Translations under genes and position numbers: made by a program
Assembly (NCBI GenBank): GCA_041739995.1
Contig: JBGSMV010000029.1
Coordinates: 1-64,000, forward strand
DNA length: 64,000 bases
Origin: Bdellovibrionota bacterium
GTDB lineage: Bacteria > Bdellovibrionota_C > UBA2361 > JBGSMV01
Direction of reading: 5' to 3'
The notes under the pieces: model-generated
What the model saw: only the letters and a program-made list of their open reading frames with translations
Database searches by the model: none
Told to the model about the DNA's origin: nothing
Shown here: piece after piece, positions 1 to 64,000 of the stretch
Layout: each line of letters begins with the position of its first letter
How positions within the stretch are numbered: position 1 is the stretch's first letter

Positions 1-157
1 TCTGTAAATCGGCGTCTTGGGCGGGCAGATTCTTAAAAAAACTGGTGTGTAGATGGCACAACTGAGGTGCTTGGAGCTTTGGAGGGGTCCGGCAGGTGGT
101 GCAGCGCGGGGGGCAGCACATCGTCACTGAGAGAAAGGCGAGGCAAACCGAACGAGA

Positions 158-1525
158 TCAGCGCTTCTTAAGTAATTTCTTTAAACTGCTAAGCGCTGCG
201 TTTTCAGTTTTAGCGTACTTTTTAGACTTAACCTTTGTGAGATTAAGTTTCACTAAGCGGCTAGTAAGCCCACCGCAAGTAACCTTTAAATGCAGACTGC
301 CATTATTCTTATCCGACTTCTTGCCTTTAACTTTGTAAGCAACCATCTTTTTTGCATCAAGAACAACAGATGATGACGTTTTTGTGAAACTTCCTAACGA
401 CTTTGGACTTGCATAGTTAGCAAGACTCGAACCAGCGAGGGTAAATCGCGAACAAGAATCAAGCGAAGCAACAGTTAACGTCACCTTATCCTTCTTAATA
501 GAGGCACGCAGCGTCGGAGAAACAGTAGGCGCAGTCGGCGCCGGCGTTACCGTTGGAGTAGGCGTTGGAAACGATACCGCGACGTTATTAGGCGTTGGGT
601 ACGCTAGTAACGGCGTATTTTGGCCAGCTCCCTTCGTTATAGAACGATCACAGCTAGTTTCATTTCCCGCCGTGTCCGTGGCAACGATGCGCACGGTGTG
701 TGCTCCATTGGCGTAGCCTGTTGTATCGATAGAGAACTGAAACCCGGGTGTATTCGCATCAGCGTAGTTCGGATACGCTTGACGGGCTGCATAGTGATAC
801 TTATTGCGCTCGATATTTCGAACCCAAGTACCATCAATAAACAATTCTAACGCCGCCAAACGGGTTTCATCCATTGAATACCCAGAGATCTCTACATAGG
901 TGTCGAAAGTGGAGGATGCGGCTGGCCGTTCACATTCGAGTAACGGGGCAGTTGTATCCTGAGTCAGGGAATGATTCACAATCAGCCTTCCCTTTGCCAA
1001 TCTAGAAAGAGAGTCACCGCTACGGGAGACCACGCCGTATATATAGTAAGTACCGTTGGCAATCGCTGTAGTGTCCCAAGCATAAACGTTTGTGTTGCGC
1101 CCACTTGCTAAAGTGGCGATTAACGTCCCACCTGTAGTAGACGCGGTAGTGTTGTAATACAGCGCCACTGAGTCAGTTAACGGAGCCTCAACAGTTATCG
1201 CGTATTTGGTGTTGGATTCATGATCGGAACGGATGGTAAACGAATCAAACACTGAGAAATGCCCAGCCTCGATCGCTTCGCTCATGTCTACGCGTACCAA
1301 ATCGACCGCGGAATTATTCGTGGAAATAACAGTCCACGGGTTAGGAGCACCATCTGCAAGCGGTGGCTCCAACTGAATGCCGGTTTTTAAGTCGAGGCAA
1401 TATTCGTGGTTATCGCGTCGGATAATTACGTCATCGCCGTCGCGAAATCCGCCGTTTGTTAGGTCTGGATCGTGGAAAATAAACCGCGCAACGCTGTTAA
1501 ATCCGTTGTCGAGAGAATAGGCAAA
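158..1525 (-). pseudogene. 5'-truncated surface/secreted protein (Ig-like beta-sandwich domains, P/T-rich linker, Lys-rich C-terminus)
   Basis: The ORF track gives 158..1372 from a TTG. The frame stays open and protein-like up to ~1525, where it runs into the 52-bp repeat and a TGA. No signal peptide or good start remains. Contains a PTPTPTVTP linker and an Ig-like GAHTVRIVATDTAGN segment. Confidence 0.65.
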
Positions 1526-1563
1526 TCAATCATGCTTAATGACATCGGGACGTTAGTCCGACT
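1512..1563 (-). repeat. 52-bp direct repeat copy A, IS91/ISCR oriIS-like end
   Basis: Matches 2075-2126 with 1 mismatch. The minus strand ends TTGATTTGCCTATTCT followed by CTCG. Confidence 0.8.
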
Positions 1564-1623
1564 CATCCTTGACTCTGCTAACGGCGCCTAAGCACGAAGT
1601 TACAGGGCGAAGCTATCTTAAGC

Positions 1624-2004
1624 TTATTGCACCTCATTCTCTCGGGTCGAGCGTGAGCGAATGGGCACGAGAACTTCAAAACCAAGCGCCAATGCCGGCG
1701 CGCAGAAAATGATTTGCCAGAAACCTGAGAAAATGAAAAGTGGACCTAAGCAGAGCCGAACCAACACGGCGTAGAGGAAGTTCGCCTGGGGTTGAGATAG
1801 CGCGACCAAGACCGCGCAACTGATCGGAATGGCACAAGACGTAAGCAGGCGAACTGCGGGTGCGATGGAGCGCCCCGACGTGCGTTGGCTGAGGAGGACC
1901 AGGCCGAAAAACAGGGCAAGGGCGTAGGAAGCTGCTTGGAACAACACGATAGCGAACACCACCACAAGGTACCAACCGTCAAAAATGAATGATGCTAAGT
2001 TCAT
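1624..2004 (-). CDS. small hydrophobic membrane protein (passenger gene between the two oriIS-like repeats)
   Basis: 126 aa, ATG start, 3-4 hydrophobic segments, no recognisable family. Confidence 0.55.
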   Translation of the reverse strand: MNLASFIFDGWYLVVVFAIVLFQAASYALALFFGLVLLSQRTSGRSIAPAVRLLTSCAIPISCAVLVALSQPQANFLYAVLVRLCLGPLFIFSGFWQIIFCAPALALGFEVLVPIRSRSTRENEVQ

Positions 2005-2074
2005 GGTGCTGGGAGCGTTAAGCGGGAAAGTCCGATCGTCCTTGGAGAGTACGTGGGGCTGACCGCGCTGCGCA

Positions 2075-2126
2075 AGAGAATAGGCAAATCAATCATGTTT
2101 AATGACATCGGGACGTTAGTCCGACT
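2075..2126 (-). repeat. 52-bp direct repeat copy B, IS91/ISCR oriIS-like end
   Basis: Lies downstream of the transposase remnant. The minus strand ends TTGATTTGCCTATTCT followed by CTTG, the canonical IS91 target tetranucleotide. Confidence 0.8.
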
Positions 2127-2322
2127 TGCTGAGAATGTGGTTTAGCGAGCTTGAAGTAGGGGCAATGTTCAGGCTGGAATTATTTCCTGATTGTGTATCG
2201 AAGGCGAGGAACGCCTAATTTTCGAGCACGAATGCGCCTCTAAGCATCGGAGGGGAACTGTTAAGGGGTGTTTTTTTTGCATCTACGGCTAAGCGCGGAC
2301 GCGAGGCACCCACCGACACCGT

Positions 2323-2607
2323 TTAGATGAATTCATCACGGGGCATTTCATCGAATAGCTCGTGTTGTGGAGCTCTTGGTAGTGGGGGTGGAGCCTGCGC
2401 CCGTGGGATACGCAGAGAGTCTGCGATTTTGATAATCTCGTGCTCATCAGTAAGGAAGGCGATAATCCTCATCTTGCCTCGACAGCGCGGACACTCCAGG
2501 GGATCGAATTCGAAGACGCGTTTCATACAAGCAGTCCACGTCACTGACGGGGTTGCGCGCGGCTCTGGCATATTATCTGACGGCGGGATTGAGTAACGGG
2601 TCGTCAT
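2323..2607 (-). mobile_element. IS91/ISCR-family transposase, C-terminal remnant
   Basis: WTACMKRVFEFDPLECPRCRGKMRIIAFLTD...PPPLPRAP matches the typical C-terminal CxxC region of IS91/ISCR rolling-circle transposases. The catalytic N-terminal part is absent. Confidence 0.8.
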
Positions 2608-2794
2608 TCAGGTCAATGTATGCCGTAGGCTGGTCGCGAGACCGTCAGGGCAGCGATCTGCTTTTCCGCGCATGCATACTTTTAATGAATCTCATGATTT
2701 TCTCCTGACGGTGCGGCAATGGCGCTGTTGCGTGAAATTTTATATACGTTATCTGCGCTTTGAAACTGTTTCTTAGTAAAATCGCAGGGGCCAC

Positions 2795-3277
2795 ATGTCT
2801 GATATATATAGTATTGAGGTAGAGAGTCTTTCTGGGGAAACCTTTGCTCTGGAGCGGTATCGCGGAAAGGCTCTGTTGATCGTGAATGTGGCAAGCCACT
2901 GTGGATTCACGCCCCAATACGCTGGTCTTGAGCAGTTACAGCGTGAGTTTCAGTCGAAAGGCTTCGAAGTCCTCGGGTTTCCCTGTAACCAATTCGGCAG
3001 TCAGGAGCCCGGGAGTGCCGAAGAAATTAAAAACTTCTGTGATAGTCGTTACGAAGTGTCTTTTCCCATGTTCGCTAAGGTAGAAGTCAACGGCGAAGAT
3101 GCGCATCCGCTCTATAAGCTTTTGAAGAGTGAGGAGAAGGGAATCCTTGGTACTGAAGGCATTAAGTGGAATTTTACTAAATTTCTTGTAAGCAAGGACG
3201 GGCAGGTATGCGCACGATACGCCCCGACCACTTCTCCTGAGAGTTTGCGAGTAGAGATCGTGAAAATTCTGGAATAG
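2795..3277 (+). CDS. btuE: glutathione peroxidase (Cys-type)
   Basis: LIVNVASHCGFTPQY, GFPCNQFG and IKWNFTKFLV motifs. Confidence 0.95.
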   Translation: MSDIYSIEVESLSGETFALERYRGKALLIVNVASHCGFTPQYAGLEQLQREFQSKGFEVLGFPCNQFGSQEPGSAEEIKNFCDSRYEVSFPMFAKVEVNGEDAHPLYKLLKSEEKGILGTEGIKWNFTKFLVSKDGQVCARYAPTTSPESLRVEIVKILE

Positions 3278-3282
3278 TTAAG

Positions 3283-3422
3283 GCCGGACCTTGCAGGGAG
3301 GTTGAGTCTGTTTCTAGCACATATCCATTCTTGGCAATCTCAAGTACTACTTGAGCGTTTTGCTCGACAAGCAAGATAGTCATCCCTTCAGCATTGAGGC
3401 GTTGAATAACAGTCATGAGTCT
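3283..3422 (-). pseudogene. diverged duplicate fragment of the livF 3' end
   Basis: Highly similar DNA to ~6180-6320. Encodes MTVIQRLNAEGMTILLVEQNAQVVLEIAKNGYVLET versus livF MTVIQRLNAEGMTILLVEQNAHLALEIAKNGYVLET. Confidence 0.85.
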
Positions 3423-3661
3423 CGCCCAGAGACATTCCCTGGCCGGATTCCGGCAAGGCATTGTGAGCAGTAGAGTGAGTGGGTCTTAAGAACTCTGGGT
3501 GTCCCGATCGCATTCTCTGGCACATTCTCTGGCACATTCCGTTCTCCGATAAGTGCAACTTCCTTAAATCATAGGGGTCGAGGAGGCTTGGGGGGTTGGG
3601 TGTCCTCCTCCGTGCTTCTCTGTTCAATCTCCGGGAGGTGCTTTGAGTAGTCCCGCGCGGT

Positions 3662-6004
3662 GTGAGACCATCAAGCACCTCAAAATCAGACCGCATACAG
3701 GAGAGTTCTGGCATGTCAGGAGGAGGAAACACCCCACAGGGGCTTGGTGTAGGTTGGGGCGGCGCGAAAGCGGCCTCAGCGCCAATCGACCTCGCGAATC
3801 CGCCGGCATTTGCGGCCGAGCACTCGAGTACAAAGGTTGAGCCAGCTAACTGGGTTGCTCCGCTTTCTCGGTTTGTTGCAAAAATTGCAGCGCTTACACC
3901 AGCTGGGCTTGCGGAGAGCCAGAAAGACGGAGGTCCTTTCTCTCAACTCAAGGGCTTAGTTGGGAAGATTCAGGCTCAGCATCATGACCCGTCATTTTTA
4001 ACTCTTGCGACAGCCGATTTCATAAAGGCTCTGGATTTCTGCGGAACTGTGCGGAACCGAGCAACGCGGGCTGTGGTTCCCGTGATGTGTAGCGCTCGGC
4101 GCGTGCCCGCCACGGAAGATCCAAGAAATATTAAGGTGATCGAAAAACTTGCGTCGAGGGCCCATCCTCTTACTGGCGGGGGGCCAGGCCTGATGGAAAT
4201 CGTGAGTCATCTCGACTTCATGGCTCGATTGGCAGATCTCACTTGCTCAATGGCAGAGAAGTATCCGGGTCACCTCAAGCCCCTGATTAGAGCATTACTT
4301 GAACGCACGTCTATGGAAGGCCCCGAGCTTGCCGAACTTTTTGGCAACTGCGGGGTCACCTGGGAAGGTACTGCTCCTCAGTCTACCGCGGACTTGGCTG
4401 TGTTGTTGAGGGACGATGCGCAAACTGGCTTCTCAGAGGAGGGTCTAGAATATCTCGCTCTCGGGCTTGCGATGAAAAGCGAACATGACATGCAATCAAT
4501 TCGTACACTGCTACGAACCAAGTGTGATTTGACTCCTCAACAGATCGAAGGGCTGGGGCTTGAGGTGTTCGGAATTAAGCTTCACATCCCCAGTGAAAGA
4601 CTGATGAGTCGTTTCATCTCAACAGAGACGCAGCTCAATTATTTTTTCGGCAGAAAACTTCCCTTTGCGAAGGAGGGAAATATTGCGTTGGTTATGCCGG
4701 GAGGGCTCGGGACCTATGAGGAATTGCTCGAGCTCGTGCAACAGGGACTAAACGTAATCGTCTATGGAGAAATGTGGAAGCCGCTTGTAGATCGCATGCA
4801 AGGCTCACCGAACAGAGAATTTCGGGAAGCCAGTCGCAAGCTCGTTCATTACTGTGAATCGGTTGACGACGTTGGGGCGGCTCTCGACCTCCATTTGCCG
4901 GATGATTTGCCGAAGTCTAAGGCTCCGGGGGAGCAGTGGTTCGAGGGTGCCTATGGTGATAGTGCGCGCCAATTTGTATCCGAGCTTCTTGGCACTAAAG
5001 ACGAGATTTTTGGGTATGCCCGGACTCTTGAACAACAGTGTTGGGAAGCAATCGCTGAGGACGCCGATACTAAGGCGTCATTGATCGGCTCAGATCGGGA
5101 TCTCGGAGCGTTCCTTGGGGAGAAGTATCATATTGAGGGACCGGTAACCGCAGAGGCAGTAGCGAGTGCACTTGGTAAGGATCATCTAAAGTCGGGTGCG
5201 CCTCTTGCGGTAGTGAAGGCACATAAGTTGGCGAGTAAGGCCTGCGCGCTTCGATTGGTGGGAAACGAGAGAGAATCACTGCTGAGCCGCCTTGAGCTCG
5301 ATGACGACGGAGCTCCTAAGTTAGATCTTCGACTCCTTACCTGGGCAGTCGCTGACGTCGCTGTAGCGAGTTCGGTACAGGCACTCATTCCTGAACGGGA
5401 TGGGATCGCGGTTGTGGGGAGCCGAGTCTCTTACGCTCAGTTTGAGTCCCTTGATGCTCAATCTCCGGCGGAGATGATACAGATTCAGAGGAGAAAAACG
5501 CATCTCGTTGAGGAGTTCGGCAGGGTACTTGGCGCGAACGGAAATACCTTCGTCATTCCTAATGCTCGGTCCGATAGTGCTCCCTCCACTTTTATTCGTG
5601 CGGCGATTGGCGCGCGAGATGGCGAGCCGCCCAAGTTTATTGAGGTTGCTGTATCTTCCCCAGCCGTGGGTTCGGATCACGCCATCGCAATGATTCCCCA
5701 CACTAAGGTGGCGGTTCATAGTCAGTTCGGTAGAGAGCTTGCTATGACGAAAGCAACTAAGGGAGCAATCTTCTTTGAAGGCGGCGTTAATACCGAAGCG
5801 CTCTTTATTGAGATCCTAGACGGAATCGTCACCGGAAAGATACCTAAATCGTATAAGATTGTCCTTGTTGGAAAGGAATGGGGAAATGCGGTTGTTGAGT
5901 GTATTAAGCCACTCGTTGAGGCCAAAGTGGCCGACGTTTTCGCATTGGATTCGATTCTTGTGACCGAAGATCCTGCCGAAGCGACGACTTTCCTTAAAAT
6001 TTAA
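3662..6004 (+). CDS. large LOG/SLOG-family nucleotide-binding protein with two LOG-like domains and insertions
   Basis: TGGGPGLME, YFFGRK and PGGLGTYEEL LOG motifs. A degenerate second copy lies near the C-terminus (FGRE..M, FEGGVNTEAL, IVLVGKEW). The N-terminus is S/G-rich. Confidence 0.7.
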   Translation: MRPSSTSKSDRIQESSGMSGGGNTPQGLGVGWGGAKAASAPIDLANPPAFAAEHSSTKVEPANWVAPLSRFVAKIAALTPAGLAESQKDGGPFSQLKGLVGKIQAQHHDPSFLTLATADFIKALDFCGTVRNRATRAVVPVMCSARRVPATEDPRNIKVIEKLASRAHPLTGGGPGLMEIVSHLDFMARLADLTCSMAEKYPGHLKPLIRALLERTSMEGPELAELFGNCGVTWEGTAPQSTADLAVLLRDDAQTGFSEEGLEYLALGLAMKSEHDMQSIRTLLRTKCDLTPQQIEGLGLEVFGIKLHIPSERLMSRFISTETQLNYFFGRKLPFAKEGNIALVMPGGLGTYEELLELVQQGLNVIVYGEMWKPLVDRMQGSPNREFREASRKLVHYCESVDDVGAALDLHLPDDLPKSKAPGEQWFEGAYGDSARQFVSELLGTKDEIFGYARTLEQQCWEAIAEDADTKASLIGSDRDLGAFLGEKYHIEGPVTAEAVASALGKDHLKSGAPLAVVKAHKLASKACALRLVGNERESLLSRLELDDDGAPKLDLRLLTWAVADVAVASSVQALIPERDGIAVVGSRVSYAQFESLDAQSPAEMIQIQRRKTHLVEEFGRVLGANGNTFVIPNARSDSAPSTFIRAAIGARDGEPPKFIEVAVSSPAVGSDHAIAMIPHTKVAVHSQFGRELAMTKATKGAIFFEGGVNTEALFIEILDGIVTGKIPKSYKIVLVGKEWGNAVVECIKPLVEAKVADVFALDSILVTEDPAEATTFLKI

Positions 6005-6127
6005 TTAAGAAGTGCGGTTCGTTCCTCGGATGCTCCGAGGATAGCGACTGATCCTCGTTAGTGAGGAATCCCCTCTTGATGCGTTAGTCCTAGTCTAGGT
6101 TTCCCTCGCCTTAACTAATGCCAGAAA

Positions 6128-6952
6128 CTATTCGCCGAGATATGCCTCGCGCACACGCGGATCAACCTTGAGCAAAGCGGCGGGGCCTTGCAGGGAAATT
6201 GAGCCGGTTTCTAGCACATATCCATTTTTGGCGATCTCAAGTGCAAGGTGAGCGTTTTGCTCGACAAGCAAGATCGTCATGCCTTCAGCATTGAGGCGTT
6301 GAATAACGGTCATGATTCTTTCTACGAACTTTGGTGCTACTCCCATCGAGGGCTCGTCAAGTAGCAGAAGTTGCGGCCTGGCCATAAGCGCGCGCACAAT
6401 CGCGAGCATTTGTTGCTCACCGCCAGAGAGCGTCCCGCCCGCTTGATTCTTGCGCTCAGCAAGGATCGGGAAAAGTTCGAATGCGCGAGCATAATCTTCT
6501 GAACTTGGCTTTCCTTCGGGTGTTGAGTATCCGCCCAAATCAAGGTTCTCCATCACGGATAGGCGAGGGAATATTCTGCGCCCCTCTGGCACCATGACAA
6601 GTCCCTTGCTCGGGAGCTGATGGGCTGGTGTATCGCATAAGTTTGTATCTTTGAAACGAGCCGAGCCGGTACGAATGCGACAAAGTCCCGAGAGACATCT
6701 TAGTAGCGTAGTTTTCCCGGCTCCATTGGCTCCGATAATGGTGGCGAGTTCGCCGGCAGCGAGAGACAGAGAAATTCCACGGAGGACTTCAATCTGTCCA
6801 TAACCGGCATGCAGGCCTGAGACTTCGAGCACTATGTTGTTCTCGAGCACCTTATCGTCTCGGAGCACTGTATTGTCTCGGAGCACTGTATCGTCTCGGA
6901 GCACTGTATCCTTTTGGGGTACGGTATCGTTTTGGAGTACTGTGTCCGTCAT
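6128..6952 (-). CDS. livF: branched-chain amino acid ABC transporter ATPase
   Basis: GANGAGKT, VPEGRRIF, LSGGEQQML, LLLLDEPS, LVEQNA. Confidence 0.95.
   Translation of the reverse strand: MTDTVLQNDTVPQKDTVLRDDTVLRDNTVLRDDKVLENNIVLEVSGLHAGYGQIEVLRGISLSLAAGELATIIGANGAGKTTLLRCLSGLCRIRTGSARFKDTNLCDTPAHQLPSKGLVMVPEGRRIFPRLSVMENLDLGGYSTPEGKPSSEDYARAFELFPILAERKNQAGGTLSGGEQQMLAIVRALMARPQLLLLDEPSMGVAPKFVERIMTVIQRLNAEGMTILLVEQNAHLALEIAKNGYVLETGSISLQGPAALLKVDPRVREAYLGE
6831..6950 (-). repeat. 18-bp tandem repeat (~7 units) encoding [DN]TVL[RQ][DN] hexapeptides at the livF N-terminus
   Basis: gtctcggagcactgtat(c/t) units; protein DTVLQN DTVPQK DTVLRD DTVLRD NTVLRD DKVLEN NIVLEV. Confidence 0.9.
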
Positions 6953-7980
6953 GAATGGGAAGCTCCTAGGTAGGCCTCGATGACACGTGGATTCTTAGTA
7001 ACCTCTGTGGGGGTTCCTTCTGCGATCTTTGCCCCAGAGTCTAGAACGACCACGCGGTCGGATATTCCCATCACTACTTTCATGTCATGTTCAATCAGGA
7101 TAACAGTGATTCCTTGATCGCGAATCCGTCGAATGAGTTCCATTAATGCTGCGGACTCAGTCGGGTTCATGCCGGCAGCAGGCTCATCGAGTAGTAAAAC
7201 CTTGGGCTCTACCGCGAGCGCGCGGGCAATTTCGAGGCGACGCTGCAGGCCGTACGGCAAAGATCCAGCGGCATTCAATGCGTGCGACTCAAGGCCAACA
7301 AAGCCAAGAAACTCAAGCGCCTTGCTGCGTAGTGCGGCTTCTTCTCTCAGGCATTTTGGCGTTCGAAGCATGCTCGAGAAAAAGCCTACACGTGTGTGTC
7401 GATGCATGCCAATCAGCACATTTTCGAGAGCCGAGCGTTCTCCAAAGAGCCGAATATTCTGAAAGGTGCGACTGAGTCCAAAGTGTGCTGAAACTTCAGG
7501 ATTTCTACGCGAACTATTCCAAACCCTAAACGCGCCGAGACCCCCGATCGCAGTTCCCGCAAGGAAGGGTAGAAGTGTGAGTAGCCATGAAGTGTCAGCG
7601 AAGTAGCCGAAGACGCTTCGCAGAGATCTCCCCCAAGGGAATTGCTGCTGATATACATACAGTTGGACGACGACTTTTTCCCAGATGGCTACGACGTTAA
7701 ATATAGCAATGGCACCGAACCCTGTGGCTATGGCGACTAGAATCATGGCTGCGATCGAACGGATCGAGAGCGCATGCTCCGGTCGTCGGTTGTCGATGCG
7801 AACGCTCCCGGAAGTGGCGTGGTGAACTCCTGAGATAGCGTTGAACAAAGAGGTTTTCCCCGCACCGTTCGGGCCGATCACAGAAAAGATTTCGCCAGGA
7901 TGTACGGCGAAGCTCACGTCATCGACTGCAGTGAGGCCGCCGAAACGAACAGTTACCCCGTGTGTCTCAAGGATCGCCAT
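6949..7980 (-). CDS. livG: branched-chain amino acid ABC transporter ATPase with internal hydrophobic insertion
   Basis: VRFGGLTAVDDVSF, GPNGAGKT, RTFQNIRLF, LPYGLQRRLEIARAL, DEPAAGMN, IEHDM. Confidence 0.92.
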   Translation of the reverse strand: MAILETHGVTVRFGGLTAVDDVSFAVHPGEIFSVIGPNGAGKTSLFNAISGVHHATSGSVRIDNRRPEHALSIRSIAAMILVAIATGFGAIAIFNVVAIWEKVVVQLYVYQQQFPWGRSLRSVFGYFADTSWLLTLLPFLAGTAIGGLGAFRVWNSSRRNPEVSAHFGLSRTFQNIRLFGERSALENVLIGMHRHTRVGFFSSMLRTPKCLREEAALRSKALEFLGFVGLESHALNAAGSLPYGLQRRLEIARALAVEPKVLLLDEPAAGMNPTESAALMELIRRIRDQGITVILIEHDMKVVMGISDRVVVLDSGAKIAEGTPTEVTKNPRVIEAYLGASHS

Positions 7981-7983
7981 GCG

Positions 7984-9015
7984 CTACTTGGAGCCTCCTT
8001 TAACATCACTTTGAGGAGGTATAATTCCCTGAGGTCTCAGACGGGTCATTATAATCAGCGCCATGCCGAGAATGAGAAACTTCCAGTTGCCGGGGGCGGC
8101 GAGAACATTTGCGGAGCTGGAAATTCCAACAGAGGAGAGCCATTCGGAGAGTTCAACAAGTACTATTGAGTTGAGCCCCACCATGAGAAAAGCTCCAAGC
8201 AGCACGCCCGGAACACTTCCCATGCCACCCACTATAAGAATACAAAGCACGATTACTGAGAGCTGAAAGTCGAAATTGCCGGGTTCCCCGGTTGAGCCTA
8301 AATAGCTTGCCCAGAGAGCTCCGGAAAAACTGGCGAGCGCAGCTCCTACCGAAAATGCCAAAAGCTTGGATTTGACTACTGGTACTGCCATGCAACCAGC
8401 CGCGAGCTCATCATCGCGCACGGCAATCCAGGAGCGTCCATAGCGGCTGCGTTCAAGGTTTCTGATTCCCCAAGCGCACAGGCTCACGATGGCAAGCAAA
8501 AAGTAGAACCAGCCGAGAGAATGTGCAGCGCCAAGCTCGAAGCCAAACAGTCCAGGGCGGGGAAGGGGATTCAGACCCTGGGTGCCCTTGGTGATAGGCT
8601 CAAGATTGCGAAGAATGTCCTGCATTATCTCCCCGAACCCGAGCGTGACAATGGCCAAGTAGTCGCCGCGTAGTCGGAGAGTGGGGAGACCTAGGATTAA
8701 TCCAAGGATAAGTCCGGTGCAGATGCTGACCAGAACTCCGCCCCAGAAGCCAAGCTGAAAGGGGAAGACCTCAACCGTGGCGATGCCATAGCTATATGCA
8801 CCAGCGGCGACGAAAGCGGCGACACCAAGGTGTAGGAGGCCACACAAGCCTGTTACGATATTGAGACTAAGTCCCATGAGCGCGAAAATGAGGATCGGCC
8901 GCATGCGATCGGTCAGAGACAGGTTCAGACCAATAGAGCTGAGGGTCCAGTTAAACAATGGAAGCAACAAGGCGAGGAGTAACAGGATGCGAAGCGGTGT
9001 GAACCAGGACCTCAT
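7984..9015 (-). CDS. livM: branched-chain amino acid ABC transporter permease
   Basis: LRLRGDYLAIVTLGFGEI and GGMGS motifs. Probable start is ATG 9015, overlapping the livH stop. Confidence 0.92.
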   Translation of the reverse strand: MRSWFTPLRILLLLALLLPLFNWTLSSIGLNLSLTDRMRPILIFALMGLSLNIVTGLCGLLHLGVAAFVAAGAYSYGIATVEVFPFQLGFWGGVLVSICTGLILGLILGLPTLRLRGDYLAIVTLGFGEIMQDILRNLEPITKGTQGLNPLPRPGLFGFELGAAHSLGWFYFLLAIVSLCAWGIRNLERSRYGRSWIAVRDDELAAGCMAVPVVKSKLLAFSVGAALASFSGALWASYLGSTGEPGNFDFQLSVIVLCILIVGGMGSVPGVLLGAFLMVGLNSIVLVELSEWLSSVGISSSANVLAAPGNWKFLILGMALIIMTRLRPQGIIPPQSDVKGGSK

Positions 9016-9974
9016 ACTTTCTCCCTTACCCGTGCGCCGAGTAATCCAGAAGGCCGGAACACCAACACTAAGATAAGAATCGCGAAGACCACGGCGTTGG
9101 TCCATTGGGTAGCAATGTACTGGTCGCTGAACGCTCGAACCACGCCGATCAGAAGACCGCCGAGGCAGGCGCCGGGCAGGTTTCCGATGCCACCAAGTAC
9201 TGCTGCGGTGAACGCATCAATACCGACCCGAAAACCCATTTGGAAGAAGACGGTATTGTAGGTGAGTGAGTACACCACGCTGGCTACTCCAGCGAGCAGT
9301 CCGCCAATGATGAAGGTCACACCGATAATCTGATCAACATCGATGCCCATAAGTCGCGCTGCGGTGGGGTTTTGGGCCACTGCCCGCATAGCCTTGCCGA
9401 GGCGGGTGAAACGAATCAGAAGAGTGAGTACGACAAGCAGAGGGATAGTGACCACAACGACTAGAAGTTCTCGCCAAGTAAGGAATATGTTGCTTTCTCC
9501 TAGTAGATTCTCAAAAGGGAGCAGTGCGGGGAAATCTTTGGGAGCGGAAGCTCCATCCCCGTAGTTAAAAACCTCCAGCGGAAGACCGCCCCAAAACAGT
9601 CCGATATTGAGAAACACGAATGAGACTCCCAAAGCAGACACCAGAGGCGCAAGGCGAGGGGCTTGCCTGAGTGGGCGATAGGCGAAGCGGTCGACTGCCC
9701 AATTTACGAAACCGCAAAAGGGTGGCACTACTGCAAACATAAGTAGGATAGCCCAGATGCTTTCGAAAGACCCTGGCTCAATTCCAGCGAGTCCGAGAGC
9801 GCCGAGAATGGTGAGTGCCAGAAAGCACCCGAGCATGAAAAGATCACCGTGGGCAAAATTTATAAGCTCGACGATGCCGAATACCATCGTGTAGCCCAGC
9901 GCAATCAGGGCGATGATCATTCCATTCGATATGCCCGTAATTAGTTGCTGTGTGATGAGTTCTAGTTCGGTCAT
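9012..9974 (-). CDS. livH: branched-chain amino acid ABC transporter permease
   Basis: ALIALGYTMVFGIVELINFAHGD, AFTAAVLGGIG, FRPSGLLG. Confidence 0.95.
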   Translation of the reverse strand: MTELELITQQLITGISNGMIIALIALGYTMVFGIVELINFAHGDLFMLGCFLALTILGALGLAGIEPGSFESIWAILLMFAVVPPFCGFVNWAVDRFAYRPLRQAPRLAPLVSALGVSFVFLNIGLFWGGLPLEVFNYGDGASAPKDFPALLPFENLLGESNIFLTWRELLVVVVTIPLLVVLTLLIRFTRLGKAMRAVAQNPTAARLMGIDVDQIIGVTFIIGGLLAGVASVVYSLTYNTVFFQMGFRVGIDAFTAAVLGGIGNLPGACLGGLLIGVVRAFSDQYIATQWTNAVVFAILILVLVFRPSGLLGARVREKV

Positions 9975-10056
9975 TGTCTCTTACTACAGTGTCTCTTACT
10001 ATTTTGCCCCGTACTACATTGGGGAAGAGGCTCTAGGGAAATCCTTGGTAGGGCCT

Positions 10057-11349
10057 TTAACTGGGGGAACCGTCATCGAGCATTCGCTCGAAGGCAAATG
10101 CACCGTTCTTGACGATGTTTCCGCTCATGGCGGTGAGAGTGGTATCGCCATTCTCATCGAAAGACCAATGTCCGAGCGCCCCATCGAAATTTTTCAATGT
10201 TAGTGCGGCGTCTATGATCGCCTGGCGATCGGCGCTCCCGGCGCGACGGATGGCTTCAAGGGCGACCAAAGCGGCCTCGTAGCCGTAGACTGCAAAGGAA
10301 GCGGGTTTTGTGCCGTAAACTTCTAAGTAACGTTCATAGAAATGTTTTCCACGGCCTTCAAGCAGTTCTGCGGAAACACCACCGAAAGTTATGAAAGTAT
10401 TATCATCTAGATTGTGAGCTCCGGCAGCTCGAATAAACGCATCTTCAAAGCATCCGTCTGGAACCATGAACTTTGCATCAACGCCGCTTGAGCGAAGGTC
10501 TTTAGCAATTTGCCCAGCATTTGTTTGAGTAGTGCCTCCAAAATAGACCAGGTCGGCCTTGCGTTGACGAATTTTCGTGGCAAGTGAGCGGTAATTTGAG
10601 GCCTTTGGGTCAATGCCTTCGAACTCGAGGACTGTCATGCCGAGGCGCTCGGCGGATTGACGAAAGATGTCTGCGATTCCTTTCCCGTACAGTTCTCGGT
10701 CATGCAGCACGTATACGCTCTTAACACCCATACTATGCGCCCATTCGGCCCCGACTTTGCCTTGAATGTCATCAGCGGGAACCACGCGGAAGAAGTTACG
10801 TTTCCCGCTCGGGCGGTACACCATTGGCTCGTTTGCTTCTCCGACATTTGGTTTGGTGAGGCCGGGCCAAGTTACGGAAGGACTTACCTGTAGAAGTCCC
10901 GCGGCATTCGTTTTGGGGAGTGAGATCTTCGCGGCACCGGAATTATAGGGTCCGATGTACGCAACTACCTTAGGATCCTTTACCGCGCGGTCAGCGTTTG
11001 CGGCCTCTAGGGCAGGATCCCAGGCACCGCGCTCGGGGGAGGCATCGTCCCAGTCTTCATATTCGACCACTATTTTTGGGGTTGATGTCAGACGCGAGTG
11101 ATCGTCGATAGCAAGTTTGATTCCGTTTACGATTGAAGTTGATTGGGTGTTGGAGCTTCCGGTACGCGGCAGGCTTGAGACGATCTTCACGGATATGGTC
11201 TCTGTGTCTGCCCAAGCTCTTGAGGCGCTAGTCGAGGCGAGAATTAGGGCGAAGAGGCCGATCCCTAACACGCTTCCAAAACCTTTCCTGGTGTGTGGTG
11301 ATTTCGAACCAGTTCGATTAGGGCAGAAACTTGCAGCTACATCTTGCAT
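10057..11349 (-). CDS. livK: branched-chain amino acid ABC transporter substrate-binding protein
   Basis: Signal-like hydrophobic segment; IGPYNSG, FFRVVPADD, YGKGIA and YGYEAA motifs; RBS AGGAG upstream. Confidence 0.9.
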   Translation of the reverse strand: MQDVAASFCPNRTGSKSPHTRKGFGSVLGIGLFALILASTSASRAWADTETISVKIVSSLPRTGSSNTQSTSIVNGIKLAIDDHSRLTSTPKIVVEYEDWDDASPERGAWDPALEAANADRAVKDPKVVAYIGPYNSGAAKISLPKTNAAGLLQVSPSVTWPGLTKPNVGEANEPMVYRPSGKRNFFRVVPADDIQGKVGAEWAHSMGVKSVYVLHDRELYGKGIADIFRQSAERLGMTVLEFEGIDPKASNYRSLATKIRQRKADLVYFGGTTQTNAGQIAKDLRSSGVDAKFMVPDGCFEDAFIRAAGAHNLDDNTFITFGGVSAELLEGRGKHFYERYLEVYGTKPASFAVYGYEAALVALEAIRRAGSADRQAIIDAALTLKNFDGALGHWSFDENGDTTLTAMSGNIVKNGAFAFERMLDDGSPS

Positions 11350-11825
11350 GGTGAACTCCTAATTGATTTAGGGCCTTATATCAGGGCTCCGCCTCGCTTA
11401 CCACCCTTCCTCCCTCCGTCCCGACTTCCACCCGCGAAGTTGTTCCCGAGTTCCCTTGGCAGAATCGGACGGGGCAACCCTGCCCGTCCCTCTGCCTTGT
11501 CCAGCCTCTTTCGGTTGCCCCTGTCCCTCTTCGACCCCAACAAAGGAAGGAGCCGGGCACGAAGAAAAATACTTGGAAGAGAGAGCGATACTCCAGTGGC
11601 CTTCGAGGTGGGGGTAGCCGGGGGCGAAGCGGACTACGCGTTACTAGCAGAGAGACGCCATTAAGGGGGTAAATGCCCGAGCAACTCCATCATCGGATGA
11701 ATTTACTTGTTGAACTTGACGAGAGTGATGGTGCGGAGTCCCTCGAAATATTTTGTTCGAGTTGTAGTCGTACATGGCTGTTGGGATTGGTTCGAACATC
11801 GCGTCACTCGTGACGCAACGGCGCC

Positions 11826-12797
11826 TTGGCGAACGCCTCTGTCATTCTACAGCTTGGGGTGGGAGATTTTACTGGAGATAGTCTGCCAGACATTATAGCG
11901 AGAAGAAGTGGAAGTACGAATCTGTTAATGTTTGACAACCTTGGCGGTGCGCTTGGAGCCCCGAACACCACAGCCATTACTTCATTCGGAGCGTTTACCA
12001 CCATGGGAAACCAGGTGATCGCCATCGATATCGGACAGAATTCCTTCTCGGTTTGGGATTCATTTGGCGCCGGCTACGGCGGATTTGGCGATGTTGGTAC
12101 TTACTTCTCTGGAGGATCAGTTTACCAGGAAATTGTGGCAGGCGACTTCAACAATGACGGAGTAATCGATATTGCCCTTTTTTCGGGAGGGCAAATGGAA
12201 ATATATCACCGCGACGGATCGGGAGGGGACTTTGAGTTCTCTGATGCCCATAATAGCCGGTGGGGAAGCCAACCATCCATGTTGATGATCGGAGACCTCA
12301 AAAATGACGGGTACGACGATGTTTTCAACTATGATCAGGGAAACTTGCAAGCTGCTTACTATTTTAGTTTGTTGGATACTACCGAAACTACGCAAAACGC
12401 AGTCACCCTTGGCACCTTCAGCCTTACAACCGCCGAGCAAGCTTTATTGGCCTTTGCGACTCTGGATGCGGCGACGGACAGCATCTCCAAGACACGCTCT
12501 GGTATGGGTGCGTCAATCGCTCGTATTGGCGTAGCTCTCGGTGCACTTGCGGCAACAAAGGAGAACTACGAGGCGGCAGCTTCCCGTATTCGGGACGTGG
12601 ATGTCGCTCGTGAGTCCGCAGATTTCGTCAGACTAACTTTCTTGCAGCAGTCAGGAGTTGCAATATTGGCACAAGCTAACCTGGCCCCGAGACTTGCACT
12701 GGATCTTACTCAACGCTCTGTAACTCTCTCTGCCAATGAGATTCTCATAACGTGGGTACGGATAATACTTCAGTTTAATCGCTTCCCGGGGGCGTAA
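11826..12797 (+). pseudogene. fliC: flagellin C-terminal half with FG-GAP-like repeats, N-terminal domain missing
   Basis: The flagellin C-terminus is present (ENYEAAASRIRDVDVARESA...LQQSGVAILAQAN), as are repeats GDFTGDSLPDI, GDFNNDGVIDI and GDLKNDGYDDV. An in-frame TGA sits at 11811-13 upstream, and there is an atypical tail after ALDL. Confidence 0.75.
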
Positions 12798-12854
12798 TGG
12801 GGACTGCGGAGTGCACGAGCACACGAAGTCTCAAAGCCTGTGCCTTGGTTGCCG

Positions 12855-14027
12855 CTATGCGCGGTTGTGGGTCGGAAGCTCCCGATAGTAACTCGCGAGC
12901 AAAGCTATGGATTTGCCGACAGTGAAATGTTCAGCGATGCGCTGTTTGCCAGAACGACCGAGGCTCCGGCGGAGCTCAGAGTTGACAATGAGAGTTGCTA
13001 AAGAGGAGGCAAGCTCTCTGGCGTCGTCAGGCTCGACAAGCAATCCATCGATGCCATGGCGCACTACTTCAGGAATGCCGCCTACCGACGAGCCTACCAC
13101 CGCAACGCTTCCCGACATTGCCTCAATGAGCGCCTTCGGCAGCCCCTCGCGGGAACGCGAGGGAATCGCAAAAATGTCACAGGCGTGCATGAGCGCTGTC
13201 GCGTCACTGCGATAGCCCAGCAGGTGCACGAACGGTTTTAATATTGGATTGTCTGCCAACGAGTGGATTCGAGGGTCTCTTACTTCTCCGACAAGAAGGT
13301 AATGTACGCTGCCATCAGTGGGAAGTAAGCTGGCTGCCTTAAGCAGCACGTCAACGCCCTTGACCGGACGCATATTTGCGTTGCTTCCTATTACCACAGC
13401 AGTGTCGGGGATTCCGAATACTCGAAGCGCTTCGCGAGGATTCGCAACGCGAGACACAGGAGGATCATACCAGTCTAGTTCATGTCCTTTGTGGACGGTA
13501 AAAAGCTTCTTTTGAGAGAATCCAAATTTGATCAACGAGAGACGTACCGCATCAGAGACGCACATGATTCCAGATAGCGTCGGATTTAGGTAGGTTACCC
13601 AGTCCGCAGGATTCCAACGACTAAGATGCCCCGCGGTACCTCTGTAGCCGATTCGATGAAGCGGGTCTTTCGGTCGTGCTATCAATGCTGCCAGGGTTGC
13701 CGCCGACAACGTGCGTGCAGTAAAGGCATGTACGATGTGGGGCTCGAAATCTCGGAGTGTCGAAGCAACACAGCTAATCGCGCGGCGGTCGAAGCGCCCC
13801 GTAATAGACAGTGGCTTGTGTTGGACAACTTGCGCATCCAGCGCTTGAAGGGCTGCGGAATTCGGAGCGCCAAGAATCAGACAGGAGAGGTCTTTAGTGG
13901 CTGCAATGCCGCTCATCAGAGCTGCTTCAGGGCGGTCGCTTTGCTCGGTAAGAAATAGAATTCTTAAATCACTCACTTTCCTCCAAGAGCGCTCCTCGGA
14001 AGGAGTTGCAAATCCGGTGTTGCGCAT
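12855..14027 (-). CDS. glycosyltransferase family 4 (GT-B)
   Basis: VKGVDVLL, EGLPKALIEAM and VGGIPEVV motifs. Confidence 0.92.
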   Translation of the reverse strand: MRNTGFATPSEERSWRKVSDLRILFLTEQSDRPEAALMSGIAATKDLSCLILGAPNSAALQALDAQVVQHKPLSITGRFDRRAISCVASTLRDFEPHIVHAFTARTLSAATLAALIARPKDPLHRIGYRGTAGHLSRWNPADWVTYLNPTLSGIMCVSDAVRLSLIKFGFSQKKLFTVHKGHELDWYDPPVSRVANPREALRVFGIPDTAVVIGSNANMRPVKGVDVLLKAASLLPTDGSVHYLLVGEVRDPRIHSLADNPILKPFVHLLGYRSDATALMHACDIFAIPSRSREGLPKALIEAMSGSVAVVGSSVGGIPEVVRHGIDGLLVEPDDARELASSLATLIVNSELRRSLGRSGKQRIAEHFTVGKSIALLASYYRELPTHNRA

Positions 14028-14052
14028 GTGTCAAAAGGGTCTCGTCTGCTGC

Positions 14053-17000
14053 TTAGCGATTCGCCTTTCGAAGCGCCACGGTCACGTCGAAGCCCTGATC
14101 GTCTCGCGTGCTGAGTTCGAGTTTTACTGAGCCGAGAGGGCTTGCGATCGGCGTGTCGGCGATGGTTCCCAGGGTCTCCGCTTCGATTAGTCCACGACTC
14201 TTGGCGAAAACATCGGCAGCAGGTGCGAATTGGGTCGAAACGCTGAGGTCGATTCTGTCGGTAACTTCTAGTCCAGACTCCTTGCGTAAGACCTGAGCCT
14301 GCCGAAGCACGTCCCTGACCCAACCTTCTTGCTCAAGCTCTTTGGTGAGACTTGTATCAAGCGCCACAAAAACGCCGCGCTCTTCGACCGAAAGAGTGTT
14401 GGGTTTCGACCGATGTCGAATCGCCATGATTTCTGCCGGAATTTCACGCTCAAAGCCCTCAATCTTAAAGCTCTGTCCGCCTTTCACCAAGGGTAATAGA
14501 CGAGAGGTCTCTTCGGGGGTCATGGCATTGACCAGAGCGACGACCTTGCTTCCGTCCGCTCTTAACACCGGACCCGATTTCTTCAGATCTAACTCGAGAA
14601 ACTCCGAAAATAACTCGTCCTTGCTCTTGAGAAACAACAAGGCCTTTACGTTGATCTCGCCCAACACCATGGCCTCCATGTTTCGTAGGGCAGCCGCATA
14701 GTCATCGCTCACGAAAACCGAAAGAGAGGCGAGCGGCTGCCGAACCTTAATCTTGCTCTCAGAACGCAATCGTAACGCGAGATTTAAGACATGGCGCACC
14801 TTGGCAACCTCTTCTACTAGAGCTGGCTTTGCCCATGCGCTCGGTAGCTCTGGCCACAATTGTAGGTGGACAGATTCTTGCTCTGTGCTATCGAAGCGGC
14901 GAATTGCGTTTTGCCAAATCTTCTCTGAAAGGAATGGAATGACGGGCGACATGATGATGGAGATTGCACGCAAAGTCTGAAACAGAACCGCATAGCCGCA
15001 CTGTTTATCGTCCGCTATTTCAGACTTCCAAAAACGTCGACGGTTTGAGCGAATATACCAGTTCGATACGCCCTCGGTGAAATCCTCGAATGCACGAATT
15101 AACGCTGGCGTATTCGATTGCTCGTAGGCCTTTTTTGCAACCTGTTCAAACTCGTGGAGACTGGCGAGAAGCCATCTGTCGCTAGCCGATAGCGTCTCCA
15201 CCGAAATATCCGATCCACACTTCGTAGGATTGTCGATCTCAGCATACGTCATGAAAAAACTAAAGACGTTCCATAAAGAGATAATCTGTCGACGGGTGTC
15301 GTCTCCTTGGGCATACCCAAAGCGCAAGTCGCTTGTGGGTGGCTGACTCGCAAAGTAATAGCGCATTGTATCGACGCCCATTTTCTCAGCGGCTTCATCA
15401 AAGCGAATCATGTACCCAGTTTTCGAGAACTTGGTACCGTCTTCGGCGAGTACGCGCTCGTAGGTGAGTACGTGCTTGTATGGCGCTTTGCCGCTCAGGG
15501 TCACGCCCATGAAGAGCATCGAATAGAACCATAGTCGAACCTGCTCGCTCATTTCGCAGATCCAATCGGCTGATTCCCAGGTTTGATTCGCGTCGCGTGC
15601 GTAACAACCGCTTGTTGAGTACGGCACTATCCCGGCATCCAGCCAGCAGTCGCCTACCTCAGGCACTCGTGATGCGGTTCCCTTGCAGGAAGGACAAGAA
15701 ATCTTGACTGAATCTATCCAAGGGCGATGCAGCTCTGGAACCTTGTCGATATCGGTCCCGCCCAAAGACTTAAGCTCTGCCTTTGATCCCACTACTGTTA
15801 CTGAGTCGCAGGAATCGCAAAGATAAAAGGGCAGCGGAAGTCCCCAGAAGCGTTTGCGGGAAATGCACCAGTCGCCCATGTTGCGAAGCCAGTCTTCCAT
15901 GCGCTTGCCGACGTGCTCGGGTTGCCATCGCACGGTTTTGGATGCCTCTAGTAACTTCGGCCTGATTTCCTCAGAAGAAATGTACCATTCACCCACTAAT
16001 CGAAAGATCAGCTCGTCCTTGCAACGCCAACACACCGGATAGTTGTGTTTGTGCATGTACTTGCTGTACAGGCGCCCATTTTTTTCAAGGTAAGTGGCGA
16101 TATCTTGAGCAACCGTTTTTGCATTCTTGCCTTCAAGGAAGCCACAGTCCTTTCCGTAGTCACCCTTTTCATCGACGGGGACTAGGCGCTCAATCTTAAC
16201 GGTCTTAGAAAGTTCGAAATCTTCACGCCCACATCCCGGGGCAATGTGGACCACGCCCGTACCTTCTTTCGGGTCGACGTCTTTCCACATCACCACGCGA
16301 TGTTCGAAACCTTGCTGCAGTGGAATTTCAGGAACGATCGGTTCGTAGGCCAGGCCGTCGAGCTCTGCACCCTTCATGGTTTTAAGTACCTTAGGCTTAC
16401 GATTCTTCCAGCCGCCCTTAATCCATGTGTCGAACACCTGGGTGGAGAGAATCAGCGGTAGTTCTTCACCTTCAATTTGAACTAGCGAATAGTCGAGCTC
16501 GGGATTGACGGCCAGTGCGGCATTGGCAGGAAGCGTCCATGGAGTAGTGGTCCACACAAGTATGCGTGCATTCAGCGCAGGCAGTAGCGGTTTGATGTAG
16601 ACCGCAAGGTGTTCGAGCTCCTTATATGAACCCGACATCTCATGTTCAGACAAGCTTGTGCCGCAACGCGTGCACCACGGCATTGGGAGGTAAGAACGGT
16701 AGAGCCAGCCGTTTTCATGGCATGTTTTAAGAAACTTCCAAATGCCTTCAATGTTATTGTCGGTGTGGGTGTAATACGAATTTTCCCAATCCATCCACTG
16801 ACCAAGGCGAATAGACTGCTGAGTTTGTATCGAAGAAAACTTTTTGATGCGCTGCTTGCAAGCTTCGCTGAATTTATCCAGCCCAAAAGCCTCGATGTCC
16901 GGCTTTCCTTTGAAGCCCAGTTCTTTTTCAACTTCAACTTCAACCCAGAGTCCTTGACAGTCAAAGCCGTTTTGATAGTGGCAATCAAATCCTTGAAGAT

Positions 17001-17286
17001 TTTTGTAGCGAATGAAGATATCTTTTAAAGTTCGACCCCAGGCATGGTGAACTCCCATCGGATTGTTTGCGGTGATGGGCCCGTCGATGAACCTAAACAA
17101 CGGCTTGCCGCGGAGTTGCTCTCGCCGCTTGTTGAACGTGTCGTTGGTTTTCCAGAGCTCGAGCATCTCATGTTCGAGCTTTACCAACTGTGCCAAAGTG
17201 GAGGCGTTGCCAGTCGCAACCTCAGCCGCAACGTCTATTTGACTTACCGCTTCACTTTTCTGCCCGTTCGCTTCTGATGAAGTCAT
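14053..17286 (-). CDS. ileS: isoleucine--tRNA ligase, type 2
   Basis: DGPITAN.MGVHH, VWTTTPWTLPAN, GTGVVHIAP, DWCISRKRFWG, KFSKT, and a long IleRS2-type C-terminus. Confidence 0.97.
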   Translation of the reverse strand: MTSSEANGQKSEAVSQIDVAAEVATGNASTLAQLVKLEHEMLELWKTNDTFNKRREQLRGKPLFRFIDGPITANNPMGVHHAWGRTLKDIFIRYKNLQGFDCHYQNGFDCQGLWVEVEVEKELGFKGKPDIEAFGLDKFSEACKQRIKKFSSIQTQQSIRLGQWMDWENSYYTHTDNNIEGIWKFLKTCHENGWLYRSYLPMPWCTRCGTSLSEHEMSGSYKELEHLAVYIKPLLPALNARILVWTTTPWTLPANAALAVNPELDYSLVQIEGEELPLILSTQVFDTWIKGGWKNRKPKVLKTMKGAELDGLAYEPIVPEIPLQQGFEHRVVMWKDVDPKEGTGVVHIAPGCGREDFELSKTVKIERLVPVDEKGDYGKDCGFLEGKNAKTVAQDIATYLEKNGRLYSKYMHKHNYPVCWRCKDELIFRLVGEWYISSEEIRPKLLEASKTVRWQPEHVGKRMEDWLRNMGDWCISRKRFWGLPLPFYLCDSCDSVTVVGSKAELKSLGGTDIDKVPELHRPWIDSVKISCPSCKGTASRVPEVGDCWLDAGIVPYSTSGCYARDANQTWESADWICEMSEQVRLWFYSMLFMGVTLSGKAPYKHVLTYERVLAEDGTKFSKTGYMIRFDEAAEKMGVDTMRYYFASQPPTSDLRFGYAQGDDTRRQIISLWNVFSFFMTYAEIDNPTKCGSDISVETLSASDRWLLASLHEFEQVAKKAYEQSNTPALIRAFEDFTEGVSNWYIRSNRRRFWKSEIADDKQCGYAVLFQTLRAISIIMSPVIPFLSEKIWQNAIRRFDSTEQESVHLQLWPELPSAWAKPALVEEVAKVRHVLNLALRLRSESKIKVRQPLASLSVFVSDDYAAALRNMEAMVLGEINVKALLFLKSKDELFSEFLELDLKKSGPVLRADGSKVVALVNAMTPEETSRLLPLVKGGQSFKIEGFEREIPAEIMAIRHRSKPNTLSVEERGVFVALDTSLTKELEQEGWVRDVLRQAQVLRKESGLEVTDRIDLSVSTQFAPAADVFAKSRGLIEAETLGTIADTPIASPLGSVKLELSTRDDQGFDVTVALRKANR

Positions 17287-17393
17287 ACTTTTGAACTCAA
17301 AATCGGATGCACGCCGTGTAGATTCACGTATAGATTTTACTGAGGAATTGTAGCCTGCTTCAGATCTACAGTAAAGCCAAGCGGTTAGAGGGC

Positions 17394-18755
17394 TTACTCA
17401 GATTTCCCAGAGTCCATTAGCGCGCGTGCAATCTGACCTCGCTGCAGATCGGTTTCATTCTGATGTACCCGATCCGCAGGTTCTTGAGTGAGGAATGCCT
17501 TGAGATTCGCCTCGATCTTTAGAAGATGGGCGAGTTCGGGACTAGGAGTGCCGCCGAAGAGCAGCATGTCGCGCTCGCGCCAAAGTTTAGCCAGTCCCTG
17601 GGTTATTCTCTGGCTATCACCACGCCCCTCTTCAGTTTGAAGTTTCGGTGCCAATCGAGAGAGCGAGATGGTTGGATCGATCGCCGGGAAAATGCCCTGT
17701 TTGGACATGCGCGTTGACATGCGCAGGTGACCGTCAAGTAGACTGATGAGTTCTTCTCCTAGCGCGTCGGGCTCTCCCTCTTCTGTGGTCAGTACGGTGT
17801 ACATGGCCGTGATTGATCCTCGGTCGCTGTTTCCGGCCCTCTCAAGAAGCCGAGGAAGTTCGGTAAAGACCGAAGGAGTGTATCCCTGGCGTACCGGGAG
17901 CTCACCGAGGCATAGCGAGACTTCGCGAATAGCGCGAGCGACGCGCGTCAGGGAATCGACAAGAAGCAGCACATTCTTGCCTTGAGCTCGAAGATCTTCA
18001 GCAATCGCTGTGGCAGTAGATGCGGCGAGCATGCGTCGAGCAGGGGGCTCATCGCTGGTAGCGTACACGACTATCGATTTTTTTTGCCCTTCTGGTCCGA
18101 GTGCCTCGTCGAGGAATTCACGGACTTCTCTTCCTCGTTCGCCAACCAGCGCGACTACCACTGCATCACATTCAGCGTTTCTAGAAATGCTTCCAAGCAG
18201 TGTTGATTTCCCGACTCCCGCTGAAGCGAACAGGCCTACGCGCTGACCCTTTCCCAAAGGAGACAGTCCATCAATAGTCCTAATTCCTGTACAGAATCTT
18301 TCGACGATTGGTTTTCTCATCAACGGAGGTGGGGGTTGTCGATGGACATGGTCTACGCCAAATTGAGCTAAGTTTTCAGGAGGGCGAGGTGCTCCTGAAT
18401 CCCGATGTTCTGCGTGAGGGAAAAGGCGACGTCCAAGCGCATCTAAGACGCTTCCAAGAGCGATTGATTGACTCAAGGCATTCTCCTGGCCTGATTCAAT
18501 GATAGCCCCAGGTGAGATCCCCTCCGGGTGTTCAAGAGGCAGCAACTGAACGCAAGCCGCATCAAAGCCCACCACCAGAGCGGGGAGTGGAGGAAGTGAG
18601 CGTCGGTGAATGAAAAGGCGCGATCCCATAGTGACCGATGGCAGCGTGGCGCAAAGAATTGAGCCTCTAACGCTTATCAGAGTTCCGCGAATGGATAGGG
18701 AGGAGGAGTGCCGATCGTTGATTGAATTTATCAGATTCTGAGGAAGTAACGTCAC
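17394..18755 (-). CDS. fliI: flagellar/T3SS export ATPase FliI/SctN family
   Basis: GQRVGLFASAGVGKS, VGERGREVREF, DSLTRVARA, LLERAG, LDGH. Confidence 0.9.
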   Translation of the reverse strand: MTLLPQNLINSINDRHSSSLSIRGTLISVRGSILCATLPSVTMGSRLFIHRRSLPPLPALVVGFDAACVQLLPLEHPEGISPGAIIESGQENALSQSIALGSVLDALGRRLFPHAEHRDSGAPRPPENLAQFGVDHVHRQPPPPLMRKPIVERFCTGIRTIDGLSPLGKGQRVGLFASAGVGKSTLLGSISRNAECDAVVVALVGERGREVREFLDEALGPEGQKKSIVVYATSDEPPARRMLAASTATAIAEDLRAQGKNVLLLVDSLTRVARAIREVSLCLGELPVRQGYTPSVFTELPRLLERAGNSDRGSITAMYTVLTTEEGEPDALGEELISLLDGHLRMSTRMSKQGIFPAIDPTISLSRLAPKLQTEEGRGDSQRITQGLAKLWRERDMLLFGGTPSPELAHLLKIEANLKAFLTQEPADRVHQNETDLQRGQIARALMDSGKSE

Positions 18756-18756
18756 T

Positions 18757-19518
18757 TTACTGACCTCCTTCCATTTGAAGGGTGTGCGGGCTCCTAGTAG
18801 TCAACGATGCTCGCAAGGATGCGCTTAGACACTCGAAAGCTTTCACCCAACTGAGGTGAATTTCTCCCTGAGAGGTGCTGATTGTGGCGCATCCCGGTTC
18901 CAGAGAAGAATTCTCGATTAGCGGCAGGTCGTGGGTGTTTGGGACCCTGCGCGTGTCGGTGGTTGAGAGCTCGATTGCGATCGGGTTCACCGTCAACTCA
19001 GCAAGCGTTGATTCGAGTTTTGAGAGGAGTGCCACGCTCGAATGAGAAATCTCGTGCTTCAGAATATGTTGAGAGATTCCGAGGCTCAGATCTAGTAGTT
19101 CCTTCTGGGCCATGTGAAGTGCGTCAGTCACCCGATCTTCATAGGCGACGCGAAGCTGCTCACGAATAATGGCAGTCTGATCTTGAACTTTATCTCTCAT
19201 GCGGGTGCGCAGAGTAGCGCGCGCCCGTCGGACCCTGGCTGCCAGTCTTGAACGCTGGTTTGCATAGTTTTTTTCGTATCGAACTTGGAGGGCCCTTAGT
19301 GCACTGAGCGTGACCGGGACCTGAGAGGCCAAGACGTCCTGGGCTGGACCAAGTGAGGCCCTTACAACCACAGCGTGTGTAGCTTCGGCGAGTGGGGGAC
19401 GGGCTCCTCGAGGGTTGGAAGAAGTCTTATTCACAATGGGCCTATTCGGCGGTTTCTCATAAAAGTTTCCTCTCGGCTCCTCGGGAAGGGAGCGCTTTTT
19501 TGGCACTTCGGTCTCCAT
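18757..19518 (-). CDS. fliH: FliH/SctL-like export apparatus stator protein
   Basis: Immediately upstream of fliI; coiled-coil region followed by the FliH-like C-terminus ENSSLEPGCATISTSQGEI. Confidence 0.6.
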   Translation of the reverse strand: METEVPKKRSLPEEPRGNFYEKPPNRPIVNKTSSNPRGARPPLAEATHAVVVRASLGPAQDVLASQVPVTLSALRALQVRYEKNYANQRSRLAARVRRARATLRTRMRDKVQDQTAIIREQLRVAYEDRVTDALHMAQKELLDLSLGISQHILKHEISHSSVALLSKLESTLAELTVNPIAIELSTTDTRRVPNTHDLPLIENSSLEPGCATISTSQGEIHLSWVKAFECLSASLRASLTTRSPHTLQMEGGQ

Positions 19519-19704
19519 TTGAGGGCCATGTAGGGTCTTCGCTTGTATCCTGGCGAACCTAACTACACGGAATGTCAGGAGCTGATAGCTCCCTTGTTCT
19601 CCGTCGGCCCTCCAGCCCGCTTGGCACTGTGCTTGCTTTGTCTATTGGGAATGAGAGGTGACGTGTCGAAACGTTGACACCTCTCTTTTAGCGTCAATAA
19701 GCCC

Positions 19705-20805
19705 ATGTCAGAGAATTCTACCCCAGAAGAGCGCACTGAAATGCCGACCGACCGTCGGATGTCGCAACTTCGTAAAGAGGGAGCTCTTTTCCTTTCTACC
19801 GATGTGGTGCAGCTCTCGACGTTGGTGGCCGGCGTCTTCTTGCTTATGGTTTTATGGAACTGGATGTACTTCGCGATCAGCGTCACCATGGAACGGGCGT
19901 TTGCGATGGTTGGGCGAAAAGAAGATCTCACCATCGATTTCCTGTCCGAAGGATTTGTCGCTCTTGCGACCTTAGTCGCACCTCCGGTGGTTCTTCTGGC
20001 GGTAGGCGTGGGGATAGTGGCCGCGCTATCGGTATTTTTTCAAACCGACTGGAATGTAAAGGCTAAAAAACTCGAATTCAAGTTCTCCGGACTTAATCCC
20101 ATAAACGGAGTGAAACGAATCGTTTCTATCCAGGGTTTTGTGATGACTCTCAAAGCTCTTTTGAAGCTCTCCATTATCTTGCCGATTGGGTACTTTGCGC
20201 TCGAGCAAAGAGCGCCAGAGATGATAGGGCTCATGCACCTGTCAATTGAACAAATCATGACGTACGCGAGCGGCGGAATCTTAGGGATATTCTGGAAGAT
20301 TTTCTACATCCTATTGGCTTTCGCCATCTTTGATTATGTGTGGGGGAAGTATCAGTGGCTACGCAAGAATAAAATGACAAGGGATGAGGTTAAGGACGAA
20401 AGAAAGTCAGTAGAGGGTGACGAGAGTACCAAGCGAAAAATAATTGCAAAGGGATTACAAAGGATAGCTCATCGGATCGCGACGACGGTGCCGAAAGCGC
20501 ATGTGGTAGTGACAAACCCTACCCACATTTCAATAGCTCTCCGATACGATCGACTTAATGACGCCGCCCCAATCGTGGTGGCGAAGGGGAAAGGTTTTGT
20601 CGCTCTACGCATCCGAGAAATTGCGAAGGCCAATAATATTCCCATCGTAGAGCGTAAGCCGGTGGCGCGTGCTCTGTTTGAATCTACCGAAGTAGGCTCG
20701 GTCATTCCGAGAGAAATGTTCAAAGCCGTCGCAGAAATCTTGGCATATGTGTACCGACTGAAAAACCCGCATGCCGTTAAGACACAGGCGGCAAAAGGCG
20801 CATGA
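19705..20805 (+). CDS. flhB: flagellar export protein FlhB
   Basis: ERTEMPTDRR, LNPINGVKRI, KMTRDEVKDE, NPTH autocleavage site, AVAEILAYVY. Confidence 0.96.
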   Translation: MSENSTPEERTEMPTDRRMSQLRKEGALFLSTDVVQLSTLVAGVFLLMVLWNWMYFAISVTMERAFAMVGRKEDLTIDFLSEGFVALATLVAPPVVLLAVGVGIVAALSVFFQTDWNVKAKKLEFKFSGLNPINGVKRIVSIQGFVMTLKALLKLSIILPIGYFALEQRAPEMIGLMHLSIEQIMTYASGGILGIFWKIFYILLAFAIFDYVWGKYQWLRKNKMTRDEVKDERKSVEGDESTKRKIIAKGLQRIAHRIATTVPKAHVVVTNPTHISIALRYDRLNDAAPIVVAKGKGFVALRIREIAKANNIPIVERKPVARALFESTEVGSVIPREMFKAVAEILAYVYRLKNPHAVKTQAAKGA

Positions 20806-20829
20806 TTGAGTTTGTAGGCGAGGGAGTGC

Positions 20830-22908
20830 ATGAGTAGCGAAGAGAAGAAGAAAGGGGGGAAGCTGCACAACCATATCGCGATCCCGATCGCGATCATTGG
20901 CATTCTTGCGATCCTTATCTTTCCGATTCCTACTCAGCTGTTGGACGTACTCCTGGCGCTGAATATTTGTATCGCACTGATTGTATTGTTCGCTTCTCTC
21001 TATATCGACCGACCAGTCAAATTCTCCTCATATCCGGCGATTTTGTTGATATCAACGATGTTCCGCCTTGGCATGAACGTAGCGTCAACCCGACTCATCT
21101 TGCTGAACGCAGGTGATGGGCTTGGCGCCGCAGGTGATGTGATTCGAGCATTTGGTGAGTTCGTAGTCGGCGGCAACTTCGCGATCGGTGTGGTGATATT
21201 TGTGGTCATCTCCCTCGTGAATTTGAAGGTTATCACCAAAGGTTCTGGAAGAATTTCTGAAGTCGCGGCGCGATTCACTTTGGACGCCATGCCGGGCAAG
21301 CAGATGGCGATCGATTCTGATCTGAATACTGGGCTGATTAATGAAGCCGAAGCGAAAGTTCGACGCAAAGAGATCTCGCAAGAAGCAGAGTTCTATGGCG
21401 CCATGGATGGTGCGGCGAAGTTCGTGAGTGGAGACGCGATCGCCGGACTTTTCATCACCGCCATTAATATCATTGGTGGCCTCTTCATCGGTGTGGCACA
21501 GAACGACATGGGATGGTTGGAAGCCGCCAGCGTCTTTACCATTTTAACCATTGGAGACGGTCTGGTTGCACAGATTCCCTCCATCATGATCTCCCTGGCC
21601 TCCGGTATTATCGTTGCGCGTGCTGGCTCGGGCGAAGATCTAGGAACGGAAATACTTGGGCAACTTGGAAGTTCGGAGAAGCCACTTTTCCTCACGTCAG
21701 CAGTATGTGCTGGATTCGCGATTCTTCCGGGACTGCCTTTCCTGCCCTTCATGCTGTTGGCAAGCGCCACACTCGGGCTCGGTTTCATGCGGTCGCGATC
21801 GCAAAAGGGCGAGGAAAAACAGAAGGAGGTCGCGGCTAAGGACGCAAACCCCAGCGCGCCGAAACCAGGTAGTACCGAAGAAGTAACAGGCCTGCTGGGT
21901 ATAGACCTGCTTGAACTTGAAGTGGGATACGAGTTGGTTTCGCTGGTTGAGGGCGGTGAGCTGGTTGAACGAATTCGATCGGTGCGACGGCAGTTTGCCA
22001 CCGACTATGGGCTGGTAGTTCCTCCCATACACATTCGCGATAATGTGCGCATTAAGCCAGGAGAATACCGGCTGATGCTTAAGGGTGCATTGATTGGGCA
22101 TGGGGAGCTACGTGCGCACCACATGCTTGCTATGGATCCTGGCAATGCTTCGGCTCCGATCGAGGGGATTGCTACGAAGGAGCCCGCCTTTGGTCTCGAT
22201 GCCAAGTGGATTCCTGTACACGAGAAGGAACGCGCTCAATTCTCTGGCTACACTGTGGTCGATCACCCCACAATTATTACTACACATCTTACCGAAATGC
22301 TGCGGGGGAACATGCATGAGCTGCTTGGGCGTCAGGAAACGCAGCACTTGCTGGATACTGTGGCGAAGCAAGCGCCCAAAGTTGTTGAAGAGCTTGTTCC
22401 CGGATTGCTTTCAGTGGGGCAAGTGCAGCGCGTGCTGGCACTACTGCTCCGTGAGCAGATCTGCATTCGCGATTTGAGAACCATTCTTGAAACGCTGGCC
22501 GATTGGGCGCCTACGGTGAAGCATCCTGAAAAACTTGCAGAGATGGCACGCCGCAAGCTGGCGAGATCTATCACGGCAAAGCTTGTTAACGGGGAAGGCG
22601 TTCTCCCGCTCGCGAGTTTGACCCCGCATCTTGAACAAGCTCTCAACGAGGCGGTGCAGCAGACGGACGAGGGGTCGTTCCTTGCACTTGAACCGGGAGT
22701 CGCCCAGACGCTTATCAGCAAGATAACCAAAGCAGCGGAGCGATTTCTGGAGACTGGGCAGACGCCACTTGTGCTGGCCCCCTCACATCTGAGAGCGGCG
22801 CTCGCACACTTTGTGGATCGTTTTGTGCCAGGAGTTCGGATCATTACCCATCAAGAGATTGCACCGAACACGCGCGTGCAGTCGCTTGGGGTTATTTCGG
22901 TTGAGTAA
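20830..22908 (+). CDS. flhA: flagellar export protein FlhA
   Basis: EVAARFTLDAMPGKQMAID, FYGAMDGAAKFV, IGDGLVAQIP. Confidence 0.97.
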   Translation: MSSEEKKKGGKLHNHIAIPIAIIGILAILIFPIPTQLLDVLLALNICIALIVLFASLYIDRPVKFSSYPAILLISTMFRLGMNVASTRLILLNAGDGLGAAGDVIRAFGEFVVGGNFAIGVVIFVVISLVNLKVITKGSGRISEVAARFTLDAMPGKQMAIDSDLNTGLINEAEAKVRRKEISQEAEFYGAMDGAAKFVSGDAIAGLFITAINIIGGLFIGVAQNDMGWLEAASVFTILTIGDGLVAQIPSIMISLASGIIVARAGSGEDLGTEILGQLGSSEKPLFLTSAVCAGFAILPGLPFLPFMLLASATLGLGFMRSRSQKGEEKQKEVAAKDANPSAPKPGSTEEVTGLLGIDLLELEVGYELVSLVEGGELVERIRSVRRQFATDYGLVVPPIHIRDNVRIKPGEYRLMLKGALIGHGELRAHHMLAMDPGNASAPIEGIATKEPAFGLDAKWIPVHEKERAQFSGYTVVDHPTIITTHLTEMLRGNMHELLGRQETQHLLDTVAKQAPKVVEELVPGLLSVGQVQRVLALLLREQICIRDLRTILETLADWAPTVKHPEKLAEMARRKLARSITAKLVNGEGVLPLASLTPHLEQALNEAVQQTDEGSFLALEPGVAQTLISKITKAAERFLETGQTPLVLAPSHLRAALAHFVDRFVPGVRIITHQEIAPNTRVQSLGVISVE

Positions 22909-22913
22909 AAGCT

Positions 22914-23930
22914 ATGGATATACGGACATTCAGAGGTCGAGCTCTTCAGGCAATCATGGGGGAAGTGCGCACGGAGATTGGAGAAGATGCGCTGATTGTT
23001 GACACCAGGCGCTTGCCGGATCGTTCGGTCGAGGTCGATGTAGCCATCGGTTCGTCACCGTCCGCGCATGAAATGCTCTCGCTGTCGCATGACCATGAGA
23101 CGAAGACTTTCGGCGTTCGGGAGAGGCCTCAGAGCCGTCACGCGGAGCATCCCGCCATCGATCTGCTGCGTGAGGGTGGCTTCGGGCCAGATATACTAGA
23201 GCGCCTTGAGCTTGGAATGGGAGGTGCCGAGTCGTTTGTTGATGGCATGGCAGAAGCGTTCGGATCTACTTTTGCCTTCGACAGTTCCCTTGTCCCACAT
23301 CGACAGGGCAGCCCGAAAATTGTGGCACTTGTGGGACCGACCGGGGTCGGAAAGACGACGACTCTAGCGAAGCTCGCCGCGCAATTACGCCTGGCGTTTG
23401 ATCTAAAGATTGGCTTCATAAGCGCGGATTCGTTTCGAGTAGGTGCGGCCCATCAGCTTCAAACTTACGCGAACCTACTTCGTATTCCTTGTCGAACGGT
23501 TTGTCCTCCCGGTACTTCCCGAACGGGCGGAGGAATGCTCGAGCGCATTGACGATGCTATCGCCGAGTTTCAAGGAATGGATTTGATACTGGTGGACACC
23601 GCGGGTGTGAGCGCTCGCGACAAAGAGCGCCTGCAATTGCTGCAAGAGTCGTTGGGAAATAATGAGTACGTGGAGCGCCTGTTAGTTTTGCAGGCACCCA
23701 GCAACGAGAAAGACCTGATGCTTGCGGCGGAAGCTTTTTCGCCACTGCAATGCTCTCGCTTAATTATCACCAAGCTAGATGAAACGAACTTCAGTGGCCC
23801 CGTGCTCAATGTTGGCTTCAGGCTGCGCTTGCCGCTTGCCTATTTCTGTCATGGGCAAAGGGTGCCTGAGGATATAGAGCCAGCGAGCGCGAAGCGTTTA
23901 GCCCATCTTGTAACCAGTCGATATCATTGA
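22914..23930 (+). CDS. flhF: flagellar SRP-type GTPase FlhF
   Basis: GPTGVGKTTT, DTAG, TKLDE, GQRVPEDI; synteny. Confidence 0.93.
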   Translation: MDIRTFRGRALQAIMGEVRTEIGEDALIVDTRRLPDRSVEVDVAIGSSPSAHEMLSLSHDHETKTFGVRERPQSRHAEHPAIDLLREGGFGPDILERLELGMGGAESFVDGMAEAFGSTFAFDSSLVPHRQGSPKIVALVGPTGVGKTTTLAKLAAQLRLAFDLKIGFISADSFRVGAAHQLQTYANLLRIPCRTVCPPGTSRTGGGMLERIDDAIAEFQGMDLILVDTAGVSARDKERLQLLQESLGNNEYVERLLVLQAPSNEKDLMLAAEAFSPLQCSRLIITKLDETNFSGPVLNVGFRLRLPLAYFCHGQRVPEDIEPASAKRLAHLVTSRYH

Positions 23931-23972
23931 TCTAAAGTATAGTTATAAAAAAGTGAGCCATAGGAGGCCAAG

Positions 23973-24896
23973 TTGCAATCAAAAAGAGGTGATCCCGTGA
24001 TCCAGGACCAGGCTGAATCACTCAGGCGCATTCGGTTTATGACCCCAACGGTTGAGAAAAAGGTTAGCGCTATGCCGCAGGCAGTAAGCCGCGTAATTAG
24101 CTTTACCAGTGGTAAAGGCGGAGTTGGCAAGACGAGTATGGTCGTCAATGTTGCCGTTGCGCTCGCACAATCCGGCAAATCAGTTTTAATTCTAGACGCA
24201 GATCTTGGCCTCGCAAACGTGGATGTGATGCTTGGCCTAAAACCAAATGCGACGTTGCACGACGTGTTCGAAGGTCGATGCTCGCTTGATGACATCGTGA
24301 TTGACTCTCCAGAGGGCGTATCGGTTATTCCTGCGGCGAGTGGTGTTGAATCTGTTTGTAATCTTGATGCGACAAGGCAAATGCTTCTCATGCAGGCTGT
24401 AGAGAACATGGCCGTGTCCTACGATTATCTTTTGATTGATACGCAGGCGGGAATTGGGAGTGACGTAATGTACTTCAACTCCGCTGCTACAGAAACGATA
24501 GTGGTAATAACCGGAGAGCCAACTTCTCTCACTGATGCCTACGCCTTGATGAAGGTGCTTTCTCAGAACTATGGCGAGAGATCATTCTCTGTCGTCGCGA
24601 ATGACGTGAATGATGAGAATGATGGGCGAAGAGCGTTTGCTCGGCTCTCATCCGTTGCAGAGCGCTTTCTACACGTGGATCTACGCTACCTTGGGCATGT
24701 CCCTACTGACGGTGCGATGCAAGAAGCCATACGTTCTCAGACGGCGCTGCTTTCATCGTTCCCAAGCTCGAGGGCGAGTAGCGCAATTCGAACGATTTCA
24801 AGAAAGATTGACGAAGCATTTTTTGAGCAACGGGTGAAGGGGGGGATGCAATTCTTCTTCAACCGCTTGATAGAGGTAAGTGCTTCACAACGGTAG
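23973..24896 (+). CDS. flhG: MinD-like ATPase FlhG/FleN
   Basis: SGKGGVGKT, DADLGLANVD, EPTSLTDAYA; start may be slightly downstream. Confidence 0.93.
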   Translation: MQSKRGDPVIQDQAESLRRIRFMTPTVEKKVSAMPQAVSRVISFTSGKGGVGKTSMVVNVAVALAQSGKSVLILDADLGLANVDVMLGLKPNATLHDVFEGRCSLDDIVIDSPEGVSVIPAASGVESVCNLDATRQMLLMQAVENMAVSYDYLLIDTQAGIGSDVMYFNSAATETIVVITGEPTSLTDAYALMKVLSQNYGERSFSVVANDVNDENDGRRAFARLSSVAERFLHVDLRYLGHVPTDGAMQEAIRSQTALLSSFPSSRASSAIRTISRKIDEAFFEQRVKGGMQFFFNRLIEVSASQR

Positions 24897-24923
24897 TCAT
24901 GGAAGACGTACGAGGATGGAGTA

Positions 24924-25151
24924 ATGGATCGACCAGTAAAAAAAGTGTCGTTTGTATACGTACACAAAGTTGCTGCCGCGGTCTCGTTGCTCGCTTTTGG
25001 TGTGATTGTAGCCGCCGGAATGATGGCTGAGGCACGGTTCATCACGATCGCGTTTCGCGCGTTCTTGGTGTTTCTCGTGGTCGCGGTGATAAGCCGCGTG
25101 ATCGTCAGCATCCTTACGTCGTACGAGGAGATGAATAGTGGCAAAACCTAA
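24924..25151 (+). CDS. small 2-TM membrane protein in flagellar operon
   Basis: 75 aa, two hydrophobic helices, RBS GGAG, overlaps the fliA start. Confidence 0.7.
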   Translation: MDRPVKKVSFVYVHKVAAAVSLLAFGVIVAAGMMAEARFITIAFRAFLVFLVVAVISRVIVSILTSYEEMNSGKT

Positions 25152-25890
25152 GAAATCAGCCGTCGAGGCCTACAAGCAAATTGATGACTATGAGAAGGAG
25201 CAGCTCATTAAGAGCTACCTTCCACTAGTAAAGAAGGTGGTGCACCGCTTGTCCGGTCGCTTGCCAAAGGACGTGGACATTCGCGAAATGCTGAACTCAG
25301 GCATCATCGGATTGGTCGACGCGCTTGAGAAGTACGATCCCAAGCACGAGACAAACTTCTCGACCTATGCACAGTTTCGTATACGCGGAGCGATCCTTGA
25401 TAGCTTCCGTAGCCAGGACTGGTTGCCGCGCTCCTTGCGCTTCAAGTCACACCGTATTGAGCAAGCCTATCATCGCGTAGAGCAACGCTTAGGGCGGCCT
25501 GCCACAGACGAAGAAGTGGCGCAGGAATTGAGTGTCACCATCGAAGAGCTTCAAATGCTCTTGGGCGAAGTGGGAAGCATTGTGATGCTGAGCTTCGAAG
25601 AGCTTGGCTTCGGTCACGGAGAAGAAAGATTTCGTGCCGATGAAATGCTTGCAAGTCGTTCAGGGGACCCGCTGGCGAAGCTGCTTGGCAACGAGAAGGT
25701 AAGCATGATCGCGCGAGCGCTCGACCGCCTTCCCGAGAAGGAGCGCTTGGTCATCTCCTTATATTTTTATGAGGAACTCAATCTAAAGGAAATCGGAGAG
25801 ATCCTTGGCGTCACTGAGTCGCGAGCCTCTCAGATTCGCTCACGAGCACTTATCCGCCTTAAAAACTATCTTAAACGCGCAATGCAGTAG
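25138..25890 (+). CDS. fliA: RNA polymerase sigma-28 factor
   Basis: FSTYAQFRIRGAILD..R..DWLPRS, ELNLKEIGEILGVTESRASQI. Confidence 0.96.
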   Translation: MAKPKKSAVEAYKQIDDYEKEQLIKSYLPLVKKVVHRLSGRLPKDVDIREMLNSGIIGLVDALEKYDPKHETNFSTYAQFRIRGAILDSFRSQDWLPRSLRFKSHRIEQAYHRVEQRLGRPATDEEVAQELSVTIEELQMLLGEVGSIVMLSFEELGFGHGEERFRADEMLASRSGDPLAKLLGNEKVSMIARALDRLPEKERLVISLYFYEELNLKEIGEILGVTESRASQIRSRALIRLKNYLKRAMQ

Positions 25891-25901
25891 CAGGCGCTCA
25901 G

Positions 25902-26078
25902 TTTGAGCTCTAAGGCCTGAGCGTGCAGGCTGAGGTTTAAGCCTTTGAGGGGCGGGATTCTACTTCCTTGCTCGACAAGCGCTCACGCCCAGAGTACACC
26001 AAGAGGGCCTGAGGCCTTTCCCCGTAGGGAATTTTTGAACCTCAGCGTGTCTCGGCCCTGAATACGCATGAGCTCAAA
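25902..26078. ncRNA. possible long-hairpin RNA (6S-like)
   Basis: Nested complementary segments: tttgagctc/gagctcaaa, gcgtg/tacgc, cagg/cctg, gctgaggtttaa/ttgaacctcagc and gggcg/cgccc, spanning ~180 nt. Confidence 0.3.
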
Positions 26079-27300
26079 ATCTCACATCATCACATCCTCG
26101 AGCTATCAGGGACGGTCTGACGATTCCCCTAGCGCAACAAGAACGGAGGTCGTCACCGTTCTTGTCTCTCAGTGTGAGGTTGACGCTGAGCTTGGCCACT
26201 CGGTCTGGCAGCGCATCGCAGAGCTGGTGCCAGGGATAGAAATTGTTCTCTCGAGGGGCGAGTCTGAGTATCGTGAAATCTTAGAGCGGAGCACTGTTGA
26301 TGTCGTCGTGTTTCTTTGGCCCGCCGGTAGGCTTGTCGAGAAAATGTTGCTTCCTGAATTGAAGCTCAGAAATGAGGCACCGGGAATGATTGTGGTTGCC
26401 GCTGCCGAAGACCCCGTGACGGTAGCGACTCTTTATAACCTTGGCTGTCATCGGTTCGTTCCGCAATTAGACGGCTGGCAGGTGGAGCTCAGCCAGGCGC
26501 TTCGAGGGGTGCTCCGTTCACGGCGGGCAGATAGCGTTCATGAGCGTACTCGTGCGCGACTGACGGAAATGCTCTCGCTGGTCGAGGAAAAAAACGCCCG
26601 TCTGGATGAGTTCAGTGTGACTCTTGCTCATGATGTACGCGGGCCACTGGCTGGAATTAGCATGAAGCTTGACTACATTCTGGACACTTATCAAGAAGAA
26701 CTTCCTGAACGGGCGCAAAACTTCATTGGGAAGGCCCTCGAAAGTACCAGGCGGCTTACTGACTTGGTGCAGGCTATGTACGAGTACGCTCGCCTTGGAG
26801 CTAAAGCCAGTGAGTTTTCCTGTGTCGAACTTGAGAGTCTGGTAAAGAACGCTATTAGCGATCTGCATGTCGATGAGCGCTTAGACGTCAGAATCGGAGT
26901 GGCTGAGTTGCCGTCCGTTTGGGGAAAGGCTGAGCTGCTTCAACGGGTGTTCCTCAACCTTGTACAGAATGCAATCAAGTACTCGGATAAATCAGAGATT
27001 ATTATCAATGTGAGCTGCGAGGGGATCGAAGAGCGAGCTCTCGGTTCGTTCGCAGATATTGTAGTGTCAGACAACGGACCCGGAATTCCAGAGGACTCTC
27101 GTGCGACCTTGTTTTCTATGTTTTCGCGCCTGCATCGAAACCAAACGACTGGACAGGCAGTGGAGGGCCTTGGAGCTGGCTTGGCGGTGGTTCAGCGCGT
27201 GGTTGAGTTACATTTTGGAAAGATCTGGGTGGAGAACGCTGAAGGCGGCGGGGCGCGTTTTGTGCTTCGATTGCCGACGGGGCCAGTCGAGGTGAACTAA
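26068..27300 (+). CDS. sensor histidine kinase with degenerate N-terminal receiver-like domain
   Basis: H-box LAHDVRGPL, N-box NLVQNAIKY, DNGPGI, GLGAGL. Confidence 0.9.
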   Translation: MSSKSHIITSSSYQGRSDDSPSATRTEVVTVLVSQCEVDAELGHSVWQRIAELVPGIEIVLSRGESEYREILERSTVDVVVFLWPAGRLVEKMLLPELKLRNEAPGMIVVAAAEDPVTVATLYNLGCHRFVPQLDGWQVELSQALRGVLRSRRADSVHERTRARLTEMLSLVEEKNARLDEFSVTLAHDVRGPLAGISMKLDYILDTYQEELPERAQNFIGKALESTRRLTDLVQAMYEYARLGAKASEFSCVELESLVKNAISDLHVDERLDVRIGVAELPSVWGKAELLQRVFLNLVQNAIKYSDKSEIIINVSCEGIEERALGSFADIVVSDNGPGIPEDSRATLFSMFSRLHRNQTTGQAVEGLGAGLAVVQRVVELHFGKIWVENAEGGGARFVLRLPTGPVEVN

Positions 27301-27303
27301 GAC

Positions 27304-27930
27304 ATGACGTTAGAGGAAGCGCTGCGATGGGCCAGGGAGTTGCCGCTTGTCGCGCAAGCATTATCAAGATTGGCGAAAGAGCTGTCACCAGAGCTCCTCT
27401 ATCATTGCGCGGCTCATACGGACGATGTGCTCACTGAGGTGCTGCGGTTCGCCTTGCATGATGGGCTTAGTGAGCGCGACCTTGAACTTCTTGCGATCGC
27501 GGCAGCGTTTCACGATTTGGGCTTTTTAGAGAAGCCTACAGATAATGAAGCGGTAGGCGCCGAGATGGCCGTGGCTGCCATGTCTGCTCATGGCGGGTAC
27601 GCGTTGGATGAACAGCAATCGGTGCGAGCTGCAATTCTTGATACTCGCGTGATAATGTCACCAAAAGGCCCGCGGCAGATCTCCCAGACGCGACTATCGA
27701 ACTACTTACTTGATGCAGATGTGAGCAATCTTGGCCGCGAAGATTTTTTTGAGAAGGCTGAGTTGGTTCGCAGAGAGATAGCGCAGCCGGATTCCAGAGC
27801 ATTTTTTGAAGGACTAAAAATCTTTCTTGGTGCGCACGACTGGTATTCGCCTGCGGCGCGTGCGCTCCGAGGAGAGCAGAAGAAGAAAAACATCGCGGCG
27901 CTTGATCAACGATTGAGGTCATTGCCCTGA
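27304..27930 (+). CDS. HD-domain phosphohydrolase
   Basis: YHCAAHT, AAFHDLG, DADVSNLG. Confidence 0.85.
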   Translation: MTLEEALRWARELPLVAQALSRLAKELSPELLYHCAAHTDDVLTEVLRFALHDGLSERDLELLAIAAAFHDLGFLEKPTDNEAVGAEMAVAAMSAHGGYALDEQQSVRAAILDTRVIMSPKGPRQISQTRLSNYLLDADVSNLGREDFFEKAELVRREIAQPDSRAFFEGLKIFLGAHDWYSPAARALRGEQKKKNIAALDQRLRSLP

Positions 27931-27931
27931 G

Positions 27932-28486
27932 GTGGAGATGAGCGAGACAGTGCTTCAAAATGGGGGAAGTCTGTTTTTTCTGGCCTTAGTGCTGGTGTTC
28001 ATGTTGCCGGCGATTGGAATTATTCGTAAGGCACTAGTGGTGGTGCCCTCCGACCGCGCCTTTGTGGTGGAGCGCTTTGGGCGATTCTTAAAGGTGTTGC
28101 CCGCCGGACTTCACTTTGTGCCCCCCTTTATTGACAGGGTTTCCCGAGACTTTAGTTTGATTGATGAGGAAGTCTTGATCCCTGAGCAGCGTTGCATTGC
28201 TTCAGGAGGCGAAAGCGTCATCGTCGCAGGCAAGATGCTCATTGCTATCGTTGAGCCTAGACTCGCTGCCTACGAAGTATCGGATCCTGCCTTTGCCATT
28301 TTGCAATTATTTCAACTGGCGGTGGTGGAAGAAACGTCACTTGTTCCGGGTCAGGTAATAGTTGACGGAACAATAGGACTTGCTCAAAAGGTAGGGACCC
28401 TAATCGCACCCACCGCACTGGGCTGGGGGGTGCGGGTTGGGGAAATTGAACTGAGTGCCCGATGGGCCAGCAGCGCTGTTGCTTAG
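27932..28486 (+). CDS. short SPFH/stomatin (paraslipin-like) membrane protein
   Basis: TM followed by VVERFGRF..L.AGLHFVPPFIDRV and WGVRV; lacks the C-terminal coiled coil. Confidence 0.75.
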   Translation: MEMSETVLQNGGSLFFLALVLVFMLPAIGIIRKALVVVPSDRAFVVERFGRFLKVLPAGLHFVPPFIDRVSRDFSLIDEEVLIPEQRCIASGGESVIVAGKMLIAIVEPRLAAYEVSDPAFAILQLFQLAVVEETSLVPGQVIVDGTIGLAQKVGTLIAPTALGWGVRVGEIELSARWASSAVA

Positions 28487-28614
28487 GGCATTGGAGGCAA
28501 GAAAAGGTTTTGGCTTAGATGAGCGGACTACCGTACAGTAACGGGGTTGAAGGGGCAGCGTTTGGCCTAATCAAAATTCTGTTCTTGTTAGATTGAAAAC
28601 GAGTTTTTCAGCAA

Positions 28615-30129
28615 ATGGAGTGGCTTCGTTCCCATCTTCGTCTCCCTCGTTTTTTCGCCTCGGTGCGTGAGGGCGTCGGATTTCCTGCCTCAGAAGTAGA
28701 TCGGCTATCGGAAGTGCTTCGAACCTCAGGGTTGTTTGAGGATCGGGGTAAGGCTGCACTTCGGCTTGGTGCCTCGGTTCATCCTGATGCCACCAACCAA
28801 CTTATCGAAACGGCCCGTTCTGACCCAGACCTTGGAGTACGTAGAGTTGCGCTCTGGAGCCTTGGCAGCCTTGTCCAGGAGGAGAACGGACGAGCAGCGA
28901 AGCGATTGATTCGTCCTTCTCTGAGACGGATTGGCGCCGAAGCCTGCTCTCGAAGGATGCAGAGTTGTGGCGATCAATTCGCGGTAGCTTTTTGTGATCT
29001 ATGCACTTTGCTAGGGCCAAAGGCCAAGCCTGGAGCGGCGGCGCTGAGAACCCTCGCGCTTTCTGGTTCAGAAGAGATCGCGGAGTGTGCAGTGCGAGCA
29101 TTAGAAAGTGTCGCACCGAAATCGGCACATCAGTACTTCCTCAAAAAGCTGAATAAAGATTATGGGGTGATTCCGGACTCAAATGTGCTGCGCCTTTTTA
29201 GATCTGAGCACATCCGAGCCTCAATATTGAAAGTGCTTGGACGATGGATTGATGCTCCTGCCAGGTATGTAGGCGGATACGCGGGAGGCTCTGGCGATGG
29301 CACCTCAAAAATTGTGCTTGAAAGAGCAGAACGCGCGTTGACTCTATTGAAGGATATGCGACCGGTTGATGGCCTACCTTTGTTATTAAATGCGCTTTCT
29401 CACCGACATGTGGTCGTCTCACGGCAAGCAATTGATCTTGTTTCCACCGCCGTTCGAGCGGGACAGCTTTCGCTTGGCCCTCTTTTGGATAAAGCCGAAG
29501 GGGAATGGGCGAGAAGACACGCGGCGCCAGGCGAGGGACGTGCGATTGAGGCGCTTGCGCATACATTGCGACCTGAGGCGTTTCCATTGTGTTTGCGGGT
29601 ACTGGCGGAGCCAACTGCGTTTCTGGCTGGAGGTTCATTGGCGTTGATCGCGGCCAGGGTTGTAGAGCGGCATCGTGATCTTATCAAAGATCAGGATCGG
29701 CTAAAGTTGCTGCGTGGGTATCTGAGCGCAAATGGCTATGAAGGTGAGATCGTTAGGGAGACCCTGATTCGGACGATGCCGCACGAAAGCTGTCCAAGAT
29801 TCTCTTCTGCCCTTGTGGCTGGTCTTGTGGGCTCGGATGTTTCTTCTGAGGCATTTGACGATATATCCCATCTTCTTCAAGGTCTGCCTTCGCACGTCTC
29901 CCTTTTGGTTCTAACCCGAGCGCTTGCCTCCTCAGAGCCTCGTGTAGCGGTTGGAGGCGGGGACGAAAGTGCAGTTGAGGGCTCTGAGATCACGGATGCC
30001 CAGATGCGACGGCGAGTCCTCAAGGAATTACATCAACAGTGTGTGGTTCGGGCAGCGTGGGAATCGCGTGAGCGGGCGTTCTCAGATGGGCCCGACGATA
30101 GCGGGGGGGCCTACCCTAAATTTCCCTAA
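28615..30129 (+). CDS. HEAT-repeat-like alpha-solenoid protein
   Basis: DPDLGVRRVALWSLG, IAECAVRALE and LLLNALSHRHVVVSRQAI resemble HEAT/PBS repeats. Confidence 0.55.
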   Translation: MEWLRSHLRLPRFFASVREGVGFPASEVDRLSEVLRTSGLFEDRGKAALRLGASVHPDATNQLIETARSDPDLGVRRVALWSLGSLVQEENGRAAKRLIRPSLRRIGAEACSRRMQSCGDQFAVAFCDLCTLLGPKAKPGAAALRTLALSGSEEIAECAVRALESVAPKSAHQYFLKKLNKDYGVIPDSNVLRLFRSEHIRASILKVLGRWIDAPARYVGGYAGGSGDGTSKIVLERAERALTLLKDMRPVDGLPLLLNALSHRHVVVSRQAIDLVSTAVRAGQLSLGPLLDKAEGEWARRHAAPGEGRAIEALAHTLRPEAFPLCLRVLAEPTAFLAGGSLALIAARVVERHRDLIKDQDRLKLLRGYLSANGYEGEIVRETLIRTMPHESCPRFSSALVAGLVGSDVSSEAFDDISHLLQGLPSHVSLLVLTRALASSEPRVAVGGGDESAVEGSEITDAQMRRRVLKELHQQCVVRAAWESRERAFSDGPDDSGGAYPKFP

Positions 30130-30396
30130 CGTAGACAGCTCTGTATTTTGACGTTTAGTTACCATACTGATGTCCTGACCGTCCGGCGGGTTTATTGAGT
30201 AGAATGTTCCACAGGGCGAGAGGCGCCTGTCGCGAAATTCAAGCAATGTTGGTGGCGAGAGCATGCTTTGACAGAGCTTCTTTGACAGAGTCCTGTATCT
30301 TGGAGAAACTTTCGGATTGATTCTCCGACTAAAGGGGGTCGAGTACGTTTCTTTCGCCGCAATCTAGTTCCGAGCCGTTTGAGATAAAAGCCTTCA

Positions 30397-32124
30397 ATGT
30401 ACGCTTTAAGACCATACCAGCAAGAAGCCGTCGATGCGACGCTGGGGCATTTTCGAAAGTCCAGAAATCCTGCGGTCATCGTTCTTCCTACGGGAGCGGG
30501 AAAGAGTTTAATCATCGCAGAGCTTGCGAAACTTGCGCGCGGACGGGTGCTGGTGCTCGCGCATGTCAAAGAGCTCGTTGAGCAGAATCACGCAAAATTT
30601 ATTTCCTACGGATTGAAAGCAGGGATCTATTCAGCAGGACTCAATCAAAAGGATAGCGACGAGAAGGTCATATTTGGAAGTATCCAGTCAGTTGCGCGTG
30701 CTAAAAAAACTTTCTTTGCTGACTTTTCCCTGTTGGTCATTGATGAATGCCATCGGGTGTCTGCCGACCAAGACACTCAGTATCGACAGGTCATCGAAAG
30801 CATAGCTTCTGAGAACTCTCGATTATGTTTGCTTGGACTTACCGCCACGCCGTACCGGCTCGATAGCGGTTGGATCTATGAGCATAATTATAAAGGCTAT
30901 ATCTGTTCGGCGACGCCGCGCACATTCAAGAAGTGTATCTATGAGCTGACTTTGCGTCAGATGATTGACCAGAAGTTTCTGACGCCACCGGTTCAGATCG
31001 ATGCACCAGTAGCCAGCTATGATTTCTCAACGCTCCAACTGCAAACTGGCAGAGAATCATTTAATCTCAAAGAAATAGAAGCGATCCTAAAGGATCAGGC
31101 ACGAATCACTCCGGTCATCATTCAGAACATTGTCGAGATGGCGGCGGATCGAAAAGGTATCTTAATTTTTACCGCTTCTGTCAGGCACGCAGCAGAAATT
31201 TTAAACTACCTGCCTGAAGGGATTTCGGCTCTGGTGGTGGGAGACACCCCAAGCGAAGAGCGCGACTCGGTGATAGCGCGATTTAAGGCGCAGGAGATCA
31301 AGTTTCTAGTCAACGTATCAGTGCTTACGACCGGCTTTGACGCGCCGCATGTCGATCTGATCGCGATTCTTCGACCTACAGAATCGGTGGGGCTCTATCA
31401 GCAAATTGTAGGCAGAGGTCTGCGCATTGCGGCCGGGAAGGCAGATTGCTTGGTATTGGATTACACAGGAGTGCCCCACGACATATATAGTCCACAGATC
31501 CACGAGCGCAGGCCCCGCGAAGATGCAGTCGTGGTGCAGGTTGAGTGTCCTGAGTGTCAGCATGACAATAATTTTTGGGGTGTCATCAACGCGCAAGGGG
31601 TAGTCGTCGAGCATTTTGGACATAAATGCAGCGGAGTGGCGGAGAACCCCAGTAACGGCGAGCTCGTGCCCTGCGGATTTCGTTATCGTTCAAAGGGTTG
31701 TGAGCGCTGCGGGGCAGAGAACGATCTTGATGCCAGTCGCTGTCATGGCTGTAACGCAATTTTTATCGATGACGAGGCAAAGTTGCGGCAGGCGCTGGCT
31801 TTTAAGGATGCGCATGTGATGCAGCCTGATTCGATGACCTTTGAACGGAAAGTGGACAAGCAGGGCAAGGAACGTCTTGAGATAAGATACTACGATCTCA
31901 ATGCGCAGTCGCTCAGCGAAGTATATTTTTTTGAGTCTCCACAGGACGCAAAAGTTTTTCACTATAACTTCTCGCGCATGCACAATCGCCTTCCAGAGCG
32001 CAAACTAAAGATAGAGTGCATTGATGACGCGCTTCGAGACCAGCAGCTGTTTCGTTTGCCTTTGTACATCATCGCGCGTAAGCAGGAGCGCTATTGGAAG
32101 ATTCGGGAGAAATTATTTTTGTAG
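30397..32124 (+). CDS. radD: SF2 DNA repair helicase RadD/YejH
   Basis: LRPYQ, LPTGAGKS, DECH, LTATPYRL, TTGFDAP, QIVGRGLR, and C-terminal CxxC clusters. Confidence 0.9.
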   Translation: MYALRPYQQEAVDATLGHFRKSRNPAVIVLPTGAGKSLIIAELAKLARGRVLVLAHVKELVEQNHAKFISYGLKAGIYSAGLNQKDSDEKVIFGSIQSVARAKKTFFADFSLLVIDECHRVSADQDTQYRQVIESIASENSRLCLLGLTATPYRLDSGWIYEHNYKGYICSATPRTFKKCIYELTLRQMIDQKFLTPPVQIDAPVASYDFSTLQLQTGRESFNLKEIEAILKDQARITPVIIQNIVEMAADRKGILIFTASVRHAAEILNYLPEGISALVVGDTPSEERDSVIARFKAQEIKFLVNVSVLTTGFDAPHVDLIAILRPTESVGLYQQIVGRGLRIAAGKADCLVLDYTGVPHDIYSPQIHERRPREDAVVVQVECPECQHDNNFWGVINAQGVVVEHFGHKCSGVAENPSNGELVPCGFRYRSKGCERCGAENDLDASRCHGCNAIFIDDEAKLRQALAFKDAHVMQPDSMTFERKVDKQGKERLEIRYYDLNAQSLSEVYFFESPQDAKVFHYNFSRMHNRLPERKLKIECIDDALRDQQLFRLPLYIIARKQERYWKIREKLFL

Positions 32125-32349
32125 GGTACTCAATTGGTCGCGGGGGTTTCTATTGCGGACCATTCCGCGAGCCGGTTTGGCGCCAAGGTTGCGCTCTCGT
32201 TAAGCTGAAGTGGGCGAGAAGTAGATTCCCATAAAAACATTTTTAGATTGGTGTAACCTCAAGCCCTATATTTTTCTGAAAAAGGGACGCGGCAACGGTT
32301 AAGTCACCGCGTCCCAGTACTTCGACCGACAAGGCTCCAACAGACAACG

Positions 32350-32793
32350 TTAGTTGCCCTTGGGAGGAGCATTCTTCTCGATGAACTTCTCCTTGGCAGC
32401 CTTGTTCTCCGCAGCGGCTGTGGCTTTGAGCCGAGCCGTACGGTCTTCGAGGCCTTCCTGGGTGTCAGGCGAAACCTCTGAAGTGGCGTCGTTCGTTGCA
32501 CGACCCTTTTGGATCCAGCGTTGGTCGACATCACGAGTCGGCGAATCCGCAGCGATGCGGTGCGCAAACTCGAGTTGTGCGAGCCAAACTGCACCAAAGG
32601 TCACGAACACAAGCACGAGGGTCCGCATCAAGGGAAATCCCTTCGTTGCAGAACCCGCATCCTCCTTTCTCGATTTCAAGTAGGGAAGGATTCGGATTTG
32701 GAAAAGCCGAATCCAGATAAACAGAAGCACCAGGGCACCGCCGAACTTGGCGAGCCCCAGCAGAATCGTCACGATGTTTCCATCGCTCATCAT
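32350..32793 (-). CDS. hypothetical 2-TM membrane protein
   Basis: RBS AAGGGAG before ATG; adjacent to the SPFH gene; two hydrophobic helices. Confidence 0.7.
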   Translation of the reverse strand: MMSDGNIVTILLGLAKFGGALVLLFIWIRLFQIRILPYLKSRKEDAGSATKGFPLMRTLVLVFVTFGAVWLAQLEFAHRIAADSPTRDVDQRWIQKGRATNDATSEVSPDTQEGLEDRTARLKATAAAENKAAKEKFIEKNAPPKGN

Positions 32794-32794
32794 C

Positions 32795-33763
32795 TTACTT
32801 ACTCCCTTCATCAGAGCCTTCCGGAGAGACCGGAGTTGGCATTGCCGGGTCGGTCGAAGCGAACGCGTTCTGGGTGACGCCCATCATCATCGCCGGATTC
32901 TGCAGCGCACTGTCCGGAATGATGAAAACCTTGTTTGGCGAAGCCGCCATGGTTTCCATCACCCGCAACATGCGCTGTGTCACGAATGCCGGAGTAATGC
33001 CCTTCGCCAACACCACGTTGACCTGCGCTTGAGTCTCGGCCTCAACCAGGTCGATCTCCTGCTGCCGCTTGGCGACTTGCAGTCGCGTATCGGCCTCGGT
33101 CATGTCCACTGCGCGCTGTGCCTCAGCGCGAGTGATCGCGATCTCTCGCTCTTTTGCCGCCTCTTGGGCCTGAACGATCACCTTCGGAGGCTGAACGTCA
33201 GCGAGGCCGGCATTGAGAACCACGAGAGGAGTGTCCGCCAGCGCCTTGCGCAAAGCGTTCTCGATCTCCTGTGAGACCTTTTCGCGATTCTCCAGGATCT
33301 GCATGATGGTGTACTTTGCCACCACTGCCCGGGAGACCTCACGAACTTGGTTTCGACCATAGGTGTCGAACACCTCGTCGAAGTCGATTACCATCACACT
33401 CGCGTCGTTGGACTGGCTGGGCTTCAGGCGGGCGAAGATACCGTCCACCCGCTCGCCTTCAGCGGGAATCGCCATGATGAGCCGCAGATCGAAATCCATG
33501 TTCAGCTTGTCGGCTGGCATGAAAATCTGCATGTGCTCTTCCTTGGCCTGGTCAGAGACCTCAGCCAAGATCAGCTTGTAGTTGGACTGCCACCACCAAC
33601 GGTACGGCAGTCGGAAGGTCGACGGAGGATGAACCCCCGTCTCGAGGCCGTCAGGCGAGAGCACCTTGCCGACATGCCCGGTGGGCACTTCAACGCGGGT
33701 ACCGCAGGCCGTGAGACCACACGCCAGACACACGAACGCCAGAAGCAGAGTGAGCTTCCTCAT
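32795..33763 (-). CDS. SPFH/prohibitin-domain lipoprotein
   Basis: MRKLTLLL...LTAC lipobox, VEVPTGHVG, and coiled coil AQEAAKEREI; GC3-rich codon usage unlike flanking genes. Confidence 0.85.
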   Translation of the reverse strand: MRKLTLLLAFVCLACGLTACGTRVEVPTGHVGKVLSPDGLETGVHPPSTFRLPYRWWWQSNYKLILAEVSDQAKEEHMQIFMPADKLNMDFDLRLIMAIPAEGERVDGIFARLKPSQSNDASVMVIDFDEVFDTYGRNQVREVSRAVVAKYTIMQILENREKVSQEIENALRKALADTPLVVLNAGLADVQPPKVIVQAQEAAKEREIAITRAEAQRAVDMTEADTRLQVAKRQQEIDLVEAETQAQVNVVLAKGITPAFVTQRMLRVMETMAASPNKVFIIPDSALQNPAMMMGVTQNAFASTDPAMPTPVSPEGSDEGSK

Positions 33764-34186
33764 TGCTATTTCCCCTTTCATGAGAAAAATGCAGAGACAA
33801 GAAAACGGGAGCACCTCACATTGAGGTGCAAACCATTAGGGAATCTACCCCTCACAAATTGGGAATGAACAAAAACTCGAAGTTCGAGTATCCAGTCAGT
33901 TATTGACGAAGTGCTAAAAGTGTTAGGTGGATTCGGTGTCGGTGAATCCCTCATTTGCGAGGTGGTCGGAGGAGGGGATCGCCGCATCTGACGAATTGTG
34001 GTCGGTCTCAGTTGATTTGGAGGCAAGTCGAGAACAAGGCGAACTCGACTGGCGGCAGCCTAAGAACTTCGGCGCTGCGCTCGCGCCACGAGCAATTGTT
34101 GAGTGAACTTCAAACTGCTGCTGCCGTGCGCATGCGGTCGACTGTGTCGGCGACCGTTCGCTGCTTACTAGGAAGGATCGCGCATC

Positions 34187-34432
34187 ATGGGATATGCAAT
34201 CTTGTTTCTCGTCGTGACCCTGGCTCTGATCATCGCCAATGGTTAGGGCACCCCATTCTTGGTGGGCGAGCACGCCAGACGCCATGGATGGAGCCGCCAG
34301 GCCTTGATCAAGACGTATGTCTTGATCAATATCGTCGGAGTCGTCGCTTCGCTCGCATCCGTGCCGAGGGGCAAGACGTTGCTCATGTCCAGGGTTCTCT
34401 CCGGGCATCTCCACGGCGGCCAACTCTTATAG
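34187..34432 (+). pseudogene. possible small membrane-protein pseudogene
   Basis: RBS AGGAAGGA, then MGYAILFLVVTLALIIANG*GTPFLV...YVLINIVGVVASL with an in-frame TAG at 34244-46. Confidence 0.3.
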
Positions 34433-34610
34433 GGGGAAGGCTGATTGACGGGAAGAGCAAACTTCAGATTGATCTGGTGTTCAGGAAGTCATAATCGAGA
34501 GGAGATAGCGAGAAGTTGTGCGAATGATAGAGCGCCGCTTAAGTAAGGGCACACTGTCTTGCAACAAGCTTCGACCTATACCGATGACAGGACATTTACT
34601 TCAATGGGCA

Positions 34611-34967
34611 TCAGTAGCCCCCGGCTGCCTTTACTTTGAACCCTCTACCTTCAAGTTCCTTCAACAGCAGATCTTTATGATCGCCTTGAATTTCAATTGT
34701 GTATTCTTTGCTCGTTCCCCCGGTTCCGCAGCGAGCCTTTAGAGATTTTGCAAGCGCCTTTAATTCATCCGGGGGCAGGAGAAATCCACTGAGCACTGTG
34801 ACTATCTTGCCGTTTCTGCCTTTCGACTCGCGCTGCACTCTGATTGTGCCGTCACCAGATGGTGCAGGCATCGCGTTCTTACACACGCAGGACTTCTTTG
34901 GCTTCCCACATTCAGGGCACATCCGACCTTGGTCGGTCGAGTAAACGAGTTTTTCCGAGTCGGTCAT
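34611..34967 (-). CDS. yciH: translation initiation factor SUI1-like protein
   Basis: LVYSTD, KGRNGKIVT, LKARCGTGGT, IEIQGDH. Confidence 0.93.
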   Translation of the reverse strand: MTDSEKLVYSTDQGRMCPECGKPKKSCVCKNAMPAPSGDGTIRVQRESKGRNGKIVTVLSGFLLPPDELKALAKSLKARCGTGGTSKEYTIEIQGDHKDLLLKELEGRGFKVKAAGGY

Positions 34968-35033
34968 GAAGAACTCGTTGCAGGCAGTGTTTATTCTATC
35001 TTGGCCGCGTCGCCCATCAGAGAGCGAGCGTTC

Positions 35034-35681
35034 TTAGGCATTGCCTTTGAGATATTTCTCAAGTCCATCGATGTCGAGCTTTTCCGCAAGTGCGCGCAAA
35101 GTTGATGCATCTTTGTTGTTCTGATCTTCGAGCTTCAGCACAGAGCCAGCATCAAGAAATATGGTCAGGTCTGCGCTGGAAGATCCTTCCATCTTATTCA
35201 GCATTGCGGTTCTGCCATTGATGCGAAGCGTGTCCTGTCCCGCCTGCTGACCAAACATAGCGGCCATCTTACCGAGGGCTGCTAGATTTCCGAGACCAGC
35301 TCCGCCAGATCCTGATTGTCCTGTCAGTGACACGGTGACTGAGCTTCCCGCATTGGAATAGGTACGCTCGATGTTAGTAAAGCCCATGGCGCCACTCATT
35401 TCTATCTTGCCGCCCTTGTAGTCGCCGAGTTGCTCGGGGAAGAAGGTCTGAAGCCTTTGGCTATTGAGCTTCTCTAGTTCCTTTCGTGCCCAGCCAAGTT
35501 CTTCGATGGCTTTCGAGTAGTTTTTCTCGGCGACGAATCCGTTCACCCTGCTAAAAATCGCGTCTAATTCCTCCGCCAGTGACGAAGTTGGCAAGGTCAG
35601 TGCCGCGGCAAGCACAGTAAATGCACAGGTAGAATAAAAATGACTGCGGAAGGAGTAAGTTGTCATGACGGGTATCTCCAA
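35034..35681 (-). CDS. hypothetical exported protein
   Basis: Signal peptide ending SSLA; long uninterrupted ORF with normal composition. Confidence 0.75.
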   Translation of the reverse strand: MEIPVMTTYSFRSHFYSTCAFTVLAAALTLPTSSLAEELDAIFSRVNGFVAEKNYSKAIEELGWARKELEKLNSQRLQTFFPEQLGDYKGGKIEMSGAMGFTNIERTYSNAGSSVTVSLTGQSGSGGAGLGNLAALGKMAAMFGQQAGQDTLRINGRTAMLNKMEGSSSADLTIFLDAGSVLKLEDQNNKDASTLRALAEKLDIDGLEKYLKGNA

Positions 35682-35984
35682 GAGGGATGTAGTTCTGGGG
35701 CGAAATCATAGCGGCTACAACGCTTAGTTCAAGTTTTTCCACGAGCCTCTGGTTAGAGGGTACTAAAAGAAGCAGTAAGCTCAGTGATATTAATAGATTA
35801 TGTGAATGTCCGCCGATCGCTACTTGCAAATATTAGCATATTGTTAGCGTCTGAAAGTGTGGCACAGTGAGGTGGTAAGGCGTTTGATTTTGAAGAGAGG
35901 AACCAAAGGCACGGTTATTTGGCTGCCCAACATAACCAGGGAATTGCTTCTAGAGAATGGATCTGGCGAAAAGCCCTTCGATGA

Positions 35985-36872
35985 GTGTTTAGCTGTCGGT
36001 GGCCCAGCTCCAAGATCTCAAGTTGTTTCGAGGATTTGATGTCGCAAGAGCACGCCCAGATACGTCAGCCCAGGCGGGAAAAATTGACCGAGGCGCACGT
36101 AGCAGCGCTTCCGCCTAGTGAAACAGTGATTCAGCAATTCAGGGCTGAATTTGTCGATAGCTACCCAAACCCCGTTGCAGCCAACCAAAGCCTTCAAAGT
36201 GTTATTGGCAACCGTAAGGTAGCGGCCCTTGTCTTTCTTCAGACTCGCTTTAGAGACATGCCCCCCGGCTTGCTTGGAGATCTCAATCCTGAAGATCTTT
36301 TTCTTCCTGAGATGAAAGAGCGAGTGAAGCTGTTGGTAAGAGCCGAGAGAGCCGCACAAGTGGAAGGACCACTTGGCTCGGAAGGCTATCAACAGGGGTT
36401 TCGCAGCCTGAGCAGGGATGTTCAGTCAATCACTGTGGCCGATCCAGAGCAGGCAAAATTTCCGCCGCCAAGAGCAGGCACCGATGATATCCCTGAGTAT
36501 CAAAAACTTATACGCCTGATGGGTTTGGTCGGAGTTGAGCAACTTGCGACCACGGGGAGCTCTGATGTGCTTGCTCTGTATCTTGCTAACGCCAACGTGC
36601 TTGTGGAGCATGGGCAAGGGTTCGATGCGGGGAAACTTGGTCTTGAGGAGACGCTCGATCAAGCCTCGAAGATATTTGCATTTGCGCGCGCTTTTCTGGC
36701 GTACCAGAGCAACGCAGGGGCCTACCGTAAAACAGGCAATATCTTGCGTTCTGAACCTTCGATAATACAGGCCGCGGAAGGTCTCTGGTCTCATAGGGGA
36801 GTGGTTTCTGTTCCTGTATTTTTGGCGGAAGAGTTGTCGCTCGAAACTAGCCTCCCTGCAGGTATTCGATAA
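35985..36872 (+). CDS. hypothetical protein (probable start ATG 36039)
   Basis: 295-aa ORF, GAGG before MSQEH; no recognisable motif. Confidence 0.6.
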   Translation: MFSCRWPSSKISSCFEDLMSQEHAQIRQPRREKLTEAHVAALPPSETVIQQFRAEFVDSYPNPVAANQSLQSVIGNRKVAALVFLQTRFRDMPPGLLGDLNPEDLFLPEMKERVKLLVRAERAAQVEGPLGSEGYQQGFRSLSRDVQSITVADPEQAKFPPPRAGTDDIPEYQKLIRLMGLVGVEQLATTGSSDVLALYLANANVLVEHGQGFDAGKLGLEETLDQASKIFAFARAFLAYQSNAGAYRKTGNILRSEPSIIQAAEGLWSHRGVVSVPVFLAEELSLETSLPAGIR

Positions 36873-36969
36873 GCATGCGCCAGGTTTCTGCAGTCGTCCT
36901 GTCCAGTTCTGGAAGCGTTGCTGGAAGAGTTATTCAAAAGAATACATCGATACCACTGGTAACGAGCTT

Positions 36970-37899
36970 CTAGATTTTGAGCAAATCCTCAAGATTTTCC
37001 TGTGAATCGACATTCATTCTCGCCACTGATTTGTCGATGCGCTTCATGAGCCCAGAGAGAACGTTTCCGGCACCGAATTCGACCGTGGTGCGACTTTCAA
37101 AGTCGCCGAGTACTCGCTCCAGGCTCTCGACCCAACGAACTCTGCCGCACACTTGCAGACGCAACGCAGTTCGAATTTGGTCCGGTTCGCTCACCGGCTG
37201 TGCAGAGTAGTTTGCATAAACTGGAAAGGAAGAGGTCTTGAACGTCGAGGTATGCAGGTCACCTGCAAGGCGATCTTCTGCTGGCTTCATCAAGGCACAA
37301 TGAAAGGGAGCGCTAACCGGGAGCTCCACTACCTTACCGCCGAGCGCAGCAACTGCCGCATCAATTGCTCGACTATCTCCCGCTATGACTATTTGCCCAG
37401 GAGAATTCACATTCGCTACTTGAACTATCCCGTCAGTAATGGTGGCGAGAACAGTTTCAATCTCTGCAAGCTCGCGACCAAGCACCGCTGCCATTTTTCC
37501 TGCACCCACCGGCACTGCTTCTTGCATATAGGTGCCGCGTTTGTGCACGAGCAGTACGGCGTCTTCAAAACGAAGAGCGCCACTTGCGACGAGCGCGGAG
37601 TATTCCCCCAAACTGTGACCCGCAGCGGCGACCACGGAGTATTTGCCCGAATCAATTGCATGCTCTCTGAAAAGCTCAAAACAAATCGTGCTCACTGTGA
37701 GGATCGCTGGCTGGGCTATGGCGGTTTTGGTGAGTGTTTCGATGGGCCCTTCAAAGCAGTATGTCGAGAGAGGAAAGCCAAGGACTTCGTCTGCTAATGT
37801 GAAATAGCGCTTGGCGAGTTCTGAGTTATCGTGCAGAAGTTTGCCCATCCCCACAGTCTGAGAGCCCTGTCCAGGGAATAACGCAATGATTTTATTCAT
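36970..37899 (-). CDS. fabD: malonyl-CoA:ACP transacylase
   Basis: FPGQGSQ, GHSLGEY, VSAPFHC. Confidence 0.97.
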   Translation of the reverse strand: MNKIIALFPGQGSQTVGMGKLLHDNSELAKRYFTLADEVLGFPLSTYCFEGPIETLTKTAIAQPAILTVSTICFELFREHAIDSGKYSVVAAAGHSLGEYSALVASGALRFEDAVLLVHKRGTYMQEAVPVGAGKMAAVLGRELAEIETVLATITDGIVQVANVNSPGQIVIAGDSRAIDAAVAALGGKVVELPVSAPFHCALMKPAEDRLAGDLHTSTFKTSSFPVYANYSAQPVSEPDQIRTALRLQVCGRVRWVESLERVLGDFESRTTVEFGAGNVLSGLMKRIDKSVARMNVDSQENLEDLLKI

Positions 37900-38029
37900 A
37901 TTTTTGCCTAATCGTGGAGGTCTTGGGACGCCAGATTCGTCTTAAGGCCCTACAGAGGTACGTCGATACTGTTATATGAAGCTGCCCCACAAATAAAGAA
38001 CTTCGACGCAGACAGTAAGAGAGAAAGGT

Positions 38030-39172
38030 GTGACCTCCGTCGGGACAACGCAAAATACGTCAGCCAAGCCGGGATCGGTGTTGATTGTCGATGACAATCC
38101 ACTGATCGCGATGGTGCTGCGCAGCTTGCTCCAGAATGATGGACTGCAAGTAAGTGTCGCCACGAACGGCGAGGAAGCTCTCGCTGCGCTAAAGGACGAG
38201 GTCGTGGACGTGATTGTCTGCGACGTGATGATGCCGCGCATGGATGGATATGAGTTCCACGAGCGAGTGAGAGAGAACCCAGACTACTCGCATATTCCTT
38301 TCATTTTCCTTACCGCGCTGAGCGACGATCGCGAAAAGAATCGCGGGCTCATGACGGGCGCAGACGTATATCTGACCAAGCCCTTTGATCCTTCTGCCAT
38401 GGTGCCATTAGTTATGGGAAAAGTGACGCGTGCGAGGGGCTTAAAGAAAGCCGCCGAGCATGGGTTCACGACTTACCGAAAGAAGGTAGTGAATACGCTC
38501 TCACATGAATTCCGTACTCCGCTTGTCGCAATCACGACCGGCTCAGAATTGTTGCTCGATCACGCCGATAATTTCGACTCGTCCAAAGTACAGCAGTTGG
38601 TGCAAGCCATTCAGCGCGGCGGCGCCAGGCTTGAACGACTGGTAAATGACTTCATGCTGCTTCAGCAGCTCGACTTGGGAGTTGGCGCAAAGATGTATCA
38701 GTCGCGCGGAGGGGTTGCCGAGCTTAAACCTGTTATTGAGCGAGTTCTTGAGGAACGCTTTCCGGAGCTGGCGAACCAGGGGTTTGCTTGTAAAGCGGAT
38801 CTCAATGTTGAGGGGCTCTCCTTTTTCTTCTACGTAGCTCAAGTGGAAGATTTGCTAAGACGCCTGGTAGAGAATGCCGCTAAGTTTTCACGTCAGACAA
38901 AAGAAGTCTCTGTGTCGGTACAGCGGCGCGGCGATGAAGTGGTCATCACGGTGCTTGACCGCGGAGTTGGTGTAGACCCGAACCGATCGGCGCTCTCGCT
39001 CGAGCTCTTTGGGCAGGTTGATCGCGAAAAGCTGGAGCAACAAGGTACGGGAATGGGGCTCGCGGTGGTGCAGCGCTATCTTGAAATTATGGGGGGTAGC
39101 TTCACCCTGTCAGCTCGAGAAGGCGGTGGTGCGGCTGCCCAAGTCGTTCTTCCGCTGCGCAAAGCTCCTTAG
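38030..39172 (+). CDS. hybrid response regulator/histidine kinase
   Basis: Receiver (IVDDN, CDVMMP, KPF), H-box SHEFRTPL, ENAAKF, DRGVG, GTGMGL. Confidence 0.93.
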   Translation: MTSVGTTQNTSAKPGSVLIVDDNPLIAMVLRSLLQNDGLQVSVATNGEEALAALKDEVVDVIVCDVMMPRMDGYEFHERVRENPDYSHIPFIFLTALSDDREKNRGLMTGADVYLTKPFDPSAMVPLVMGKVTRARGLKKAAEHGFTTYRKKVVNTLSHEFRTPLVAITTGSELLLDHADNFDSSKVQQLVQAIQRGGARLERLVNDFMLLQQLDLGVGAKMYQSRGGVAELKPVIERVLEERFPELANQGFACKADLNVEGLSFFFYVAQVEDLLRRLVENAAKFSRQTKEVSVSVQRRGDEVVITVLDRGVGVDPNRSALSLELFGQVDREKLEQQGTGMGLAVVQRYLEIMGGSFTLSAREGGGAAAQVVLPLRKAP

Positions 39173-39247
39173 CGCTCGAATTCAGCCGATTCCCTTCGTC
39201 GCTGAAACGAGTATTCCCCAAAAGTCGGTGGATCGGCCCTGATTCCG

Positions 39248-40978
39248 GTGGATTGTCGAGAAGCTCTCCTCAATTTAGGATGCCCAAGGACTAACACCTT
39301 TACGGCAGCCATGTTTTTTACCAAATTCTATCAACACCCGAGACCCGATTGGGGTGCATCTCGATTCTCCAGCTTTAGAGGCAACATGCGGATAGAGTGG
39401 GCGGCTGCTCTGATTCTTTTGGCGGGGGCCTACTTGTTTGCGCAAGACGCGCATGCGCTACCGCAGGAGCAGGAGAGTGCGCGACCGCCAGTGATCGCCT
39501 CCACCGAAAGTTTCATGGGTAGTGCGACCGAGGTATTTCCTAGAGTTTTCGAAAAGATCGAGGTGAGGACTCTCCCCAATGGCTTGAGCGTTGCGCTCTA
39601 CCCCCGTGGAAATGCTCCGGTGTTTGCTGGTGTGGTTGCCGTTCGAGTGGGGGGGAGTGATGAGCATGTGGGGGAGACCGGCATCTCACACATGTTTGAG
39701 CACATGGCCTTTAAAGGCACACCAGAAATAGGGACCAAGGACTATCAAAAGGAGCGTGTGCTGCTCGATGAACTCGAAGTGCTTGCTGCTCAAGCTGCCA
39801 GCGAGGGTGTAGAGGTCCACGATTTAGGCGAGGAGTCTCTCAAGCTCTGGAATGAAATTCACGAAGCGCTCAAGCGCCTTTGGATTACTGATCAGTTTAC
39901 GCGCGAGTTTGAGTCGCGCGGAGCCGAGGGGCTAAATGCCACCACTGACAGTGAGATGACCAAGTATTTTGTGAATCTGCCGCGCACTGAGCTTGAGTTC
40001 TGGCTCAAAATGGAGTCAGAGCGGATTTTGCGCCCCGTGATGCGCCAGTTCTACCAGGAGCGTGATGTCGTTATGGAAGAGCGGCGAATGCGCTACGAAG
40101 ATGATCCTGAGGGCAAGCTGTATGAACTGCTTCGCTCAACAGCGTTTCTTGCGCACCCTTATAAAAATCCCGTCATTGGATATGCGTTCGATATCCGTGG
40201 GTTGACTGCTCGGATGTTGGAAAGCTTCCATCGGCGATTCTATGTCCCTGGCAATATCGCCGTTGCTATTGTGGGGGACGTCCGACCTAGTGAGGACTGG
40301 CCGCTTATCGAAAAGTACTTTGGGCGCATACCTGCAAAGCCTCTCCCCGCCAGGCCCCACGCAGTCGAACCAGTGCAGCAGGGCGAGCGGCGCATTGTGC
40401 TGGAAGCCGACGCATCACCAAGTTTCTATGTCGCTTATCGAAAGGTGCAGTATCCCCATCCCGATGATGCTCCGATTTCGGTAATGCTCGAAATGCTTGC
40501 GGGGAGTATCACGTCTCCACTTCAAAGAACTCTAGTGCAGCGTTTGCGCCTTGCAGCTTCGGTAAGTCATGCCGAGGGGCCGGGTGTTGCGTATCCAAAC
40601 TTGATGATGTTTGCGGTGAGACCACGTGCGCCGCACACAAATGTTGAGGTGCTTGAAGCCTTTGATCGAGTGCTTCAAGATTTCAAGAATTCAGGGGTTA
40701 CTCAAAATCGTTTGGACATTGCCAAGCGCTCAATCGCTACGTCTTACCTGTCGGAACTTGCCTCAAACACCTCATTGGGAAAAAATTTCGCCACCTCGAT
40801 GCTTCAGTTCGGGTCCTGGAAAGCGCCCTTCGATTGGTATGAGAAAGCAATGGCGGTTACCTCTGCTGATGTGCAGAGGGTGGCCGATCAGTATTTGATT
40901 CACACCGCGCGGAGTATTGCCATGCTTGAGCGTCCAAAGGCCGGCACCCAAACTTCTATTAACGCGGAGCAGCAATGA
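39248..40978 (+). CDS. M16 family zinc peptidase, catalytic subunit
   Basis: Inverted zincin HMFEH, NATT, ERDVVMEERR; true start probably downstream. Confidence 0.92.
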   Translation: MDCREALLNLGCPRTNTFTAAMFFTKFYQHPRPDWGASRFSSFRGNMRIEWAAALILLAGAYLFAQDAHALPQEQESARPPVIASTESFMGSATEVFPRVFEKIEVRTLPNGLSVALYPRGNAPVFAGVVAVRVGGSDEHVGETGISHMFEHMAFKGTPEIGTKDYQKERVLLDELEVLAAQAASEGVEVHDLGEESLKLWNEIHEALKRLWITDQFTREFESRGAEGLNATTDSEMTKYFVNLPRTELEFWLKMESERILRPVMRQFYQERDVVMEERRMRYEDDPEGKLYELLRSTAFLAHPYKNPVIGYAFDIRGLTARMLESFHRRFYVPGNIAVAIVGDVRPSEDWPLIEKYFGRIPAKPLPARPHAVEPVQQGERRIVLEADASPSFYVAYRKVQYPHPDDAPISVMLEMLAGSITSPLQRTLVQRLRLAASVSHAEGPGVAYPNLMMFAVRPRAPHTNVEVLEAFDRVLQDFKNSGVTQNRLDIAKRSIATSYLSELASNTSLGKNFATSMLQFGSWKAPFDWYEKAMAVTSADVQRVADQYLIHTARSIAMLERPKAGTQTSINAEQQ

Positions 40979-42552
40979 AGATGTGTGCCGGTATTTTGTG
41001 GAACTTGTCGTTTAGAGGACTTGGACGCGGAGGGCGGGCGCAATTAGTTCTCGCCGTGTTGGCCTGCGCTGTAGTGGTCGTCGTTTCAGGGTGCTCATCG
41101 GGGCACGGGTTGAGAGATGTCTCTTCGGATCTAGGAAGCGAGGGACACAGCGCGGAACTTTCCTTGCCTCGTATCGTCCCACCAGAGAGATGGGAGCTCG
41201 ATAATGGCCTCACGGTACTTTTTTCCAGAGACGATGAGATTCCAGTCGTGTCAGGGAATCTTTTTCTCAGGGGCGGAAACCTATGGGAGCCGATTGAGGA
41301 GTTTGGCGTCTCGATTGCCATGGGAGATCTGATGCGTCGGGGTGGAGCGGGTAGTCGCGAGCCCGAGGAACTTGATCAACGTCTGGATGAGCTATCAGCT
41401 TCCGTGTCTTCAAGCATGGGACAGGAGTTTGGGCGGGTGCAGTTTGGTTGCCTCTCTTCAGATCTTCCCGAAGTGTTTGGAATATTTGCTGATGTGGTGA
41501 GAAGGCCTCGTTTCGACGAAAAGCGACTGGATCTATGGAAGAGTCAAAGTCGTGAATCGATGAGGAGGCGGGTGGACGATCCCTCTACTGTCGCGGTGTC
41601 TTCCTTCAATCAGCTGATCTTCGGTAAAAGTCCCTATGGATGGGTACTTACCGAAGCAGACCTTGGTCGCTTTACCCCGGCTCGAGTGAGAAAGAGCTAT
41701 GAGCGCTTTATTCAGCCAGACGGAGCGTTGCTTGCTATCAGTGGGCGAGTTGAGCGAGAGGAAGTTGAGAAATTGGTCGCCAAGTATTTCGGCTCATGGG
41801 AAAAACGCGAATTAATCAGTGAGGCATCGAGTGCTCAGTCCAGTCTTCTGCCCAACCTTCTGGCTCCCCCACCTGCCATCACGACTGAGCCGAAGCCCGG
41901 AATCTTTTTTATAGAGCTGCCACTGCAGCAAGCGACCATTCTTGTGGGACACCGAGGAGTGCCGCGACTTACGCCCGATTACCTTGCGATAGAAGTGTTT
42001 AATAGCATTTTTGGTTCAGGCGGATTTGGATCGCGTTTAATGAAGCGAGTTAGGACCGAGGCAGGGCTGGCCTATTCGGTGTATGGGTCAGTAGTGCCTG
42101 CGGTTACCGCAGGGAAGAACATCATTTTTATACAAACCAAGACGGACAGTGCGGGAAAGGCTCTTTCTCGGGCGCTTGAAGAGTTGGCCACGATGCAGGA
42201 AGTCTTGGTACCTGAGGCAGAGCTGCAGGAGAGTAAAGATGCGTTGCTCAACTCGTTTGTATTTAACTTCGAATCCCCCGCAAAAGTCTTGATACGAAAT
42301 GCTTCCTTTCAACTTCTTGGGTATCCCGCTGATTACGATAAGACCTATATGCCAGGCATGCGAGAGGTGTCGGCTGAGCAGGTGCGCGAAGTGGCGCGCA
42401 AGCGATGGAATTTTGAAGACCTTTCAATCGTGGTGGTGGGAAATAAAGGAGCGTTGACGGCCGTTACGGAAGCGCTTGAGGTCAGGCCTGAGCTTCAATC
42501 CTTGCTGCCGATACGTCGCGCCCGGTTCGATCAGCGCTTGGTGTTGGAGTAA
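40975..42552 (+). CDS. M16 family peptidase, non-catalytic partner (lipoprotein-like)
   Basis: No HxxEH; SRLMKRVRTEAGLAYSV; VSGC lipobox-like; ATGA overlap. Confidence 0.9.
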   Translation: MKMCAGILWNLSFRGLGRGGRAQLVLAVLACAVVVVVSGCSSGHGLRDVSSDLGSEGHSAELSLPRIVPPERWELDNGLTVLFSRDDEIPVVSGNLFLRGGNLWEPIEEFGVSIAMGDLMRRGGAGSREPEELDQRLDELSASVSSSMGQEFGRVQFGCLSSDLPEVFGIFADVVRRPRFDEKRLDLWKSQSRESMRRRVDDPSTVAVSSFNQLIFGKSPYGWVLTEADLGRFTPARVRKSYERFIQPDGALLAISGRVEREEVEKLVAKYFGSWEKRELISEASSAQSSLLPNLLAPPPAITTEPKPGIFFIELPLQQATILVGHRGVPRLTPDYLAIEVFNSIFGSGGFGSRLMKRVRTEAGLAYSVYGSVVPAVTAGKNIIFIQTKTDSAGKALSRALEELATMQEVLVPEAELQESKDALLNSFVFNFESPAKVLIRNASFQLLGYPADYDKTYMPGMREVSAEQVREVARKRWNFEDLSIVVVGNKGALTAVTEALEVRPELQSLLPIRRARFDQRLVLE

Positions 42553-42617
42553 GACCGTAGTACGCTCTCTTTCTCGGTCTTTGAAGGGGGATTTCCAGGC
42601 CTGTCCAGCGTTGAGAG

Positions 42618-43490
42618 ATGTGGGAAGTCTGGTTGGTGAGTTATTCAGGGTCAGGAAGAAGCACTATGTTGGATAGGTTTCACATGCGCTGGGTCAGTGT
42701 TTCTTTTACGGGGGTTTCTTTTACGGGGGTTTCTTTTACCCGGGTTTCTTCTACTCGGGTTTCTTCGGCATGGCGTTCCTTAACCAGTCTGCTTGGTTCG
42801 TGCAGCGCTGCGGTGGTGCTTGGGCTTTTCCTGGCTGGATGTGGTGGTGGCCCCCCAGCGCCCGGACCTGACCGACAAGCGGCCGGCACTTTTGAAGGTG
42901 CGGCTACAGGCGCTGGCGCAGGCGCAGTGACTGGATTCCAACTGGGCGCAGGCACCGGGCCTGGGGCTTTAGTAGGCGCAGGACTAGGGGCAGTGGCGGG
43001 AGGTATCCAAGGAGCGGTTCAGGATTCACTTGATGAGGACCTGCTTAAGCTGTCTGCTCAAGCTCGGGCCGAGCGGGAGCGGCTCTATGCACAAGATGTG
43101 CTCCAAGACGAATTCAAGCGCAGACTTGCGTTGCATCCAACGCGGGAAATTTATGCCGCGGATCTATTCTTCAGAGGAGATGAGACTCGATTGCGTTTAA
43201 GCGCAAAACCAGTGGTGCGAGAGCTGGCGCGCCTCAACAAAGAACGGGCATCCTGGTCACGACTGGTGGTTGCTGCCTACGTGAAAGCAAGTAGCCCCGA
43301 CTCGGAGTTCGCGCAAAGACTTGGAGAGCGAAGAGCCCGTGAGCTTGTCGACGAGTTGGTGCGAGGTGGCCTTGAGCCGCGCAGGCTTCAGACCCGGGTG
43401 GTCATAACAAGTGAGCCGATCTTGATTGATCCGCTCGATAGAGTTGAGCGCTATAGCCAGGCTATCGAGTTAATTGCTCTCGACAGCTAG
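42618..43490 (+). CDS. lipoprotein with glycine zipper and OmpA-like C-terminal domain
   Basis: LAGC lipobox, GAATGAGAGA glycine zipper, LGERRA..V...L...G. Confidence 0.7.
   Translation: MWEVWLVSYSGSGRSTMLDRFHMRWVSVSFTGVSFTGVSFTRVSSTRVSSAWRSLTSLLGSCSAAVVLGLFLAGCGGGPPAPGPDRQAAGTFEGAATGAGAGAVTGFQLGAGTGPGALVGAGLGAVAGGIQGAVQDSLDEDLLKLSAQARAERERLYAQDVLQDEFKRRLALHPTREIYAADLFFRGDETRLRLSAKPVVRELARLNKERASWSRLVVAAYVKASSPDSEFAQRLGERRARELVDELVRGGLEPRRLQTRVVITSEPILIDPLDRVERYSQAIELIALDS
42699..42770 (+). repeat. 15-bp tandem repeat (~5 units, VSFTG)
   Basis: gtttcttttacgggg x2, then progressively diverged units. Confidence 0.9.
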
Positions 43491-43614
43491 CTGGCCTCCG
43501 GGCCCTCTAATACTTGTGGGGGTGGAATGGTTCTTGGAACACCTCGAATTAACGTGTTCGTTAGGGCTAGGCGCACTTGAGGCGAGTTGAAGGGTTTGGC
43601 AAGTTCAGATAGGC

Positions 43615-44028
43615 TTGGGGAATATTTTTTCGGATAGATTTATGAATAAGAAGCGAGACAGCAAGGCTAAACCCTCTTCAAAAGGTTCCGAAGGCGCTGA
43701 TGGCGTGGTGAACGGTGACGCGAATAAGGATGACGCATCTCACGGTGAGTTTGCCGTCCAAGAAATAAAGACCAAGGCGCAGCTTAAAGCGTTCCTTAAT
43801 AGTATTAGAGACAAAATGGGCGACAACACCGCTGCTCCTATCTACGCGATGTCGGCCATGAATCACATTCTGACTTTGTCGGCCGTTTATGAACTGCTCG
43901 ATAATGAGACCAAAGAAATCGCCAGGGATGTTTGGTTGAGGATTAAGCAGTCAGGGCTTCAGGTGAGAATGCCCTCTCTGCTTTTTAGCGCAGAGGAAAT
44001 TGAAGTGGGCGCGAACACAGTAAGCTAG
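43615..44028 (+). CDS. hypothetical protein
   Basis: 137-aa ORF, protein-like composition. Confidence 0.65.
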   Translation: MGNIFSDRFMNKKRDSKAKPSSKGSEGADGVVNGDANKDDASHGEFAVQEIKTKAQLKAFLNSIRDKMGDNTAAPIYAMSAMNHILTLSAVYELLDNETKEIARDVWLRIKQSGLQVRMPSLLFSAEEIEVGANTVS

Positions 44029-44083
44029 CGTAGTGTTACTAACGCTTCTTTACAATTTTGCAGATTTTCAATCTCGAAGCAGT

Positions 44084-44557
44084 TCAATCTCGAAGCAGAA
44101 TGTCGATGGTACGCTCGATTTCATCGAGCTGATTCAAGGCACAATAAGCGTCAGCGATTTCCGGGAGTGGGCTCGTGCCATCACTGGAAGGGGTCCTCTC
44201 GTTGAGAATGAGGACCGGTACTCCGGCTCCGCGCGGTATGGTGGGGAGAGATTTCAAATGCTCGGTCAGTTGATGACCGCTTACTCCCTCAAGTCGATCC
44301 GAAGTGATAACTAGATCGAAGTACTGCCAAACTAACCGCTGAAGGGCCTCGGTTGCTGTTTGGGTAGCAACGACTTTAAATCCCCGGGCGGAGAGTCTTT
44401 TAGTGATCGTAGTGAGCGTGGTGAGGTCTCGATCCACCAATAGAATACTTGTGTGACGAAGCCCGGAGTCAGGAAGCGGGGACGCTCCTGTTGACGGGCT
44501 AGAGTTCGAATCGAAGTGTTCGTCGGAAATTTCTAGAGATTGCTTCAAATTACTCAT
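44084..44557 (-). CDS. stand-alone (pseudo-)receiver domain protein
   Basis: ILLVDRD...EAL..L....FDLVITSD..GVSG; the phospho-Asp position appears shifted or replaced. Confidence 0.7.
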   Translation of the reverse strand: MSNLKQSLEISDEHFDSNSSPSTGASPLPDSGLRHTSILLVDRDLTTLTTITKRLSARGFKVVATQTATEALQRLVWQYFDLVITSDRLEGVSGHQLTEHLKSLPTIPRGAGVPVLILNERTPSSDGTSPLPEIADAYCALNQLDEIERTIDILLRD

Positions 44558-44754
44558 TCAACCAAAAAATGGCAGGCGCCAAATTTCTTTCAGTCGCGAC
44601 TCCCCAGTGTACTACAAAAACGTGAGTTTCAGTCGGTAAATGTGCTTAGGCCAGCTCGGAGGAACTCGTATTTTGGTCATCGGTATCGGTAAAGATGGGT
44701 GGGTTCGAGAGCTTAGCGCGAGGTTCGGCTCGGGCAAATTTCAGAACGGACCTT

Positions 44755-44910
44755 CTACTGCGCTGAGTCAGAAGCTCATTTAAGTATTTGTCTCGCTGAT
44801 CTCGCTGAACCCATTGTGTAATTCAATTGTGTAATTCATTAAATATATTCACAAAGAGAGCAGCGAGCTCGGCGAGAAATGTTCATGGAACTCTTAACTC
44901 AAGACACTAC
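44755..44910. mobile_element. MITE-like palindromic repeat, copy 1
   Basis: Near reverse complement of 53678-53820, with an internal duplication of attgtgtaattca. Confidence 0.8.
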
Positions 44911-44989
44911 TTATCAGGGTGAAAAACTCTTTTCACAAGCCTGTTAGTGCGGTGTCGCGGTCGAAGTTCAGCTTCGCCGAGCTATGCGA

Positions 44990-45784
44990 TTAGCTTGATG
45001 CTGACTCGTACTTCTGGAGTCCTCGGTGCCATAGAAATCGAATCGCCACGGTGATTAGTGCAAGCGCCAAGAGCGAATAAAGCACGCCAAGAAATTTATG
45101 TTGGTCGAACAGAAAGTGCACCGGCGCGGAGCTGGCGAGAAGGACGGGCAGAACGAAAGTAAAAACGCGTCGAAATGTTGCTTGATACACAAAGTCCGGC
45201 CAGCGGCTAATGTCTTGAAGCTGCATCCGCAGAAAGTTCATCCCAATACTGTCCACAAGCCAAAAGCCACTGATCATCAATAGAATCTCAATGGCGGTAA
45301 TCAACGCGAGTGCAAGCAGGACCATGAAGGGCAGGGCAATCCAAGCGATCGTCGAGAGGCCAATGTTACCGCCAAAGTGTGCCATGAGGAGCCACGGGAC
45401 TGGCGCGAGAACGAAGGAGCCTGCTCGGATGAATCTAAAAAAGGTAATAAATATCGCGTTTGCAGGTCTCAAAAGTATGAAGTCGAGCGTTCCAGTGCGA
45501 ATATCAGCAGAAAAATTCCAAAAGGACTCGCTTACAAAGGTCATGTGAAGCTGGTCTACCGCCAGCATGAAACAGGCAAAAAACAAGAAGTGCTCGCGCG
45601 ACCAGCCACCCAACGGTCCGGTAAGGCGAAAGGTGAAGTCGATGGTAAACAAAATCGAGCAGTAGAAGCAGATATCCATCAGAATGAGCAGTAGGAAGTG
45701 TACGCGAAAGGCCAGAGCACGTTCGATGTTCAAGCCGAGAAGGTGCCAGTAAATGTCGAGGTAATGTCGGAGAAAGCGTCTCAT
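44990..45784 (-). CDS. ABC-2 family (DUF990-like) permease
   Basis: IRTGTLDFILLRP and TFVLP motifs; ends YESASS. Confidence 0.88.
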   Translation of the reverse strand: MRRFLRHYLDIYWHLLGLNIERALAFRVHFLLLILMDICFYCSILFTIDFTFRLTGPLGGWSREHFLFFACFMLAVDQLHMTFVSESFWNFSADIRTGTLDFILLRPANAIFITFFRFIRAGSFVLAPVPWLLMAHFGGNIGLSTIAWIALPFMVLLALALITAIEILLMISGFWLVDSIGMNFLRMQLQDISRWPDFVYQATFRRVFTFVLPVLLASSAPVHFLFDQHKFLGVLYSLLALALITVAIRFLWHRGLQKYESASS

Positions 45785-45785
45785 G

Positions 45786-46589
45786 CTACATGCCCGCCGC
45801 AGCATAGAGACGTAGCCCCTTAGACCAGAGCACTCTCGCGGTGATGGCGGCGATAAGCAGCCAAAGTACAGTCATTAATGCGGCATCATGAAATGTAACC
45901 GAACTGCTGCCCATGCAGAGCTGTACGGGAATGAAAGTGAGATAGGGGAAAGGTGTATACCAAAGAAATTCCAAAACCTTTGGCGGGAAAAGATCAAGTG
46001 GAATTATGGCTCCGGACAAGAAACGAGCAACCATCGTGAACAAAACTCTTAACACCCAGGATTCTTCAATCCAAAATGACGAGCTCGAGAGTAAAAACCA
46101 GACGCAGAACCAGAGCAGGCTCACCAATAGAGCCATGCTGCCCCCTGCGGCGAGGTGAGTCAGGGATTCGAGGGGGAGGATTCCCGAACCGAAACCAATC
46201 ACCAGTACGATTAAGGCGCTCAGACAGTTTAGAATTTGAGCGGCGCTAAAAGCCCCAAAGTGGTAGCCCATGAAACTAGTTGGATACAGCAAGAATGCCG
46301 AGATTCTACCAAAGCGAATATCCTCGGAGATATTGCGGCTCGCATACGATTGACACAGCAGTGTGACGACCAGCACGTAGGTCTGGTACTCAAGCATTCT
46401 TTCAAAGGTGTACCCCCGCAATAACTCATTGTCGCGAGCTGCAAAAATCGAGTACCAAAGGTTAATCTTAATCAAAAAGAAGACCAGGGCGGGCCCAAGA
46501 ATAAGAAGAAGGAAGTTGAGTTTGTATGCGAGCTGAGAGGCGAGCTCTATGCGAATCGTGCCCCAATACTTTGAAAAAAGCTTCTTCAT
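45786..46589 (-). CDS. ABC-2 family (DUF990-like) permease
   Basis: ISEDIRFGRIS.FLLYP and LSGAIIPLDLFP motifs; ends GLRLYAAAG. Confidence 0.88.
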   Translation of the reverse strand: MKKLFSKYWGTIRIELASQLAYKLNFLLLILGPALVFFLIKINLWYSIFAARDNELLRGYTFERMLEYQTYVLVVTLLCQSYASRNISEDIRFGRISAFLLYPTSFMGYHFGAFSAAQILNCLSALIVLVIGFGSGILPLESLTHLAAGGSMALLVSLLWFCVWFLLSSSSFWIEESWVLRVLFTMVARFLSGAIIPLDLFPPKVLEFLWYTPFPYLTFIPVQLCMGSSSVTFHDAALMTVLWLLIAAITARVLWSKGLRLYAAAGM

Positions 46590-47581
46590 GCGGAAGGGGA
46601 CAAAAGTTGAGGGTTTGAAAGAATCGAATGCATCACTCGCTCCACCGGAATTTGCTCGGTGCCAAAGTCAGTGACGGGGTAGCGTTCAAGGATTTGTTGC
46701 ATAGTGCTCCTCAGCGCGTTTTCAGGGATGCGGAGTTCAACGTGGGTGCGTTCAGGGTCCCAATCTGGCTCAAACGGCACGAAGAAAGTGTCTTCAACTG
46801 AGATAGCTGAGGCGAAGGAGACAGAAAGAAATTTTTCGGAACCGAGAAGTCTTTGAAATTTTGAGAGTTCACCATCGAAGCGTTTCTCTCCTCCGAGAAT
46901 AAGCACCACTCGGTCGCATAGCGCTTCGACATCTGCCATATAGTGGGAAGTGAGTATGATGGTGGTGCCTCGCTCTTTGTGGAAGTTGAGCAGAAACTGC
47001 CTAATTGAAACCTGGGCCACCACGTCGAGGCCAATGGTAGGTTCATCGAGAAATACTACTTTGGGATCATGGAGCAGTGAAGCCATGAGCTCCACTTTCA
47101 TGCGCTCACCCAGAGATAGCTTGCGCACGTGAGTTCTCAGTACGTGATTAACGCCAAGAAGCGTCCCAAGTTCATCCACGCGTTGGTTGAAATTCTGGCG
47201 AGAGATCTCGTAATAGGCACGTAAGAGCTCCAGCGAATCGAGGGCGGGGATGTCCCACCACAGCTGAGACTTTTGCCCCATGACGAGAGCAATCCGTCGG
47301 CGGAATTCCTTAGCACGCGCGAAGGGGTCGCACCCAAGTACTTGCAGGCGTCCATCGCTTGGCATGATAAGGCCGCTCAGCATCTTCATTAGCGTGGTTT
47401 TGCCGGCGCCATTTGGACCAAGAAGACCGAGGAGCTCTCCTTCACGAACAGAAAATGAAAAATCTCGCACGGCAGATATTTCGTTATACTCGCGTGAAGC
47501 AAAGCTCTTGAGAGAGCCAAGGATTCCAGGATCCTTTTTGTATATCTTGAATCGTTTAGTGAGAGCTTCGCAGTGAATCAT
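46586..47581 (-). CDS. ABC transporter ATP-binding protein
   Basis: GPNGAGKT, VMGQKSQLWWD, LSLGERMK, FLDEPTIGLD, TSHYMAD; probable start MIHCE at 47581. Confidence 0.93.
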   Translation of the reverse strand: MIHCEALTKRFKIYKKDPGILGSLKSFASREYNEISAVRDFSFSVREGELLGLLGPNGAGKTTLMKMLSGLIMPSDGRLQVLGCDPFARAKEFRRRIALVMGQKSQLWWDIPALDSLELLRAYYEISRQNFNQRVDELGTLLGVNHVLRTHVRKLSLGERMKVELMASLLHDPKVVFLDEPTIGLDVVAQVSIRQFLLNFHKERGTTIILTSHYMADVEALCDRVVLILGGEKRFDGELSKFQRLLGSEKFLSVSFASAISVEDTFFVPFEPDWDPERTHVELRIPENALRSTMQQILERYPVTDFGTEQIPVERVMHSILSNPQLLSPSA

Positions 47582-47759
47582 AGGGCGTTGAAACGTGTGG
47601 TTATTACGTCGCAGTCTACTTAAATCATTATTTATCGACAGGGCTACTCTTCGTGGAAATCGAGAGGCTCGATATGGACTACTCAGGCTTGGTCTGGCGC
47701 GACCTCGAGCTCGCCTTACTTCGATAATTCTCAAGTATTTGGGATTTCAAGTTTTAGCC

Positions 47760-47990
47760 TTCTGGCGCTACAATCCCCTCTCAAAGCCACTTGAGAGGGA
47801 GGATGCCAAAGCCAGGCGCTCCTATGGAGCGCTTCCTCTTGTCAGCGCCTTGCTTCGACTTTTCTTGTGAGTTTTTTGGCTCATGAGGGACGAAAGAGGG
47901 TCCGTCGAAGTCAGACGTCTAACCGGCCCGTTGATTGGGCAACATTTCTCTTTGGCATCCTTCGTCTTCGGTTTGCCTCGGCGCCCTGGA
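47760..47990 (+). ncRNA. candidate structured ncRNA upstream of the RT
   Basis: 12-bp perfect inverted repeat 47800-47811/47950-47961; hairpins 47776-47799 and 47814-47834; stem cttcgac/gtcgaag 47853-47910 enclosing two further hairpins. Confidence 0.45.
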
Positions 47991-49306
47991 CTAAAACTCA
48001 ATCGCGGATTTTTCAAGAGCTTTTTCATAGAGAGATGGAGATGTCCCCGAATTTTCCGGACTGGAGATTAGTTCGTCGCACCTTAGATCACGAATGGTCC
48101 GGTAAGCGACTTCGACTCCGGGAGCAAGATTCTGAGGGGATGACTCGGCAGGAATTTTTTCGCTTTCGACACCGCTTATTAGAAGGTTCGATACGGCAGA
48201 TTCGGACCAAGACGTTTGAGCCCGCAGTGGCAAGGCCTTTCACTATCTTCGTCGATAAGCCCCGAGTTGTTTTCCGTTTTCGATGGATTGACCACTTCTG
48301 GATGGACTACCTTGGATTCTTGCTTCGTGACAAGGCCGAGGAGATCTTGAGTGACGCGGTAGTGAGCTTTCGCACGGGGCGAGGAGTGCATACCGCCTTT
48401 GAGCGCCTTCGTCCGCTCTTTGCGGATCCATCACGCGGTGATTTATTTGTATTGCGACGAGATGTTCAGAACTATGGCCCCTCTATGGACCACCGTAGAA
48501 TGCAAAACATATTTCGCTCTATAGTTCCGTCAGCTCCCTTGCTTGAGCACTTGTTCTCGAAATTCTGCTCTTTCCAGTATTTAGAGGGAGAGCAGTGTGT
48601 GGTGAATGCTTCTGGTCTGCCAGCCGGGAGCCAGCTTCAAACCGCTTTTGACAATTTGTACCTGCATGAGTTGGATCACCAACTCGATAAAATGGACGAT
48701 GCGGTATACGTTAGATTTGGGGACGACATACTTTTCGCAACCACCTCACTGCAGAGAGCGCTTGACGCTAAGCGCCGCATCTCAGAATTCTTTTTAGCCG
48801 CACAGCTCGTGCCAAACGAAAAGAAGTGCCAAGATTTTGTCATCACGCGCACCGTAAAAAAATCTACCAGCCAGAAAGAATTCACGCCGGCACAAATATT
48901 CCCCTATCTCGGCATGCTGATCGATATGCGAGGAGATGCGTACCTTCCAAGACAGAAGATGAAAAAAATTACTACCTTTCTTAAGGCGCAGCTAAAAATG
49001 GCCTTGGGGCCCTCAGCGGGTAGCGGAGATAAGAATGTTGGTTTTGAAGCCATTCAGGTAGTCAAACATGTTCTCGGAGGCGGCCTGCTCAGTGGGGAAA
49101 ATCCATTGCTTCATTATCTGCCGTTGATGAGAAATGAAAAACAGCTTCGTGCGCTTGATCGATGGATCGCAACGGCAGTTATCTCAGCAGTGCATGGAGG
49201 AGGATTTAAGAAGTCATTCTTTCGGTCAACCTCGTTCTCTGAACTAAGAGAAATGGGGCTTCCGTCTCTTGTCCACATGCGCCGAGTCGGGAATCGTCAG
49301 CGATGA
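47867..49306 (+). CDS. stand-alone group-II-like reverse transcriptase with atypical active site (probable start ATG 48035/48041)
   Basis: RT0-7 in order: QDSEGMT, SDAVVSFRTGRGVHTA, RRDVQNYGPSMDH, GLPAGSQLQTAFDNLYLHELD, YVRFGDDILF, LVPNEKK, FPYLG; X/thumb-like LRALDRWI...LREMGLPSL. Confidence 0.9.
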   Translation: MSFLAHEGRKRVRRSQTSNRPVDWATFLFGILRLRFASAPWTKTQSRIFQELFHREMEMSPNFPDWRLVRRTLDHEWSGKRLRLREQDSEGMTRQEFFRFRHRLLEGSIRQIRTKTFEPAVARPFTIFVDKPRVVFRFRWIDHFWMDYLGFLLRDKAEEILSDAVVSFRTGRGVHTAFERLRPLFADPSRGDLFVLRRDVQNYGPSMDHRRMQNIFRSIVPSAPLLEHLFSKFCSFQYLEGEQCVVNASGLPAGSQLQTAFDNLYLHELDHQLDKMDDAVYVRFGDDILFATTSLQRALDAKRRISEFFLAAQLVPNEKKCQDFVITRTVKKSTSQKEFTPAQIFPYLGMLIDMRGDAYLPRQKMKKITTFLKAQLKMALGPSAGSGDKNVGFEAIQVVKHVLGGGLLSGENPLLHYLPLMRNEKQLRALDRWIATAVISAVHGGGFKKSFFRSTSFSELREMGLPSLVHMRRVGNRQR

Positions 49307-51534
49307 GCCTTTTTCAACCGCGAAGTTCTCGATTCCAACGTTTTGATAGAGAAACCGCGGAAATTTTAAGCGATCCTCACCCCCGAGCACCTCTGCAAGT
49401 GCTTATTAGGTTGGTGTGTTCTCAGCGCAACTATATTTTTTGGCACGTGACGTTCTTGGCGCTGCACTTTGCTGAGCTATTGGTACTCGCACTCATTCAT
49501 CGCATTTACTTTCCCCCAGAATCGCTGCTGCTATTGAGGGTCTGCTCCACGGTTTCGCTTATCGCGGTTATTGCTTCCTGTAGTGCGAGACTATCACAGT
49601 CGTTTAGTGACAGTGATGCGGAGAGAGGGGGTGGCCCGGACGCATGGCGCGTGGCGCGACTCCTCTTTCAGAGCACATTGTTGTTAATGCTCGCCCTTGC
49701 AGTTTGCGTATACCTTTCGCGTGACGCTAATTTTGCAAGTCCGCCAATTTTCCGGGCCTTGGTATTTTCTATCTTCATCACACTGCCCTTTGATTGCATG
49801 CTTAACTTCATTTTTCTCAATCAGAGGGCATTCTCAAGGCTGATTCATCGCCGTCATCTGAGAACAATCACCCTACTTGGCGACCTAGTTTCTTTGTGGT
49901 GCGTGTATACTGACCAGCCAGTGTTGTGCCTACTGTCGCGCACGCTGCCTCGTCTCTGGGCGGCCCTAGCGGTTTGGAAAGATGTGACGGGGTTCACTGT
50001 ATCTCGCCTATTTGAAGCACGCCTATTTGCCGACGCATCGGAGCGAAAGTCGGCAGTTTATCTGATTCAAACCTCTGGCCCAGCGGTGGCGTGCGCCGGG
50101 CTGATGGAGGTGTCTCTATACTGGAGCCTCTGGTTGTTGAACCGTGGGGTGGAGGGGGCGGCGCTCTTGATATTCTGTAGTCACAAGATCGTGCATCTGG
50201 GGCATCTGGTGTCGTTGAGACTCGGGATGCGACAGAGCGCGATGTTTGATGCCGCTGATGTGAGAGTGGGTACGCAAATGGGATTAGCGTTTTTACGGCG
50301 CTGGGGACTCGTGATGCTCGCGAGCATCTTGGTGGCCATTCTCTTCAGTCCCATGTTGTTGCTGCAGAAGGAGGTGGTGTTGTGGAGTTCTCACCTAGGC
50401 GAGTCCTTCGGATGGTCTCTTGCGGTGGGGCTATCCGTGCTTGCACTGACGGGAGCGCGTATTTGCACGCACGGATTAGTCACCATGGCAGCTTTGAGGC
50501 TAAGGCGTTGGCGAGAGTGCCTTCCGGTCATCATATGGATGTTGTTTGTGGGTTCCGTCTTGAGTTGGCTCACGCGCAGCGTGCTCGTTCACGAGGAGAT
50601 GGAACAAACGCTGATCTCACTTTCAAGCGCTGAGGCTTTGCTCAACCTTGGATTCCTGTGGTGTGTGGCCTGGCTGCTCATGCGAGAGCTTCGCCTGTCA
50701 CACGCGGCTCTTAAGAGAGGTGCTTCGATTAGGTTCTTAGAGGAGTTTGAGCGCGACCTCACGAAACCTTCCGACTCCGTTTGTCTTGTGTATGTAAAGA
50801 CCAGCGGAAAACTACAGAAGCCACTACTGGAAGTCGTCACTCCAGCGGAAAAGGACGGCCTTAAGCCTTTTGCGTGCTTCTCCATTATCGGCAACCAGTC
50901 ACTAATGCTTCTTCGTGCGTCCCGACCTTTGGGTAAGGTAAGGATAAGGCAGTCACTTGCTCGCTGCCTCGCGGGTGGTATTGAAGAGTTGCGGATTTTG
51001 AAATCCGAAGTAGCCGACTACCACGAGTTATTCCCCTTTGGGGTAAGTTCTGAATCGGTCACACGCTGGCTGGTCGATCTTTTGCGTCAGGGCAAACCTG
51101 AGCCTACTCTGTCGGAGGAAGAACGTGAGCGCCTAGATTTCATTTGCGAGACCGCCTTTGGCACTTCGAGGGCTACAGAGGCGGCTATGGTGCCCGGATT
51201 TGTGGTCGCAAGTGCCGCTGAAAAATGGGACCTGTCACACATATCAGAGCGAGATTTACGCAAGCAAATCGTGCGATATGGCAAGCGCCTGATTGAACGT
51301 GATCTGGTATGGAATCCAATCCCGCTATGGAAAGGTGAATTTAGGGGATTTGTTCACCTCGTTCGTAATGGAGAGGTGGTAAGGATCCTTTGGTTTGACG
51401 CCAGCCTAAGAAGTCTCAAGCCGCACATCGAAAACGCGGCCCTCGTGAGAAGTTTCGTGGAGCTCTTCTCGGCGTTTGGAGCGGCAGAACGAATGCAGCA
51501 GAACCCGCCGGAACTATCTGAGGAGTTGAGATGA
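49303..51534 (+). CDS. polytopic membrane protein (~12 TM, MOP/flippase-like topology) with C-terminal soluble domain
   Basis: About 12 hydrophobic segments in two halves over ~460 aa, then ~280 aa soluble; ATGA overlaps at both ends. The family is inferred from topology only. Confidence 0.7.
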   Translation: MSLFQPRSSRFQRFDRETAEILSDPHPRAPLQVLIRLVCSQRNYIFWHVTFLALHFAELLVLALIHRIYFPPESLLLLRVCSTVSLIAVIASCSARLSQSFSDSDAERGGGPDAWRVARLLFQSTLLLMLALAVCVYLSRDANFASPPIFRALVFSIFITLPFDCMLNFIFLNQRAFSRLIHRRHLRTITLLGDLVSLWCVYTDQPVLCLLSRTLPRLWAALAVWKDVTGFTVSRLFEARLFADASERKSAVYLIQTSGPAVACAGLMEVSLYWSLWLLNRGVEGAALLIFCSHKIVHLGHLVSLRLGMRQSAMFDAADVRVGTQMGLAFLRRWGLVMLASILVAILFSPMLLLQKEVVLWSSHLGESFGWSLAVGLSVLALTGARICTHGLVTMAALRLRRWRECLPVIIWMLFVGSVLSWLTRSVLVHEEMEQTLISLSSAEALLNLGFLWCVAWLLMRELRLSHAALKRGASIRFLEEFERDLTKPSDSVCLVYVKTSGKLQKPLLEVVTPAEKDGLKPFACFSIIGNQSLMLLRASRPLGKVRIRQSLARCLAGGIEELRILKSEVADYHELFPFGVSSESVTRWLVDLLRQGKPEPTLSEEERERLDFICETAFGTSRATEAAMVPGFVVASAAEKWDLSHISERDLRKQIVRYGKRLIERDLVWNPIPLWKGEFRGFVHLVRNGEVVRILWFDASLRSLKPHIENAALVRSFVELFSAFGAAERMQQNPPELSEELR

Positions 51535-53681
51535 AGAGTCCCCCAAGTTGGATAATCTTGAGGGTGATAGCTCGGTGCCAAACGGCGCTGAGTAGGATCT
51601 TCGTGCCATTTCTGCTCGCGCTTTTGTTGCTCATTACAAGTGCGCTCGTTTTTGAAGGGCCGCTTCGTCGCCAATTTCCCCATAGGGCAGCGCGAATGAG
51701 CTGGGAAATTGACGGCATGAGTATTGAGATTTTCCGCTCGCGGGAATCCCGTTATTTTCCAGAAATGCGGTACTCACCGATGCATATCACCGTTCCATTT
51801 TCTCAGACTCCGCGTGGATGTGAGTTCGTGTATGGGGCCGTGGTGTATAGATATCACCAGCAAAGCGATCGTCTGATCGAACAACCCAGGTATCTTACCA
51901 AGTTTCGATATAATCTCGAGCGTGGGCGCTGTGAGTCGAAAGATCTCTTCATTATTGATGGAGAGACTCCTTTCGACATGGATGTTCAACTTGTTGATGT
52001 CGAGCTTTCAGGCGAAGAAATAATCGAGATGCCTAGGCCTGAAGGATTACGGATTATAGCCTTGAGTCCAGAAGAAGTTCGGGTAGCTAAACAGGTTATT
52101 CCAGCGCAAGAACCTTTTCGACGACCACAATTCACCAAGCGAATTTCGAAATTTTCTGCCAATCTCGACGCAGGTGAGGCCGAGATGCTTGTGGCGCCTT
52201 ACGATCAGGTTAAGCCTCTGATCTTGTCGGAGATTCGGGCGCTGATCGAACGTTGCAAGAGCAGCGGGCAAAGCAACGCGCAGTGTTCTTCTGCCCCGGG
52301 TTCGTCCATCCGCGGCGCAATTGCCGAGATTCTTGATCCGGATATCTCAGATGCAATGGAGGACGCACGTGCTGCAGGCATAGACGTTGATGTGCTCACC
52401 AACTACCGCGCACAAGCAGAGACGTCGCAGCTTGTGACGCTCGATCACGGCAAACTACGTGGCGTCACCGCTAGGTTCGATGGGCCGAGCCCTTGGATGT
52501 GGCTGCGTTTGAACCCGCATTCATTAGTGCTCAAGCTGCCAATGCATACAAAGTTTATTATCATCGGCGACTCCTTCGTATTAAGCACGAATGCCAATTT
52601 CAACTTCATGTTCACCGAAAGTAGTCGCGAAGTAACGATGGTGTATCGAAGCCCGACAGTGGTGCAGATGTTTGACGACTTGCTCGCGCAGATCCGTACT
52701 TCAGTGTATCGCCCGCTTGATGTCGATCTTCGAGATAACTTTCTTCTGCTATTCAATGCGGATCGGCCAAGGGGCTACTCAGTGACGGATCAAAAGTCTT
52801 ACGTCCCGATTAATACTAATGAAGGTGTCAGATCGAGTGCGTACGGCATTTTGCTCGAGCTTCTCGCGCGGTCAACGGGTGAGGTTGTGCTCGCCATGTC
52901 CCCCATCTCTGACGCTTGTGATACCTATCGTCGTCGGCACTGTTTGTTCGACATTCTTTCGCGGCGTGCAGGTATTGGTATGTTCCGCCTATTCATGAAT
53001 GGCTACTTCTATTTTAGCGAGGAGGTGGGAGGCCTTGATGAGTGGCGCTATGCGGCGCGTCGGTATCAAGAAGAGTTTCAGAATCGGTTTCGTGCCGTCA
53101 GGAAGATTTTTTCTGAAACTAGTGAGGATGGTCTCTCGATTTTTATGCAAAAGGGCAATTCCTACAGCCTCCATCACGAGCGCTTAGGTCTCGTGGGGGA
53201 TGATTGGGTCCTGGCAGGGTCCGCGAACCTTGGCCAAAAGGGGACACTGAATGTGATGGAACTATTGAGAAGCCCTGTCCTCATGGAGAAGGTAAAGAGC
53301 GAGGTAGCGACGTTTGATGAGCCATACTTTGTTTCCCATGCCCATGAGTGGACTCCGGAGGAGAAAGAATATCGAAATTGTGAGTTCACCTTTGAGCGCG
53401 AGCTGCTTCATTGGAGAGAGTATAAACTTAAACGCTTTCAGCGTAGCGAGGTCATTTCAGAATTGAAACGTAAGTACGGAGTCGAAGCACCCGGGACATT
53501 ATTTCTGGTGTCTCCGGCCTTTGATCCGAGGCCGGATGATGGAGTTCGCTATTTCAAGGATGTGGGAGAAAAGGTCGTCGAACTAGAGGAAGTTTTTACA
53601 AGCCTTTCAAGTTATCTCTGCATCCAGGACAGTGCGGGGCAAAGCTATGTCGTCAATGTTCAAGCGTCTGCTGGAGACTAG
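51531..53681 (+). CDS. membrane-anchored phospholipase D-superfamily protein with variant HKD motifs
   Basis: N-terminal TM; PLD-type ILDPDISDAMEDARAAGIDVDVL; HTKFIIIGD...TNANF; HERLGLVGD...GSANL. Confidence 0.8.
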   Translation: MKSPPSWIILRVIARCQTALSRIFVPFLLALLLLITSALVFEGPLRRQFPHRAARMSWEIDGMSIEIFRSRESRYFPEMRYSPMHITVPFSQTPRGCEFVYGAVVYRYHQQSDRLIEQPRYLTKFRYNLERGRCESKDLFIIDGETPFDMDVQLVDVELSGEEIIEMPRPEGLRIIALSPEEVRVAKQVIPAQEPFRRPQFTKRISKFSANLDAGEAEMLVAPYDQVKPLILSEIRALIERCKSSGQSNAQCSSAPGSSIRGAIAEILDPDISDAMEDARAAGIDVDVLTNYRAQAETSQLVTLDHGKLRGVTARFDGPSPWMWLRLNPHSLVLKLPMHTKFIIIGDSFVLSTNANFNFMFTESSREVTMVYRSPTVVQMFDDLLAQIRTSVYRPLDVDLRDNFLLLFNADRPRGYSVTDQKSYVPINTNEGVRSSAYGILLELLARSTGEVVLAMSPISDACDTYRRRHCLFDILSRRAGIGMFRLFMNGYFYFSEEVGGLDEWRYAARRYQEEFQNRFRAVRKIFSETSEDGLSIFMQKGNSYSLHHERLGLVGDDWVLAGSANLGQKGTLNVMELLRSPVLMEKVKSEVATFDEPYFVSHAHEWTPEEKEYRNCEFTFERELLHWREYKLKRFQRSEVISELKRKYGVEAPGTLFLVSPAFDPRPDDGVRYFKDVGEKVVELEEVFTSLSSYLCIQDSAGQSYVVNVQASAGD

Positions 53682-53820
53682 TGTCCTGAGTTAAGAGTTC
53701 GATGAATAATTCTCGCCGAGCTCGCTGCTCTCTTTGTGAACATATTTAATGAATTGTACAATGAGTTCAGCGAGCACAGCGAGAAAAATACTTAAATGAA
53801 CTTCTGACTCAGCACACTAG
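53678..53820. mobile_element. MITE-like palindromic repeat, copy 2 (most intact)
   Basis: CTAG at both ends, 23-bp terminal inverted repeats matching 19/23, and internal palindromes; supplies the TAG stop of the PLD gene. Confidence 0.85.
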
Positions 53821-53868
53821 TCGCGCCCGATTCTCTGACAACTTAGCTTTGCACCCAAGAGGTGAGGA

Positions 53869-54261
53869 CTAGGGACAGGTCGGAGGCACTGAGTTCGGTA
53901 CGCAGGAACAGAGTCCAGAGCTTGAACTTCTACGAGTGCAGATCAGATCCTCTGCGCCGGTGCTGGATTTACAATAAATCTGTGTCGTGGTTGTGGGATA
54001 GCAAGTGTAGCCAGCCGGATATGGTGCGCAGTCGGTAAAGCGAGCGCAGCTGCACATTCCGTAGCTCCCAGGAAGACATCTCAGTGGCGAGAGCGGATCA
54101 ATCGGAGGGGATACGTCGCGACAGACGATTACTTGGGTGCCCTGGTAAGTTGTGGTTTGGAAGCCCGAAGGGCAAGCGCAGGCAGCCGAGGCTTCAGCGA
54201 CAAACGCCGCGGCGCTGCACACCATAAGTGCTATGCAATAGAGTAAGGCCCTTACCATCAT
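53869..54261 (-). CDS. small secreted cysteine-rich protein
   Basis: Signal peptide ending AEASA; 15 Cys; two internal repeats ending G[ML]CSC. Confidence 0.7.
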   Translation of the reverse strand: MMVRALLYCIALMVCSAAAFVAEASAACACPSGFQTTTYQGTQVIVCRDVSPPIDPLSPLRCLPGSYGMCSCARFTDCAPYPAGYTCYPTTTTQIYCKSSTGAEDLICTRRSSSSGLCSCVPNSVPPTCP

Positions 54262-54579
54262 GTCCGTCTAATCCCTAACAAGAGAGTCGGGCCAAGAAGC
54301 TAAAAACTTAAAGGGAATTTTACCTCATGAGTTCAAGTTGGTAGCCTGGAAGCAGCTGTCCGCTGAGCCATTGAGAGCCGCTAATCTTTTGGGTTCTGGC
54401 GTCAGCCAAGGGGGGGCTAGCCCATATTGCCATTTGAGCGAAGGCTCTTGCGCGTTTGCAGTGAGCTTGGACGCACTTAGTTCTAATCCCTCTGAAGAGT
54501 CTTTTAACGAGCAGATGAGATCTTTGTTGCTCGATTTGAGGCTGGTCTGCTAGGACCTTACTTAGGAAACGTACCAATT

Positions 54580-55347
54580 TTGACGGAGTACCAGATGGAT
54601 AGCACCAGGCAGAATGGCGAGAGAGAGAGCTGTGAGATGGACCAATCAGTAGTCGAGCAGTTGCCTGCTGGACCCGTACCTAAGGGGCCACTGAGCGCTA
54701 TCATTCTCCATCAGACCCAGACTCGCGGCATGCTTCGACACCCTTTCTATCAGGCTTGGGAAAAGGGCGAGCTTTCACTTGAAACCCTTAAAACCTACGC
54801 GAAGCAGTATTACCATCATGTGAAAGCGTTTCCTCGCTACATCAGTGCTACTCATTCGCTGTGCTCGGACCTCGAAAGTCGGCAGGTGCTCCTCGATAAC
54901 TTGATCGATGAAGAGCGTGGAGAGGAAAATCATCCGGGCAAGTGGTTGAATTTTGCTACAGGATTGGGTCAGGCTGTTGCTGACGTTGAGCATGAGGGCG
55001 CTTTCCCTGAGACCGATGCGCTGGTGGGGTCGTTCATGAGTGCTGCTCGACATTCTTATCCGGCTGGATTGGCCGCATTGTTTGTCTATGAGCAACAAAT
55101 TCCGGCCGTGGCACGAACGAAGGCTGAAGGCTTGAAGCAGTGGTATGGAATCAATGATGACCAGACTTTGGACTACTTCACCCTACATGCAGAAGTGGAC
55201 GTTGTGCATTCGGACGCAACACGACAACTCGTTGATGCGCTCCCTGGTGATCTTGCGAAAGAAGCTCTGCATGGAGCGAACTTAGCCGCAGACGCCCTTT
55301 GGCAGTTTCTCGATCGTATGCAGCAGGTCCATCAAGCTTCGAACTAA
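54580..55347 (+). CDS. CADD/PqqC-like heme-oxygenase-fold dimetal oxidase
   Basis: HPFYQAW..GEL, YYHHVKAFPRYIS, DEERGEENH, YEQQIP, YFTLHAEVDVVH; start likely ATG 54595 or later. Confidence 0.85.
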   Translation: MTEYQMDSTRQNGERESCEMDQSVVEQLPAGPVPKGPLSAIILHQTQTRGMLRHPFYQAWEKGELSLETLKTYAKQYYHHVKAFPRYISATHSLCSDLESRQVLLDNLIDEERGEENHPGKWLNFATGLGQAVADVEHEGAFPETDALVGSFMSAARHSYPAGLAALFVYEQQIPAVARTKAEGLKQWYGINDDQTLDYFTLHAEVDVVHSDATRQLVDALPGDLAKEALHGANLAADALWQFLDRMQQVHQASN

Positions 55348-55483
55348 AGAGAAGGAACTAGTCAGAAGGTCCACAAGGCGCCATTTCGTGTCCAAGCCTT
55401 TGGCTGGAGATGGAGCGCTGGCGCCGAGTGTTTTTGATGAGAAACGGCGCGTCTCCCGTGTGCGGCGAGCGTACTCGATTTGT

Positions 55484-56332
55484 ATGCCTGAGCTTCCAGA
55501 AGTTGAATCGACGGTTCGGTATCTTCGCCAGCGAGTTGAAGGGCTCGCTATCCAGGGATGTAGCGTCCTATGGAAAAGGACTTTGTCGAGCGTGTCAGTG
55601 GGGGAAGAGCTTCTAAAAGGCAAGCGCATTGCAGCGGTGACTCGCCGTGGGAAATACATTCGCATCGACCTTGCGGCACTTAAGGGCGCCCAGGTGACTC
55701 ATCATCTATTCTTTCACCTGAGAATGAGTGGGAGTCTAGAAGTCGTTCCTAGCGCCGAAGCGATTGCGCGGCACGATCGATTAATACTGAACTTCTCCAA
55801 CGGGAAAGATTTGCGCTTCAACGACCCAAGAAAGTTTGGGCGTGCCTATCTCGTCGATGACCCCAATGCGGTGGTGGGGGATCTTGGCGTTGAGCCGCTT
55901 TCGAGGGGATTCACTGCGGGTAAACTTGGCGATTTGCTTGCCCTTCGTTCAGGTGCGATTAAGCCGGTGCTCCTAAATCAGCGCATCATCTCGGGGTTGG
56001 GTAACATTTATGTGGATGAAGCGCTTTGGCGAGCGAGGATCCACCCACTGGTAAGGGCTGAAGACCTCGAAGAACGCGCGGTGCATGCATTATACAAATC
56101 GATTCGGCATGTGTTGAAAGAAGCGATTAGACTTCAGGGCACTGATTCTGGGGATGGCGTCGTGAACTATGGAAGCTATCGGCCACGGGTATGTGGGCGA
56201 GAGGGAAAACCCTGCAAACGCTGTCGCACTGTCATTGAACGAAGCGTGGTCGGACAGCGAGGCACACACACTTGCAAAAACTGCCAGCAGCGAGGACCGC
56301 GCCGGGTTCGCTCTACTGTGGGCCGTACCTAA
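55484..56332 (+). CDS. mutM: formamidopyrimidine-DNA glycosylase
   Basis: MPELPEVE, RRGKY, HLRMSG, DPRKFG, GLGNIYVDE, C-terminal zinc finger. Confidence 0.96.
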   Translation: MPELPEVESTVRYLRQRVEGLAIQGCSVLWKRTLSSVSVGEELLKGKRIAAVTRRGKYIRIDLAALKGAQVTHHLFFHLRMSGSLEVVPSAEAIARHDRLILNFSNGKDLRFNDPRKFGRAYLVDDPNAVVGDLGVEPLSRGFTAGKLGDLLALRSGAIKPVLLNQRIISGLGNIYVDEALWRARIHPLVRAEDLEERAVHALYKSIRHVLKEAIRLQGTDSGDGVVNYGSYRPRVCGREGKPCKRCRTVIERSVVGQRGTHTCKNCQQRGPRRVRSTVGRT

Positions 56333-56371
56333 TGGGTCAGTTTGTGAAGGTTTGCGCGTGGAGACGTTTGG

Positions 56372-56587
56372 TCACGGCAAAGACGGGGCGATAGCACGCG
56401 AGGCCCCGTCGATCAGATCGACCGTCGTGTTGAACAGGCGGTAGCCAAAGAGAATAATGTCGTCGAGTACTGGCCAGTACGCCGTGAACCCAAAGGCCAT
56501 TATCACGAGACGAAGGACCACTAGTCCGAGAATGAACTTGATTGCAAAGAAAAAGTGCGCGCCGAAATTCTCATCGTAGTAGCCCAT
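56372..56587 (-). CDS. small membrane protein
   Basis: 71 aa, ATG start, hydrophobic. Confidence 0.55.
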   Translation of the reverse strand: MGYYDENFGAHFFFAIKFILGLVVLRLVIMAFGFTAYWPVLDDIILFGYRLFNTTVDLIDGASRAIAPSLP

Positions 56588-56774
56588 GGGAAAATGATAG
56601 CAAAATCGCGTAGTTTGAGAACGACACTTCTCTCCTCGACGGCATTTTTAAGCTGAAACTATGACATTCTCTCTTGAATTCAGGTGGTTATGCGGGAGAT
56701 CGCCCAAAGTGTGAGCGGAAGGGGAGGTGGCGGTTCAAGCGATCTGGCAAAACCAAGCTATGCGACGAAGGGCT

Positions 56775-56801
56775 TAAGGACTATCTGCATTGTACCGATA
56801 C
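56775..56801 (+). promoter_or_regulatory. putative sigma-28 promoter
   Basis: TAAG-N15-ACCGATAC versus the consensus TAAA-N15-GCCGATAA, 55 nt upstream of ATG 56857. Confidence 0.5.
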
Positions 56802-56856
56802 AAAATGCAGGGAGAACATGAAGGGTTCCCCAAGTGTGTGTGGAGCAAAGGTCGCA

Positions 56857-57228
56857 ATGACCCTTAAGGTAATCCAAGGATTGGTCAGTCCGAACGCGCG
56901 GACAGGAACGGAGGTAGCCACTGCGGCCAAGGCGTCTTCGCGTCCAACGACCCAATCCCAAACAGCTCCGGTCGTATCCGTTCAGCAATCTCTCCAAAAC
57001 GTGGTGGCTACAGCAAAAAGCGTTTCCAGCGCAGGAGAAGCGGTTATTACTACAGTTCGGAGTGCTTCAAGGGCTTCTTCGTCTGAGCTCCGATCGAGCG
57101 ATGATGCCGAAAAACTAGCTCGAAAAATCGCCCGAGACCTCGGCGAAGGACGTGAAGAAGAGGCTCTGTTTTCCCATTCCGGTCTAGATACCATCGGGCG
57201 CTCAGGCCGTGGCGGAAGCCTCCTCTAG
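56857..57228 (+). CDS. hypothetical S/T/A-rich protein
   Basis: MTLKVIQG start within ORF 56674..57228; low-complexity N-terminus and helical C-terminus. Confidence 0.65.
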   Translation: MTLKVIQGLVSPNARTGTEVATAAKASSRPTTQSQTAPVVSVQQSLQNVVATAKSVSSAGEAVITTVRSASRASSSELRSSDDAEKLARKIARDLGEGREEEALFSHSGLDTIGRSGRGGSLL

Positions 57229-57412
57229 CCGCGCTCTCAGCCCCGCTGATTAACATACTGTAAATACAAGCTAATATCTCTTAACTCCTCGCGTCGCGCC
57301 TTCGAGGTGTCTATAGGTTTATCTGCGCAAAATTTTGGCGCAAGATTTGAGTTCTCTCGCGGACTTGGGTAAGTTCACCCTTCTAAAAGTTTGAGTTTTT
57401 CGAGTGTTACGC

Positions 57413-57853
57413 ATGAGTACCTATATTCCTTCACGTGAGAAGGCCTTGGCAGATCGTAAGTGGCTAGTAATCGACGCCGCCGATAAGCCAGTCGGCCGCA
57501 TTGCTACGCAAGTCGCTTCTTTCTTGCGCGGCAAACATAAAGTCACCTTCACACCGCACGTCGATACCGGCGACTTCGTAGTGGTGGTTAATGCCTCACG
57601 AATGGTGTTCACCGGCAATAAGGCCAAGAACAAAATCTACTATCACCACACTGGCTACATCGGAAATCTAAAGGAGATCCGTGCCGGTGAGTTGCTTGCA
57701 AGAAATCCAGGGCTCGTGTTGCGCAAGGCCGTTAAGGGCATGATTCCGCACGGTCCGTTGGGGAATCGACTTATTCTTAAGCTAAAGGTGTTTAGTGGCC
57801 CAGAGCATACGCATCAGGCGCAGGTTCCTGAGGCGGTGCAGATAGCAAGTTAG
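57413..57853 (+). CDS. rplM: 50S ribosomal protein L13
   Basis: WLVIDA, LRGKHK.TFTPHVDTGD, YYHHTGYIG, VKGM. Confidence 0.98.
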   Translation: MSTYIPSREKALADRKWLVIDAADKPVGRIATQVASFLRGKHKVTFTPHVDTGDFVVVVNASRMVFTGNKAKNKIYYHHTGYIGNLKEIRAGELLARNPGLVLRKAVKGMIPHGPLGNRLILKLKVFSGPEHTHQAQVPEAVQIAS

Positions 57854-57961
57854 ATTTTCCAGATCTCTGGTGCTTGGCGGGAAGTTTAAGTTTGTCCAAT
57901 AAGTGTATTCAGTGAGGCCCTCAAGGGCGGTAGCAAGTTTGGTGATTGGTAAGAGACAGAT

Positions 57962-58354
57962 ATGAAGAAGAGTCCGATTTTTTCAATTGGCAGAAGAAAG
58001 ACCGCCGTAGCGAGAGTGTTCCTAAGGCCCGGCACGGGGATTATCACCGTTAATGGACGTCCCTACGAGGAATTCTTCGGTCGTAAGACTCTGCAGATGG
58101 TACTTCGCCAACCAGTAGAGGCTATTCCTGAAGCTAAGGAATTCGACATTCAAGTAAATGTGCGCGGTGGCGGTTCTTCGGGCCAAGCTGGCGCAGTTCG
58201 TCATGGTATCGCTCGCGCTTTGGTAAAGGTTGACGAGGCCAACAAGCCAGAGCTGCGCACTCGCGGATACCTGACTCGTGACGCTCGCATGGTTGAGCGT
58301 AAGAAGTACGGGCGTCATGGTGCTCGACGACGACCGCAGTTCTCGAAACGATAA
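57962..58354 (+). CDS. rpsI: 30S ribosomal protein S9
   Basis: [32 protein letters not shown]. Confidence 0.98.
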
Positions 58355-58603
58355 TCCTACAGTATCAAGGATCAATGTATCTATTCGTGCCGGATTCCTG
58401 GGCTAAAACCCGGCATGTTTTCGCCTATTCTTCGATCTATTTTACATCCCGGCTTGAGTGATTGCTCCGCGGTGGACTGCTCTGTTATGTGATGTAAGCC
58501 AACCTCGGTTGTTGGTGCGGCTAAGCTGTTCTGAACGTACCGTGTTGTTCTGAACGTACCCCGTTTCCGATTCTTTTACTGTTCTGCTGGTGTAGGGCGT
58601 TCC

Positions 58604-59158
58604 GTGTTCTTAGAAGTCGCTATTTTTTCGCTTCTGATCGTTTTAGCCCGTGTTGCTGACGTTTCGCTCGGTGTCCTGCGCCTTGCCTGTCTTGTTAGAG
58701 GGCTTAGTGCTCCAGCAGTTTCATTGGGATTTTTTGAGGCATTGGTGTGGGTATTTGCCGTCACTAAGGTGACCGCCCATCTCGATCAACCGATTTATAT
58801 GCTGGCTTATGCGGGCGGATTTGCGATCGGCAACTATGTGGGCATCGAGATAGATCGCCGTATTGCTTTCGGCAGCCAGGTGGTGCGCATTTTCACCAGG
58901 CGGGGCGTCGAGATGGGGAAAATGTTTAGGGAATCAGGGCTTAAAGTGACGACCTTCCGAGGGGAGGGAAAGGACGGAGAGATTGACCTATTGTTGCTCA
59001 AGTGCCCGCGGCGGGACGTGAGAGGAGTTCTTGCGAAGGCCTATGGCCTTGATGAGAAGAGCTTCTCGATCGTCGATGATGTGACTGAGAGCAATGCGCT
59101 GCAGCGCAGGGTGATGCGTGAGGCCAAGCGCCGTTGGTTCTCAATCTTTCGGCGATAA
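58604..59158 (+). CDS. UPF0316/DUF2179-family membrane protein
   Basis: ARVADVSLG.LR, GFFEALVW, AYAGGFAIGNYVG, GEGKDG. Confidence 0.85.
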   Translation: MFLEVAIFSLLIVLARVADVSLGVLRLACLVRGLSAPAVSLGFFEALVWVFAVTKVTAHLDQPIYMLAYAGGFAIGNYVGIEIDRRIAFGSQVVRIFTRRGVEMGKMFRESGLKVTTFRGEGKDGEIDLLLLKCPRRDVRGVLAKAYGLDEKSFSIVDDVTESNALQRRVMREAKRRWFSIFRR

Positions 59159-59258
59159 CACCTACTTACCCAAAGCGTCGACTTCCCTTCGGAGCGGGTG
59201 TAGGAATGGGGATCCGCGTTGGAGTAGCCACTTGCAGGAGAGGTGTCTCGTACCAGCT

Positions 59259-59377
59259 CTAGTGTGCTGAGTGAGAAGTTCAGATAAGAACCTTGCTCGC
59301 TGTTCTCTTTGTGTATTCATTAAATTCACAAGGAGAACAGCGAGCGCGGCGAGAAATATTCATCGAACTCTTAACTC
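59259..59377. mobile_element. MITE-like palindromic repeat, copy 3 (shorter, diverged)
   Basis: ctagtgtgctgagtgagaagttc...gaactcttaactc ends; internal hairpin gctcgctgttctc/gagaacagcgagc. Confidence 0.75.
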
Positions 59378-59728
59378 TTGGTGCTCGGCCGTCCTACTCT
59401 TAAGACGCTTTGCTCTTTTACTTTGAGTGACTCCTTTGACTCACGGCATCTGTGTGGCCGTCCTGGAATTTGAACCGGCGAGCAAGTGCTGTGTTGGGCT
59501 GAGTATAATTTTTTACGTCCCGCATTTGATTTCTGGAGATCATTCGGTAAAAGGCTGCCGCCTGTGGAGCGGCGAGGAGTTTAACTGGCCCTAAAGTGGA
59601 GATGTCGGTGACAGTACTTTCTTTTGGTAGGAAAGTTGTTCCGGGCAATAGTGTTGGTGTTTGATAGTGAATAGTGCTGTTTAGTATCGCTGTGCTGGCA
59701 GCGAGCTTTCGAAGTTTGAGAGTAGTTC

Positions 59729-62700
59729 ATGATAGGTCCCTCAGAATCAGCGGCATCAGATGCCACGGATGGCTTGCTATCCTCCCAGGCTGCCGAATCC
59801 AAAGAGTTCTCTAAGTTCCCTGGGGAAGGTTCTCGGGTAACTGAAAGCGGCACTAGTGACGCATTGGACGCTCTTATAGCCCCTTCAAAGGGCGCGCTCG
59901 AAGCTCCGGCGTTACCTGGGAAAGTGCCTTTGGGGAAGGTCGCAGAGCACCTAGAGAAATTTATCAAAGAGGCACTTAAGGACTCTGACCATCAACCGCT
60001 GGGGGTGCTTGATGAATCCCTCAAGGAGCTTTCTAAGTTGCTCGGCTCAAGCGGAGAAGACGATGATATTCCCACAAAAGGTCTGAAAATTTCATATCGA
60101 CTGGGGCACCTATCTGAACTTAGTTCGGTCGACCGCCGGCGTTCAGTCAAAGCTCTGTGGGCCTGCGCGCTGAGTGGAAGTCGCCTGTCGCCGGAAATGC
60201 GAGCCGTGCTGTCCCGAATGCAGAATGTACTCGCACCTGACGAGAAAGAATCGCTGGCGAAGTGGCTCTATAACGTATCTAAGGGCGATGCTGAAGGAGA
60301 AAATGGAATCACTGCGGTGATTGGAGAAAGTGGACGTTTGCAAGCACGGAAGTTGTTGGAGATTGTATTGGAAGGGTGCAAAACGCTTACCGAATTACGA
60401 GCGGTAGTAGATGGAGTTGGAAAGCGAAATCTGATCGCGTTACGCGAACGTCCAATATCCGAGTTTGTGGCCGTTCGAGTTCTTGGATCTCGGATGCGCG
60501 AATGGCGCAAGTTCTCGATCACAGCTCCGATGCAAGCTCGTTCTATAAAGCGAGGAGGCTTTCTCAAAGAAAAAGCTCCGGCGCCAGTGGCGCAGCGCAG
60601 ACTCAAAAGTATTGCTGAAGAGCTCGATCTGAGAAGAAAAGCTCTTTCTGAGAACGGTCGCTTTGCGCGCTCTCAAGCCTACAAGAGCTACATGGCGATT
60701 CTAGACAAGAATGAACAGTACCTACGCAGTGAGCGTAGAAGGTGCAAAAGCACTAAAGACCGAGTTGCGCTAGCAAATTTACTTACGGCCACGATGGCGG
60801 TGGAGTTCAAGTATAATTTGAGACTTACTGTGGAGCGTGATGGAGCCGGCAAGCCTAAGTGTCGATGGACGGAAAGTTGGGTGCGCGACGTTGGGGCAGC
60901 TCTGGGCGGTCTTCCCGAGATGTTGATAATCGCTACACCGAAGCTCAGACAAGTGCGCCTAATCGAGGCATTCAAGGATGGTTCCTATGGGCAACGAAAG
61001 AGTAATGGTCTCGTAGAGCTTTCTTCCGACGCGGTGGGTGCGGAGTCACGCGATAAAATGGCGGGGCATGTGAGATTTGCGCGTTCCCTCATCACTCATG
61101 AAGTCGGTCACAGCATTTTTTATGGGAAGGCCGGCTGGGGGGGTGCGAAGTCAAAGGAGAATGTTGAAGAGCTCGGTCGTAAGAGCTCGCCGAAATTTGA
61201 TTTTCGAGGATTTCTTGAAATAGCAGGATGGAACGTGATCTCGCCGGACCGTTGGAAGCTCGATCAATCGCAAGAGTTGGTCACGGTGGATGGAGAACCT
61301 CAGCGCCTTATGAGACCTGTGCGCCTAAAGGGATCTAGTAGCGACGTGATTTTGTCTTATCAAGGTGAAGATCGCACTCTATATAGCTTTTCCAAACCTG
61401 AGGGGCTTCCGTCCAGTAGTTATGGTGCCGCGGATCCCTTTGAGGACCTTGCCGAAGGCTTTGTTGAATACCGCTATGCTCCGCATCGACTGATAAAAAT
61501 TGCGCCATGGAAATTTCTGTGGTTTGAAGGCGAATTGGGGCTCTACGAAGTCTCCTCAGGGAAAGACTCTAGTGTGCGAGAGGCTCTCTCAGTGAAACTT
61601 CCCGGTCTTTTCCCGCCCCGTCGGGATTTAGCGACGAAGCCGCTTGCCGAGCTTACCTTAGATCGTGTTTCCACTAGTGCCTCGGAGATCCAGTCTCTGG
61701 TTTTGCCCCGTCGAGATATCAAGGCTCTGCCAGTATCCGAAGCCCAGGTCGGGCATTTTTGCTGGAAGGTTTTTAGGGAGGGAGGCGAGATTGAGGCAAG
61801 ACTCACGTCGCCGATGGCTCCTCCTAGTTCGCGTGAAGGCAGCAGTGAAATCATAACGGTTCCAAACCTGCGCCTATCGGAAACCCAGACCATGACCCTG
61901 CTGTTGCTTGGTTTGCGCGGAGCCTCCCAGACTATCCCAGGAGATCCCATCCCCGAACATTCGAGAGTGTTGAACCTTTTGAATTGGGTAGAGGCGCGTA
62001 AAATTCCGTGGAGCTCCCCGTTAGCGGCGAACAAAGTTGAGCTCTCCGCCCATTTGCTAGAGATTATCGGAGATTCCGAGGGACGAGCGTTTTGGGATAG
62101 GCATCTTCGAAGCACTGAAGTGCTGCCGGGTATTATTTCTGTCCGTTGCGCGAATAGTGAGTTGCTTGCATCTGCCTTCTGTAGATTGCAAGAGCACTAT
62201 GAGGGGCCACATTTTCACGGAAAGGTATTCTCCTTAGACGAGTATAAGCAGTGGTATCGCAAGGAGGCCAAGGCCGGGGTCTTTTCCTACTATGAGGATT
62301 GGGGTGGTTTTAACGTACCCCGAGCAGCAGTACTGAGCTTTTTAGACGGGGAGTTCCCGAATCTTCGAGTAAGGGAAGAGAGTCTGTTGGCGAGGGCGAC
62401 GCAGAACAAAGATGCTTCTTACCTTATCGGTGTTCCGGAGGGTCAGGAGGAGCAGGAAACCTTCAATCACGAGCTAAGCCATGCGCTGTGGGCGACCAAT
62501 GAATCTTATCGCGAAGAAGCTGGTCGAATTGTTAAGGCTCTACCTTTGGAGAGTTTCCGTAGGTGGTTGATTGAGAGTGGATATTGCGATCAGGTGTTGG
62601 ATGACGAGTGCGCGGCCCACCTAGTGGATGAGGCGTCGCCGTTCTCGCACTTAACATCTGCTAGATGCGCTAATGTTTCGGCCAAAGATCGAAAGAGGGT

Positions 62701-62779
62701 GCGAGAAGGTCATCTGGAGATCGAGCAACTATTCTCGCGGTATTCTACGGGAGCCTGGGAGCGGCACGCTTCGATTTGA
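59729..62779 (+). CDS. large orphan protein with two HExxH zincin-like motifs
   Basis: ITHEVGHS with downstream YGAADPFEDLAEGF; a second motif FNHELSHA with downstream DE; S-rich N-terminus. Confidence 0.65.
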   Translation: MIGPSESAASDATDGLLSSQAAESKEFSKFPGEGSRVTESGTSDALDALIAPSKGALEAPALPGKVPLGKVAEHLEKFIKEALKDSDHQPLGVLDESLKELSKLLGSSGEDDDIPTKGLKISYRLGHLSELSSVDRRRSVKALWACALSGSRLSPEMRAVLSRMQNVLAPDEKESLAKWLYNVSKGDAEGENGITAVIGESGRLQARKLLEIVLEGCKTLTELRAVVDGVGKRNLIALRERPISEFVAVRVLGSRMREWRKFSITAPMQARSIKRGGFLKEKAPAPVAQRRLKSIAEELDLRRKALSENGRFARSQAYKSYMAILDKNEQYLRSERRRCKSTKDRVALANLLTATMAVEFKYNLRLTVERDGAGKPKCRWTESWVRDVGAALGGLPEMLIIATPKLRQVRLIEAFKDGSYGQRKSNGLVELSSDAVGAESRDKMAGHVRFARSLITHEVGHSIFYGKAGWGGAKSKENVEELGRKSSPKFDFRGFLEIAGWNVISPDRWKLDQSQELVTVDGEPQRLMRPVRLKGSSSDVILSYQGEDRTLYSFSKPEGLPSSSYGAADPFEDLAEGFVEYRYAPHRLIKIAPWKFLWFEGELGLYEVSSGKDSSVREALSVKLPGLFPPRRDLATKPLAELTLDRVSTSASEIQSLVLPRRDIKALPVSEAQVGHFCWKVFREGGEIEARLTSPMAPPSSREGSSEIITVPNLRLSETQTMTLLLLGLRGASQTIPGDPIPEHSRVLNLLNWVEARKIPWSSPLAANKVELSAHLLEIIGDSEGRAFWDRHLRSTEVLPGIISVRCANSELLASAFCRLQEHYEGPHFHGKVFSLDEYKQWYRKEAKAGVFSYYEDWGGFNVPRAAVLSFLDGEFPNLRVREESLLARATQNKDASYLIGVPEGQEEQETFNHELSHALWATNESYREEAGRIVKALPLESFRRWLIESGYCDQVLDDECAAHLVDEASPFSHLTSARCANVSAKDRKRVREGHLEIEQLFSRYSTGAWERHASI

Positions 62780-63124
62780 TTTATCGACCTAATACGAGCT
62801 GGAGAGTTCCGGACCGAAATACCTAGTCATTCTTGCAAATTCGAACCTACGAAAAGGGAGTGATTTGGGATGGGGGGTGCTGAACGTGCCTCGATCTGCG
62901 CGCCAGACTCCGGTGTCGCTCCCCCTTGCTTGTGGAGACTTTACTGTGAGAGACTTCGTAAGATATTGATCCCACGAGAGATCTAGCCACAGAGGCGCCT
63001 GCGCCCCTGGTTAATTTCCAAAGCGTGAATTCATTGTAGCCTGCTTTGGCGGTTTCTCTATTTGCCGAATTGAAAATTTCTTGTCGGCTAAAAAATTTGG
63101 AGGAGCGAACTAGCGCTCGAGAAT

Positions 63125-63922
63125 ATGAGCTCAATCATTCAGGCAGTACCGGATTTCTTTACCGAAACGATAGCATACCGGGAGTTCCTCAAGCAGTCAG
63201 TCCTAAGGGACTTGAGGACCAAGTATAAACGCAACGTGCTTGGCTACGTCTGGACGATGCTGCACCCGCTCGCCATGATGGCCATCCTCTCGGTCGTGTT
63301 CTCCCAGCTCTTGAGAGTGGGCATCAAGGATTATGCGATTTTCCTCTTCTGTGGACTTCTCCCCTGGAACTATTTTCAATCTACGGTGCTCATGTCCCTA
63401 GGGACGATACGAGCGAGTGCTCGTCTTTTTACTCAGGTGCCGGTACCTAAGTTCTTATTCGTCCTTTCTATTTCTTGCTCGAATTTGGTGAATCTGCTGT
63501 TTGCATTGGTCCCTCTTTTGATTTTGGCCTTTGTTTTTCAGCATGAACTTACCCCAGCTGTTTTTGCTTTCCCACTGATGCTCGTCCCGGTGTTCTTCTT
63601 CACCATGGGTGTGTCGCTTCTGGTGGCAACATTTAATATTTTCTTTAATGATACAAACCATCTGACCGAGGTGGGACTTTCCGCGATATATTTTCTTTCC
63701 CCGATTCTTTATGAGCGTTCGATGCTGCCTGAGAATTTGCAGTGGTGGCTTGATTTCAATCCGATGGTTGCTCAGATCGACCTATTTAGGGGCATTTTTT
63801 ATTCTGGGGTTCTGCCTGATCCTTGGACGTATTTGTTCGTGTTGGCACAATCCTTTGTAGTGCTTCTCATAGGACTGCTGTTCTTTCGTCGACTCGAAGA
63901 TAAGTTTTTATATTACGTATGA
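63125..63922 (+). CDS. wzm: ABC-2 polysaccharide export permease
   Basis: RDLRTKYKRNVLGYVW..LHPL, GLLPWNYF, SPILY, FNPM. Confidence 0.9.
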   Translation: MSSIIQAVPDFFTETIAYREFLKQSVLRDLRTKYKRNVLGYVWTMLHPLAMMAILSVVFSQLLRVGIKDYAIFLFCGLLPWNYFQSTVLMSLGTIRASARLFTQVPVPKFLFVLSISCSNLVNLLFALVPLLILAFVFQHELTPAVFAFPLMLVPVFFFTMGVSLLVATFNIFFNDTNHLTEVGLSAIYFLSPILYERSMLPENLQWWLDFNPMVAQIDLFRGIFYSGVLPDPWTYLFVLAQSFVVLLIGLLFFRRLEDKFLYYV

Positions 63923-64000
63923 AAGATAAACATTCGCGTCGAATTATATTGCCCGAAGGGCGCACTGCCGAGTCTGCTTACGAGGTAGACCCCGGAATCT
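63919..64000 (+). CDS. 5' start of next gene, probably the cognate ABC ATPase (wzt), truncated by the window edge
   Basis: ATGA overlap with the wzm stop, frame open to the window end; identity inferred from synteny only. Confidence 0.45.
   Translation, partial: MKDKHSRRIILPEGRTAESAYEVDPGI

Follow-up and report, generated by a model that had tools for sequence, protein, structure and literature searches.

The window analyzed here is the whole 64,000-nucleotide stretch of DNA. On its forward strand, genes for a reverse transcriptase (RT), a polytopic membrane protein and a PLD-like protein follow one another with short overlaps, and a 166-nt structured RNA element lies directly upstream of the RT gene. 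The surrounding genes are housekeeping genes and the neighborhood is not a defense island. The features are as follows.

47769..47774, + strand: -10-like hexamer TACAAT, read from the sequence; a possible promoter of the RNA
47776..47799, + strand: P0 hairpin, nine perfect bp (47776-84 with 47791-99) and a 6-nt loop; adjoins P1 and is present in the minimum-free-energy (MFE) fold
47798..47963, + strand: core structured RNA element, 166 nt, in the order P1-P2-J2/3-P3(P3a,P3b)-J3/4-P4-J4/1-P1'
47798..47811, + strand: 5' arm of the closing stem P1, pairing with 47950-63
47814..47834, + strand: P2 hairpin, 9 bp with a UAU loop, in the MFE fold; a conserved YC lies just 5'
47835..47840, + strand: J2/3, CCUCUU, the 5' strand of a proposed pseudoknot
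47852..47911, + strand: P3 three-way junction, stem 47852-59 with 47904-11, in the MFE fold
47864..47887, + strand: P3a hairpin inside P3, in the MFE fold
47888..47903, + strand: P3b hairpin inside P3, small, with a purine loop
47892..47899, + strand: P3b loop, GAAAGAGG, its 3' six bases being the second strand of the proposed pseudoknot
47912..47925, + strand: J3/4 single strand with a conserved UAAU-type motif, here UAAC at 47920-23
47926..47940, + strand: P4 hairpin, in the MFE fold
47941..47949, + strand: J4/1 single strand, AACAUUUCU, with a CAA/ACA-type motif immediately 5' of P1'
47950..47963, + strand: 3' arm of P1 (P1'), from the repeat search and alignment covariation
48035..49306, + strand: reverse transcriptase, class-2 UG/Abi-like, 423 aa (421 aa from 48041), Pfam RVT_1
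49303..51534, + strand: polytopic membrane protein, 743 aa, overlapping the RT stop codon
51531..53681, + strand: PLD-like protein, 716 aa, PLDc_2 at 1.1e-12, with an N-terminal membrane anchor

The reverse transcriptase and its conserved operon

When the RT was compared with the PADLOC profiles, RT_UG26 was the best match (4.9e-26, covering profile positions 68-257 only), and Drt9 scored below it (3.3e-20, 70 bits, positions 76-320 of 488), which did not place the enzyme in UG28. The same two were the best and second-best named PADLOC profiles in 60 of 60 family members. UG26 scores are low (54-106 bits in the members checked, with a best E of 1.2e-42 in the family) and the match is close to profile-wide in some members (positions 26-391 in L008 and 60-388 in L144, of 398). 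Among solved structures that align over nearly the full length, the DRT9 RT (9ioa/9nlv; 3.7e-29, profile positions 49-391) is the nearest, though still a distant relative. On its profile scores the enzyme falls among the class-2 UG/Abi-type RTs, with UG26 as its best profile.

The RT family comprises 366 cluster representatives at E<=1e-10, found in genomes labeled Myxococcota, Acidobacteriota, Bdellovibrionales, Coxiellaceae and Rickettsiales, and its FGDD motif is invariant. Viral contigs gave only distant RTs, with 18-33% identity over parts of the protein. A first-pass annotation of this DNA had put the onset of RT similarity at Met 48035/48041, and this was borne out by the database copy of the protein, which starts at 48041 and has 421 residues, and by homologous RTs, which align from about residue 3-30 onward.

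The membrane protein gave no match in Pfam, PADLOC or NCBIfam. It has 7-14 hydrophobic segments in its first ~450 residues and its AlphaFold model is poor (mean pLDDT 50.9). A MurJ/MATE-like flippase identity was considered for it, and the Atlas lead scored only 0.76 and was not relied on. A word-based homologue search found the protein itself alone. Homologues occupy the same position in four of five extended related loci. The PLD-like protein has a single hydrophobic segment, at its N terminus, and invariant H339/K341 and H549 residues, and its homologues are likewise present in four of the five extended loci (E 1e-109 to 2e-63). By blastp, four of five extended subclade loci keep these three genes in the order seen in the window, and the fifth has the same layout.

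A conserved, covarying structured RNA upstream of the RT

Every structural element that the first-pass annotation had named in the leader was recovered in place. A perfect 12-nt inverted repeat (AGGATGCCAAAG at 47800-11 and CTTTGGCATCCT at 47950-61) was lengthened by a repeat search to 18 nt at 89% (47794-811 with 47950-67), and the closing helix P1 has 14 bp including one G.U (47798-811 with 47950-63). The hairpin at 47814-34 and the inner hairpins of the branched stem are all in the MFE fold. The 166-nt core has an MFE of -75.7 kcal/mol (z = -5.4, 0 of 200 shuffles as good) and the 445-nt leader a z of -3.1 (0 of 100 shuffles as good), so that in the shuffle comparison proposed by the annotation both lay beyond all shuffles. 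When homologous leaders were shuffled by dinucleotide, 1.0% of 820 shuffles contained a perfect long-range helix of at least 12 bp, and of 1500 450-nt segments drawn at random from this genome 6 contained one. The contigs from four DNA runs of a single study matched the window without a single variant, and therefore provided no natural compensatory changes.

To look for related RNAs beyond the window, a covariance model (R1) made from the window sequence and its fold only was searched against 52,335 bases from 13 related loci. Its two best matches, L115:919-1064 (E 7e-4) and L118:2856-3006 (E 1.3e-3), are both situated immediately 5' of an RT and on its strand, and within the 64-kb window the sole match was 47798-47963. 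A second-round model of three sequences (R2), searched against 92,563 bases from 16 loci, gave as its four best matches L002:873-1070 (2e-5), L128:1176-1308 (5e-5), L117:1177-1366 (7e-4) and L119:1222-1361 (0.03), all of them just 5' of an RT; the next match had an E of 0.45. When run with whole-genome filters on 124 genomes, R2 recovered the three training loci only and missed weaker members.

The window element and those of L115, L118, L002, L117, L128 and L119 were then placed in a seven-sequence alignment (A7), in which L002 and L117 have common P1 and P2 sequences. Because A7 was aligned by the covariance model its pair counts are biased towards structure; read with that bias, 95.8% of 259 pair cells were paired versus 66.3% in shuffles and 40-48% with slid partners, and two-sided changes were seen at 42 of 47 pairs, a number that none of 500 shuffles attained. 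Such changes fell at 9 of 10 modeled pairs of P1, 8 of 9 pairs of P2 (in which C16 is invariant) and 5 of 5 pairs of P4, each of the P4 pairs being gapped in 2-3 sequences. The layout of P3 is the same in all six related loci in the model alignment, and the G.U pair at its base is invariant, which fits the RT-sense strand. The J3/4 and J4/1 single strands flank P4, just within the 3' arm of P1. At alignment columns 202-205, the UAAU-type motif of J3/4, six or all seven sequences agree; the motif may serve as a template or as a site of contact with the RT. In each of the seven loci the RT start follows the element at a distance of 6-71 nt on the same strand.

Compared by primary sequence with 48 homologous upstream regions, the leader gave only chance matches of 11-15 nt. 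An Rfam search found nothing relevant in this region of the window (the one chance match, E 0.6, was within the RT gene), and nothing in nine related loci. What is kept in related genomes is the shape of the element, not its sequence. The test that the annotation had named, a search for conserved and covarying structure upstream of homologous RTs, came out in favor of a structured RNA, by the R1 and R2 matches and by the two-sided changes in A7.

The J2/3 linker CCUCUU (47835-40) is perfectly complementary to AAGAGG at 47894-99 in the P3b loop. This pairing scores at least 5.5 in every one of the seven loci, with a mean of 6.07, whereas noncognate combinations of linker and loop have a mean of 4.54 and 19% of them reach 5.5. 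Within the RNA, the P3b loop is the single best J2/3 partner in four of the seven loci; in the other three, 3-6 of ~100 windows match it as a partner. In A7 the loop keeps G178 in six and G179 in all seven sequences. We propose a pseudoknot between the pyrimidine linker that follows P2 and the purine loop of P3b, a pairing that on these comparisons covaries in all seven loci.

The flanks of the element are less uniform. No counterpart of P0 was seen in six related loci, and this hairpin is specific to the window. TANNNT-type hexamers stop 6-7 nt 5' of P1 in L118, L002 and L117, and -10-like hexamers are also present in L115 (GATAAT) and L119. A search of L128 gave no such hexamer, and a simple sigma-70 scan gave no promoter at the 5' side of the element in the window. 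The -10 assignment for the RNA is weak.

More distant members of the RT family have a differently built upstream RNA that is likewise closed by a long stem. Perfect long-range helices of at least 10 bp lie 5' of the RT in 19 of 41 loci versus 9.3% of 820 shuffles, and the 3' arms mostly stop 20-80 nt 5' of the RT start. A sequence-based alignment of six Acidobacteriota-type loci contained 62 pairs, 20 of which showed compensatory changes. A MAFFT alignment of 14 wider-family elements had ends that were not structure-consistent and was excluded from the counts. Strands rich in CAA/ACA occur 5' of the 3' arm in the subclade and the wider family alike. A conserved RRNY-YGMG-GNYY tetraloop hairpin is found upstream in 23 of 34 wider-family loci (2.35 per kb versus 0.17 per kb elsewhere) and is absent from the window, so that homology of the two RNA types would be conjectural. 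When R2 was applied to the wider-family RNA, 0 of 5 core loci fell below E 0.4 and the L004 element had an E of 6.6. In profile comparisons the wider-family partner protein (A3) weakly resembled the subclade membrane protein (A8) at the N terminus (probability 35%, E 4e-4) and did not match the PLD family; nor did it match the single sequence P0002.

Comparison with characterized class-2 systems

Characterized class-2 UG RTs copy neighboring ncRNA templates (PMC12632851, PMC9226505). The locus described here has the general class-2 arrangement of a stand-alone UG/Abi-lineage RT with an adjoining conserved structured ncRNA. DRT9 (UG28) has the nearest solved RT, and both systems place a structured ncRNA directly before the RT gene. 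A poly-U template is universally conserved in DRT9 ncRNAs (PMC12483538) and the system is described as an RT plus an ncRNA (PMC12483538, PMC12489045), whereas here no poly-U tract is conserved in A7 and two large membrane-associated proteins follow the RT. The C-terminal priming tyrosines of DRT9 are also missing from the tail of the window RT sequence.

DRT2 works by rolling-circle reverse transcription; its ncRNA has a basal stem that abuts the copied region, with short ACA motifs at the stem (10.1101/2024.05.08.593200), and has been described as pseudoknotted (PMC12039810). The window RNA resembles it as an upstream ncRNA with ACA-type motifs and the proposed pseudoknot, and its P1 is a stem of the basal kind that would abut any region copied within it. 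In contrast, the window RT scored 36.7 bits against NCBIfam Drt2 (cutoff 390), which does not place it in UG2, and separate effector genes are present at the window locus.

A template was sought in A7, and neither a conserved U-tract nor a conserved stop-free frame was found. A DRT9-like poly-U template is not supported, as no block of U-run columns is conserved; the U-run of the P3a loop in the window sits in a variable hairpin. Nor is a DRT2-like endless ORF supported. No stop-free frame is conserved in the P1-enclosed domain, which has stops in all six frames in three of seven loci (L117, L118 and L119), and a neo-type gene is therefore not supported.

DRT10 (UG17) combines a class-2 RT, a structured ncRNA whose stem-loops set the template boundaries, and a membrane protein (PMC12632851, 10.64898/2026.10.08.757509). 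The window locus shares this three-part logic, but RT_UG17 matched the window RT at only 1.7e-12, which does not assign it to UG17. Moreover, the partner here is a polytopic protein of 650-760 aa rather than a SLATT protein with 2-3 TM segments, and a PLD-like protein is present in addition. No SLATT match was found in the partner proteins in Pfam or PADLOC. UG26 was described as having 35 members, sometimes beside a YcjD/Vsr-like endonuclease, and the available part of that paper describes no ncRNA or membrane partner (Mestre et al. 2022, PMC9226505). The likeness of the window RT and its relatives to UG26 is that of the best-scoring named profile, at low scores and, for the window RT, with partial coverage.

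The core of telomerase RNA contains a core-enclosing helix, a pseudoknot, and single-stranded segments bounded by helices. The window RNA may be likened to it in these ingredients, a likeness of topology only, and the order of the elements differs. The clade of the RT has also been argued to be the nearest to TERT (PMC12632851).

A probable partner RNA of the RT and its alternatives

Since its shape is kept without its sequence in related genomes, the element is most likely the partner RNA of the RT and, by analogy with the characterized systems, most likely its cognate scaffold or template RNA. The first-pass annotation had read the leader as a structured RNA cognate to a non-retron RT, and the conserved, covarying structure upstream of homologous RTs agrees with that reading. 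The template or primer role that it also gave the RNA would be a further, conjectural step. We think it probable, again by analogy, that the 166-nt element is a structured ncRNA partner of the downstream RT and serves it as scaffold or template in a DRT-type system. In such a system the RNA would be transcribed as a discrete species in the RT sense, the RT would bind it as a scaffold, as in DRT2, DRT9 and DRT10, and would go on to copy a short stretch inside it, delimited by the helices, again and again. When a phage infects, the DNA so made would activate the membrane protein and the PLD-like enzyme of the operon, a role in defense. Points that count against this reading are the small set of seven sequences, the template search that gave no candidate tract or frame, the weak -10 assignment, the failure of R2 to recognize the wider-family RNA, and the housekeeping surroundings of the locus.

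The element might instead act in cis, as a 5' leader that controls translation or transcription of the RT operon, perhaps through autoregulation by bound RT, and never be copied to DNA. Its constant place on the RT strand, a few to several tens of nucleotides ahead of the gene, would suit such a leader, as would the U-runs with a terminator- or attenuator-like look that follow P1' in L002, L115, L003, L008 and L026, and the template search that found none. However, the RBS and start codon lie outside the conserved structure, and so elaborate an architecture, with its three-way junction, pseudoknot and conserved single strands, matches the templating ncRNA partners of the nearest characterized RTs. 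We consider the leader explanation unlikely.

The annotation had called the leader retron-like. This stands for the form of the closing stem: a 12-14-bp inverted repeat around a structured region immediately 5' of an RT is the retron layout, and 47798-811 with 47950-63 is a flanking repeat of the a1/a2 type in form. It does not stand for the RT itself, which lies in another clade. The NCBIfam retron_St85_RT profile gave 30.6 bits against a cutoff of 235, PADLOC retron RT_II-A gave 6.3e-9 versus 4.9e-26 for RT_UG26, and solved retron RTs gave 1e-8 to 1e-10 versus 3.7e-29 for DRT9. There was no Rfam match, and a pseudoknot and a three-way junction are not known as retron features. A retron, in which the stem would be an a1/a2 pair closing an msr-msd RNA and the RT would make branched msDNA, is very improbable, and a closer analogy is the basal stem of the DRT2 ncRNA and the class-2 UG/Abi ncRNAs generally. 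A group II intron was also rejected (TIGR04416 55.8 bits against a cutoff of 300; no Rfam intron match).

Chance inverted repeats or a coding region, either an RT extension from GTG 47867 or a 91-aa ORF, are scarcely credible: although the RT frame is open from 47867 in the window and across the element in L002, and a fold just as good is predicted for the reverse strand (z = -5.96), the model matches and A7 covariation argue against chance, the start of homologous RTs corresponds to 48035-41, and the 91-aa ORF (47595-47870) has no Pfam match. In line with the annotation, neither the extension nor the ORF is conserved coding sequence: in five of seven loci even the longest RT ORF that can be drawn begins only after the RNA, and in three of the seven the element has stops in all six frames.

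Returning to the RNA as partner of the RT, a more specific scheme can be put forward as a tentative possibility, itself rather doubtful. The locus would be a DRT-type system of four parts, in which a pseudoknotted ncRNA with the core ingredients of a telomerase RNA and a UG26/DRT9-related RT act with two effectors, the polytopic membrane protein and the membrane-anchored PLD. A short template in the P4 region, between AAY repeats, would be copied over and over by the RT, and the tandem-repeat DNA so made would gate the effectors. The AAY repeats in J3/4 and J4/1 are AAC/AAC in the window and mostly AAU/AAU in the relatives.

A literature search found no description of the RNA or the partner proteins of this RT family. 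The solved class-2 UG/Abi RT-ncRNA systems each make DNA differently, a gene in DRT2, poly-dA in DRT9, and telomere-like repeats in DRT10. With a defined RNA whose helices and pseudoknot are testable, and with a conserved operon, the present system is directly testable, and the enclosing helix and proposed pseudoknot of its RNA bear on the proposed link between such RTs and telomerase.

Fold and conservation of the predicted upstream RNA

The element lies at 47798-47963 (+), directly 5' of the reverse transcriptase (RT) gene, in a 453-nt gap separating two divergent genes. The first-pass annotation had described a hairpin-rich leader here, and on re-reading the sequence all of its elements were found at their coordinates. 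A repeat search gave the 12-nt perfect inverted repeat 47800-11 / 47950-61, lying within an 18-nt, 89% pair. The closing stem, P1, is a 14-bp helix (47798-811 / 47950-63), one G.U included. The helices around and inside it are as follows.

Hairpins of the leader
47776-99, +, 9-bp hairpin abutting P1 on the 5' side
47814-34, +, hairpin P2, inside P1 in the predicted fold
47852-59 / 47904-11, +, stem of three-way junction P3, inside P1 in the predicted fold
47864-87, +, 10-bp hairpin P3a, one inner hairpin of the P3 junction
47888-903, +, hairpin P3b, the other inner hairpin of the P3 junction
47926-40, +, further hairpin P4, inside P1 in the predicted fold

Folding was compared with shuffled sequences, as the first-pass annotation had proposed, giving z = -3.1 for the 445-nt leader and z = -5.4 for the 166-nt core. 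The reverse strand of the element folds about equally well (z = -5.96), and thus the strand is not chosen by energy alone. Of 820 shuffled versions of homologous leaders, 1.0% contained a perfect long-range helix of at least 12 bp, as did 6 of 1500 windows of 450 nt drawn at random from the same genome, so the repeat is uncommon, although by itself it would not decide the matter. The apex of P3a is U-rich, with six consecutive U's at 47872-77; as P3a varies in sequence and length among relatives, this run is probably not a DRT9-type template. J3/4, the single strand between P3 and P4, contains a self-complementary octamer, AGACGUCU (47914-47921), part of a palindrome. Judged from its sequence the octamer could permit RNA dimerisation; it is not kept in the relatives.

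BLAST found no sequence similarity between the window leader and homologous leaders. Each close relative has a 10-13-bp long-range helix of other sequence in the same place. A covariance model built from the window sequence and fold alone, with no hand alignment, was run against 52 kb from 13 related loci and ranked the elements predicted in L115 (E 7e-4) and L118 (E 1.3e-3) above all other matches; across the whole window it gave a single match, 47798-47963. The best four matches of a second, three-sequence model in 92 kb from 16 loci (L002, 2e-5; L128, 5e-5; L117, 7e-4; L119, 0.03) all lay directly 5' of an RT on the RT strand, the next match having an E-value of 0.45. With whole-genome filters this model recovered from 124 genomes the three training loci only, one copy per genome, showing no spurious spread, yet limited sensitivity.

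The window RNA and these six were aligned by covariance-model fitting. Standard pairs filled 95.8% of pair cells, compared with 66.3% in column shuffles and 40-48% with slid partners. Two-sided changes were present at 42 of the 47 pairs, a value attained by 0 of 500 shuffles. These counts come from an alignment that was itself fitted by the model and has only seven sequences, L002 and L117 being identical in P1 and P2. Covariation upstream of homologous RTs, the check suggested by the first-pass annotation, is thus present, and the part of its proposal that places a structured RNA cognate to the RT here is supported by a conserved, covarying element directly 5' of homologous RTs on the same strand. 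The G.U at the base of P3 is invariant in the seven RNAs; read from the opposite strand it would become an A-C mismatch, a point in favour of the RT-sense strand. A U-run directly follows the P1 3' arm in several loci (L002:1071-1085, L115:1065-1075, L003, L008 and L026); the corresponding stretch of the window (47964-47975) is no more than U-rich. Such runs look terminator-like and may mark the RNA 3' end.

Proposed pseudoknot, conserved single strands and the wider family

P2 is followed immediately by a pyrimidine linker in 7/7 RNAs. This linker is complementary to the 3' portion of the P3b loop, which is purine-rich and 8-10 nt long; the two strands in the window are CCUCUU (47835-40, +) and AAGAGG (47894-99, +). 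The partners vary together across loci: CUCCUG/CAGGAG, CUCUUC/GAAGGG, CUCUUC/GAAGAG, CCCCUU/AAGGGG and UCUGCUUU/AGAGCAGG. Cognate linker/loop combinations all scored at least 5.5 (mean 6.07) versus a mean of 4.54 for non-cognate combinations, 19% of which attain 5.5. In four loci no other segment of the RNA pairs with the linker as well as the P3b loop does; in the remaining three, 3-6 of about 100 windows equal or beat it. Owing to the bias of CU-rich versus GA-rich composition, this test is weaker than the helix counts.

Among unpaired bases, conservation is highest at the C before P2, at two linker positions, at the pair of G's that ends the P3b loop and, in J3/4, at a UAAU motif that reads UAAC in the window (47920-23). 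A CAA/ACA-type strand lies just 5' of the P1 3' arm. An AAY trinucleotide flanks P4 on either side: AAC/AAC in the window (read from the alignment), AAU/AAU in L115, L117 and L119, and AAU in L002 on the J4/1 side alone, J4/1 being the strand between P4 and P1. This recurrence amounts to one covarying event and is treated only as a lead.

More distant RTs (23-31% identity) likewise have a long closing stem upstream, mostly ending 20-80 nt before the RT start. After removal of seven loci (two without upstream DNA, two duplicates and three near-duplicates), perfect helices of at least 10 bp were present in 19/41 loci versus 9.3% of 820 shuffles. These stems enclose a hairpin immediately after the 5' arm and also a conserved hairpin of the type GAGAY-UGCG-GUCUY. 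Searching with a loosened form of the latter gave upstream matches in 23/34 loci, a density of 2.35 per kb versus 0.17 per kb in the rest of these loci. Aligned by sequence alone, six such loci gave 62 consensus pairs, 20 with compensatory changes. The window lacks this tetraloop hairpin, and the three-sequence model matched no wider-family locus at a meaningful E-value. The two RNAs differ in detail and the shared trait is therefore taken to be the closing-stem RNA only, which we treat as family-wide. A shorter, different RT type (336-396 aa; best PADLOC match the generic 'RT' PDLC01136, about 1e-46 to 1e-52) has a conserved hairpin, GCUGA-UGCG-UCAGC, about 175-240 nt before the RT match (L041, L046, L048, L057, L067, L070, L087, L091, L104 and L106); it has the UGCG loop in common with the wider-family hairpin.

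The reverse transcriptase and its partner genes

Genes flanking the element
46586-47734 (longest ORF), -, ABC-transporter ATPase, on the other side of the gap; an ATG at 47581 seems the likelier start
48035/48041-49306, +, RT gene, downstream of the element
start overlapping the RT stop, +, 743-aa protein of no named family with many hydrophobic segments
overlapped by the 743-aa protein gene, +, 716-aa PLD-like protein with an N-terminal membrane anchor

A weak RVT_1 domain is the sole Pfam match of the RT. Its best PADLOC match is RT_UG26 (4.9e-26, profile positions 68-257 of 398), followed by Drt9 (3.3e-20). Both profiles were matched by 60/60 top family members tested; some matched the whole RT_UG26 profile, at only about 95-106 bits. 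The family profile gave its lowest E-values with group II intron-type RT cores (6ar1, 7.7e-34, positions 31-270) and its longest coverage with the DRT9 RT 9ioa (same sequence 9nlv/9nlx; 3.7e-29, positions 49-391), with 7e-16 for the DRT2 RT and 1e-8 to 1e-10 for retron RTs. The RT fell far under every cutoff of the NCBIfam retron, Drt2, Drt3a and group II intron models. By these matches the RT is a class-2 UG/Abi-type enzyme near UG26 and UG28 rather than a retron RT. The catalytic FGDD motif is invariant across aligned homologues.

Of the alternative readings, a DRT9-like template lacks the conserved U-tract that characterizes DRT9, which is absent from the seven RNAs. The DRT9 enzyme also carries C-terminal tyrosines, whereas the window RT tail has no tyrosine and contains a conserved serine. 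This serine belongs to a nearly invariant C-terminal motif, GLPSLxHxRR (residues 405-417, window 49240-49290; G408, L409 and S411 at 90% or more), and by analogy is a conceivable priming residue. DRT2 has an endless ORF; such an ORF is unsupported here, the enclosed domain having stops in all six frames in three of the seven RNAs (L117, L118 and L119). A retron is ruled out on RT profile and structure matches: the 'retron-like' label given earlier holds for the inverted repeat upstream of an RT and fails for the RT itself, which retron profiles match far more weakly than UG26/DRT9, as its description as a non-retron RT had anticipated. Coding sequence is ruled out, since homologous RTs start at the equivalent of 48035-41, in agreement with the earlier remark that RT similarity begins only at Met 48035/48041, and the longest RT ORF begins 3' of the element in 5/7 loci. 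The element matches no Rfam family.

A word-based protein search found three RT relatives only, versus 1594 (E<=1e-3), 366 (E<=1e-10) and 44 (E<=1e-30) cluster representatives by exhaustive search. Loci were gathered from species-representative genomes (33) and metagenomes (80, of 183 relatives found), plus 16 from 124 genomes of the window's phylum, 14 of which, the window's genome counted, have an RT match at E<=1e-10. The closest RTs (29-35% identity) come from the window's own order and keep the three-gene operon of RT, membrane protein and PLD-like protein. Blastp matched both partners in 4/5 extended loci, with E-values of 4e-27 to 1e-3 for the membrane protein and of 1e-109 to 2e-63 for the PLD-like protein; the remaining locus shares the gene layout but gave no blastp match. 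One genome from the window's own family holds two complete copies of RNA, RT, membrane protein and PLD (G066:C8, L144, and G066:C74, L145; RTs 35% and 34% identical to that of the window). Nearly all full-length RT homologues have an overlapping or adjacent 3' ORF of 650-700 aa without a Pfam family, which shares the hydropathy layout of the 743-aa protein (many hydrophobic segments up to about residue 450, then a soluble tail); profile comparison gave a weak N-terminal match (probability 35%).

In the PLD family a single HxK motif of canonical form is kept (H339/K341), and the second histidine, H549, sits in H-x-E, giving one canonical and one variant half-site, both kept in six homologues. 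The second HKD-like motif (residues 545-585, window 53160-53290) reads H-x-E...GSANL, not H-x-K. Nearby genes are housekeeping (M16 peptidases, two-component proteins, Fpg glycosylase and a TenA-like enzyme), and the neighbourhood of the RT locus in the window is no defence island. A 1016-aa ORF without a Pfam family (59729-62779) lies in otherwise ordinary surroundings.

Proposed mechanism

Class-2 UG/Abi RTs, in the portions of the published accounts retrieved, use a neighbouring ncRNA as scaffold and as reiteratively copied template, with template boundaries set by stems (PMC9226505, PMC12632851, 10.64898/2026.10.08.757509, PMC12483538, 10.1101/2024.05.08.593200). By analogy, the window RNA would be transcribed from just 5' of P1, fold into a closed, pseudoknotted core and then bind the RT. 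A conserved single strand around P4 (J3/4 or J4/1) would serve as template, and the RT product might act via the membrane protein and the PLD-like enzyme. The hexamer TACAAT (47769-74) is a weak candidate for the -10 of this RNA. Among sequencing runs, none of RNA contained the locus, and the DNA contigs that contain it are identical to the window. A literature search turned up neither an ncRNA for UG26-like RTs nor any operon in which a class-2 RT is accompanied by a polytopic membrane protein and a PLD. The pairing of a class-2 UG/Abi RT with a neighbouring ncRNA is itself a known kind of system; within such systems the RNA architecture and gene set of the window appear to be new.

Follow-up and report, generated by a model that had tools for sequence, protein, structure and literature searches.

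A bacterial reverse transcriptase with glycine aligned at the sugar-gate position, encoded in an operon with a structured RNA and two partner proteins, may accept ribonucleotides

The aromatic sugar gate is the textbook reason why reverse transcriptases (RTs) yield DNA and not RNA. In the 64,000-nucleotide stretch of Bdellovibrionota DNA analysed here (referred to as the window), an RT is encoded in which glycine aligns with that gate, and the question arises which nucleotides such an enzyme would polymerize. Published work treats the gate as a feature of every RT (PMC8363836).

The RT gene is located on the forward strand at 48035–49306 and encodes 423 amino acids from the ATG at 48035 or 421 amino acids from the ATG at 48041; the start is assigned to either of these because the database form of the protein (P0002) has 421 amino acids. 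According to the list of open reading frames and the translation, all three RT motifs lie in a single open frame (47867–49306), which is unbroken and coupled to the downstream genes. The gene is a single chromosomal copy between housekeeping genes. With 35.6 bits against Pfam RVT_1 (cut-off 29.6, E 1e-8) the protein belongs to the RT superfamily, and its top PADLOC models are RT_UG26 (4.9e-26) and Drt9 (3.3e-20). The AlphaFold2 model has a confident fold (pLDDT 93.6), for which Foldseek returned DRT9 (9vma, 1.2e-18, TM-score 0.69/0.59) as best match, followed by GsI-IIC RT (6ar1, 6e-17, TM-score 0.70). Profiles and model both suggest that the window RT is related to group II intron RTs and to DRT9.

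Translation of 48461–48727 (forward strand) gives DVQNYGPSMDH...SGLPAGSQ...VRFGDD and confirms the three motifs that an initial annotation of this DNA had read from the letters, namely motif A DVQNYG (48461–48478), motif B GLPAG (48614–48628), and motif C FGDD (48716–48727). Motif A contains the catalytic Asp141, Tyr145 at position +4 from it, and, where the sugar gate would sit (+5), Gly146; motif B carries Ala195 where PQG has Gln; motif C carries Gly227 where YADD has Ala, followed by Asp228 and Asp229. Three solved RTs were aligned for comparison and all of them are canonical (DRT9 with FF/GIPQG/RYADD, Cas6-RT-Cas1 with FF/GLPQG/RFADD, and GsI-IIC RT with FF/GTPQG/RYADD), whereas the window RT reads YG/GLPAG/RFGDD. 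In terms of RVT_1 superfamily features, the aromatic +5 gate and the Gln of xQG are thus absent and the three catalytic Asp are present. The annotation had furthermore placed Gly at the steric gate, which is borne out by alignment: HMMER pairs DVQNYGPSMDH with the group II intron RT segment DLEKFFDTVNH, with no gap across motif A, and the family profile RrDvksYgdsidH aligns on DMDLEKFFDRVNH of GsI-IIC RT (chain numbers D138, F142, and F143). Given these ungapped alignments, Tyr takes the +4 position and Gly146 the +5 position, equivalent to F143 of GsI-IIC RT. The register of motif A is unshifted, as there is no indel from the catalytic Asp to the conserved His at +10.

The three altered positions are not independent in space, judging from the solved complex of G2L4 RT. 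There, the sugar of incoming dCTP is contacted by stacking from a single hydrophobic pocket, to which YxDD contributes the x residue, RT3 both Phe of the FF pair (F149/F150), and xQG the Pro (PMC12337344). By analogy, the altered positions of the window RT would line one and the same pocket beneath the sugar of a nucleotide entering the active site. An aromatic residue at the F143 position is reported to be conserved throughout RTs, where it keeps out rNTPs, and to be missing from RNA-dependent RNA polymerases (RdRPs) (PMC8363836), and the F155V substitution in MMLV RT is reported to raise NTP incorporation (PMC8857657). When F143 of GsI-IIC RT was replaced by Ala, dNTP binding was chiefly weakened; non-templated addition fell ~40-fold, primer extension fell only ~2-fold, and templated DNA synthesis was kept (PMC8363836). 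A gate-less RT can thus stay a DNA polymerase, since this mutant still makes DNA from dNTPs, only about half as fast as normal.

To what extent are the altered residues shared? The RT clade comprises 366 representative clusters at E ≤1e-10, and the family as a whole 1594 hits at E ≤0.001; residues were tallied over 156 aligned homologues from many phyla. At +5, Gly occurs in 91 of them, Thr in 15, Ala in 10, Asp in 7, Ser in 5, and Val and Leu in 1 each, with an aromatic residue in the other 26; the position is therefore non-aromatic in 130/156, and 128 of these 130 have G, A, S, T, or D. The x residue of motif C is Gly in 115, Ala in 21, Ser in 15, Cys in 4, and Val in 1, and the +4 position is aromatic in 155 of the 156 (Tyr 110, Phe 45, Cys 1). 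At the motif B Gln position the tally is Thr 85, Phe 22, Ala 10, Ser 10, others 29, and Gln 0. Homologue alignment, which had been proposed as a check on the G/A/G substitutions, shows a pattern well removed from chance or decay. A PxG without Gln is general in the RT family, including members with an aromatic gate; GLPQG was seen in three Coxiellaceae loci, which stand outside the 156-homologue set. All seven members of the window's own operon clade conform to [YF]G / LP[ATMG]G / [FYL]GDD. D141, D228, and D229 are invariant in an alignment of 82 sequences with 22–46% identity to the window RT, in agreement with the earlier statement that all three catalytic Asp are intact, and Arg75 of the fingers and Asn205 of motif B' are nearly invariant among the homologues. 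That the substitutions are a family trait rather than lineage-specific decay, as had been suggested, therefore holds, because the residue classes are conserved family-wide with the carboxylates kept.

The idea that the three changes are concerted did not fare as well. In a FastTree phylogeny of the 156 rows, the aromatic gate changes four times, the motif C Ala twice, and the motif B F/Q once. Independent-pairs tests for co-evolution on this tree were not significant (4 usable pairs for the aromatic gate; median p 0.25 for Gly versus Gly), and co-evolution of the three active-site positions was dropped on account of the few changes and these tests. The three changes rather appear as a clade-level pattern that mostly reflects one deep split. 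A description of this RT family was not found in the literature on UG26, on steric gates of DRT enzymes, and on FGDD/YGDD RTs; the supplementary tables of PMC9226505 may list UG26 members.

The RT is not encoded alone. Its stop codon overlaps (ATGA) with the start of a gene for a 743 aa polytopic membrane protein (49303–51534, forward strand), whose stop codon in turn overlaps (ATGA) with the start of a gene for a 716 aa protein of the PLD superfamily (51531–53681, forward strand). The same membrane gene follows the RT in loci L001, L002, L003/L170, L169, L171, and L172, and homologues of the PLD protein occupy the same position in L001, L003/L170, L169, L171, and L172; the third position is likewise a PLDc_2 protein in L173 and L174. 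The 716 aa protein matches Pfam PLDc_2 in two stretches (1.1e-12) and has an N-terminal hydrophobic anchor. In the 743 aa protein, the N-terminal ~440 residues are helical and membrane-embedded and the C-terminal ~290 residues look soluble, with 6–11 hydropathy segments across the membrane-partner family. Pfam and PADLOC assigned no family to it, and a database homologue search returned only the protein itself. Its Atlas features lie at 0.76 to MurJ/Polysacc_synt clusters, and its AlphaFold2 model, built from a 7-row alignment, is poor (pLDDT 58.5); the Foldseek matches of this model are almost all MATE/MurJ (best E 7.4e-4). A MOP/MATE/MurJ-like fold in the N-terminal part is thus a weak lead only. 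Homology of this membrane-partner family to a 53-locus family of ~650–730 aa polytopic partners found no backing, as an iterated HMM search gave no link and hhalign returned a probability of 4%.

Upstream of the RT, a candidate non-coding RNA (ncRNA) occupies the 5' non-coding region at 47735–48034 on the forward strand. The 306 nt upstream fold with −117.6 kcal/mol (z −4.64), a value that 0 of 100 shuffles equalled. In the consensus structure over seven loci, 87.8% of the cells are paired versus 71.6% in shuffles (0/500 reach it) and 33–47% in slid controls, and 16 of 22 pairs have changed on both sides. The conserved structured core (47854–47921) consists of a stem, formed by ~47853–47866 paired with ~47904–47918, that encloses a hairpin with GGGAC (47887–47891), the purine-rich loop GAAAGAGG (47892–47899), and GTCC (47900–47903). 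The N-termini of homologous RTs show no extension into this non-coding stretch. A search of 47000–54500 against Rfam at E up to 1 matched no family; Rfam may hold no model of the UG28 RNA. A covariance model from a trimmed alignment matched only its seven training loci among 88 sources and nothing beyond them in 124 genomes, where stricter filters missed even the window's copy; since the model recovers training loci only, it yields no independent new instance of the RNA. The locus set stems from a metagenome scan with a 20-sequence alignment, in which the 45%-identical relatives P0003 and P0004 were not among the loci, and the comparison is for that reason one without a close outgroup. Four sequencing runs are listed for the locus, all of them DNA metagenome runs (contigs, one study), with no RNA run among them. 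The conserved operon is composed of the structured ncRNA, the RT, the polytopic membrane protein, and the PLD-like protein.

Taken together with the pocket geometry, our preferred reading is that the RT of this four-part operon is catalytically intact and that its sugar pocket has been opened, which would relax sugar selectivity and let rNTPs enter a synthesis that is still templated. We put it forward tentatively, at close to an even chance. The pocket would be opened by Gly146 where other RTs have the aromatic gate, by Gly227 where YADD has Ala, and by Ala195 where PQG has Gln; with no ring clashing with the 2'-OH, selectivity would be relaxed and rNTPs, which are far more abundant in cells than dNTPs, would be accepted. 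Templated synthesis would in that case yield RNA or a mixed polymer instead of pure DNA. An incoming nucleotide that is not paired would be bound weakly by such a pocket, making synthesis template-dependent. As in class 2 UG/DRT systems, a section of the operon's ncRNA may serve the RT as template, the purine-rich loop (47892–47899) being one candidate, and what is made from it may act on a membrane effector. Use of rNTPs by the window RT is a good hypothesis and not a result, because the substitutions are a clade-level pattern, an RT-Cas1 with FGDD works, and Tyr or Phe at +4 possibly covers part of the gate. The product may be something other than ordinary DNA, and the initial interpretation as a whole is partly supported.

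The most serious alternative, plausible but on balance somewhat doubtful, is an ordinary dNTP-specific RT in which Tyr145, perhaps helped by the flexible Gly, stacks on the sugar and the small residues tune affinity, fidelity, or speed. In one form of this explanation the enzyme has a high Km and synthesis answers a surge in the nucleotide pool, to which DRT9 synthesis reportedly responds. The near-universal aromatic residue at +4 speaks for it, as do the contribution of both Phe to the sugar pocket of G2L4 RT (PMC12337344) and the templated DNA synthesis of GsI-IIC F143A (PMC8363836). By analogy, the +4 aromatic might partly replace the gate. This residue is, however, ancestral and is also found in canonical FF RTs and in family members that keep the gate, and it is therefore no new compensating change; nor does motif A contain an indel that would shift the register. 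Among sister systems composed of RT, membrane, and PLD proteins, the +4/+5 residues are YF in L173, YT in L174, and YY in L175, with PTG and GDD in L173 and L175. Such swaps between close sisters are in line with an ordinary RT, and the operon type tolerates an aromatic or a small +5 residue, because L173 and L175 are aromatic but L174 has YT. Against this stands the kind of residue found: nearly all gate replacements (128/130) are small and the exchange of Ala for Gly in motif C widens the same pocket, which therefore looks like selection for space and not like neutral drift. DNA is the product of each of the closest relatives that have been characterised (DRT9, DRT10, and DRT2), as reported for DRT10 (PMC12632851) and as worded in the titles of the solved entries for DRT9 and DRT2. 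GDD, which had been called typical of viral RdRPs, is the prevailing form of motif C in the family (115/156) and is not diagnostic on its own, because the type VI-A RT-Cas1 with FGDD is a working RT, active on poly(rA)/oligo(dT) (bioRxiv 10.1101/2024.03.12.584598).

The initial annotation had also named template-independent synthesis as an option. In this reading the enzyme would be a nucleotidyl transferase of the AbiK or DRT7 kind, working without a template or primed by protein alone, and would make untemplated polymers. Some UG/Abi RTs are reported to act in this way (bioRxiv 10.64898/2026.02.16.706125), but we consider it very improbable for the window RT: loss of the equivalent Phe in GsI-IIC RT cut non-templated addition ~40-fold and spared templated extension (PMC8363836), DRT7 retains a Tyr gate, the nearest folds are the template-using DRT9 and GsI-IIC RT and not AbiK, and a conserved structured ncRNA lies directly 5' of the RT. 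A decaying or catalytically dead RT-like protein with a structural role, to which the alteration of three canonical active-site residues might point, is scarcely credible given the invariance of D141, D228, and D229 in 82 sequences at 22–46% identity, the intact frame coupled to downstream genes, and the same residue classes in 156 homologues from many phyla.

A large and widespread bacterial clade has thus swapped its gate for small residues while all the catalytic residues and the operon were conserved. Should the choice of sugar prove relaxed or inverted, the enzyme would be a naturally occurring RT that writes RNA or mixed polymers, with a bearing on the relations between RTs and RdRPs, on the signals made by defence-type RTs, and on enzyme engineering. 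If the enzyme is a strict DNA polymerase after all, RTs can discriminate between sugars without the canonical gate.

The operon resembles class 2 UG/DRT systems, in particular DRT9 and DRT10, but fits no described group. DRT9 (UG28) is likewise a class 2-type single-domain RT with a structured ncRNA just 5' of its gene, and the profile match to 9ioa (1.5e-33) extends over the fingers, the palm, and the helical domain at the C-terminus with a shared QL..LD.WI motif. Unlike the window RT, DRT9, a producer of poly-dA, has canonical active-site motifs, and with the PADLOC Drt9 model the window RT gives no more than a partial match (70 bits). The window RNA appears to be a different, clade-specific structured RNA and not the conserved UG28 ncRNA; DRT9 is usually found alone and rarely with a SLATT protein (7/124), whereas the gene of the window RT is joined to those of the 743 aa polytopic protein and the PLD-like protein. 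With DRT10 (UG17) the operon shares the combination of ncRNA, RT, and membrane protein, the latter being described as co-evolving in DRT10, whose repetitive cDNA has been proposed to control the membrane effector (PMC12632851). DRT10 differs in motif C, given as YVDD in the same report, and in its partner, a small SLATT protein in place of the two large proteins found here; moreover, the UG17 model matches the window RT weakly (1.7e-12). RT_UG26 is the best PADLOC model, and relatives match it near full length (P0054 with 144 bits). The window RT itself scores low, with 89 bits split over two stretches (the best one at positions 68–257 of 398) and 76.9 bits over these positions in a genome scan. 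The model is unspecific here, as it gives 128 bits for multicopy group II-like RTs and matches in E. coli and B. thetaiotaomicron controls. The YcjD/Vsr-like endonuclease partner reported for UG26 (9/35) was not found in the open reading frames scanned over 38030–63922. GsI-IIC RT (6AR1) is the best profile match among solved structures (1.5e-37) and has the same motif order and spacing, D-x9-H in motif A included, but keeps F143, PQG, and YADD; in contrast to group II intron RTs, no intron RNA, maturase, or endonuclease accompanies the window gene.

A bolder version of the preferred reading is that these are RT-derived cellular polymerases with switched sugar specificity, which copy a stretch of their own ncRNA with rNTPs and hand the product to, or use it to gate, the MOP/MATE-like protein and the membrane-anchored PLD-like enzyme. 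We regard this as unlikely and offer it as speculation. If true, bacteria would possess a polymerase that makes RNA on an RNA template, or one that produces mixed RNA/DNA polymers, and the operon would represent a membrane system of a new type, signalled by nucleic acid. The transition from RT to RdRP at the nucleotide pocket would moreover have a living example, which lacks the aromatic gate and reads P[TS]G and [YF]GDD. Motif B PSG and motif C YGDD of picornavirus RdRPs are close to the P[TS]G and [YF]GDD of the RT family, and the absent aromatic sugar gate and the GDD of motif C are common to both. When the RT family profile is run against the PDB, 3D polymerases are the first matches outside the RTs; they lie in the motif B–C region and stay below threshold (E 0.07, 15 bits). 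RTs account for the fold of the window RT and for all its significant matches, however, and no such polymerase occurs among the 50 Foldseek ranks listed for the RT model.

RdRP motif A carries a second Asp. The window RT has Gly at this position (D+5), a counterpoint to an RdRP-like reading.

As for the distribution of the RT, relatives were searched for in plasmid and phage collections at E ≤1e-10 and none were found. The genes around the operon are housekeeping genes and form no defence island. Homologues close to the window copy are patchy, being present in 6 of 41 related genomes.

The three active-site motifs that the initial annotation had read from the DNA are borne out by translation of 48461-48727 on the forward strand (DVQNYGPSMDH...SGLPAGSQ...VRFGDD): motif A is DVQNYG (48461-78, +), motif B GLPAG (48614-28, +) and motif C FGDD (48716-27, +). 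They lie in one intact open frame, 47867-49306. The database copy of the reverse transcriptase (RT) has 421 aa, and alignments with homologues leave out the leading 56 codons of this frame, so the true start is ATG 48035 or 48041. The protein matches the Pfam family RVT_1 with 35.6 bits (cut-off 29.6), and its structure is predicted with confidence (pLDDT 93.6).

PMC8363836 describes the residue five after the catalytic Asp of motif A (+5, the gate) as aromatic throughout the RTs, where it keeps out rNTPs, and as missing from RdRPs. Motif A aligns gap-free with solved RTs (HMMER): the group II intron RT counterpart of DVQNYGPSMDH is DLEKFFDTVNH, and the family profile (82 sequences) falls on DMDLEKFFDRVNH of the group II intron-type GsI-IIC RT (D138, F142, and F143 in chain numbering). 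Because this alignment is ungapped, Tyr145 is, by sequence, the equivalent of F142 (+4) and Gly146 that of F143 (+5), and the proposed glycine at the steric gate holds at that level. In PMC8857657 the gate residue is equated with MMLV F155, whose F155V variant raises NTP incorporation, and a DRT7 preprint (bioRxiv 10.64898/2026.02.16.706125) gives the gate role to a Tyr.

A word-indexed search with the RT returned 22 proteins at E <=0.001, and an exhaustive representative search 1594 (366 at 1e-10, 44 at 1e-30), the best 150 of which were listed. Residues were tallied over 156 of 166 family sequences, ten shorter than 330 aa being removed and the group II intron and retron matches P0022 and P0023 excluded. 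Position +4 is Y in 110, F in 45, and C in 1. Position +5 is non-aromatic in 130 of the 156 homologues and small in 128 of those 130 (G 91, T 15, A 10, D 7, S 5, V 1, L 1; F 20, Y 6). Gln at the PQG position occurs in 0 of the 156 (T 85, F 22, A 10, S 10, M 9, G 5, others 15), and the x of YxDD is G in 115, A in 21, S in 15, C in 4, and V in 1. D141, G196, R225, D228, D229, and G291 are invariant in the 82-sequence alignment, whose members share 22-46% identity with the window protein. Solved relatives with alignments shown have canonical active sites, namely FF/GTPQG/RYADD in GsI-IIC, FF/GIPQG/RYADD in DRT9, and FF/GLPQG/RFADD in Cas6-RT-Cas1. Given these tallies, the invariant Asp residues and the canonical solved relatives, selection has remodelled the active site of a large clade, which supports the earlier preference for rewiring over decay. 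All seven members of the window's operon clade carry [YF]G, LP[ATMG]G and [FYL]GDD. Outside the tallied set, three RTs from Coxiellaceae MAGs (L020, L024, L042) keep the Gln of GLPQG together with a Thr gate and FGDD, an intermediate combination useful for dissecting the three positions.

Whether the three changes are one event is a separate matter. In the G2L4 RT complex, according to PMC12337344, the two RT3 Phe residues and the xQG Pro make a pocket for the x of YxDD, and these residues stack against the sugar moiety of an incoming dCTP; structurally, the three changed positions belong together. The initial annotation had also spoken of concerted change, which as co-evolution finds no support, since independent-pairs tests were not significant on a FastTree tree built from 156 rows after taking out the trait columns. 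On this tree there are 4 changes of the aromatic gate, 2 of motif C Ala, one of motif B F/Q, 19 of gate Gly, and 9 of motif C Gly. The combinations of gate, motif B, and motif C residues, with (G,T,G) in 59, (F,F,A) in 15, (G,A,G) in 10, and further ones, mostly mirror a single deep branching that separates a [YF][FY]/PFG/YADD clade from the others. Sister systems differ at +4/+5 (YF in L173, YY in L175, YT in L174), all with PTG and GDD.

Relaxed sugar selection or otherwise altered substrate use is plausible from the sequence: the ring that would collide with a 2'-OH is lost, the Ala-to-Gly change would widen the same pocket further, and the Gln is gone. The conserved +4 aromatic, a position that belongs to the sugar pocket in G2L4 RT (PMC12337344), may partly cover the opened gate. 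For the F143A variant of GsI-IIC RT, PMC8363836 describes dNTP primer extension persisting at about half the normal rate. The GDD of motif C was noted correctly, but as an RdRP-type sign it is not diagnostic, because an RT-Cas1 with FGDD is active as an RT with poly(rA)/oligo(dT) (bioRxiv 10.1101/2024.03.12.584598). Outside the RTs, the family profile first matches picornavirus 3D polymerases in the PDB, across motifs B to C (E 0.07). The motifs of these enzymes are PSG and YGDD; this possible resemblance is a lead, not evidence. Template-independent synthesis, also raised initially for the altered pocket, is unlikely because F143A lowers non-templated addition by GsI-IIC RT about 40-fold (PMC8363836).

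The RT is the first gene of an operon. Its stop and the start of the next gene, for a 743 aa polytopic membrane protein (49303-51534, +), overlap, and so do that gene's stop and the start of the third, for a 716 aa PLD-like protein (51531-53681, +). No Pfam or PADLOC family was found for the 743 aa protein; its model is poor (pLDDT 58.5), and Foldseek (best E 7.4e-4) and an Atlas feature search (0.76) point weakly to a MOP/MATE/MurJ-type transporter. The 716 aa protein matches PLDc_2 of Pfam (1.1e-12) and has an N-terminal hydrophobic anchor; because all PLD-like relatives carry such an anchor or a signal-like segment, the enzyme may face the periplasm. Both of its HKD-like motifs look non-standard, the first with H-x-K five instead of four residues ahead of Asp and the second with Arg for Lys (HHERLGLVGD...GSAN); the relatives in L171 and L172 have HxR(x4)D. 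The RT-membrane-PLD order recurs in L001, L003/L170, L169, L171, and L172, and also, with more distant proteins, in L173 and L174, while the L002 sequence stops within the membrane gene. One genome of the same taxonomic family as the window's (G003) has two full operon copies including the candidate ncRNA (C8 and C74), with RTs 35% and 34% identical to the window RT.

The 300 nt stretch that separates the RT from the divergent ABC-transporter gene folds at -117.6 kcal/mol (z -4.64), far better than shuffles. A core common to the seven clade loci consists of a long stem around a variable hairpin plus a hairpin with a purine-rich loop (window 47854-47921). In the seven-locus consensus 87.8% of cells are paired, whereas shuffles give 71.6% (none of 500 as high) and slid partners 33-47%, and 16 of 22 pairs change on both sides. 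Rfam gave no match, and the RNA is clade-specific, as the covariance model finds only the seven training loci among 88 sources and 124 genomes.

Partners were scored at 156 RT loci in the wider family, 9 of 165 being skipped as truncated or misaligned; the counts are descriptive, without a test, as the loci are related to one another and some of the RTs are distant. A polytopic protein of at least 400 aa follows the RT at 55 of 90 loci with a non-aromatic gate (15 of the 90 lack a downstream ORF or lie at a contig end) and at 2 of 66 with an aromatic gate, where a small soluble protein follows at 35. At 53 loci (L009-L160) gate-less RTs precede polytopic proteins of ~600-740 aa with overlapping start and stop codons, 6-11 hydrophobic segments, and no Pfam family, usually as a two-gene unit lacking PLD, in Polyangiales, Coxiellaceae, Acidobacteriota, Bdellovibrionota, and others across many phyla. 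Homology of this family with the 743 aa protein was not demonstrable. The sister RT clade [YF][FY]/P[FA]...G/YADD regularly has a downstream soluble protein of 130-220 aa without Pfam family (24 loci; L004-L008, L081-L106, others) and is a second, different two-gene RT system.

Among known systems, the RT fold is closest to DRT9 and GsI-IIC RT. Among PADLOC models RT_UG26 scores best (4.9e-26) and Drt9 next. Assignment to UG26 was rejected because the model is unspecific at these scores and UG26's reported endonuclease partner is absent from the ORFs scanned between 38030 and 63922: in genome scans the model (PDLC03764) gave the window RT 76.9 bits as against 128 bits for multicopy group II-like RTs (nine in G010), it also responds in E. 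coli and B. thetaiotaomicron controls, and a best match below ~150 bits is not to be read as membership. An ncRNA, an RT, and a membrane protein form the class 2 UG architecture, as in DRT10 (UG17 with SLATT; PMC12632851), and the locus would be a variant of this type. The active-site signature of the family is unusual and so far undescribed, no description being found in the literature searched.

Of 41 related genomes, 6 have close RT homologues (E <=1e-25), the window's own counted, and none was found in the one same-genus genome searched (93% complete) or, at E <=1e-10, in plasmid or phage collections. The locus lies outside any defence island, its neighbours being an ABC-2 transporter, M16 peptidases, fpg, and rplM/rpsI. 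Downstream of rplM/rpsI and a DUF5698 gene, a 1016 aa ORF (59729-62779) matches no Pfam family at E <=1e-4. The divergent ABC-2 type operon (44990-47734, -) encodes an ATPase and two ABC2_membrane_6 permeases; in the ATPase ORF the ABC domain begins near residue 90, after a long N-terminal extension.
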